A stretch of 64,000 nucleotides of DNA from Salpingoeca rosetta (Eukaryota; Protista; Choanoflagellata): NCBI GenBank assembly GCA_033442325.1, contig JAWQFM010000005.1:611327-675326 (forward strand), written 5' to 3'. Under the pieces are notes generated by a model. It was given only the letters and a program-made list of their open reading frames with translations, had not been told where the DNA came from and did not search any database. Shown here one piece after another: positions 1-64,000 of the stretch (position 1 is the first letter of the stretch; the number at the start of each line of letters is the position of its first letter). Both the position numbers and the translations under genes were made by a program.

Positions 1-119
1 CAGGAATGGAACGTGTGGCATGCATGATGAGTTGGGGTCATGGGTGTGATCATGATCGTGAGCGAGTGAATGCACCTCTTTCTCACATACGCACGGTTGA
101 GCGCGTTGACGATAACGCA

Positions 120-161
<42 letters not shown>

Positions 162-199
162 GCAAACACGCACGCAAACACACACACACACACGCACGC

Positions 200-240
<41 letters not shown>

Positions 241-723
241 GCAAACACGCACACACACACAATCTGTCTTTCTTCTGCGCTCACCAACGGAGGAGAAGAA
301 GATGGCGAGGAAGAGGTCCTTGACGGGATCGACCAGATGCAGAATACGCGACAGGTTCGACGATACGCCGTCGTGCTGCGTTCATGTATGAGACAGAGAA
401 AGAGAGTATGCAAGTGTGCATATATGTGCGTCAGCATATGTGCATACGTGTGCATGTGTGTTGAACGTGGTGAGAGGCAGCGTGTGCTATGCATGGAATG
501 GCAGCCACAGTGCTCCCACAGAACATCCCAATCATCACTCTTCAGCCCACGACAGCCTGCAACACCGCACGACAATGCATGCACCCACCGCATGCTCTGC
601 TTGAATACGGCCACCGGCAATGCTGAACATCAGGCCCGCAACGAAGCAGCCAAGCTCCATCGACACCTGAACGGGAACACCACGCGTTGTTTGGGGCTCT
701 CGTGACACACATGGTTCGACGTC

Positions 724-761
<38 letters not shown>

Positions 762-2893
762 GTACAGATACAAGCGAACACACGCACACAGTGACAAGCA
801 CCAGCACGCGCAGATGCAACAACACATGTACACTGCAAAGCACCAACCTGCATGAACTCTGTGACTTTGAGCATGAGGATACAGATGGAGATGATGGCGA
901 GCAGACGCGTTGGGATGTCCAGCGAGTGGAGGTGGTGCATCAGTCGCTCAACCACAAACTGCAGACACACACACACACACACACACATACACACACCATG
1001 TCACAAGCGAGTGTGAGCGGTTGCGTTCACGTGTGCATGAACAATCACAAGCGCATCAACTTGCACGCTGGCTGGTTGTGTGTGTATGTGTATGTGTGTT
1101 TTTGTATGTGTTTGTATGAGTGTGTTTGCTCTGACGATAGCCACGTCTTTGCAACTCATCGTACTTTGCTCAAGATGATGATGATGAGCCCTAGGAGGAT
1201 AAAACTTCCGATGAGACGAAACGTGATCCGCCCAATGTCCATCACATTAATCTGCAGCGAAAAGGCGACCAGTCAACACAGGTGAGTGCATGTGTGTGTG
1301 CGTGTGAGCATGTGCATGTGTGCGTGTGAGCATGTGGGATGTGTGTGTGTGTGCGTGCCACGCAGTGTGTCAAAACACCACAACGCAGGCAGTCTCGGGC
1401 CCATGCATGTACATCAACAGCGACTCCCCACTTCCACCACACGCACGCACACCTCATCGAAGGAGACGAGGAGGGGCAGGACGGCAATGATGACGCCCAA
1501 ATACACGTCTTGCATCAGCAGCACGCCGAGCAGGCCCCGCCCTGCAGGCAGTCGCAGCAAACACACGCGCAACGGGGAATACCGCACGTGCATGCAGGTC
1601 CAGTGAGTGCGAGAGGTGTAGGTGTGAGTGCGTGCATGTGCGTACGTGTGTGTGTGTGTGTCTGTGTCCGTGCGTGCGTGTGTATGTGCATGTGTGTGTG
1701 CATGTGCGTGTCTGTGTGCATGTGTGGAGGCATTCCGTGCGAGTCACGGTATCTGAGTGTGGCTGCAAGAGGTTGAACGCGCACCGTAGGGCTGCTCGTG
1801 GTCTGTTGGTGTGAGGTTGTTGGCGGCGACGGTTGTGCTCGAGAGCGATACAACGATGGCCACAAACAGCCTGGGAAACGAATCCATGTCATGAATACAC
1901 GGATAGACAGGCAGACGCCAGTAGAATCAGTTCAGCAGGCAGACGAGAAGAAACACACACATGCTTGCACGCACAGACACAGACACAGACACACACAGAA
2001 ACACACGCGCACACACGCACAGACACACACACACACAGACACAAAGGCAGCCTCACATCCCCCTCCCCAAAGCATGTGCGTGCTCACGTCTCTGAGAGCG
2101 GGCGCTCGAGGTATGAGCCGATGAAGCAGACGGCGGTGATGGTGAGAGCCATGATGAGCGTGCAGCCAATCACCGCAATCCGGAACATCTCCTTCAGTTT
2201 GCTCACAGAGAACTGCAGGGACAGAGGAAAGAGCAGGGTGGCAGGTGGTGGCGGTGGTGAGTGGTGGTGGAGATGAAGGAAAGCAATGGATCGTGTGGTA
2301 GTGAGTGCAGTTCTGAGTAGCTGAGGTGATTATTGATGGACACACGAGCACGCTTGTGCAGCAGAGTGATGATTGCACACACACACACACAAAAAAAAAA
2401 AAAACAAAAAAAAAACGCGTGCTTGGTGCGCACCTCCATTCCGAGCGTGAAGAGAACGAAGAACACGCCAAACTCCCCAATCGTGGTGATTTGCACAACC
2501 GACTGCAACAACAGGAACAAGAATAACACCAGTGGCAGCAAGACCACAACAGGCAATCATTGGAAGAAGGTCTGTGAGTGTACGAGCCAGTGAATGTGCA
2601 GTGCTTGCATGCATGATCCAACACATGCTATTTGACATCCACCCACGCCCACCCGATGCCTGCAAGCACTCACCGTGATGATGTTGAGGCCAGCAGGGCC
2701 CAGCAGCGTGCCCGCAATCACATACCCAACAAACCCAGGCAGGCTGAAGGGGAGGAAGGAATTGCCAGCAGATGGCGGTAATGGCAGTGATCATGGCGGT
2801 GGTTGAGCATTGATGACGTCATCCATTGGAGAAGAATGCAGTTGAGCAAGCGGATGGCAATTGCTTTAACTTTCACACACACTCACACACGCG

Positions 2894-2929
<36 letters not shown>

Positions 2930-3119
2930 TGCGCGCACTTGAGGTATTGGCAGGCGGCGCCGGCGACAAAGCAGCCAAAGAGGAGACTCAAGAGATCGTT
3001 GAGGAGGGAAAAGTCCTCAAGCAGATTCGTCGTGTCCGAGGGGCGGGCCAGCGCATACCTGATGGTGATGGGTTGGGGGTGATGATGTGGAGTGGGGTGG
3101 TCACGAGTGGTGGTGGTGG

Positions 3120-3175
<56 letters not shown>

Positions 3176-3246
3176 GCAACGGTGGGCCAACGCGGGCGAG
3201 TGCGATAGGGCGAGTAGTGGTGAACATGTCTTGCCGTCATGAGCAA

Positions 3247-3321
<75 letters not shown>

Positions 3322-3729
3322 GCACACACACACACAAGACAGTTGATCAGGTGGAGCAAGCTGAGGTGTCGCCCTACTGGTTGTTGTCTGCGTCCACGAG
3401 GAATGACATGTGTGCAACGTCGTTTCCCTTTCTGCGTGACTTTTCCTCCCTGATGTCCAAGCAACAGCACTCATCAGTCACATGTGTGCGTGTGTGCATG
3501 TGCATGTAGAGGTGCTTGTGCGTTTTGTTCTGTTCTGTGTGTATGTGTGTATGTGTGCTTGTGTGTGTGCGTGTGTCGACTCACTGAGCGGTCATTTCTG
3601 ACTCGTCGTGGCTCTCGATCTTCACGACGGTGATCAGCGACGAATCCTTCACCTGAACATACGCACACACGCACGCACACGCACACAGGCAAACACATGC
3701 GCACACAGGCAAACACACAGATACACATA

Positions 3730-3769
<40 letters not shown>

Positions 3770-5123
3770 GCCGTGGGTGCATGTGTGAGAGAGGTGATGG
3801 CACAGAGCAAGCAAGAGTCATACAAACGGCATCATAGGAAGCACGGGCGCCAGCGCTGCACGCACGTGCTGCGCTTTGATGTAGGCGTGGTCGTCCAGGA
3901 ACTGCTGCAGCGCTTTCGCTGCGCAGTGTCGATGCGGGAGGAGGGCGTGACGACGACGGTGTGAGGGATGGAGCAATGTACGCGCACGATGGCGAATGAG
4001 ATGACAGCGGTCATGTCGGTGACAAGCGATGCAACACAACAGGACATGAAAACTGGAAACGCACACACACACATCGACACACACACACATCGACACGCAC
4101 ACACACACACACAGAAAACACACACACACACACAAAACACCTCTTTGGCGTCCGTCTCAACTCTACAAAGAACCAACCAATAAACCAGCTAAACCAACAT
4201 CAACCAACCAAACCAAGCAACTAAGCCCTCCGCACCTTTGTCCTCGACGCGACTGAGGACCTGGTCCACGGAGTTTCGCTTGGCGGCAGTACCCTTCCTC
4301 GCATCCTCAAACGCCTCCAACTTCTGCTGGTTCTCCTGGAATTTCTCGAGCGCAGCGTGCTCCCGCATCTGGTGGGTAGATTCGACGTTAGGGGATGTGC
4401 ACTTTGGGTTAGTTTGCTGCGTGTGTGAGTGAGAGGTGTCGAGACTCGCCTACTCACTGACACAACCGCTCCGCTCGTCGTCGCACGTGCCATCATTTCA
4501 CCACCGTAACCACACTACAACCACCACCACCACCAACAACAACAACAGCCACCGGCATCTCACCGCCTGCACTTGGAGCTCTGCAATTCGCTTCCGTTGG
4601 TCGTCGAGATACTTGTCCTGCCACTGCTTGATTGCCTGGAGCGCCGGGTAATGGCGGGGGCATGCGGTGACGGGGATGGTGGTGATGGTGGTGGTGGATG
4701 GAAGGGAGGGGGGTGTTGGTCTGAGTGGAAGAGGAAGGACGTGATGACTCAGCTAATGCAGTTGTGGGTGCTTGTGCACAGTCACTCACAAGCGCAGCGG
4801 CAGCCGTGTCTGCCACTCCCAACGCCACCATCATCATCGCCATCATCATCACCACCATCATCGCCATCATCATCACCATCATCGTCATCACCATCATCAT
4901 CCTCACCTCGTATGATGAGAAATCGCTGTCGAGGACGGACTGGAGGTCGTGTGTCATCCGCACATACGCGTTGAAGGTGTTGTTGATGTGCTTCAGCGTC
5001 TGCGGCAGATGGTCGCGCGTTGTGCACCGGGATGAAGGATTGTGACGCGAGTGACGTGAGCCGACATGTCCATCGTTGCAAGCGCAACACGCCTTTGCAC
5101 ACAAACACACACACACACACACA

Positions 5124-5162
<39 letters not shown>

Positions 5163-5292
5163 GCACACACACACACACACACACACACGCGCACCATGTT
5201 GAGTGCTTGAATGTGGGCGGACTTTTCCTGGTCTGAGAGATCAGGCATCTTCTTAATCTCCCCCATCTGCTGCTGAAACTGAGACGCAACCT

Positions 5293-5388
<96 letters not shown>

Positions 5389-5810
5389 AAAAAAGGGAAA
5401 CGGGTGGTGCAGTACGATGAGGCGAGTCGCTTTCACATGGTGATACAAAGACAAGCAGTCGGCAAAAGAAAGCGCGCATATGCACACCTACCCACACACC
5501 CCCCCCCCCACACACACAGACCCACACCCACTCACATTTTGGGTGAGGAGCTTGTTGAGGCGCTTGGAGCGAAAAGTTGATTTGCAGGTCTGCAAAATGG
5601 GCGAGATCAGCATCCCCCTCTTCGGCATTGAGCACCTCTGCCAATGGCTTGGCAACCGTCGTGGTGGTCGTTGTCTTCTTCGTCTGTTATGGTCCAGTGC
5701 ATGCGATTGGGGTGATAGCGTGTGGTGGTGAGGGCTGGTGTGACGAAACAGAGAACGAGGGAGTGCGATGGATGCCACGAAGGCAAGGCTGAGTGCGAAC
5801 ATGCTGTTCA

Positions 5811-5852
<42 letters not shown>

Positions 5853-5864
5853 GACAGACAGACA

Positions 5865-5901
<37 letters not shown>

Positions 5902-6524
5902 ACATATGCAGACAAGCGCAAACGAACCTGAGACTCGTCTGCGCCCTCTGATTCTGACCCGTTCGCCCCGTTCCCGTCACCACCGTTAGCCGCTGCTGCT
6001 ACTCCTGTGTCCGTGCCATCGCTGCTTTGACCTTTGCTGATCTTGCCACCATTACCGCCTGTATCGCCATGGTTGCTGTCGTTGGCGCCAACTGAAGTGT
6101 CACTCCCTGTATCGCCCACAGCTGCATTGGCGTCGCCAGCGCCTATGGCATTCCCATCCTGCATGGCTGCACGCCGTTCCCGCGCGTGTGCGAGCCTGTT
6201 GAGGAGGAGTTCCTGCCTCGCCTGTCCGTCGAGCGAGCGTCCGCCTGCCACCGCATCAGTGCCGTCCGCCTGGCCGGTGAGGGTGTCGGCTGCGCCCTGT
6301 TCGCTGGTGAGGTGGCGTCGTCGCTGCCGGGTGCCATAGTTTGGGTTGACGTGCATGACCAAGCGTGAGGGAGAGGGGCTTGCTGCTGATGTGCTGTTGG
6401 ATGTGGGCGCCATTCGCAGCTGCTGCCCCGCAGTAACCAGCGCAGCATCGGACGGAGCTGCGTGTGAGATGGCCAGTAACACGATCAGCAGCAGCAGCAT
6501 CACTGGCCCGGTGCAAGCACGCAT
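1..6524 (-). CDS. TMCO3: TMCO3 / KEA4-6-like CPA2 cation:proton antiporter, multi-exon, 3' end runs off the window start
   Basis: Minus-strand exons give a signal peptide ([22 protein letters not shown]), coiled-coil exons ([37 protein letters not shown]), then antiporter motifs [111 protein letters not shown]. Start could be ATG 6524 or 6500. Confidence 0.88.
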
Positions 6525-6974
6525 GCTGAACAGTGCAGTTGGGCTCGTGCCCGTCTTGGTCTGCGGTCGAGTGCGCTTCAGCGCATGGAGTAGCGACGAC
6601 GCTGAGGCCTGCACAGGCCCTATCAATGATGTCAATGGTGAGGGCAATGACGACAGCGGCGACAGCGGAGATGGCAGCTGAAACCGCCTTCGTCCCCGCG
6701 GCCGCTGCCTGCGCTCTGATCGCTGCATCGCCAACCGCCTCACCGAAGAGGAGGTTGACGGAGTCGGTGTGGGAGTGGACCAGTGTTCTTAGAGAGTGTG
6801 TGACAGCGAGTGAGCGTGAGCTTGTTCCAAACGCGATACGAGTGTGGACGTGCGAGTGCGACGTGTGGTTTGGCGTTAGGAAGAGTGAGGACAGCGGTGG
6901 TGGGTTGGAAGTCAGCAATCACAACCGCATCATCATCATCATCCACGACAAAAAAAAAAACGAAAATCCCAAAC

Positions 6975-8173
<1,199 letters not shown>

Positions 8174-8750
8174 GCGCTGCATTCGCAATCGACATTGCCA
8201 TGTTGCGCAGGAACACACCGCACCACACGCCGCTTTGCTCTGCTGTTATGTTACTTCCACACGCGTGCGCGGTGCCTGCCCTGTACCCTTGTTTTCTTCT
8301 CCCCGCTTGCACTTGCGTTCCCTTTGGTTCGCGCTTCCACCCCACCATCGTCGACACACACACGAACCTGCGCGCACGGATGAACACAATCATTTTGGGG
8401 GTTTCTATTGCACACGGCTGGCTGGGTTGTGTATTCATTTACCTTGCTTGCCTGAACCCAACACACACACGCACACACATGCGCATGACAAAACAGCTCA
8501 CACGCGCGTGAAGTTGACAAGCACAACTGCTACTGTCGCTATTGTTGTTGTCGTTGCTGCTGCACATTAGATACAACGCTACCACAGTTCGCCACTGCAA
8601 CAAGGGCCACACATGAAGCACACACACACATGTGCATGCACATGGAGCACACGTGCACACACCTCTACAACACACACGCACATACAGATTCGCGTGTACG
8701 CCACACATGCCACCCCCTCCCCCCCAAGCTGCTGCTGCTGCTGCTGCTGC

Positions 8751-9541
8751 TCAGTCCTTCTTCTCGACGCGCACGAGCTCACGGCGGATGTTGAGGTCTG
8801 CGAATGTGTCTGTGGGCGGCGCAGCCAGCAGGTCCACGCGCGGATGTGTTCGCATGGCGTGCACGGGCCCGTCGATATGGGCAGCCGTCTTGATCACGTC
8901 TGCCAGCACCGCAACGGGCTCGTCGGCATAGAAGCGACGCTGCAGCCTGAGGTGGGAAGAGGAGGGGGATGACGGGTGGTGAGGACGTGCAACAAGCAGG
9001 CGAGCAGCAGCACTCCGAACAAACGAACAAACTTCGAAGCGGTGCAGCAAACGACAGGCCAACAAGCAAGCCATCATCTGATTGTCCATTTGGCACCTGC
9101 TTCCGTCTGGGAAAACGAGACAGACGGTGCTCAGCGGTTCGCTCGCATCCGCAGGCGGCTCCGGGCGCGCACGCACTGATAATGATGATGGTGGTGGTGG
9201 TTGTTGTGGTGGTGGAGCTACAGTGAGCAAGACGAAGCGAAATCGCCATGTGCAAACACGCACACAACAAACACACATTCACGTACACACACCTGTTGGC
9301 TGTTCCTCCTCTTCCTCTTCTTCTTCCTCCTCTTCTTCGTCGTCGATTGTGTCATCCAACGCCACCACTTCATCCTCATCCTCCATCATCTGTGTGTCCT
9401 CTTCCTCTTCGTCTTCGTCTTCATCTTCAACAGTGGTGGTGGTGGTGGTGGTGGCGGCGCGGCTGCTCGCCATTGTCTGCTTTGCCCGCTTCGACGTCTG
9501 CGGCTTTGAATCCGCCAGCGACGCGGCAATCGCAGCTCGCA

Positions 9542-9611
<70 letters not shown>

Positions 9612-9979
9612 CAGAGGGGGATTGAGAATAGATGGCCAGCATAGATGTGTGTACGCCTGTGCGTGACAGGAACATGGGCGGTCGGTTTTGAGTCATACCA
9701 TTTCGTCCTCCGCCGCGTTCAGGTCCACGCCGCCTCCCTGCAGACAGGCACATATGTACGGAAGGACAGAGTGAGTGTGCATGCATGCGTGTTGTGCATT
9801 TGTGAGTGCCAATGGCACAGCGACAGCACGCACGCACGTACAACAATGCAAGACAAGGGCATCTCAACCACTACCGTGCTTGTTGACGGCTGCTGCTGGG
9901 GTGCTGCTGGCTGTGATGATGTGCCGCCCCCGACACCATGAGACGACGGCTTTCCGTGCCGCTCAACAAATGCCAACAC

Positions 9980-10013
<34 letters not shown>

Positions 10014-10015
10014 CA

Positions 10016-10061
<46 letters not shown>

Positions 10062-11502
10062 TGATAAGATCATGTTTAACTCAACAAAAGGTGTGTGTGT
10101 GTGTGTTCAACACGACCAAAGTAGGCACGCAGAATCAGAGATGGTACAAGCGCACAACATCAGCCCAGGTGTCTGGGCAAGTGCAACGTACATCGCTCCA
10201 CCATGTCGTGTGCGTCGCACGTGATGCGAATCTCCTTCATGCGCTCGCGTGTTGTTGGGTCGATCACACACACGTGTGGGGGGGACGTCGTTGGATACCG
10301 GCGCACAAACTCGGAACCATCGCGAACCTCCGCATCCACTTGCCAGAACAGGAAACTCGCCCGCACCACGCTCTGGACCTGCGGAGCACACGGAACAACA
10401 GCAAGCGGTGAGGCTGTGTGTGAGAGAGGGGGGGGTAGTGTGTGTGCGTGTGCGTGTGCACGTGTATTGTGCGTGTGTGCGTGCGTGTATTGCGCAAGTG
10501 TGTGCGTGAATGCATACACGTGTGTGCGCATGTTTGTGCATGCGTGTGACGTACGGTTGTGTTGCTCCACACGTCGCGGTTGAGGCGGTGCGACTCAAAC
10601 TCCGTCGTCTTCTGGATGTTCACCAGCACCCACTTGTCCTCCCGCGCAGCAGTTGCAAGCAGCTGACACGCGCGCGCGCGCGAAACGGGGGATGATGGGG
10701 TGATGGGAGCGTGTGTGAATGCGGTTGCTTGAAGGAGACAACTCTCTTCTCCACAAGGGCATGAGCAACGAGTGCACTCACGTTCACACATGCACACATT
10801 CAGACGCACAGACACACACACACACACACACACACATGTTCACACCCAACTGCCATCGCACCTCCTCCCAAGGCAGCTCCGACATGAGGTCGCGTGGGGG
10901 AGCAAACAAATCCTGCAAGTCTGCACATACCATCACGCAATCACAACATCATACAACCACGCAAGCATGCAAGCAAGCACGCAAGCAATCGAGCACGCAG
11001 GGTGAATGGCAAATAGTGGTCGAGGAAATGACGACACGGCAGTGAGACGCGAAAATTAATGGACAGAGCACGCTGCAAACTCGGCTGTGAAGATGATCTT
11101 ACGCTGGCGGTGGGTCTCGCTGATGTCATCTGTAATGGAAAGGAACATGGCCACAAGGGCATGTGTGCGAGGGCGTTAGAGAGAGGGGAGGATGACAGGG
11201 AGCGTGTGTAGTGAGAAAGCAGAGCGGAAGCGAGATAGAGGAGGTTAACGCGCGTGTGTGTATGTGTGTGTCGCTCGGGCTTCAACTCGCGTGAGGTCGG
11301 CTCACCACTGAATTGTGCAAAAGGATGGCGAATCGTCGGTGCAGCCCCTTGTTGCCGCCGCATGCTGCGCAGCATAGGCACTGAGACAACGCCATGTACA
11401 CGAAAGAAAGGGGCAGAGTGAGATGGAGGTGCGCATGTTCGTAAGCGCCAACAAAGGACAGTGCATACGAACGTGCAACAAAGATGTGTGCACAGGCACA
11501 GC

Positions 11503-11566
<64 letters not shown>

Positions 11567-11884
11567 GCACAATGCGCAGAGGTCACACTCACTGCCGGGG
11601 CTGTCGATGAGGGTGTCTTGCTTTGGCTTGATTGGCGCGCGAACCTCGGGTTCTGGCGGCGGCATGGGCGCTGATGGCGCTTGTGCCGAGGATGAGGACG
11701 ATGTCATCCCAGGCTCTGGACCGGAGGAGAAGTGCAACAGGATGGCAGCCTCAACATTGTTGTCACATGCCTTGTGGGGTCGCATGAGGTGACACAGTGT
11801 CAACAAGGTGCGCGTGTGCGTGATGAGGGTTTGGGAGAGTTTGGGAGAGATGCGTGGCGACGAGGGTGATGGTGTGGGTTGCAT

Positions 11885-11951
<67 letters not shown>

Positions 11952-12129
11952 GCATGATCGATCTCCGCATGCACACACGAAGCGTGTGCACGTACACAAC
12001 GCCAGAACACACACACACACACACACAAAAGCTCGTTCATCGCATACATGTGTATACCTGTAAGAGGTTCTTTGCGCGGTCAGGGTCGATGCCCGTGACG
12101 TCCATCAGCTGAGACACCTTGGCATCCAT
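8751..12129 (-). CDS. UBXN7: UBX domain protein of the UBXN7/Ubx5 type (UBA-like, UAS, UIM, UBX), p97/Cdc48 adaptor
   Basis: MDAKVSQLMDVTGIDPDRAKNLLQ|ACDNNVEAAILLHF (UBA-like); VRAPIKPKQDTLI; DLFAPPRDLM; KWVLVNIQKTTEFESHRLNRDVWSN and SFLFWQV...PHVCVIDPTTRERM (UAS); MRAAIAASL (UIM); LVFPDGSR...LQRRFYADEPV...THPRVDL (UBX). Confidence 0.88.
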
Positions 12130-12324
12130 CGTGGGTGGTTGTGATGTGCAGTTGACGTGTGAATGGCGGCGCTGCTGTCGTTGCTTTTGCAAATCGCGTT
12201 CGTTACAAAACGGCTTGCGACAGCATTAAATGCACATCACATCAACTGCCGCCGACGCACCCAACCAGCCACTTCTCAACCCCCTTCATCATCACACACC
12301 TACCCCCACCTCTCGTCACACAAG
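12130..12324. promoter_or_regulatory. Putative bidirectional promoter, UBXN7 / PP5
   Basis: 195 bp between divergent ATGs; inverted repeat gtgatgtgca (12141-12150) / tgcacatcac (12231-12240). Confidence 0.6.
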
Positions 12325-13059
12325 ATGGCTACGCCAGCTGAGGAAGCCAAGGCCAAGTGAGCACCACTTCTCCCTCTGTGTGTGGGTGTACATGTGGGTT
12401 GTCTTTTGTTTGTTGGTTTGGGCTTGCGCGCTGTTGACACTCTTCGCTCAGATCAGACTGTGTTTGTGGCGCTGATCATCAACCACGGTGAATTGGCAGG
12501 GGCAATGAGTGCTTCAAGAAGAAGCAGTTCCATGAAGCGATTGAGCACTACACGGCAGCCATTGAACTCGACCCCTCGGTAAGCTGAACTGTTCAGTGTG
12601 TGTCTGTCTGTGTGTGTGTGTGTTTGTTTGTGTGTGTGTGGGCGTCTGTGTGTGTCTGTCTGTGTCTGTGTGTGTGCCTGTCTGTGTGTGTGTCTGTCTG
12701 TGTGTCTGTCTATCTGTCTGTCTCTCTCTGTCCCTCTCTCCCTGCCCCTCTGTCTCTCTCTCTCTCACTGTGTTTCAGGGCGTCAATGGCTGGTTGTCCA
12801 AAGGAGGGTGGAGGTCTTGATCTTGCTCGTTGATTGCAGCGCGCTGGTTCTCACACGCGTCACCCGTGTCCACTTTGACCCTCACTCGTCATGGCAATGG
12901 GAATAGGTGCCCGCATACTACACAAACAGGGCGTTTGCGTACATCAAGACGGAAGGGTTTGGCGCCGCGCTCGAGGATGCCGATTCCGCCCTGCGTCGCA
13001 ACCCAAAGTTTGTCAAGGTGCGTCACCAGACAGCACATCGAGGCGTGTGTGTGTATGAA

Positions 13060-13138
<79 letters not shown>

Positions 13139-13822
13139 GAGAGAGAGACAGACAGACAGACAGAGAGACACACACACACACACAGACACACACACATAGA
13201 CAGAGACACACAGAAAGACAGAGAGTGTGTGTGTTGAAGATGGTGAACTTCCGCCATGATTACTGTTGACGTGGTGGTGCTGATCGCTGGTTGTCACGAA
13301 GGCGTACTATCGCCGCGCAACGGCGAACATGGGCCTGGGCAAGTGGAAGGCCAGCAAGCGCGACTTTGAGGCCGTTCTGAAGGTGCGTTGTGCTTGTGGT
13401 GTGCGTGTGTGTTTGGCTCAGTTGCATATGTTTGGTGCTTGTTGCTGTTTGCATCCGCGCTCAAGGGCTGCTCGCTGGTGCGCGATCTGTGCAGGTTCGC
13501 CCCAATGACAAGGACGCGCAAAAGAAGTTTAAGGAAGTGGACAAGATTGTGCGACGACTTGCCTTCGAGAAGGTGAGGGCCGCGCCAATGTGTATGTGTT
13601 CATGCATGTGTGCGATCAGGTGTACATACTCGTGTGTTAATGTCTGCACATACTCTGTTTTCTGACACGCACACCCTATGTGTGTGTGTTGCTGGTGCAG
13701 GCCATCACTGTTGGAGAGGCCGGTGTGAAGCGCGACGTCGTGCAGATTATGACCGAAGCCATGGAGAAGATGGGTATGCACGTGCAGTGGCTTGTTGTGT
13801 TGTATGTGTGCTTCTTGTGTAT

Positions 13823-13871
<49 letters not shown>

Positions 13872-14196
13872 GTGACACAGAAGGTTGGTGCTCACCAACG
13901 GTTGCATCGTTGGATATGCGCTGCAGAGGTGAAGGATTCGTACGACGGCCCGCGCCTGGACGGCGACATCACACCAGAGGTGCGCACGTGTGTGTGTGTG
14001 CGTGCATGCGTGCGTGTGTATGCGTATGTGTGCGTGTGCGTGCGTGTGTGTGCGTGCGTGTGTGTGTCTGCGAGTGCTCACTGCGCCGCGCCGTCGCTGC
14101 TGCCGGCTGCCAGTTTATGGAGGAGCTGATGCAGCATCTCAAGGACCAGAAGAAACTGCACATCAAATACGCCGTCAAGGTGCGGCCGCCGCCATG

Positions 14197-14255
<59 letters not shown>

Positions 14256-14438
14256 GAAACTTGCCTCGCAGCGGTGGTGCCATCGCGTCGCCGCTCACAT
14301 CTGTGCGTGGCGTGGGCTCAGATTTTGCTTGAGGTGCACAAGCTGCTGTCGTCGCTGCCGTCTCTCGTCGATATCACCATCGAGGAGGATGGAAAGGTGT
14401 GCTGATGTCGCAGGCGTTGGAAGTTGTTGTTGATTTAG

Positions 14439-14530
<92 letters not shown>

Positions 14531-15634
14531 GAGCTGTGTACGTTGTGTGCATTCTGCGCCTGAGCAACTATTCCCTTTCCCTGCTTATCACCACGACTCG
14601 CAAGCTCACTCCTACCCATCATATTCATGTGTGTGTGTCTGTCTGTCAGATGACGGTGTGCGGCGATGTGCACGGACAGTTCTATGATGTCCTCAACATC
14701 TTTGAGCTCAACGGCCTCCCATCGCCCGTGCGTACTTGAAATGCACGCGCAGCAAGGAGGAGAGAACGCAGAGAGAACGGAGAGCGAACGGAGAGCGAGC
14801 GGAGAGGGTGGGGTGATGTTGGGGTGATGGATGATGGCACCATGACGTAACGTGACGTGATGTGACGTGCTTCGCTGTTGTCGTACACTCGAACCGAAGC
14901 GCTGACTCACACGTACATCACTCACACATCGTGTTGCTTTCTCGCTTGCGCTGTGCACGTTCATATTGTATGTGCGTGTGCGTGTGTGCAGTCGAACCCG
15001 TATCTGTTCAACGGCGACTTTGTTGACCGCGGGTCCTTCTCTGTGGAAGTCATGCTCACCTTCTTTGGATTCCGCATCCTCTACCCGAACCACTTCTTCG
15101 TGAGTTGAAGGCGGTGGCAGGGAATTGAGCAGGTGGTGGTGGTGATTGTCATTGTCGTGGTCGTGGTGATGTGAATTTCGTCTCTCATACGTCACTCTCT
15201 CGCTTACTCGGATTCTGACTCACTCTCTCGCTTACTCGGATTCTGACTCACTCACTCACATCACACACTCACATCACACACACATCATACACACACTCTC
15301 TCTCTTTCACATACACACTCACGTACACACGCACATGCACATGTACTGCGTTCACAATAACTGTCGTGCGCGTGTGCAGCTGTCGCGCGGAAACCACGAG
15401 TCGATCAATATGAACCAGATGTATGGCTTCTTCGGCGAAGTCAAGGCAAAGTTAGTGGCACTTCATGCGTGTATGTGGGAGGTGGGGGTTGTGAGTGAAA
15501 GTGAAACATGTGAGTGTTCTCATGTTTCGCAGCAGCACTGCGTGTACTCACTCGCGCTGACTCACTCACCCACACATAAACATACACCCACACATACACA
15601 TGCACACTCATTGGCCCATTCACACACACTCATT

Positions 15635-15691
<57 letters not shown>

Positions 15692-15815
15692 TGGCTCCTG
15701 CGTCAGGTACACGGACGACCTGGCTGATTTGTTCACGGAGGTGTTCAACTGGCTGCCCCTCGGCCACCTCATCGACAACAAAATCTTCGTGAGTCAACAA
15801 CCGTGTGTGTATGTG

Positions 15816-15847
<32 letters not shown>

Positions 15848-15860
15848 TGCGTGTGCGTGC

Positions 15861-15895
<35 letters not shown>

Positions 15896-16289
15896 GAGCT
15901 GTAGAATCGCGTGTCATCGTCAAAGCCGTGTGCCTTCTTCACGCAGAACACTTCCACTTGTTACAACCCTCACCTTCTTCCCCTTTTGACACACACACAC
16001 ACACGCACACATACACACACACACACAATTGCGTAGTGCGTGCACGGTGGCCTGTTCTCTGAGGACGGTGTGAAGGTTGACCAACTGCGCACCATCAAGC
16101 GCAACTGCCAGCCGCCGGACCACGGCCTCATGTGAGGCGCCATCCTGCATGCATGCCACGCATGTGGTTTGGAGGTGGAGGCGGGAGAGGTGTGGTGAAT
16201 TGTGGAATGGGGGACTCGGTTTTGGTGCTGTGATGGTTCTATCGCTTGTCGCTTGTGGCTTCAACCATGTATCATTCACACGCGCACAC

Positions 16290-16386
<97 letters not shown>

Positions 16387-16571
16387 ACATGCAGGTGCGA
16401 GATGCTGTGGTCTGATCCGCAGCCCATGCCGGGCCGCGCCCCGTCCCTTCGTGGCGTCGGCACGCGGTTTGGCCCAGATATCACCGCCGCCTTCCTCGAC
16501 GACAACGACCTCAAGCTCGTCATCCGCAGCCACGAGGTGCGTGCGGTGTGTGTGTATGTGTGTGTGTGTGT

Positions 16572-16632
<61 letters not shown>

Positions 16633-16680
16633 AGAGAGAACAAGAGACAGAGAGAGACAGAGAGAGACAGACAGACAGAC

Positions 16681-16715
<35 letters not shown>

Positions 16716-16720
16716 GAGAC

Positions 16721-16779
<59 letters not shown>

Positions 16780-16790
16780 GACAGACAGAC

Positions 16791-16859
<69 letters not shown>

Positions 16860-17467
16860 CAGAGATAGACGCACACGCAGGCACACGCAGAGACTGTGTC
16901 TGCCCGCACCGTTGCTCGCATTGCAGCCCCCAGAATTTCATCTGCCGCGCTCGTTCACCTGACAGATGAAGGAGGAAGGCTACGAGATTGCGCACGATGG
17001 CAAGTGCATCACCATCTTCAGCGCTCCAAACTACTGGTACGTTTGCCGTGTTGCCTGCAAGCATGATCATTGCAGTGTGGACGACCAGGCCTTACACCGT
17101 GCCCGTGGTCCTTGATTCTTTGTTCGCTCACAACAAACCTGCGTCCCCACGACGACCACCATGACAACAACACGCGTTTGCGCTGGCAGCGACTCCATGG
17201 GCAACAAGGGCGCGTTCATCAAGCTGGACAAGCGGCACGAGCCCGAGATTGTGCAGTTTGAGGCCGTGGTATGTCGTTGGGGAAGGAGCCGTGTTTGGGA
17301 GGGGGGGGGGAGAGGGAACGAGATGGAGGGGAGGAACAATGATCGTCTTCCTGTTGCCATTGACTCATACACAATATCTCTCTTGCTTGCACACACACAT
17401 GCAGCCGCATCCGGATGTGAAGCCGATGGCGTTTGCCGGCGGCCTGTCATCTCTGCTTGGGTTCTAA
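12325..17467 (+). CDS. PPP5C: Serine/threonine protein phosphatase 5 (TPR + PPP catalytic domain), many exons
   Basis: TPR exons [51 protein letters not shown]; catalytic motifs [63 protein letters not shown]; C-terminal [11 protein letters not shown]. Confidence 0.97.
14438..14531. repeat. (TTG)n microsatellite in a PP5 intron
   Basis: About 30 perfect TTG units. Confidence 0.95.
15192..15247. repeat. Direct tandem duplication of about 28 bp in a PP5 intron
   Basis: tcactctctcgcttactcggattctgac occurs twice in tandem. Confidence 0.9.
16291..16385. repeat. (CAA)n microsatellite in a PP5 intron
   Basis: About 31 CAA units just upstream of a 3' splice site. Confidence 0.95.
16576..16858. repeat. 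Compound (GA)n-(GACA)n-(GA)n microsatellite
   Basis: Directly visible; similar tracts at about 13065-13220 and, in the complementary orientation, 42995-43185. Confidence 0.95.
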
Positions 17468-17886
17468 ATGCGTGAGTGCGTGCGCGTTGGTGCTTCACAC
17501 CTTGTCGCGTCCCATCTTTGATGGACAGAGCTCGTCTTCCTTCTCTTCTTCGCTTTCCCAGTGCACACTCGCTTTGTTTGACGTTGCCGTCGTAGCGTAA
17601 AGTAAACCCGTTGTCGTTGACTTGATTGGGAGGAGTGCGATTTACTTGTTGGGAGGGTGTAACAGACGGGAGAGACAGACACCCAGAGAGTGTGTGTGCA
17701 TGTGTTTTCACTTGAAAACAACAGCACGGAAGCAAGAACAGAAGAATAGCAGCAGAGCAAAGAACCAGGCAAACGCCGGAGAAAGAAACAACATAAACAT
17801 ACACGCGCAGGTAGAGTGCTTAGAGTGATGGGCGGCGGGTTTAGGGAGAAGGAGATGGGCTGCGAGCATTGGCGAGCTCGGCCTGT

Positions 17887-18879
17887 TCAGCACTTGTGCG
17901 CCTTGCGGGCTTTCTGCACGACATCATCCACAAGCTGCTTCAGGTGAAATGGGTCACGAGCAAGAGGCCCGTCATCCTCTTCGGCATCAATGGCATTGTT
18001 GTTGACGGCGAAAAGGGGGTAGTTGCACTCAGCAAGGTGGAAGGTTTCGCGAACGCTGTGAAGGACTTGGTTCACAGCATCGTCCTTATTGAATTTCCTC
18101 GGGTCGTTCCCTGCTCGCCGCCAAGCACGTCGCTCCTCGGTGATAGTTTCGTCCATGTGCGTGCGCACAAGGGCAGCAGGCAGGCGGTATTTCGGCAATC
18201 GTCGCAAGACGTCGTGGAGACCAGCTGACTCTGTTGATCCAAAGGCGAACACCGTGTAACTGATAAAGCGCAGGCCCATCTGCGCCACGTAGAAAGAGGA
18301 TGGATGGTCGGGTGTGTCCATCCCCGGCAGGTCCCAGAGAATGAGCTGGTTGAAACGGCGCGGGGTCGGTGCGCGCTTGTCGTTGTGTGTCGTGGGCGGG
18401 TCATCCTGGCACACGTGTGCGAAAGTCTCCTTAACACGAGGCAGAAAACCGGGGTCTTCATACGCGACTCCTTGGCCGAGGACAATGAGTACACAGCGAA
18501 AGATGCAGGTCAAGGATGTCTTCCCAGAATTGTTGGGGCCAGCCACACCAACGTGGTAGAAGCTGCTGAAGTTCTCGTTGGGGAAGTGCTGCTTGAAGAT
18601 GACACGCAACGGGTTCATGCAAGCGTCGGTCGGGCAAGCAAGGGGCATGTCGGGGATGCGGGCAACTGTCATGCAACCACGCCTTTGAAGCAGGACCTCC
18701 ACATCTGTGTCTGTACTTGTATCCGGGCCTGCCTCAGGTTGTACGTCTTGCTCGGTCGGAATGAAATTCTGGCTTGGATCGGCTTCATTCTGCGGAGAAT
18801 CACGAAACCACCAGTGATAGGCGGCGTAGCCTGCAGAGCCAACGATTCCAACAATCAAACCACCAATCACAAACTCCAT
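17887..18879 (-). CDS. Intronless P-loop GTPase, interferon-inducible (IRG/IIGP)-like, N-terminal membrane anchor (paralog A, 330 aa)
   Basis: Clean 330-aa ORF; hydrophobic N-terminus MEFVIGGLIVGIVGSAGYAAYHWWF; G1 VGVAGPNNSGKTS, G3 LILWDLPGM, G4-like LVRTHMD (IRG consensus LWDLPG and VRTKxD). Confidence 0.8.
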   Translation of the reverse strand: MEFVIGGLIVGIVGSAGYAAYHWWFRDSPQNEADPSQNFIPTEQDVQPEAGPDTSTDTDVEVLLQRRGCMTVARIPDMPLACPTDACMNPLRVIFKQHFPNENFSSFYHVGVAGPNNSGKTSLTCIFRCVLIVLGQGVAYEDPGFLPRVKETFAHVCQDDPPTTHNDKRAPTPRRFNQLILWDLPGMDTPDHPSSFYVAQMGLRFISYTVFAFGSTESAGLHDVLRRLPKYRLPAALVRTHMDETITEERRAWRRAGNDPRKFNKDDAVNQVLHSVRETFHLAECNYPLFAVNNNAIDAEEDDGPLARDPFHLKQLVDDVVQKARKAHKC

Positions 18880-19429
18880 GGCTAGAGGAGATAGCTTGTC
18901 AGGTCCTCAAGCACAGAAGTGCAGAAGTTGCAGGCACAGAGCAAATGACAAATGGCGACACTTCTCCGAGTTTGACTGCCCTTTCGTCTTGTTGTGTGCG
19001 TGGGCATCGCTGGTGTGTCACATAACCAAAACTCATTCGCGACCCACACATGCAGAACGGTTACATACAGCCTTACTCCTGTCCCTGCCTCTGGGGTGGT
19101 GCTGTGTCAGTGATGTGACTGTGCCAAAGTCAGTGGACATGACCAATGTGTCATGTCATATTGTGGGATAGGTTGGTACAAAATTGAGGTGAACCGCAAC
19201 CAACTGCCAGTGTGACTGTGCAATTATTCTCAATGCTCGCGGTAGCACGGTGCTCTTGGCTGGTGGTCTTTGTGGAGGGGAAGTGCGAGCACTGCCTGAG
19301 CACATGAGCATTTGTCGCAATCCCCTCCGTTCCACAAGTCTGCCAGTTCGCCCTTACAAGTGCACTTCCTCCATGATCCCCATCGTCGCAGGGACTGGGC
19401 TGTGGTGCATGTTTTCCTCGCATGCAAAC

Positions 19430-20341
19430 ATGTTGGAGTGGGTAATGAGCACAGGAAGTTCATGCTTTGGTTTTGGTGTCAGCGATGGCACGGACGCGGA
19501 CGACACACATGGCGACAGCCCCTATTACCTCCACGACTCAGACCAGGCACAGGAGAGAGGCGGCACGCCACCACCCAGGACCGGCTCAAAGAAGAGTGAC
19601 AACCCGCTTGTATCCATCTTGGAGAAGGCGTTCCCGAACGCCAAGTTCAGCCGGTTGCGTCACATTGCAGTTGTCGGCGCCCCATGTTCGGGCAAAACGA
19701 CATTGCTGCACGTGCTCCGCGCCGGTGTTGAGAAGCTCAACGGCGACAGCGAGCCTGCAGGCCGCTCCCACCACCACAGAGACAGAGGCAGAGACGGAGC
19801 ACGAGACCAGCCAGCCCCGTTTCGCGCTGGACACCGCGTGTACTGGGACATGCCCGCCCTGGGGATGACAGAGCAGACTGCGCAGGAATATTTCAGCGCT
19901 GTCGGCCTCCATTCAGTGGACCTCATTGTTTTCGCAATTGGAACAACAGAGACAAAGGCCACTCATGACGCCATCGAGGAGGCGCATTTGCAGCAAGTGC
20001 CATCCATTGTGGTGCAGACGCACATGGACACCATCGCAGCAAAGGAGCGTGTCGCCTGGAGGCGAAGTGGCAAAGCACTTGGTGCGTTCAATGTCGAAGA
20101 TGCCAGTCGCCAATACATAGAGTATGTCAAGCAAACCTACAGGCTTGACGAGTTCCAGTTTCAGCTGTTTGGTGTGAACGGCATCGCCAACGTGGAGGAG
20201 GAGCATCCTTTACAACGACACCTGTTTCAACGGCAACAACTCGCAGAGTGGGTGGACAAGCGCACACAGCTTCACCTCAAACAAGGCTGGTTTAGCACAT
20301 TATGGTTTTGGAAGGGCGTCGAATCGAAGCGGTTTGTGTGA
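19430..20341 (+). CDS. Intronless P-loop GTPase-like protein, IRG/IIGP-like (paralog B); start codon uncertain (19304, 19374, 19430 or 19445)
   Basis: G1 IAVVGAPCSGKTT, G3 variant VYWDMPAL, G4-like VVQTHMD. Colinear with paralog A: NPLVSILEKAFPNAKFS / NPLRVIFKQHFPNENFS, VFAIGTTE / VFAFGSTE, ERVAWRRSG / ERRAWRRAG, LFGVN / LFAVN. Confidence 0.78.
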   Translation: MLEWVMSTGSSCFGFGVSDGTDADDTHGDSPYYLHDSDQAQERGGTPPPRTGSKKSDNPLVSILEKAFPNAKFSRLRHIAVVGAPCSGKTTLLHVLRAGVEKLNGDSEPAGRSHHHRDRGRDGARDQPAPFRAGHRVYWDMPALGMTEQTAQEYFSAVGLHSVDLIVFAIGTTETKATHDAIEEAHLQQVPSIVVQTHMDTIAAKERVAWRRSGKALGAFNVEDASRQYIEYVKQTYRLDEFQFQLFGVNGIANVEEEHPLQRHLFQRQQLAEWVDKRTQLHLKQGWFSTLWFWKGVESKRFV

Positions 20342-20953
20342 CAACTTGGACGATGCAGTTCATGGACATCCCTGTCATTGCGTGCACTCGTTGCGTATGG
20401 GTCAATGTAGGACGCCCTGCACCTCTTTCCTCCTCTCTTACTTGCTTTCTTTCTTTCTTTGCTTCCTTCTCCAAATAAACCCAACATCATCCATCCACAA
20501 ATCCACAACCAGAGCAGAACCGTCACGTTCGCTCCCATTGTCACAAACAGGATGATGCGCAGTACGATTCTTTTACTCCTTCCTTCCTCCCACAACCAAC
20601 AATATGAACAACAACAGCAGCAGCAGCATTTAACACCACAAACCACGCGACGTCTGCATTGCATCGCACCACCTCCCCTTCCCACGCAACCGCGCGCACG
20701 AGCTTCAAATGACAAACTGCGACGGCAGAGGGGATCCGTTGTTGACTTCCAGCCGGCGGTGCCTCTCCTCCCTCGCCTTCTCCTGCACGCGCACGTGCCA
20801 GTGGGGGATAGCATTATTCAATCCGTGAGACACGCAAGAAAGAAACACCCTTGTCACACAACAACGGGAAACCTTCAAGCCTTGTCACTTTGTCATGCCC
20901 GCGTTTCGTACCTTTTCTGCAGCCTTCGTGGCGCCAGCCCACATGTCCCTGCG

Positions 20954-21029
<76 letters not shown>

Positions 21030-21126
21030 GACGAGGACAGAGTTGGTGAGCGCACAGCAACCGCACATTCGGTATCCCATCGCGACCCACATACACCGCC
21101 CCCCAAGCAAGGGGTGAAAGGAGCCA

Positions 21127-21172
21127 TCAGGGAGCAAGGCTACTGTGCATGATGCGTTGTTGCTGTTGTTGC

Positions 21173-21221
<49 letters not shown>

Positions 21222-22244
21222 GGTTGTTGGTTGGTTGGTTGTTGGTTGGTTGTTTGTTTGTTTGTTTGTCTGTTTGTTTGTTTGTTTGTTTGTTTGTTTG
21301 TTTGTTTGTTTGTTTGTTTGTTTGTTTGTTTGTTTGTCTGTTTGTTTGTTTGTTTGTTGTTGTTGTTATTTGTTGGCTGATGTTGTTGCTGCTGTTTTCT
21401 TCCTTACCCTGTGCGGGGAACGCCGTGTTTGTCCAGAAGGTCGTCCAGTCGCTCGCGTCGGCTCAGCAGCGCGTGGTGGCCGCTCTGCAATGCAACACAA
21501 GGAGCAAGACATTGATACTCAGTGACATGGAAATGAAACGAACACCAGACACCACACGAGCAGCACCTGCCTGCCACGGCCGCACCTGTCGCTTCTCTGG
21601 CGTTGCATTCCTTGACACGGGGCCGCTAATCATGGATGTCTGCGCAGATGGACGGCGCGACGAGCGACGGCTCTGACATGCGTATGTGTATGTGTATGTG
21701 TATGTGCGTGTGTGTGAGCATGCGATTGGCAATCGCAGCAACCAACAACACCAGAAGCAAGGAAGCACAGAAGCAAGAAAGCAAGGAAGCACAGAAGCAA
21801 GGAAGCACAGAGGCAAGGTACAAAGCTTGCTCTATCCATCAGCTCCTTCGTCACGACTCACGTCATACCACGACGAGGACAGGTCACGCGCCGAGCGCAG
21901 CACCGCCAGCTCATCGTTCTGCACACAACAAACAAGAACACACATACACACGAACGTGATGAATGAGTCAAAACGAAAGCAAAGGAAGCAAATGAGAACG
22001 AGGACCAGGCGAAGAGCAAGCAGGCCAAACGCTTGCCGTACACAACCACATATCACACCACACAACAACACACAACACACAACACACCTTCAAGCTCAGC
22101 TCGTGGGACAGGTACATGATTTCGGAATCGCGCTGGTCCAGCAGTTCCTGCCGTCCATTTAGTAGCATCAACATAATCAGAGACAGAACCATGAATGTGA
22201 GAGATGAACAGCATTTCAATTCCATTCCTTTTGTACTGCGCTCG

Positions 22245-22290
<46 letters not shown>

Positions 22291-22572
22291 CAGTGGCTTG
22301 CGTTCCTTGTCGAGTTTTTCTCGCACCTGCAGCTCAGCCGTGAGGGCCTTCTCGGCCTGCAGCGCCTGCATCACCTGCGATGGCTCCACCTGTGCTCTTA
22401 AGGCCTCGTTCTCGCGTCTCAGCGCCTGTGGAAGGACAGAGGAAGAAGGCAAGCAAGGCGTAAGCTGATGAACAAAGATCGTGCCTGGCGTATGATCTGC
22501 GTCAGCCAAAGAGCCGAGAGGCACAGACACACAGACACAGGGACACACAGACACACGGACACAGGTACACAC

Positions 22573-22617
<45 letters not shown>

Positions 22618-22777
22618 ACAGCACAGCTCACTCACGATAATCTCTGCCTGGAGACGGGCGCGGGACATGAGCAGAAGCGTGGCGGTTTCCTTCTCCAGCT
22701 GCTTGTTGGCGCGCTTGGACTCGAGCGCGTGCGCCCACGCCATGCTCAGCCGCTGTGTCACATCCGCAATCTGCCCA

Positions 22778-22822
<45 letters not shown>

Positions 22823-24050
22823 CAGACAACATGCGAGACACAATACTGCAATGAGCACAAGAACCTGCATCGTGGTTGCTCGTCTGTCCCCCTCCCGCGC
22901 GTGAAATACATGCGTCTGGAAGCGTCGCCGACGGGTAGCACACCAACAAGGACATTTCCAATATCGATGCATTGCTCCCTCCTCACCTTCTGCGGCGTGA
23001 CTTTGTGTTTTGGACGTCGGGGCGAGTGCTGTGTGTCACTGAAAGCGCCGTCGCCTTCGTGTGAGTCCGAGTCTGAGGACCGCGCTTGCTCCTGCACGTG
23101 GCCACACACGCATGAGCGAACGTGACATTAATAAAATGGTAACGTGCACAGACATGGGCTCCAAAACACATATGATCTGTCCGGCAGTGCGTGCAAGCAA
23201 GCAAGCAACCGCTGTTGTGTGTTGATACGGCACAACCTCGTGCTGACGCTGGTGATCTTTTGGCGGCAGCAGGTTCATGACCTCCTGCACGTTTTCCTTG
23301 ATTGTTTCATCTTTCTGTGAAGCGTGGAGCACGGCAATTTCGTGTAAGTGTGTGTGTGTGTGTGTGTGTGTGCGTGTGTGTGTGAATGTGTGAATGTGTG
23401 GGGTGAAGAGAAGGGACGGCTTGGGCGTTGGGCCAGCATGGCGCTGGCGAGCATTTCATGAACTTCATTCGCGCGAGCAAGCAAGCAAGCGAGCAGCATG
23501 GGGAGGTGGCTATTTCAAGCTGGTTCAACAACACATGTTGGTCTCTTCTCGTGTTTGATCGCCACGAACTTCGATGGCAACAGCGGTGAGCGACGGGTCC
23601 GCAAACGGCTGGTGTTTCTGGTGCAGCTTTGTCAGCAGTCGGTTCACTGCATCCTTCTGCGTTGCGGACAGGTCCTCCACTCGGTACTGCACGCGAGAGA
23701 GGAGGGCACAAGAAGCCACAAACAGTTACTTTGCAGTCAAGCAATTGGGCGAGTAATCGGGCGAGCAAGCAAGCACGCGAGCAAGCAACTGCTATCCTTT
23801 GGTCTTTGCTCAGTCAACACCACAAGGACGTCCGTTTTGCCACCACACACACACACACCTTGTGGGAGACGATGCCGAGGGATTGCAGCCAGCGCAGGCC
23901 CTCGTCTGTGCTGAGGGTGATGTCGGTGGCGTCCCACTCAAAGGTGTCCAACTGGGCCCAATCGCCCATGTGCTGCAGCTCGTCCAAGTCCACCCGTTGC
24001 CGCAGGTGAGGGGACGAGCTCGAGCTGCAAGCGTCATACAAGTCATCAAA

Positions 24051-24134
<84 letters not shown>

Positions 24135-24597
24135 CCAGACAAACGACGAAACAAACGGCAGGCGTGAGGTTGCTTGGTTGGGCTCTTCACAAACCAGCAG
24201 CAATCGACAGTGGCAAGAGCCACGAGGCACAAGCAAATGGCAAGAGGCACTCGAGACAGGCGATGCAAGTCACGTCATGCGTCACGTGTCACCTGCTTGA
24301 CGCGTAGATTTCCTGCGTAGCGGAGTCCACGGTGACCCGACCATCGCGCACCGCATGCATCAGCTCCACTCGCCTCTCCTGCACGCGTGCATCAGCAGTG
24401 AGCCGGTGATGCAGTCTCATCAGCAAACACCGTTGCATGCAAGCAAGCAAGTGAAGCAAGTGAAGCAAGTGGAGCAATGCATCGTTCAGCAGAGCAGAAC
24501 CCAAACAAACCTCTGACAAGCGGCGAATGGCGTCCCTGTCTGATGACCGTTGCGTGGCGGCGGTCGCCGTGCTGCTGCTCGTACTGTGCTTCGGCAT
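21127..24597 (-). CDS. Hypothetical multi-exon coiled-coil protein
   Basis: GT-AG exons between microsatellite introns: RVQERRVELMHAVRDG, LRQRVDLDELQHMGDWAQLDTFEW, YRVEDLSATQKDAVNRLLTKL, IADVTQRLSMAWAHALESKRANKQLEKE, ALRRENEALRAQVE, ELLDQRDSEIMYLSHELSLK, SGHHALLSRRERLDDLLDKHG, ending GSLAP*. No family recognised. Confidence 0.65.
21155..21370. repeat. Compound (TTG)n-(TTGG)n-(TTTG)n microsatellite
   Basis: Directly visible; lies in the last intron of the minus-strand hypothetical gene. Confidence 0.9.
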
Positions 24598-25141
24598 GGC
24601 CTGTGTGCTTGTGTGCTTGCGTGCTTGTGTGATGTGTGTCTGGCTTGTGCTTATGTGTGCGTGTGTGTGCTTGTGTGCTTGTGTGTGCGCGCTATACTCC
24701 CTCGTTCTTTGATTTCCAGCCAGCTCCAGCAACAATGCCACCACAACAAGCAAGAAGCAGGCGACGCGATGATGCTGATCTCCCTTCCGGTTTGCCTGCA
24801 AGCAAGGAAGCAAAAAATACCGGCTGCCAACCGGCGCCAGCAGGCCTTCAACCAATGTCACGGTCCACAACAGAATAAAGCGTAGCAGAAAGCGTTTCAC
24901 GTGGTTGCAGGCGTGAGCCGAGTTTTGGTGCAAGCCTTACACAAATGGCCAACAACCACGCAGAAGAAGAAGAAGAAGTGGATTGCGTTCAACTCAAGCT
25001 GTGTGCCTTTTTTCCTTCTCTTCTTCCACCCACGCTGCCCGCGCACACACCGCACACACACCCGCCCGCCTGCGCGTTCATCATCGACCACCTGCGTTCT
25101 CGCTTTCAAGCACAGCACTCGCACAACACCACGACGACACA

Positions 25142-26272
25142 ATGGCGGCCATGGATGAGGAAGTGAGCACAATGCGCGAGCCATGGTACGTCTTCCGGTT
25201 TTCTGCTGCGTGAGAGAGGTGAATGAAGGTTGAATGAATGTGGTGTACGTGTTGTGGACGTGTGTGTGTCTGCATGTGTGCATCCACGTCATGCTCGGAC
25301 ACACACACCTGCACAAGTCCACGCGTACACATGAACACACCATACACACATTGCACACACAAGTACACACGTACACACGTACACACGTACGCAAAAGTGC
25401 ACCATGCCTCCTGCTCCCTTCCCTCCCTCCCTCACACGCACACACACACACACACGCATACACGATAGCCCCTGGCGTATTCTTGATGATTGCGGTGGCG
25501 CTTTTGCCATGGGTTGCATTGGTGGCTCCGTCTGGCATGGCGTCAAGGGCTACAGATCAGCACCCATGGTACGTTCAACTGCGTGTGTGCATGTGTGTAT
25601 GTGTGCGTGCGAGAAGCACGCCGTACCCTTTTCTGGACACGCAAAGTTGGATTTGTGTGCCTCTTCTCTTCAACCTAACACACCACACGACATGACGCGA
25701 CACGTCATCACACGACACAGGGCCTGAAGTACAGGGAGTGCATCAACGCCATCAAGCTGCGTGCACCAACCGTTGGTGGTACGTGGTCGCATGCAGGCCT
25801 GATTGCGAACAAATGCTTCGCACACACACTGTTGCACCACACCCATTGTGCACACATCTGCACACACACACACACATCCGCATACACCCACGCACCCACA
25901 CACGCCGTTCACACACACACGCCGTTCATACACTCACTCTTTCGCCTGCTGTTTGGTTTGTCACCCTTGGGACAGGCAACTTTGGTATTTGGGGCGCCAT
26001 GTTCTCGTCGTTTGATTGCTCGTTTGCCGCGCTTCGTGGAAAGGATGATCCGTGGAACGCCATTGCCTCTGGCTTCGTCACCAGCGGTGTTCTTGCCGCC
26101 CGCTTTGGTGCCTCGACTGCGCTCAAGTCTGCTGTCGGCGGCGTAAGTTTCGACACGGATTGTGTCAGTGGACGCGTGTGTGGTGGATGTGGGTGTGGGT
26201 GGGTGCTCGAGCCCGTGTTTTTGCACGTGTGCGTGTCTCGTGTGCGCTCACATTACTACACGAACGCACACA

Positions 26273-26307
<35 letters not shown>

Positions 26308-26505
26308 TGGCACTTCCTGTGCTCTTGTCGCCCCCTCCCCCAACTCACCGGTGTCGCAATTGTGTTTGCATGTGTGCAGGGTGTTATTCTTGCGTGTATT
26401 GAGGGCCTGACGGTGGCCATCAACAACTGGCAGACACAGCAGATGAAGCCGCAAAGACCGCAGATCATGGATGACCCGCTTGGTCCCGCGCCAGCACGGA
26501 GTTAA
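25142..26505 (+). CDS. TIM17: Mitochondrial inner membrane translocase subunit Tim17, 5 exons
   Basis: [82 protein letters not shown] are diagnostic Tim17 motifs. Confidence 0.97.
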
Positions 26506-26776
26506 TTGACACACACACGTATATCTCACCGCCGGGTGATGTTGGATCCTGCAGACAGGCAACGACGGTGTGGCACTGTCGTTGTTTCGGTTGGACTGTC
26601 CAAGTTGGATGCTAGTCTGTGTGTGTGTGTCAGTGGGGGTCACTTTGTGTTTTGTGTGTGTTGTTGTCTTGTCATCATCATTGTCGTGTACATTTCCTCT
26701 TGGCGTTTACTTGTTGAGCTTGTTTGAGTGCACGAAGCCACAGCACGACACAGCCTTACTATTGTCGTGTGCGTAG

Positions 26777-26832
<56 letters not shown>

Positions 26833-27684
26833 CTGTGCGCATCACTTTTTTGTCCGTCCCCCTCCCCCCTTTCCTCAAAGTGTGTTTCTTCCTTACCCCT
26901 CTAATTGGTTCGTAGCCTATGCCTGCTTGTCATTGTCGTGGGTGTTGTTATGTTTGCACCCCCCCCCTTTTCTTGTTGTTGTGTGCAGATGCTGAAGGAT
27001 GTGCCTCGCGCGTCCCTCCATTGTCTGTTTGTCTGTTTGTCTGTTTGTCTGTTTATTCGTCGTCGTTATTTGTTGTTATTTGTTGTCGTCGTTGGCTCTT
27101 CGTCTTCCATCTTCCGTCTTCCGTCTTTGTCTTTGTCTTCTTCTTCGTCAAACCACCAACAATCAACTAGCTTCTGTTCCTACAACACCCAAGCAAGATG
27201 AGGGTAGAGGGGGAGTGAGGGGTGCGAGAAGCAGAGCAAAGCAAGCGACGCAAACAAACAAACCAAACCAAGTACGCAACGCACACATCAAGCACAACAA
27301 AAAAGGACAAGCGACGCGCATTCCCTTGGGCATTGTAGAAAAGTTGGTGATGATATGCACCATTATCGTCAGTGAGAGGACACTTGGTGCAACCTGCACG
27401 CACTCGCTTGTTTCTGTGACACCTTCACTTGTTGCTTGCTTTGCTTGTTGTGGCGCTCGCTCCTCTGACCGTTCGTTGATTGCAACGGCCAAGAAGCTCG
27501 CTGGGTGAATAACATAACCCCTTCTTGGTACACATACACACACAACACAGAGCAGCAATAAGCTCGCGCAGAAGCGACAAGCAGCAGCCATCACCACGCA
27601 GGGACTGCTTTGTTCCTCTGAGCGCAATTGCACACAAACAACAACACACAACACACAACAGCAGCAACGGCAGCGGCGGCGGCT

Positions 27685-33184
<5,500 letters not shown>

Positions 33185-36100
33185 TCACACCCATGGGCAC
33201 CAAACACTCCTTCCCCCCCCCCATCTCAACTTCTCACCTTCATGCGCACGTATGTTATCTTTTTGTCGCTTCATCACATGGCATCGTTTTTTCCCTCCAC
33301 CGTTGCATGCACGTGCGTATTGGTCCCCTTGCTTCGTCGGCATGTATTCCACCACCTTCCATGTCACCATCGATTGCTCTTGTGGTTCTTCATGTACATA
33401 CCCCGACACGCGTATTGTTGTATTGCTCCATTGCTCCCCCAACACCATCCGCAGCCAGCGACTCTCCTTGTTTGTTCGTGATCATGCACACCACCCAGTT
33501 CCATAGCACTCACACCAACACAGCACGCATTGCTTTGTTGGCATCTTTTCCACCGCCTTCCATATGCATCCAAGCATTGTGCATGCGTATTGATCGTTTC
33601 AGGCGTGCAACACGGCCTGCTTCCACCGCCTTCTTCGTCCTTCTGCACCTCAGACGTTACAGTTACAAATTATTCTCGAAGCGCTCTCTTGGTCGTGCTT
33701 TGCTTGGGTGCTTTGCTTGCTTCTGTAGTTGCTTTGTTTGGGTGTTTGTTTGTTTGTTTGTGTTTTTCTTCAGCCTTCTTCCGTTTTCGTTCTTCCTTGC
33801 TTGACGAAGAACCTTCTTTCCTGTTTCCTTGGTGGCGTCTTCCTTGCTCGCTTGTCCATAAGTCCTCAAGTCCCATACAACGTTCGTGATCATGTGACAG
33901 ACTGAACCTGACCTGACACAAACACAAACCGAGCAACCAATCCAACCAGCCCACACACCACGTGCATGTTTTCCTTTTTTCTTTTGCTTTCTTTCTGTCA
34001 ACTCACACCACGGCCGAACAAAGACAACCCCGGTTCGTCGTCACCAACCTCCCCACAGCCGCCACTGTAAGGCCAACAAGGCGGCCACAGCACTTTCAGT
34101 TCCTCCATGTTCCTCCGTGTTCCTCCTTCTGTTCCTCCTTTGAGGCTTCGCCTTTTTGAAACAAGTCGTCGTCGTTTGTTTCGTTGACAGTTTTGACCCC
34201 TCAAGAACGCGCTCCGACGCCGCCACCACTTCTTTGCCACGTGTCCTGCGATGTCGCGTGTTGTCTTGAGTCGCTTCGTGCCTAAAGTTCTGGGTTTTGG
34301 GTGCGTTGCAGGAACGCACGAGCAACGCTTTTGTGAACGAGCAATACAACGGTGAGGTGCTGACAAAAATTCTAAAAGTAGTGGCGTGTCGATGCATTCG
34401 AACCCCTGGCTTGACCCTGTGTATCGCGCTTACGCGTTCGCCACCGTCCGTTTTGGCCAAATTTTGACCGCAGGCGGTGACGTCATACCGTCGGACCCAA
34501 CCAGCCGCAAAATCGAAACGCGTATTGAAACGTGCACCGTTCTTACGCACAATCTTGCTTTGCTTTCATCACTTCCCAGCCCAAAGGCTTGACAAGGCAC
34601 AGGCTGCTTGCAAGCAAGCAGGGGTTTCGGTTTTGGGCCGTGACCAACCAACAACGCATCGCCAGTGAGTGTGTGTTGTGTGCGTTGACAGCGCGTCAAC
34701 CCATCTGTCCACCACCAGCCAGGCAGTCACACAACACAACCACCAACAACCGCCCGCTTTTTCAAACGACGCGTGCTTGCTCGCTTGCTCTGTTTTGACC
34801 TTGTGGTTCTCTTCCACCAACAACATTCCACACTTCCCCGGCGCAACCAGCACTTTCTTGCGCCTTTTTGTTGTGCTTCCCCTTCTTTTTTTTTGTCTCT
34901 GATTCTTCATTCATTCTTCCTTCCTCCGTGCGCAAGCAAAAGGCCAGCAGCCATTCAATCCATTCCATCATCCAAGCCAACAACCCACACTGAGGGTGCA
35001 TCGCTCTGGTTGCTTTGGCTGATCCCCAATCCATCCCCCTGGCTGCCAGCGTCGGATATACACATACACCAGCTCACCCCCCCCCCCGCCACAAGCTGCA
35101 TCTCCTTCACACACACCGACACACACACACACACACGTTGCCCAGCCTTGGGGTTTCGTACCTCCGCGTGACCAACCCCACCAACCACCACCAACCAACA
35201 CCAACCAACCCGATCGACCCCCACAACCTTTGCGCCGCCGCTGTTACCGCTGTTACCGCTGTTGCTGCTTCAGCGATACGCAACCCCTGCCTCCTCCACT
35301 TTTGCTCCTCCTGTTTTGGCGTCAGCGCGCGCGACCTGTCTGCTCTGCTCTGCTCGACGACCCCACCTTCCTCAAGAGCAGCGTGCCGACCGCAGTTTTT
35401 CCCCCTCACCCACGCAGCCAAAACCAACCCCCCCCCCAACCAACCGCAATCACAGGACCTCAGCACATCCATCGCGCTTCCGCACAGGTACAGGCCTTGC
35501 CTGCATCACGTCAATGTCACATGACCCAGTCACAACATCACCTGGCATGTAGCTTGTGTGTCAATACGCAGACACAACACACGCCAAACCTTTGGCTTGC
35601 TTCTGTCGTGTTTTGCGCCGTGCGCGTTTTGCCCTGCGCCCTGGGTCATGCATGCTTTGTGTGCTTGTAAGCACCTCAGCTACACGCCTGCTTGCGTGCG
35701 CAAGCCACCACAACGCGCACAACACACCACCACCGCCACTACCACACAAAGCCACCTGTTTTTGTCGCCTTTTCCCGCCTTTGTGCACATGCGATCGCGC
35801 GTCTCAATCAATCATTCATTCCCACCCCCACACGCCATCTCGCTCTTTCTCTCTTCCCCCCCCAACCCATATCATATGTATGTCTCACGCTCACGCTCAT
35901 GAACACACACGCAACCCCTCTCGCGCCTTCCATCACGTGGTTTCCCGCCTTGTTCTTTCTTCGCACGCAGCAGCGCGCTCGTCATCAGAAGCCCAATCAA
36001 GCCGCAGCAGCAGTCGTAGAAGCACCATTTAACCACACACACACGCCCGTGCAACAGCCCTCGCCCCTCGCCCCTCGCCCCTCGCCATCAAGCGGCCGCT

Positions 36101-36278
36101 GCTACACCAACCAATCAGAACCCAGGAAGACAGACACGCAAGCGCACGACACAAGACAGGCCATCAAGCTCAGGAGGACACAGCCAGCACCCACCAGGAC
36201 GCAAAGGCATCAAGAACCAAACAACCCCTCCCCCACAACATCACAACAGAGCTTTCTTCCTTTGCCTGCAAGCAAGCA

Positions 36279-37451
36279 ATGGTCAACAGCACCATGGTGC
36301 AGCCACAGTCAACGCCCAGCACCCACCCTGCCCTCCGCCAGCACCAGCAACTTCAACCACAGCAGCCGTTTCTCCAACAGCCGCCCAGGTTAACAAGCGC
36401 AGGAAACAGCGGCAGCAGCCAAGCTCCCAGCCCGGACAGCGCCCTTGCGTTTGTTGTGGACGTTACAGACACACCAGCCACACTGCGTGCGCTCCACGCA
36501 TGCATCCTGGACCCCCATCTCTTCACGCTGAGCGCCGCCTACACCGTCGGCAACGTTGCGGGCCTAAACCCGTCTACCATGGCGTTGCTACAATTCCAGT
36601 GCCTCCTTTGCGAGCTCATCAACGGCATGCCCTCGCTCGACGCCCAGCTCCGCGCCTTCAAGCGGCTCTTTCCGTCGGCAGTCCTCATCTCCCGCGTCGT
36701 TCTGCCGGCCGTGGACGCTGCCATCTACTGCTTCACGCCACCTGTCGGTCCAAAGGCCGACCAGCACTCCAGCGAACAGCAACCGCCGCAGAACAACGCA
36801 GACAGCAGTGACACGCACAAGAAGAGCAAGAGCAGAAAGAAGAAGAGCAAGAAGAAGAAGCATGGCAAACACAAGGCAAAGCGCGACAAGGACAGGAGGC
36901 CCAAAGACACTGCAGAACAGCAGCAACAGGAAGAGGCAGACGTCAACAAGGAACGGCAAGCCGTACACCAGCAGCAAGAAGGCGCTGATGTGGTTATCAG
37001 CGAGGAAATGCCTGCCGACTTCAACCGGGAGAAACGCCGCAACAGTGACGAAGGCATCGATTCGCCACCCGAGTCGATCACCCCGGCATCGTCATCGTCA
37101 TCGTCATCGTTGTCACTGGACGCAGTGTACGTGAGCGGCAAGGCCGAGCAGTCTAATGAGGCGGGCATGAGCCACGAGCAGCTGCAATTGGTCGAGGCAT
37201 CCGCCGCCCTCTTGCAGCTCTCGGGCCAAGCACCACGCCTGCAGCAGCAAGAGCAGGAGCAGCAGCCCACGCCACCAGCGAGGATCAACGGCAAGCAGCA
37301 GCCAAAGTCTGTGCGCCTGAGCCCGCGTCGTGCAAGGGCGGCAGCATCTGCCATCCCATCCAAGCTCAAACTCAAGCTGAGCCGCTCGCACGTGCTCGCC
37401 TCCACGGCCCCAGCTCCACCACATTCCCCAGCACTCACATCGGCGCCTTGA
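36279..37451 (+). CDS. Intronless hypothetical protein (390 aa), probably nuclear; small globular region plus disordered Q/K/S-rich regions
   Basis: ATG-initiated 390-aa ORF without dinucleotide repeats; hydrophobic core LAFVVDV...AIYCFTPP; basic tract KKSKSRKKKSKKKKHGKHKAKR. Confidence 0.7.
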   Translation: MVNSTMVQPQSTPSTHPALRQHQQLQPQQPFLQQPPRLTSAGNSGSSQAPSPDSALAFVVDVTDTPATLRALHACILDPHLFTLSAAYTVGNVAGLNPSTMALLQFQCLLCELINGMPSLDAQLRAFKRLFPSAVLISRVVLPAVDAAIYCFTPPVGPKADQHSSEQQPPQNNADSSDTHKKSKSRKKKSKKKKHGKHKAKRDKDRRPKDTAEQQQQEEADVNKERQAVHQQQEGADVVISEEMPADFNREKRRNSDEGIDSPPESITPASSSSSSSLSLDAVYVSGKAEQSNEAGMSHEQLQLVEASAALLQLSGQAPRLQQQEQEQQPTPPARINGKQQPKSVRLSPRRARAAASAIPSKLKLKLSRSHVLASTAPAPPHSPALTSAP

Positions 37452-37760
37452 GGAGCCACTCCGTATCATTCCATTAGAAACCCTCCTGTGCGGATGAAAG
37501 CACATCGTGCAAGGGCTGCTCGCCTGTGCCGGTTTTGGGGTTCTCCAACATCTCGAGCGTGCCAGTGTGTGACCTTTGTCCTCGCTGGCGGCGATTTGTA
37601 GTTGAGATGATATTTCCCCGTGTGGCTCCCTCCCTCCCTTGTTTCCCACTTCGTGATGACAGCATAGCACGACGTTCTCTTTCGCTTCTGACGCGGTGTT
37701 GTCACATCACACGCACGCACAAGAGAGGGCGTACCTAGTGCCTATGCAAGGTTGTATCCG

Positions 37761-37830
<70 letters not shown>

Positions 37831-38272
37831 ATGTCAGCTTGTCTGGTCTGCGTTAATGGTGTGCTGTTACGCTTTGTTACATGTGCCTTCTTCCCGACAA
37901 CGTCCTGCTGTGTGCATGTTCGCGCGCGCGCGCGCGTGTGTGTACCTGTGCCTGTGTGTGCAGCTGCTGTGATACTTTCCAGCAGCACCAGTGGTGATGT
38001 TACAACTTCTGAGTAAGGTCGTTTGCTTGCAAGTGAAGGCTTCTTGTTTTGCCTTGTATGTGTGTGTGTGTGTTTCTCCATTTCCGTCCTCTTGGTCTAG
38101 CTTCAGGGTTTTGTCAGGATTACATTACATTTCATCAGATGCTTTTGCATTCACGTCAACTCGTGAAAGGACGGAAAGAGAAGGGTGCTTAGAGTAAAGG
38201 TGGGCACGAGCACGATACGCACACAAGAACACCCACAAACACACACATATATACACACACACACACATTCGC

Positions 38273-38486
38273 TCAGGCTGTGCCGCTGTCCACACGCATG
38301 CTCTTGCTGCGCTCGCGTTGCAACTTGTCCATGACACCCCGAACAAACACCAGCTGGTACGACGGCTTGTGCAATGTGTGCAGGCCTCGTTTCACATACT
38401 GGGGACACACGTGCGTGCGTGTGTGGATGCAGCGGCCGGAAGCGCGTGAGCAAGATGAGGTACATCACCAAAGACACGCACGCACG

Positions 38487-38526
<40 letters not shown>

Positions 38527-38558
38527 CACATATACACACCCACACACACACACGCACG

Positions 38559-38625
<67 letters not shown>

Positions 38626-39974
38626 TCTCCCAGCCGCCTGTGAGCAGCGACTTGTGAAGGGTTTGCGGCCGCGTCAACGGATCCAACACAAGCAGGTTCA
38701 CCTAATGATGATGATGATGATGACGTGTGTGTAAGTGTTAGGCGCAAAGAGGACTCTCGCTGTGCGCATGCTGGTGCGAAGCATCATGCATTGCACGCCA
38801 TGGGTGTACGAGTGTCGTGTTTGTGTATGAAAGACTCAGATGCGCGTGTGGTGTACCTTGACGCTTCCGTTCTTCATCTGCTTGCGCTCCATGCCAACGA
38901 CCGTGCGGGAATGGCCGTCGTGTTGGAAATACAGCGGGGGCATTTCGCTCACATGCACACCAGCCTCCACGCGACCGAATTCTGCTCAGGAGGCAAACAC
39001 GTGCGCACAAATGGTTGAGAGGGTGTGTGCGGTTGTGTTTGGGATATTGTGACACGGAGAACAAGGGCGAGAAGCAAGAAACAGCAAGACCACATCACAA
39101 CAGCAGCAACATGGTAAGAGAAACGGTCGTAATAACACAAAACAGCGAATAGCAAGCACACACACATACACACACAAGCACAAACACACACATACACACA
39201 CTCAAACATATGGCAGCAGCACAACAGACCTCGCTTGTGCGTGTTGGTGTGAGAGAAGTGGAGGTAGTGCCAGACCCAGTCAACAAGCCCTTCGTAGGCG
39301 TCAATGGTCGCACTTTCGCCCGTCCGCACAAACGTTGCCTGCAGCGCACACACATGGCCACGAGACAGATCAGGAACAGACATATGACAGAAGAAAGGAG
39401 AGGGTGCGTGTGTGTGTGTGAATGAGAGAGAGTGTGTGTGTGAGTGAGTGAGTGTGTGTGTGTATGTGTGTGTGTGTGTGCGTGTGCGTGCGTGTGCGTG
39501 CGTGTGTGGCAGTTACGGGCCATCTTACCACATGTGCATCGAGGCCATAATATCGCAACAGCGCGCACACTTCCGTTGTTCCAATCCACTTTCCTGTGCC
39601 GCTCACTTTGTACCCAAACTGCACACACACGCGCACACACACACACACACACAACCACACACACACACACACACACAATCAAGCCCAACGTGATTCAGGC
39701 AGTGAGGGAGTGAGGCATGGCTTGCGTGTATGTGTGCGTGTGTGCAATTGTGAATGCAAGCACGAACAAGAACATGACTGCATGAGCAGCAACATGGCAC
39801 AGCACGTGGCATACCCATCCTCTAGCACTGCAAGCACCTGCGCAGCGCCGTCCGGATCAAAGCCGCTGTACCAGGCGGCCTCCAGTTCCCGCTAACACAC
39901 GCACACGCAGTCGAGGAGCAAGTGTTTCGGTTATGTGGGAAGTACTTGCTCAGTCGACACCAAACGACTTCATC

Positions 39975-40009
<35 letters not shown>

Positions 40010-41912
40010 TGGACACAATAACAAAAGCAATCCCCCCCTATCCACACACACAGACACAGACACACAGACACACACACAGACACAGACACAGACACAGACA
40101 CACACCTGCAGGGCGCTGAGAGCTGGGATTTGGCCGCAGCCGCCATAGAGGCGACGGGAAAAATGGTCGCGGGCCATTAGCGCATCTGTCATCGTCTGCA
40201 TGTTGCGATATCCGCACGACCACAGCCGTTCGTACCCGCTCTGCCCAAACACGCGCGCAAACCTGGACACACACACACACGCACATGCCATGAAGGTCAG
40301 CATCAAAACGTGGGAGTGATTGCGTGTGGACTTGTGTTGTGTTTGTAAATGACACGAGTAACCGCCCCCCCCCCACGCGATACGCGGCTGCGTGTCCGGC
40401 CTGACCTGCACAGCGTGAACTCCGATGGGATTTTGCTGAATCGAACGGCGTTGAGAAGTGCGCCATGCATCGCAGACCACACACCTGTCAACATCATTGT
40501 CATCACAAACATGACATTGGGTGTGATGGGGCGTGTCAGATATGAGCTGGATGATGGTCGCATTGTGCAATCAGCGCCACACTCACTCACACACACACAC
40601 AAACTCACGCATACATACACACACTCACACACACGCATACACACACGCACTCACTCACGCACTCACGCACACACACATACACACTCACGCACCATCGTAG
40701 CCGGCGTGCTCCTCGACCACCAGCGCACGTGGGCGCGAGTATGACACGGGGACGTGGGAAATGTTGACACAGCCACGGTGAAGCGTGCTGGACACAGCGA
40801 GATGCAACTTGCTGCGAGGTGGCGCGGCAGCAGCAGTTTTCGTCTTGGATGATGCTGACGATGACGATGACGATGATGTGGAGGCTCGTGTTGTTCTTGT
40901 CGTTGTCGTGGACCTGTGTCGTGTCCTGCTGCGAGGTCTGGTGCCACCACGCTCGTGTCGACTCCTGCTACCACTGTTGTTGTTGTTGCTGCCGTTTCTG
41001 CCGCCCCTACCCGCATTCTTGGCAGATGCGCGCATCATCGCTGTGAACAGGTCATCATCGTCATCATTGTCATCATCACCATCATGATCGTCGTCACCAT
41101 CTCCGTTGTCATCATTCACCAGCACTGCTGCATCGTGGCTGCTGTGCCCACGCTTGCGCGAAGATGACAATGATGACGACAATGATGATGATGACGATGG
41201 TATCGTTGTTGCTGCCATTGCTGGCGGCGGCGGCGGCGGCAGTGTTGTCGACGTCGACGCTGCTGACGATGACGATGATGATGACGGTGCTGATGATGAA
41301 GCAGACGCGCTCAAATCAATTGTTGCAGCTGTTGAAGTAGATGTGGAGGGTGGCGGCGATGCTCTGCGCTTGCGTGCACGGCGCGACGCTGTGCTGTGGA
41401 TGGAGGGCCGTGGTGGCTCCTCCGCCGACACGGAGGCGATGATGCGCGGCATGGTGCTGCTGGCGGCGGTTGCGGTGTGATGGCCCATCCGCCGTGCAGC
41501 GGCTGCATCTGCCCTTGACGGCAGGATGGACCGCGTTCCATTGTTAAAGTATTGGGAGATGCGCTGGTACGCTGCAGCCTCCGCTTTCCCCATTGGTTGG
41601 TCGCTCGTGTCCTTGCTTGTTTCTGGCGCTCGCTTGTTCTGCTCTTTCTCCATCAACCGCTGTGTGAGACGGGCGAGCGACCGAATGAGCCATTGCAGCA
41701 AAGAATAGCGGTCCATACCAATAAGTACAGAGACAGAGACAGAGACAGAGAGAGGGGGACAGAGACAGAGATAGAGACAGAGACACAGGCACAGACACAG
41801 GCACAGACACAAGCACACACACACACGCACGAATACCGACAAACATGCACACACACACACACGAATACCGACAAACATGCACACACACACACACACGAAT
41901 ACCGACAAACAT

Positions 41913-41979
<67 letters not shown>

Positions 41980-42466
41980 GGCAGACCTTTGCAAGTTCGA
42001 GGGAGTGCTCTTCCAAGTGGACGTCAATCTCTGTGGCGAGGACATGGTAGCCACACATGTCGCACTTGACCGTGACCGTGCATAGATGTGATTCATCCAC
42101 GATGCTGTCAGGCTCGTCGTGTTGCCCGTGCTGTCGCTGCTCTTGTCCTGCCTGCTGCTGCTGTGGTTGTTGTTGTTCGTGGTGCTGGCTGCTGCTATTG
42201 TCATCAAGCCGTGGCTGACAGTAGCGCCTGTGACGCGCAAGTTGCCGTGGGTGTTGTTGCACTGTCACAGTCGCTGGGTTCACGAAGTCGGCTTCGTCGT
42301 CGCTGCCATACAGCCGCCCATCATCTCCAGTGCCAGTGCGCCTCTCATCCTCGACCTTCTCCTCGCTGCCCTCATTTCCAACGCCGTCCTCATCGTCGTC
42401 GTCGTCGTCCACGACAATCACAGCGTCCTCCCTGCCACCATCCTTCGCCCGTTTGCATGGCTGCAT
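38273..42466 (-). CDS. ZUP1: ZUP1/ZUFSP/Mug105-family deubiquitinase (peptidase C78) with N-terminal zinc finger
   Basis: Catalytic Cys box [52 protein letters not shown], His box [28 protein letters not shown]; N-terminal CDMCG...EIDVHLEEH finger followed by SLELAK. Confidence 0.9.
41829..41914. repeat. Three copies of a 20-bp unit embedded in (CA)n
   Basis: acgaataccgacaaacatgc three times, separated by CA runs, in a ZUP1 intron. Confidence 0.85.
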
Positions 42467-42622
42467 CGTGGCAGTGGTGGTGGCGTGTCTCGTCTTGTTC
42501 TCCGTCGTTCGTTCGTTGTTGTCATCAGAAATCACCCAATACAGCCGCTCACAGCAGGCTTGTTTCTCTTCTCTCTTGTGTCTGTTCGTGCTTGTGTGTT
42601 CACTCTTGCTTCCCCCACGGCC
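42467..42622. promoter_or_regulatory. Putative bidirectional promoter, ZUP1 / DMAP1
   Basis: 156 bp between divergent ATGs. Confidence 0.55.
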
Positions 42623-43105
42623 ATGGCTGATGCATTGGAGATGGTTGCGGGCCAAGCGACCGCACGCCCGGCCCGTACCCTTCAAACCATCCTCCAAAAC
42701 AAGGTGGGCAGCATGTGTGTTGTTGTGTGTGTGTGTGTATGTGTGTGTGTGTGTGCGTGTGTCGTCTGCTCCTGTATCGCTCACACACACACACACACAC
42801 ACACGCACGCACACACACACACACACCTCTGCTGAACGGCAGCGGGAGGCGCGCAACGCCGCTGAAGCCGTTGAGGAACGCGAGATGCGACAGGCCGCAA
42901 AGCCAACGGGCTTGCGACGGGAACTCTACGACCTCGTTGGCGACCGGTGCGTTTGCTGTTGCCCCCCCCCCATACACACACATACACACAGGTTCTCTCT
43001 CTGTCTCTCTCTGTCTCTCTCTGTCTCTGTCTCTCTCTCTCTGTCTCTGTCTCTCTCTCTGTCTCTGTCTCTGTCTCTGTCTGTCTGTCTGTCTCTCTCT
43101 CTCTG

Positions 43106-43170
<65 letters not shown>

Positions 43171-43498
43171 TTCTCTGTCTCTCTATCAAGCAAATCTCAC
43201 TCNNNNNNNNNNNNNNNNNNNNNNNNNNNNNNNNNNNNNNNNNNNNNNNNNNNNNNNNNNNNNNNNNNNNNNNNNNNNNNNNNNNNNNNNNNNNNNNNNN
43301 NNATGGCAGATGAGCACCCAGCCGCTATGGTCGTGGTTGATGTTATTGTGAGAAGTGTACATTGCCTGTTACTCGTGCAGCACTGTAGTGTTTCGTTGGG
43401 CGTGATCACATGTGTTTCTTTTCGATTAAACTCAATTGTTTACTCGCGGAGCCATGACATGGGCACTTGCAAACAACAACAACAACACACACAACAGC

Positions 43499-43535
<37 letters not shown>

Positions 43536-43570
43536 CACAACACACACACACACACACACACACACACAGC

Positions 43571-43603
<33 letters not shown>

Positions 43604-44373
43604 CGTACCGTTGATGCCTGCTTCGACATACAAGGGATACAGCAAGGAGACGGCAATGCGACGCGCAAAGAGCTGGAAGTGGTGTTCGTTCACCAACAAG
43701 GCCCGTGAGGTGCGTGCATCCCTTGCGCCACGCCCCCTTTGAGCAACCCATTGTGCATGGCGTTCAGTCACGCGTACACACGTTGCCAACAGCCTGCGAT
43801 TAACACACCAACGAGTGAGCGTTCACACACCCATTTGGGCGCCTTGCACACTCAACATGTCACGCGCCCTTGCCTACCTTCCGTGTTATCACCGCGAGCA
43901 GGATGGCCTTGTGCTGCACCACTGGCGCGAGGAGGCGCGTGCGAACGAGGAGTATATGTTCGCGCGCTTTGACGAGTACAAGGTGACCGCGCCCAGGATC
44001 TCACGCGACGTGTATGCAAAGTATCTTCAAGACGACAGCTGGTCATACCTCGAAACCCGCAAACTCATGGACCTGTACGTACGCACTTGCCTACTTGTGT
44101 GTGCTTGCGCGCACATGTGTCTGCTTTGTCTACCTGTGTGTGCGTGTGTGCGTTCTTTGTCTCTCTCTATGTAGGCGTGTGCTTGTCTCTGTTTTGCACT
44201 GCGTCAAGCCACCCACCTTGCCCACCTCATTGCCATCAACACCGCTTGCTTCCTTCCAAATGCGCTCTCACGCGTGTGCGTGTGCGTGGTGCAGGTACGA
44301 GGCGTTCTCCGGCAGCTTCATTCTCATGCAGGACCGCTATTCCCAGTGGGTTCGCGCAATTGCACTCCCGGTA

Positions 44374-44405
<32 letters not shown>

Positions 44406-44881
44406 AACATGTCATGGTGCACTTGCCCCATCTTCCCACCATTTGGCTTCCACGCCTCTGTGTGCCGACTCCATAATGCTGTCCTTTCCTTCCATGCTCC
44501 ACCATCACCACCCAATCACAACCACCAAATCACACCGCCAATCACGATCAACAACTACACCCTTCCTCACCCATACCGCCACCTCTGCTCGTGCCAGCTG
44601 CCACTGCGCACGGTGGAGGACCTGAAAGACCGCTTCTACGACTGCAAGCGCAAGCTCGCCAAGGCCGGCATTGCCTCGGACGCCGTCGCCATCAGATACA
44701 GGTGCCGTTGGTCGCACCTCCTGTCAACACGATGTCGGATGATTGACTGTTGGTTGTGGTGAGGCGTGATGGCAGCGTTGTTCCCGATGACACGAACGCT
44801 TTGTGCGTGTCCACATGCAAGCACGCCCACATGCACCCATGTCCACACGTGCCCTCCATGTCTCACATGCGTGCACTCAAA

Positions 44882-44942
<61 letters not shown>

Positions 44943-45363
44943 CACACACGCCACACACGCCACACACGCTCAGGTATGACAAGAAGCACGAGGAGGCGCG
45001 AAAGGAGCAGCTGCGCACTCTCGCCGCACGCACACACGACCAGGTCTGTCTACCATTGCAGCGTCACACACACACACACATACACACACACACACACAGA
45101 GTCTCTCAGCGCCGTTTGCACATGTGTGTGTGCGTGTGCGATTGCTTGTCGCGTGTGAGCGCGGAAGGACGGGAGATTGCGAACTGCCACCTGCCCAACT
45201 CCCTCACATGCACATGCACATTCACGGGGCCCACACTCGTGCTCATATAACCGCCCTCACACCCGCCCTGACACCTGCGCGCGTGTCAGTATCTGGAGGA
45301 GCAAGCGCTGAAGGACGAGCTCAAGGCGCTGCGCCAGGAAATGCGCGAGAAGGTGCGCCAACC

Positions 45364-45445
<82 letters not shown>

Positions 45446-47215
45446 CGGTAGCTGGGTCCTCGCTGAGCTGATGTGTTTGGCTCATTGCTGCGTTTGGTTG
45501 GCCACGTGACGCGCGTGATGGTGCATTGGCAAACCTACAGGGCGTCTCCACGGAATCTGTGCTCGCGCCAAAGAAGAAGAAGAAGGTGTGGTGTGGGCTA
45601 TTTTTTGCGCCGTTGCTGTTGCTGTTGCTGTTGCCGTTGCTGTTGATGTGCATTACCGCTTTCCTTGCCTTGCTCCCAAGGTTCTTGTTGTTGTTGTTGT
45701 TATCATTTCCTCACTCTGACTCTCACCTCGTCTTTCTCCCTCTTTCTCCCTCTTTCTCCCTCTTTCTCACTGATTAATTCATCCAACACATTCACTCGCG
45801 TGTAGGGCAAGAAGGACACCAAGGCAGGCGCAGCTGGCACCGCCACCGCCACGGCAACCAAGCCCTCCCCTGCCGCAACAACAGCAGCGGCAGCAGCGGC
45901 AGCAGCGGCAGCGAAGCAGGCGAGCAAGGGTGCTGCTGCGAAGACGACACCGCCCAAGACAGCGACCACCAAGGGCCGCCGGGGCTCCAAAACGGCCACG
46001 GCAGCAGGCGCAGGTGCGGCAGCATCAACCCCCGTCGCAGGCAAAGCAGCGCCGTCAACGGCTGCCAAGGGCGGCAGGCGCGGGTCTGCAGGGAGCCGGG
46101 GTGGTGGCGCCACGCCGCGCACACCCGCAGCCTCGCGACAGGGGTCGACGTCGTCGCTGAAGGATGCGGGGCGGCGGCCATCGAGTGTGGGCCGGCCAAC
46201 GGTCAGCCTTGTCAGCGCCAGTATGCGCAAGGTCTCTGCTGCAAACACGCAGAAGGCGCGCGATTTCATCAAGTCGTTCCTCGACAAGTACAACCTCGGT
46301 GCGTCGTTGCGTCTGTGTGCATATGTGTGTGTGTGTGTTGGTATTGTCGGTCTTGCTCAATGCACTTGCTTGTTTCTCCACTTACACACACACACGCACA
46401 CACACGCACACATATGCACACACACACACACACACACTCACACGCATGCATGCACGCAAACTAGGTGATCCACTGCCGACGTCGCGGTTGATGCCGGAGC
46501 TGCTGGCGCTCAAGTCGCTTGCCCTCAACTTCCACGAGGAGCAGAACAAGGCACAGGGCCTGGAATACCAAGTCTGGCGTCTCAGGTGAGTCGGATAGAT
46601 TGTGCACGCGTGTCAACTTGTAGTTGCACTGTTGTCTTTGGATTCACCTCACGACCATGTTCCCCGTTCCCGCAACGCACGCACACACGCTCACACACAC
46701 ACTGACACACACATATGCACACACAATGCACGCACGCATACACATATGCACGCACATAAGCACACACACACTCACACTCACACACTCACGCACACACACA
46801 CTCACGCACGCACATACACACAAACATATGCACACATGACGCACTTGCATTCATTAGGGATGCGCGGGACACGCTGCTGAAGCGCAAAGGGCTATCGCCA
46901 AGCAGCGAGACAGATCCTGCAACCACAACAACAACGCCAGCAGCAGCAGCAACCGCCACCCCACGTTCCTCCGCACAGCAGCAAGCCGCAGCGACAGCCG
47001 GGCCCGTGCCAACCGTCACCCCTCAGCAGGAGCTGGCACCAGCAGCAACAACAACATCAGCAACAACAGCATCAACAACAGCATCAACACCAGCAGCAAC
47101 ACCAGCAGCAACATTATCAACCACACCAGCGTCAGTGACAACATCACACCAGCAGCAGGAGGAGGAGGAGGACGCTGGCGGAGAGCAGCCAAGCAAACGA
47201 GCGCGCACGGAGTGA
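42623..47215 (+). CDS. DMAP1: DNA methyltransferase 1-associated protein 1 / Swc4-Eaf2 (NuA4/SWR1 SANT subunit)
   Basis: KPTGLRRELYDL, WKWCSFTNKAR, DGLVLHHWR, EYMFARF, YAKYLQDDSWSYLETRKLMDL, FILMQDRY, RTVEDLKDRFY, YDKKHEEARKEQL; C-terminal basic PSKRARTE*. Confidence 0.92.
43203..43302. other. Assembly gap (N)
   Basis: 100 N within the DMAP1 gene span. Confidence 0.99.
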
Positions 47216-48034
47216 CACTGCGGTTTGTGATGTTGCTTACGAAATGCTGACTCTGCAGTTTCGGCTGTTCTGTGAATGATACCCGGTAAAAATCGAACCA
47301 CCGAAATTAGCTCTCTTGCTTTGCAGCCGTCCACGCCCACCACACAACAAGAGGGCGAAAAATAAAATAAAAATTGTCGTGCTGCGGTGGTGTGCGTATT
47401 TGGCGATTTGTGTTGGCACCCCTCAAAACAGACACACAACCCAATATCCACGCACGAACACACAGAGAGTCAAGCAGAAAGAAGCAAACGCGTTGCCTTG
47501 GCCGCCCACGTTCACATCGCTCGCTGTAGCTGAAGGTGAGATGTCTGCCTGCTTAGCACCCCGCATGTTGTGCGCATGCGGTGGACATCACACCTCCAGC
47601 AGAGTTTATGGGTCTTCCCACCATTTTCTTCTGCGCGCATTGCACGACAACAACAACAACACATCCAACCAAACAATCGCCACCGCCCCCTTGTTATTTG
47701 TTGTCGCGTGTTTCGTGCCACCGCCATCCACCATCACCATCATCATTCTCTGTTTGTGACCACCGCAAGACCGCACCAAGCGCATCGTGTGCGAGCCACA
47801 TTACCAAAACAGCCCCTGAACACCCCCTTCCACTCACACGTTTTCCATCTCTGCTCGTGTTACGTCGTCCCTGTCATCCCTGCTGTCGTCGCTGCGTTTC
47901 TCCTGCTGCGGCTTCGCTTCGTCCCCTGCTTCCGCTGGCGCCCGCGCTGCTGCTGCTGCTGCTGGCTGGCTGTTGCCGAAGCAGCTTTTGTCGCTTGACA
48001 TCCGTCACACCACACAACACACCACACAAACACA

Positions 48035-49679
<1,645 letters not shown>

Positions 49680-49684
49680 GCTCG

Positions 49685-49685
49685 C

Positions 49686-49717
<32 letters not shown>

Positions 49718-49799
49718 CCAACCAACCAACCAACCAACCAACCAACCAACCAACCAACCAACCAACCAACCAACCAACCAACCAACCAACCAACCAACC
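49685..49799. repeat. (CAA)n-(AACC)n microsatellite just after the Rap1 stop codon
   Basis: Directly visible in the presumptive 3' UTR. Confidence 0.9.
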
Positions 49800-50104
49800 T
49801 TACATTACAATAGCAAACCACGCGTACCTCGTTCATACACTACGATGACCTGTGTTTATCCTTTTGGTGGTGAGCTTGTTTCCTTTTCCACTGCCCACCA
49901 TCATCTGCCTTCCTCTCTCCCGCTACTCTTTGCTTTGGGCCGCATGTGTCGTGTAGTACAGGCACCACCACGTGCGCCCCCTGCCTGCCTTTGTCTTCTT
50001 CTTGTTCTCTCGTCCACTTTCCTCTCTTTTTGCTCGGCTTTGCTGTGTGACTCATCCATACACAAGCTGCTGGTAGCGCCAACCATGTCATCGTCGTCAT
50101 TCAC

Positions 50105-50150
<46 letters not shown>

Positions 50151-50600
50151 GTGTGTGCGTGTGTGTGTGTGTGGTGATTGACTTGGGGCTGCTTCTTTGT
50201 TTCATCTCCTTCTGTCTTGCTGCATCTCTTGTACATGTGCGCAAAGGAGTTGTGCAGAAGTGGAGGGCGCATCAGTTACCGTCTTCAGTCTCGCCACACA
50301 GCGCTTGCCTGTTGCGCTGGCTGTGTCTTGTGCTTGCTCCCTGACACCCACCTTTTCATTGTGCAATGTTCGTGTGTCCTGTTGCGTCGTGCATGCTCCT
50401 CTCCCTTCCGGAAGCTTGTTTTGGTTGACTCCTGCACGCTTTCCGTTGGCTTTTGTTGTTCTTGGTGTTGGCAGCGTGCCTGCCCCAGTCGTGCTGCTCT
50501 TTCTTTCCCTCTCGCTTTGTTTCCGACTCAACAAGTACATACATCACACAGTGACTGACAAGGGCAGGCTTGCTTGAAATAGTTTATCGAAGCACCACGT

Positions 50601-50689
<89 letters not shown>

Positions 50690-50692
50690 GTG

Positions 50693-51205
50693 CTACTGCC
50701 TCAGCTTGCTCAGCATGTCCCGTTCTTGCGCCGACAACGGCACAATCCATTCGCCCGCACGCGCGTTGTGCTTCCCGTGCACAGGCAGCAGCGGTAGCAT
50801 GCCCTCGTTGGTGCCCGACACCAGCAACCGTGATGGTGACGATGACGATGATGGAGAGGAGGGTGCAGTGTCGTGTTGATGCCACGATGATGCAGGAGGG
50901 GCGTGGCGGCGCGGACACACACCCAATGTATCCAGCGTGGTGTGCAGGAGCGTGTGCTTGAGCGCACGATACTGCGCATCGTCAATGTGCTGCGACATGG
51001 AGGGAAGCCCATTCACTTCAATCACGTGCATCTCAAGCGCGCTGGACACAAACACATCCACGCCCAGGAGCTGAAAGCAGTGCTTGCATGCATCCCCTTT
51101 CAACGTCGACCGCCCTTGTCTTGCAGAATCACCATTCCCGCCACTGTTCTTCTTGCCCAAACTGCTGTCTTGTGCGGTGCGACCCCCACGCCCACTCCTT
51201 CCATT

Positions 51206-51240
<35 letters not shown>

Positions 51241-51875
51241 CCTGTGCCTGCAGCTGTGCTGCGAGCAGCACCGGTCGGATGGAGGATGCTGCTCTCCTCA
51301 GCAGTTCCTCGTACACACTCGCTTGCTGTAATTCGTCTTCGTTGAATATGGCGCCCGGCCCATGCTGTCTCCCTCCCCTTCTCCTCCCCGTCTTCTGTTT
51401 GCTGTGTTTCGTTGTCCCCTTTCTTCGTTGATCCATGCCCAACTCTGACGAGCGCAGTGCAGCGAGGAGGTCTGTGTCCCCTGTGTGCACCAGATGGTCT
51501 GCCAGTTGCTGAAGCCGCCACACCGCCCCGCCAAACGCTTCATGGCCTCGGCCATCTCCTCGTGGCTGCTGCTGTTGCTGCCGTTGTTGCTGTGATTGCT
51601 GGCTTCGTTGGCGTTGCTCGTGCTGACTGCTGTCCTCTAGTTTGTGTTGTGACAGATATGTGTTGGTCATCCATTGTGTTCGCCGCCCGCCCCGATGCGC
51701 AGACGGATCGTACGCGTCCAGTGCAAAGCGCACCAAGCAGTCGTTGAGCATGTTCGCGTGCAGCGCCGATGCCGTTCCCTTCAGCAACACGTAGCAGCGC
51801 AGGTCCACCTTGTGTCCGTGCACGAGCAGTGGGTTGTTGAGCAGTGGCGACACGACGTAGGTGTGCGCCTGCCAA

Positions 51876-51906
<31 letters not shown>

Positions 51907-52569
51907 TTTGTTGTTGTTGTGACAACTTCGTCAGCACGGCCTCTGCTTCCTCGGCGCTGTCGACTGAGGTCGCAGGAATTGGGGGTTGGTTGAGGGGGGG
52001 GGGGGGGCGAACAGAGTGGCGCAAGGTGAGCCGTTATCAGGTCAGTCAGACCGCATGCAGGCAAGCAGGACTCAGATGCAAAGGCGATGGCAAGAGGCAC
52101 ACGAAGCACAGGAGGCACAGGAGGCACAGGAGGCACAAGAGGGCGAGGGAACAGCCACTCACATTCCAACAAAGACGAGCAAGCACCCAAACGTGCATGT
52201 GAACAAGGGCAACAAGCACATCCATACATGCTTGCACGCACCTGCAAAGACGCCTTTTCCTTCCCCCATGGTGGCTGGCTTGATGACAAAGGCGTGCGCT
52301 GTCGAGTAGCTGGCCATGAACTTTCGCAGCTCGGCAAAGCCATTGGCATCCATGACAAACGGCTTGCACGGGATGTGAGCCGACATCAGCCTCAATGACA
52401 CCGCTGCTGATGCGCCCTGCGTCTGCGTTGCTGCTTGCAGCCACCATTCCATGGTTCTGCAACAGGCGAAATGTGAGTTCGTGCGAGCATGTGTGTGGGT
52501 GTGAAGCTGTGTGTGCGAGTGTGTGTGTGTGAGTGTGTGTGCGAGTGCGTGCATGTATGTGTGTGTGTG

Positions 52570-52653
<84 letters not shown>

Positions 52654-53304
52654 TGTGAGAGAGGCCTAGAGGCCAAGACGGAGGGCGCACTTGCATCATG
52701 CCTGCAAGCACTTGAATCAAGACAAGCAAGGAGGCACAACAGCACAGCATGGCGCGTCTGTCACTCACGCGCTCTCAAGTGCTGACCTGCAGAAGGCGTC
52801 TTTGCGCCAGACAGTGTTGCGGAGCCACGGCAGCATGCTGATCAAGGGCGGGTGGTGACCTGATGTTCCTGCCGACAAGGATGGCATGCACGCTGCTCGG
52901 CTGTGCGTCATGGCAAAGCACAGTCTAAGGGTCTCCTCCTGAGGATCTTGCTGCGCGCTGAAGGGCGGCAGCGAGAACCCCACTGGCAACGAGGAAGACG
53001 CCAGCGTCGATGGTGTGGCTGCCTTCTTGCTTTGCTGATGAGTGAAGCTGAAGCTGACGTCCACACTGGCACAGCGCTGGTGCAGCACATGCAGCCAGGC
53101 GGGGAGATCTCGCTGCGCATAGTACATCATGGCACCTGACTCGTCCACCACCTGCACGGAGAGGTGCTGTGGTTGCTGTGGTTGCCGTGTGCGCCCCGCC
53201 ACGCTCTTCTTCTCCTTGGTCCTGCTTGCCACCATTGCCAGCAGCACGTACACCGCGCACACGGCAAGCACAGCCACTGGGGCGCGCATCACACGCCAGC
53301 GCAT
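50693..53304 (-). CDS. Tubulin-tyrosine-ligase-like ATP-grasp protein with N-terminal signal anchor
   Basis: [26 protein letters not shown]; [18 protein letters not shown]; [15 protein letters not shown]; [25 protein letters not shown]; LVRFALDAY; MTNTY; [11 protein letters not shown]...[10 protein letters not shown]. 3' end is tentative. Confidence 0.85.
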
Positions 53305-53340
53305 GCTTTTGTCACATCAAAACAACAAGGGGACATTGGT

Positions 53341-53405
<65 letters not shown>

Positions 53406-53809
53406 GATGTCAGTTGAAGTTTGTTGTTGTTGTGGTTGTTTGGTGGTGGTGGTGGTGGTGGTGGTGGTGGTGGTGGTTTGTGGTGGCCGTGACGACGTTG
53501 TTTGCATGCAAGCAAGTGTAACAACAGCGTTGACGTGTCGGCATGACGTGCGAGAGGGTGTCTGCATGTATGTACAAGAAGACAAACGAAGCGGGAGTAC
53601 GCCCAGCCTAGAGCAAAGAGCTGAAGAGAATGGAAGAGAATGGAAGGAGGGAGGGGAGGAAGGAAACGCTGGCAGTGTCAAACAGAGAGGGGGGGCGGGG
53701 GGAGGAGTTGCTATCAAACACACATTCACACACACGCACGTCCACATGCACACGTGTGCATGCACCCAAGTGCGTGCACCCAGCAACAAATGCTTGAGCA
53801 TCATCATCA

Positions 53810-60214
<6,405 letters not shown>

Positions 60215-60457
60215 GGCGGGCCGGTGGAAGCAACAAGCGCTGCAAACGAGAAACAGGCCTAGCTCGGGAGAAGGGTCGCAGGCAAGGAGAAGCAAAGATA
60301 AGACAAAGCAGTGCAAGGCAGCTGAGGTAGGAGGTGTTGTGTTGTGTGCTTGTGGTTGCGTTGTGTTCAGCCTTCTGCTTCTGTTCGTCTTTGTTGTTGT
60401 TGTTGTTGTCTTCTTTGTTGTTTTTGTTTGCGTTTCGCGCACACAAACACAACGAGG
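60215..60457. promoter_or_regulatory. Putative bidirectional promoter, karyopherin / TMC
   Basis: 243 bp between divergent ATGs. Confidence 0.5.

Positions 60458-64000
<3,543 letters not shown>

Follow-up and report, generated by a model that had tools for sequence, protein, structure and literature searches.

The question raised by this locus is whether two divergently transcribed GTPase genes of the choanoflagellate Salpingoeca rosetta, here called A and B, belong with the immunity-related GTPases (IRGs; Pfam family IIGP) and, beyond that, whether they work together as a two-gene module of cell-autonomous immunity. We address it through the gene models, the fold of the encoded proteins, their relatives, and expression. 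The window is the whole stretch of DNA that was analysed, 64,000 nucleotides long, and all positions refer to it.

Gene models and intergenic region

Gene A encodes a protein of 330 residues and gene B, from its annotated start, one of 303 residues (Table 1). Their translations are letter for letter those of public S. rosetta gene models (GCA_000188695.1, scaffold GL832957.1), each annotated as a single exon, and the uninterrupted frames agree with the original prediction that both genes are intact. The longest open frame between 17001 and 21000 reaches 382 codons; in 300 shuffles it is 154 codons on average and never exceeds 309. The two proteins align colinearly with 33% identity over 237 residues (E 2e-37), which confirms them as divergent single-exon paralogs; no third copy occurs within the 64-kb window. 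The pair is host-like in GC content (0.56 versus 0.55 for the window), its GC3 is nearly equal in the two genes (0.65 in B, 0.63 in A), and its neighbours are ordinary host genes (PP5, Tim17).

The open frame of gene B spans 19250-20341 on the forward strand, with the annotated start at the ATG at 19430. The distance between the two annotated starts is 550 bp and would shrink to 370 bp if B started at the in-frame GTG at 19250, in keeping with the 0.4-0.55 kb first estimated. Starting from the ATG at 19373 would give B 15 further N-terminal residues, which are weakly hydrophobic. The shared intergenic region is a candidate bidirectional promoter; in three RNA-seq runs no read falls within it.

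Table 1 Features of the A/B locus, in window positions
Feature	Positions	Strand	Basis
Shared 5' intergenic region, 550 bp	18880-19429	.	start codon to start codon
Gene A, IRG-like GTPase with predicted N-terminal membrane anchor, all family-invariant residues kept	17887-18879	-	ORF, gene model, Pfam IIGP 25.1 bits, family alignment
Predicted signal anchor of gene A, a hydrophobic and Gly-rich segment at the N-terminus, residues 1-22	18814-18879	-	mean Kyte-Doolittle hydropathy of 1.6-1.7 across 19 residues
G domain of gene A, IRG-type, with a single helix at the C-terminus that ends in family-invariant His328; residues 106-330	17890-18564	-	AF2 model, VIA-align
Gene A G1 / P-loop GPNNSGKT	18517-18540	-	translation
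Gene A switch-I signature DKRAPTP	18361-18381	-	translation, family alignment
Gene A G3 WDLPG	18322-18336	-	translation
Gene A G4 THMD, His for canonical Lys, family-typical	18151-18162	-	translation
Gene B, single-exon paralog without N-terminal anchor, switch I and II degenerate	19430-20341	+	gene model, Pfam IIGP 25.1 bits, family alignment
Open frame running on upstream of the annotated start of gene B, with in-frame ATGs at 19304 and 19373	19250-19429	+	ORF, translation
Gene B G1 / P-loop GAPCSGKT, intact	19676-19699	+	translation
Gene B switch I GARDQPAP, degenerate	19796-19819	+	family alignment; PAP at 19811-19819 translated, 19796 end extrapolated
Gene B G3 WDMPA, Ala for the DxxG glycine	19844-19858	+	translation, family alignment
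Gene B G4 THMD, intact	20018-20029	+	translation
Gene B C-terminal extension, 20 residues, Trp-rich	20279-20338	+	family alignment

IRG-type homology and fold

The top Pfam family for both genes is IIGP (PF05049), at 25.1 bits each against a cut-off of 24, which is marginal for single sequences, and the best solved-structure matches by sequence are IRGs for A and for B. The pair profile recovers bona fide IIGP proteins (e.g., an Armillaria protein at E 1.5e-16), and the proteins it recovers score 100-379 bits on IIGP. A direct hhalign comparison of the subfamily with canonical IIGP G domains gives a probability of 99.85% and an E-value of 1.1e-30 over 177 columns. Word-index protein searches with A, B and the family alignment returned essentially the queries only, the alignment search being swamped by low-complexity words.

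The AF2 model of the A G domain (residues 106-330) reaches a pLDDT of 93.1 and a pTM of 0.90; single-sequence AF2 of A was uninformative (pLDDT 42.5). All of the top 33 Foldseek matches in the PDB are IRGs. With VIA-align, the model superimposes on residues 68-252 of Irga6 with a Z-score of 18.2 and an rmsd of 2.8 over 181 residues; IRGs range from 15.3 to 18.2, everything else lying at or below 15.2, the value of both mitofusin and EngB.

A housekeeping GTPase as the best assignment is rejected: MMR_HSR1 gives only 15.8 bits, below its cut-off, for B alone, Septin and AIG1 are not listed by Pfam, and the EngB, EF-Tu and Arf folds score below IRGs. The profile check proposed for the pair as IRG/IIGP-like GTPases, against MMR_HSR1, septin and AIG1, is thus won by IIGP for both genes, in agreement with fold and hhalign, and confirms A and B as true IRG/IIGP-type GTPase homologs.

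They do not count as strict p47 IRGs, because the helical domain is missing and they fall in a separate clade. In IRGs this domain has two parts, helices alphaA-C ahead of the G domain and alphaF-L behind it (PMC4774019). The A model aligns to residues 68-256 of Irga6 only and protein A ends there, so that the bipartite helical domain is absent. The canonical G4 motif [NT]KxD is also lacking, with THxD in A, B and most of the subfamily (Lys replaced by His, Asp kept). Both annotated models do have the single long coding exon of p47 IRGs.

Motif spacing and the altered switches of gene B

G1, G3 and G4 had been described as IRG-like in order and spacing. Translation bears out the motifs, the THMD of G4 following an Arg in A and a Gln in B, and G3 and G4 are 60 residues apart in A, B and Irga6 (D126 to D186, by our own count). 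The distance from G1 to G3 is 44 residues in Irga6, and an insert in switch I lengthens it to 63 in A and to 51 in B. Here hhalign places the catalytic glutamate of Irga6 (E106) and the G2 threonine at variable columns beside the invariant D167 and R169, which makes the catalytic geometry uncertain.

D167, R169 and T172 of the gene A switch I are invariant or near-invariant across the family alignment. Since every invariant nucleotide-binding and switch residue is kept, A is predicted to be an active GTPase. Its region ahead of the G domain is taken to be an anchor followed by a disordered stretch; the N-terminus could instead be a cleaved signal peptide. We predict that A is held at an internal membrane, on the cytosolic side. 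If it resembles GTPases of the IRG, dynamin and septin classes, it would act there through GTP-dependent dimerisation of its G domain.

Gene B is the sole deviator among 19 family members at three positions, D167, T172 and G186, which are unchanged in A. Two of the replacements lie in switch I (D167G, T172A), glycine standing for the family aspartate and alanine for the family threonine; the third is G186A. Of the 32 columns conserved in the family, B still matches 25, among them those of the P-loop, G4 and the C-terminal His. With the P-loop and guanine-specificity motif in place, B is predicted to bind nucleotide and to hydrolyse it poorly, and its sequence makes it probably either a hydrolysis-dead partner or a decaying copy. 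The former could heterodimerise with A as a regulator; the latter would be heading to decay. Its Trp-rich tail runs past the end point of all other family members and may bind membranes. A C-terminal transmembrane anchor was considered for this tail and rejected, as its weakly hydrophobic part is only ~12 residues (mean 0.39), lacking both the length and the hydrophobicity to span a membrane. Neither the lost switch residues nor the missing anchor of B figured in the original prediction.

A choanoflagellate-centred clade

In an unrooted tree, most of whose tips have no taxon labels, the subfamily forms one side of a split (SH-aLRT 100) from all other sampled IIGP domains (fungal, animal and other). 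A and B are sisters (support 93), and therefore the products of a lineage-specific duplication; the branch of B (1.92) is about twice that of A (1.01), and sequences diverge rapidly throughout the family. Besides S. rosetta, the named members are Choanoeca perplexa, C. flexa and S. urceolata, all choanoflagellates, and the rest are environmental sequences. Among ~20 members whose source was looked up, S. rosetta supplies only A and B. A metagenome scan of limited sensitivity yielded a second copy of P0017 only, and a prokaryote genome scan, likewise of limited sensitivity, just short P-loop matches of 24-45 residues in cyanobacteria, none counted as a subfamily member.

The clade has an architecture of its own: a predicted membrane anchor at the N-terminus leads, through a basic juxtamembrane stretch and then a disordered acidic tether, to an IRG-type G domain without the helical domain. 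The N-terminal hydrophobic segment, followed by a basic and proline-rich stretch, is present in most members. The clade is marked by GxQGxGKT in the P-loop, by D-x-R-x-PTP, which is invariant, in switch I, by the THxD G4 and by a terminal His.

On seven other contigs (L002-L008) the family genes are solitary, with no adjacent paralog. The idea of a conserved two-gene module fails on this ground, together with the sister relationship of A and B.

All family genes seen are intronless, and two sit on compact, gene-dense contigs. One of these, L004, has a GC content of 34%, ORFs tile almost all of it, and a ParB-like nuclease and a DNA methyltransferase adjoin the family gene; the other, L003, belongs to a contig of 51 kb, on which 22 kb hold 27 genes, most of them ORFans. 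These features could mean that choanoflagellates and large DNA viruses exchange genes of the family, and that the intronless genes of S. rosetta go back to a viral insertion or were captured by viruses. We consider such traffic unlikely: IMG/VR scans with P0018, P0017, a neighbouring ORF and alignment A5 turned up no relative among viruses, no viral hallmark gene came to light, and the S. rosetta pair has the host-like GC content and host neighbours described above.

Expression and proposed function

In three unchallenged RNA-seq runs gene A has ~2 sense reads and gene B none, the neighbouring PP5 being covered at a depth of 50-90; a fourth run yielded no contig for gene B. The pair had been proposed to be co-regulated, which these three runs do not show. 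Near-silence fits inducible genes, and equally fits genes of little current use.

Based on the above data, we propose, with moderate confidence, that the locus holds lineage-specific head-to-head duplicates from a choanoflagellate-centred branch of IIGP/IRG proteins, in which A is an active anchored GTPase and B a nucleotide-binding protein that hydrolyses poorly.

Gene B might instead be a decaying or non-functional duplicate, which would leave A as the sole working gene. The absence of its transcripts, the loss of the anchor and of three otherwise near-invariant switch residues, and its long branch would all agree with this. Against it, a frame of 303-363 codons has stayed intact despite 67% divergence, the P-loop, G4 and terminal His are among the conserved columns retained, and GC3 equals that of A; we judge decay to be improbable. 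A pseudogene, too, would be consistent with the zero expression, the long branch and the lost residues.

Another possibility, which we think has a small chance of being right, is that the family is a housekeeping GTPase of organelle or membrane dynamics, e.g., an atlastin- or mitofusin-like tether, with no defence role. An architecture in which a flexible tether joins a transmembrane anchor to a dimerising G domain would suit such a function, mitofusin is the next-best fold after IRGs, the solitary genes on seven other contigs show no immune-style expansion, and the S. rosetta neighbours are ordinary. Expression in culture is nevertheless near-absent, the named members are limited to a few choanoflagellates, and divergence inside the family is rapid, none of which favours a housekeeping role.

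The original prediction went furthest in regarding the pair as a co-regulated module of cell-autonomous immunity, directed like mouse IRGs against the membranes of phagosomes or pathogen vacuoles. The G domains are truly IRG-type, the family is membrane-associated by sequence, and the near-silence in standard culture is compatible with inducibility. In the 19-member comparison, moreover, B has degenerate catalytic motifs and A canonical ones, as in a regulator-effector pair, and such a pairing of competent and degenerate paralogs recalls the GKS/GMS pairs and IRGQ (PMC1297648). However, A and B have no helical domain, which IRGs use for assembly (PMC4774019), their pairing is not conserved, and the family is neither expanded nor clustered, S. 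rosetta contributing two of the ~20 sourced members. Co-expression is not seen in the three runs, and a literature search found no paper tying IRG/IIGP proteins to choanoflagellates. Any immune role of A and B is one that we purely infer, and the module as a whole seems quite unlikely. Very doubtful, too, is a broader scheme in which A and B form an infection-induced active/inactive heterodimeric endomembrane switch and the clade represents a pre-metazoan minimal IRG defence, possibly contested by large DNA viruses with their own copies.

Comparison with known systems

How the vertebrate IRG resistance system arose has been described as obscure (PMC1297648). As our analysis shows, the unicellular organisms most closely related to animals have a distinct, G-domain-only IRG-type GTPase, predicted to be membrane-anchored, with a conserved signature of its own. 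S. rosetta is genetically tractable, so that localisation, GTPase activity and infection phenotypes are directly testable.

Mouse Irga6 (IIGP1) and other GKS-class p47 IRGs (Irgb6, Irgb10, GM4951) are closest to A and B in solved fold and sequence. The choanoflagellate proteins share with Irga6 the WDLPG followed by a hydrophobic residue, the 60-residue G3-to-G4 distance, the single coding exon and membrane association, the last being predicted in their case. Unlike Irga6, they have neither the N-terminal alphaA-C helices nor the C-terminal alphaF-L helical domain, and their switch I contains a ~19-residue insert bearing the invariant D-x-R-x-PTP. Their G1 ends in GKT rather than the GKS of GKS-class IRGs, their G4 is THxD rather than the TKxD of p47 IRGs, and a predicted transmembrane anchor takes the place of the myristoyl group of p47 IRGs. 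S. rosetta is not known to have an interferon system.

The GMS-class IRGM regulators and the IRGQ pseudo-GTPases are catalytically altered paralogs encoded alongside competent ones, for which regulatory heterodimers have been proposed (PMC1297648). Gene B fits this pattern of an altered paralog, and one lineage has thus produced a competent and a degenerate gene in a manner reminiscent of IRG effector/regulator logic. The defects of B, however, affect switch I and II and spare the P-loop lysine, and B is a recent sister of A as opposed to a member of an old regulatory subfamily.

IIGP-domain proteins of fungi (Armillaria, Pisolithus), rotifers and an acoel, and the cyanobacterial IRG-like GTPases, share the IIGP-type G domain and are recovered by the same profile. 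They lie on the other side of the 100%-support split, many have tandem G domains, and they carry GKS and [ST]KxD motifs without the N-terminal anchor of the choanoflagellate clade.

Lastly, the dynamin-like tethers atlastin and mitofusin and the septin-like immune GTPases known as GIMAPs have a G domain held by a transmembrane segment and acting by G-G dimerisation, which A may resemble; mitofusin is also its best non-IRG fold match. Sequence homology is much weaker here, and anchor position and accessory domains differ, so that the likeness is one of analogy and not of family membership. Were its role not immune, the family would still be an uncharacterised class of tethered GTPase.

Locus and gene models

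The window is part of S. rosetta scaffold GL832957.1 (assembly GCA_000188695.1). The translations of A and B match public gene models exactly; each is thus a single-exon gene in the annotation. Their start codons, 550 bp apart, point away from each other. With 33% identity over 237 residues (E 2e-37), the encoded proteins are colinear paralogs, which bears out the divergent, single-exon, colinear arrangement of the original prediction; the 64-kb window holds no third copy. Ordinary genes flank the pair. Both the 3' end and an intron of the PP5-type gene are confirmed by RNA reads; its polyA site and the stop codon of A are just 267 bp apart. Long simple repeats lie near the pair and give rise to numerous spurious ORFs in either orientation; they comprise GA/GACA-type repeats, a (CA)n tract, a CTG-type run and a trinucleotide run translated as poly-Q or poly-N.

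Features at and around the gene pair (window positions)
Feature	Position	Strand	Remark
Gene A	17887-18879	-	330 aa
Gene B open frame	19250-20341	+	public model from ATG at 19430, 303 aa
PP5-type phosphatase gene	polyA site 17620	+	converges on A
PP5-type gene, RNA-confirmed 3' end	17100-17620	+	
PP5-type gene, RNA-confirmed intron	17268-17403		GT..AG
Unannotated gene, 424 aa			converges on B
Tim17; CH+IRS protein			farther out from the pair
Long simple repeats	16200-16900; ~20990-21050; 21150-21400		

An IRG-type G domain outside the p47 IRGs

In Pfam, both proteins score highest against IIGP (PF05049; 25.1 bits each, cut-off 24); the same search returned MMR_HSR1 for B alone, at 15.8 bits, and neither Septin nor AIG1 for either protein even at E 10. 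The profile comparison proposed with the original prediction thus comes out in favor of IIGP. Among the sequences of solved structures, A is best matched by Irga6 (E 1.6e-3) and B by Irgb6 (E 8.7e-5), the top matches of both being IRGs. A two-sequence profile of A and B gave 141 matches in 1.84 billion proteins, including, beyond the close subfamily, undisputed IIGP proteins such as an Armillaria protein (E 1.5e-16) whose own IIGP score is 170 bits. Alignment of the subfamily with 24 canonical IIGP G domains by hhalign yielded 99.85% probability and E 1.1e-30. The AF2 model of A residues 77-330, built from a 130-sequence alignment, has a pLDDT of 93.1 and a pTM of 0.90; its 33 top Foldseek matches in the PDB are without exception IRGs. 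VIA-align superimposes it on Irga6 over 181 residues (Z 18.2, rmsd 2.8), with IRGs at ranks 1-15 and mitofusin and EngB next at Z 15.2. The predicted IRG-like identity of A and B therefore holds at the level of the G domain.

By definition, the G domain of an IRG is set within a bipartite helical domain made up of alphaA-C and alphaF-L (PMC4774019). The structural alignment reaches only residues 68-256 of Irga6, covering the G domain and the first part of the linker, and protein A ends there; unlike p47 IRGs, the choanoflagellate proteins lack the bipartite helical domain. In an unrooted maximum-likelihood tree of 66 G domains, most of its tips without taxon labels, A, B and their close relatives form one side of a split (SH-aLRT 100, stem length 1.84) and all other IIGP domains retrieved form the other. 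Given this split and the absent helical domain, the A/B clade is a separate branch of the IIGP superfamily, not p47 IRGs proper.

The subfamily's named members belong to Choanoeca perplexa, C. flexa and Salpingoeca urceolata, the others being unlabelled environmental or run-assembly sequences. Members share an N-terminal hydrophobic segment, often straight after Met-Gly, followed by a basic, Pro-rich stretch, a low-complexity acidic tether that varies in length, and a Trp and an NPL motif ahead of the G domain. By the positive-inside rule, the positive charges behind the hydrophobic segment would place the G domain on the cytosolic side. The G domain carries G1 GxQGxGKT, a switch I with an invariant Asp-x-Arg-x-Pro-Thr-Pro preceded by an insert helix of about 19 residues, G3 WD[LM]PG, G4 QTHxD, with His in place of the usual Lys, and an invariant His ending the final helix. 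As aligned by hhalign, the canonical catalytic Glu and G2 Thr fall on variable columns adjoining the invariant Asp and Arg.

Irga6 has a start of the N-myristoylation type. The Met-Gly N-termini of many members, often with Ser at position 6 just ahead of the hydrophobic segment, resemble it (in the family alignment A3: P0008, P0009, P0015, P0017, P0020 and P0142), whereas A starts Met-Glu. Cyanobacterial proteins from the prokaryote scan (L010-L014: Synechococcus MAG, Microcoleus, Oscillatoriales) matched only at the P-loop region, over 24-45 residues, which is no evidence that they belong to the subfamily; they are reminiscent of the cyanobacterial IRG-like GTPases to which Bekpen et al. 2005 refer.

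IIGP domains are also known in fungi, rotifers, an amoeba and bacteria, and databases already tag A and B as PF05049. We found nothing in the searchable literature linking IRG/IIGP proteins to choanoflagellates. What is new is a clade apart, anchored and limited to the G domain, that has a motif signature of its own, and a competent/degenerate pair within it.

Divergence of gene B

In protein A the P-loop, switch regions and G4 have retained all invariant and near-invariant residues, and the N-terminus carries a predicted anchor (Kyte-Doolittle 1.6-1.7). B is the sole deviator among 19 family members at three positions (A numbering): D167 is Gly, T172 is Ala and the G3 glycine G186 is Ala. It also lacks the anchor; an in-frame upstream ATG at 19373 would add only a weak 15-residue hydrophobic start. 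It alone carries a 20-residue Trp-rich tail past the usual family end. A and B are sisters (SH-aLRT 93) with branches of 1.01 and 1.92, respectively; the duplication is thus specific to the S. rosetta lineage, and B has evolved faster since. A less probable reading of B is that it is a pseudogene. The P-loop, G4 motif and terminal His of B are intact, and its open frame of 303-363 codons, together with 25 of 32 conserved family columns, argues for past constraint.

Pairing and expression

The original prediction read the pair as a candidate two-gene immunity module that would be co-regulated. Within the flanks available, none of seven other contigs (L002-L008) has an adjacent paralog of the family gene, so pairing is not a family trait. 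Co-regulation found no support either. Three stranded RNA-seq runs from unchallenged conditions (about 1.5 billion letters each), mapped to 17100-20900, gave a depth of 50-90 at the PP5 3' end, about two sense-strand reads for A in one run, and none for B. In a fourth run, assembled as contigs, most of the A coding region was covered at depth 3-4, no contig spanned the intergenic region, and the sole coverage of B was 26 letters from an unrelated contig. Under the conditions of these runs A is therefore weakly expressed at best and B not detectably so; the data neither show nor exclude inducibility. An immune role would be no more than a possibility. A housekeeping tethering function for the family is a less probable alternative to the mechanism proposed below.

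Family members on virus-like contigs

Another, likewise less probable alternative is that the family has been exchanged with large DNA viruses. The family member P0018 is encoded at 1886-3103 of L004:1-8596 (Logan SRR29965077_2103), next to a C5 DNA methyltransferase and a ParB-like nuclease. This contig is AT-rich (GC 34%), and ORFs cover nearly all of its 8.6 kb; the organisation looks viral or mobile-element-like rather than choanoflagellate. P0017 (685 aa, with a long repeat-rich tether), at 10001-12058 of L003:1-22058 (ENA ERZ27247970 k141_966060, 51 kb), sits among 27 tightly packed genes, mostly ORFans, the rest with zf-MYND, SET and ABC-transporter domains; the contig may be that of a giant virus. 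A JGI contig (L009:840-1673) carries the G domain of P0017 again, with 100% identity. Four IMG/VR scans returned no relatives.

Proposed mechanism

Taken jointly, we consider it rather probable that A is a tethered active GTPase and B a nucleotide-binding poor hydrolyser. A would be an IRG-type enzyme attached to an endomembrane on its cytosolic side. It would work by GTP-dependent G-G dimerisation, a mode of action established for Irga6 and for the dynamin and septin classes (PMC4774019). B would bind nucleotide, hydrolyse it poorly, and either modulate A by heterodimerising or be drifting towards loss. In heterodimerising with A, B would resemble the GMS regulators and IRGQ (PMC1297648).
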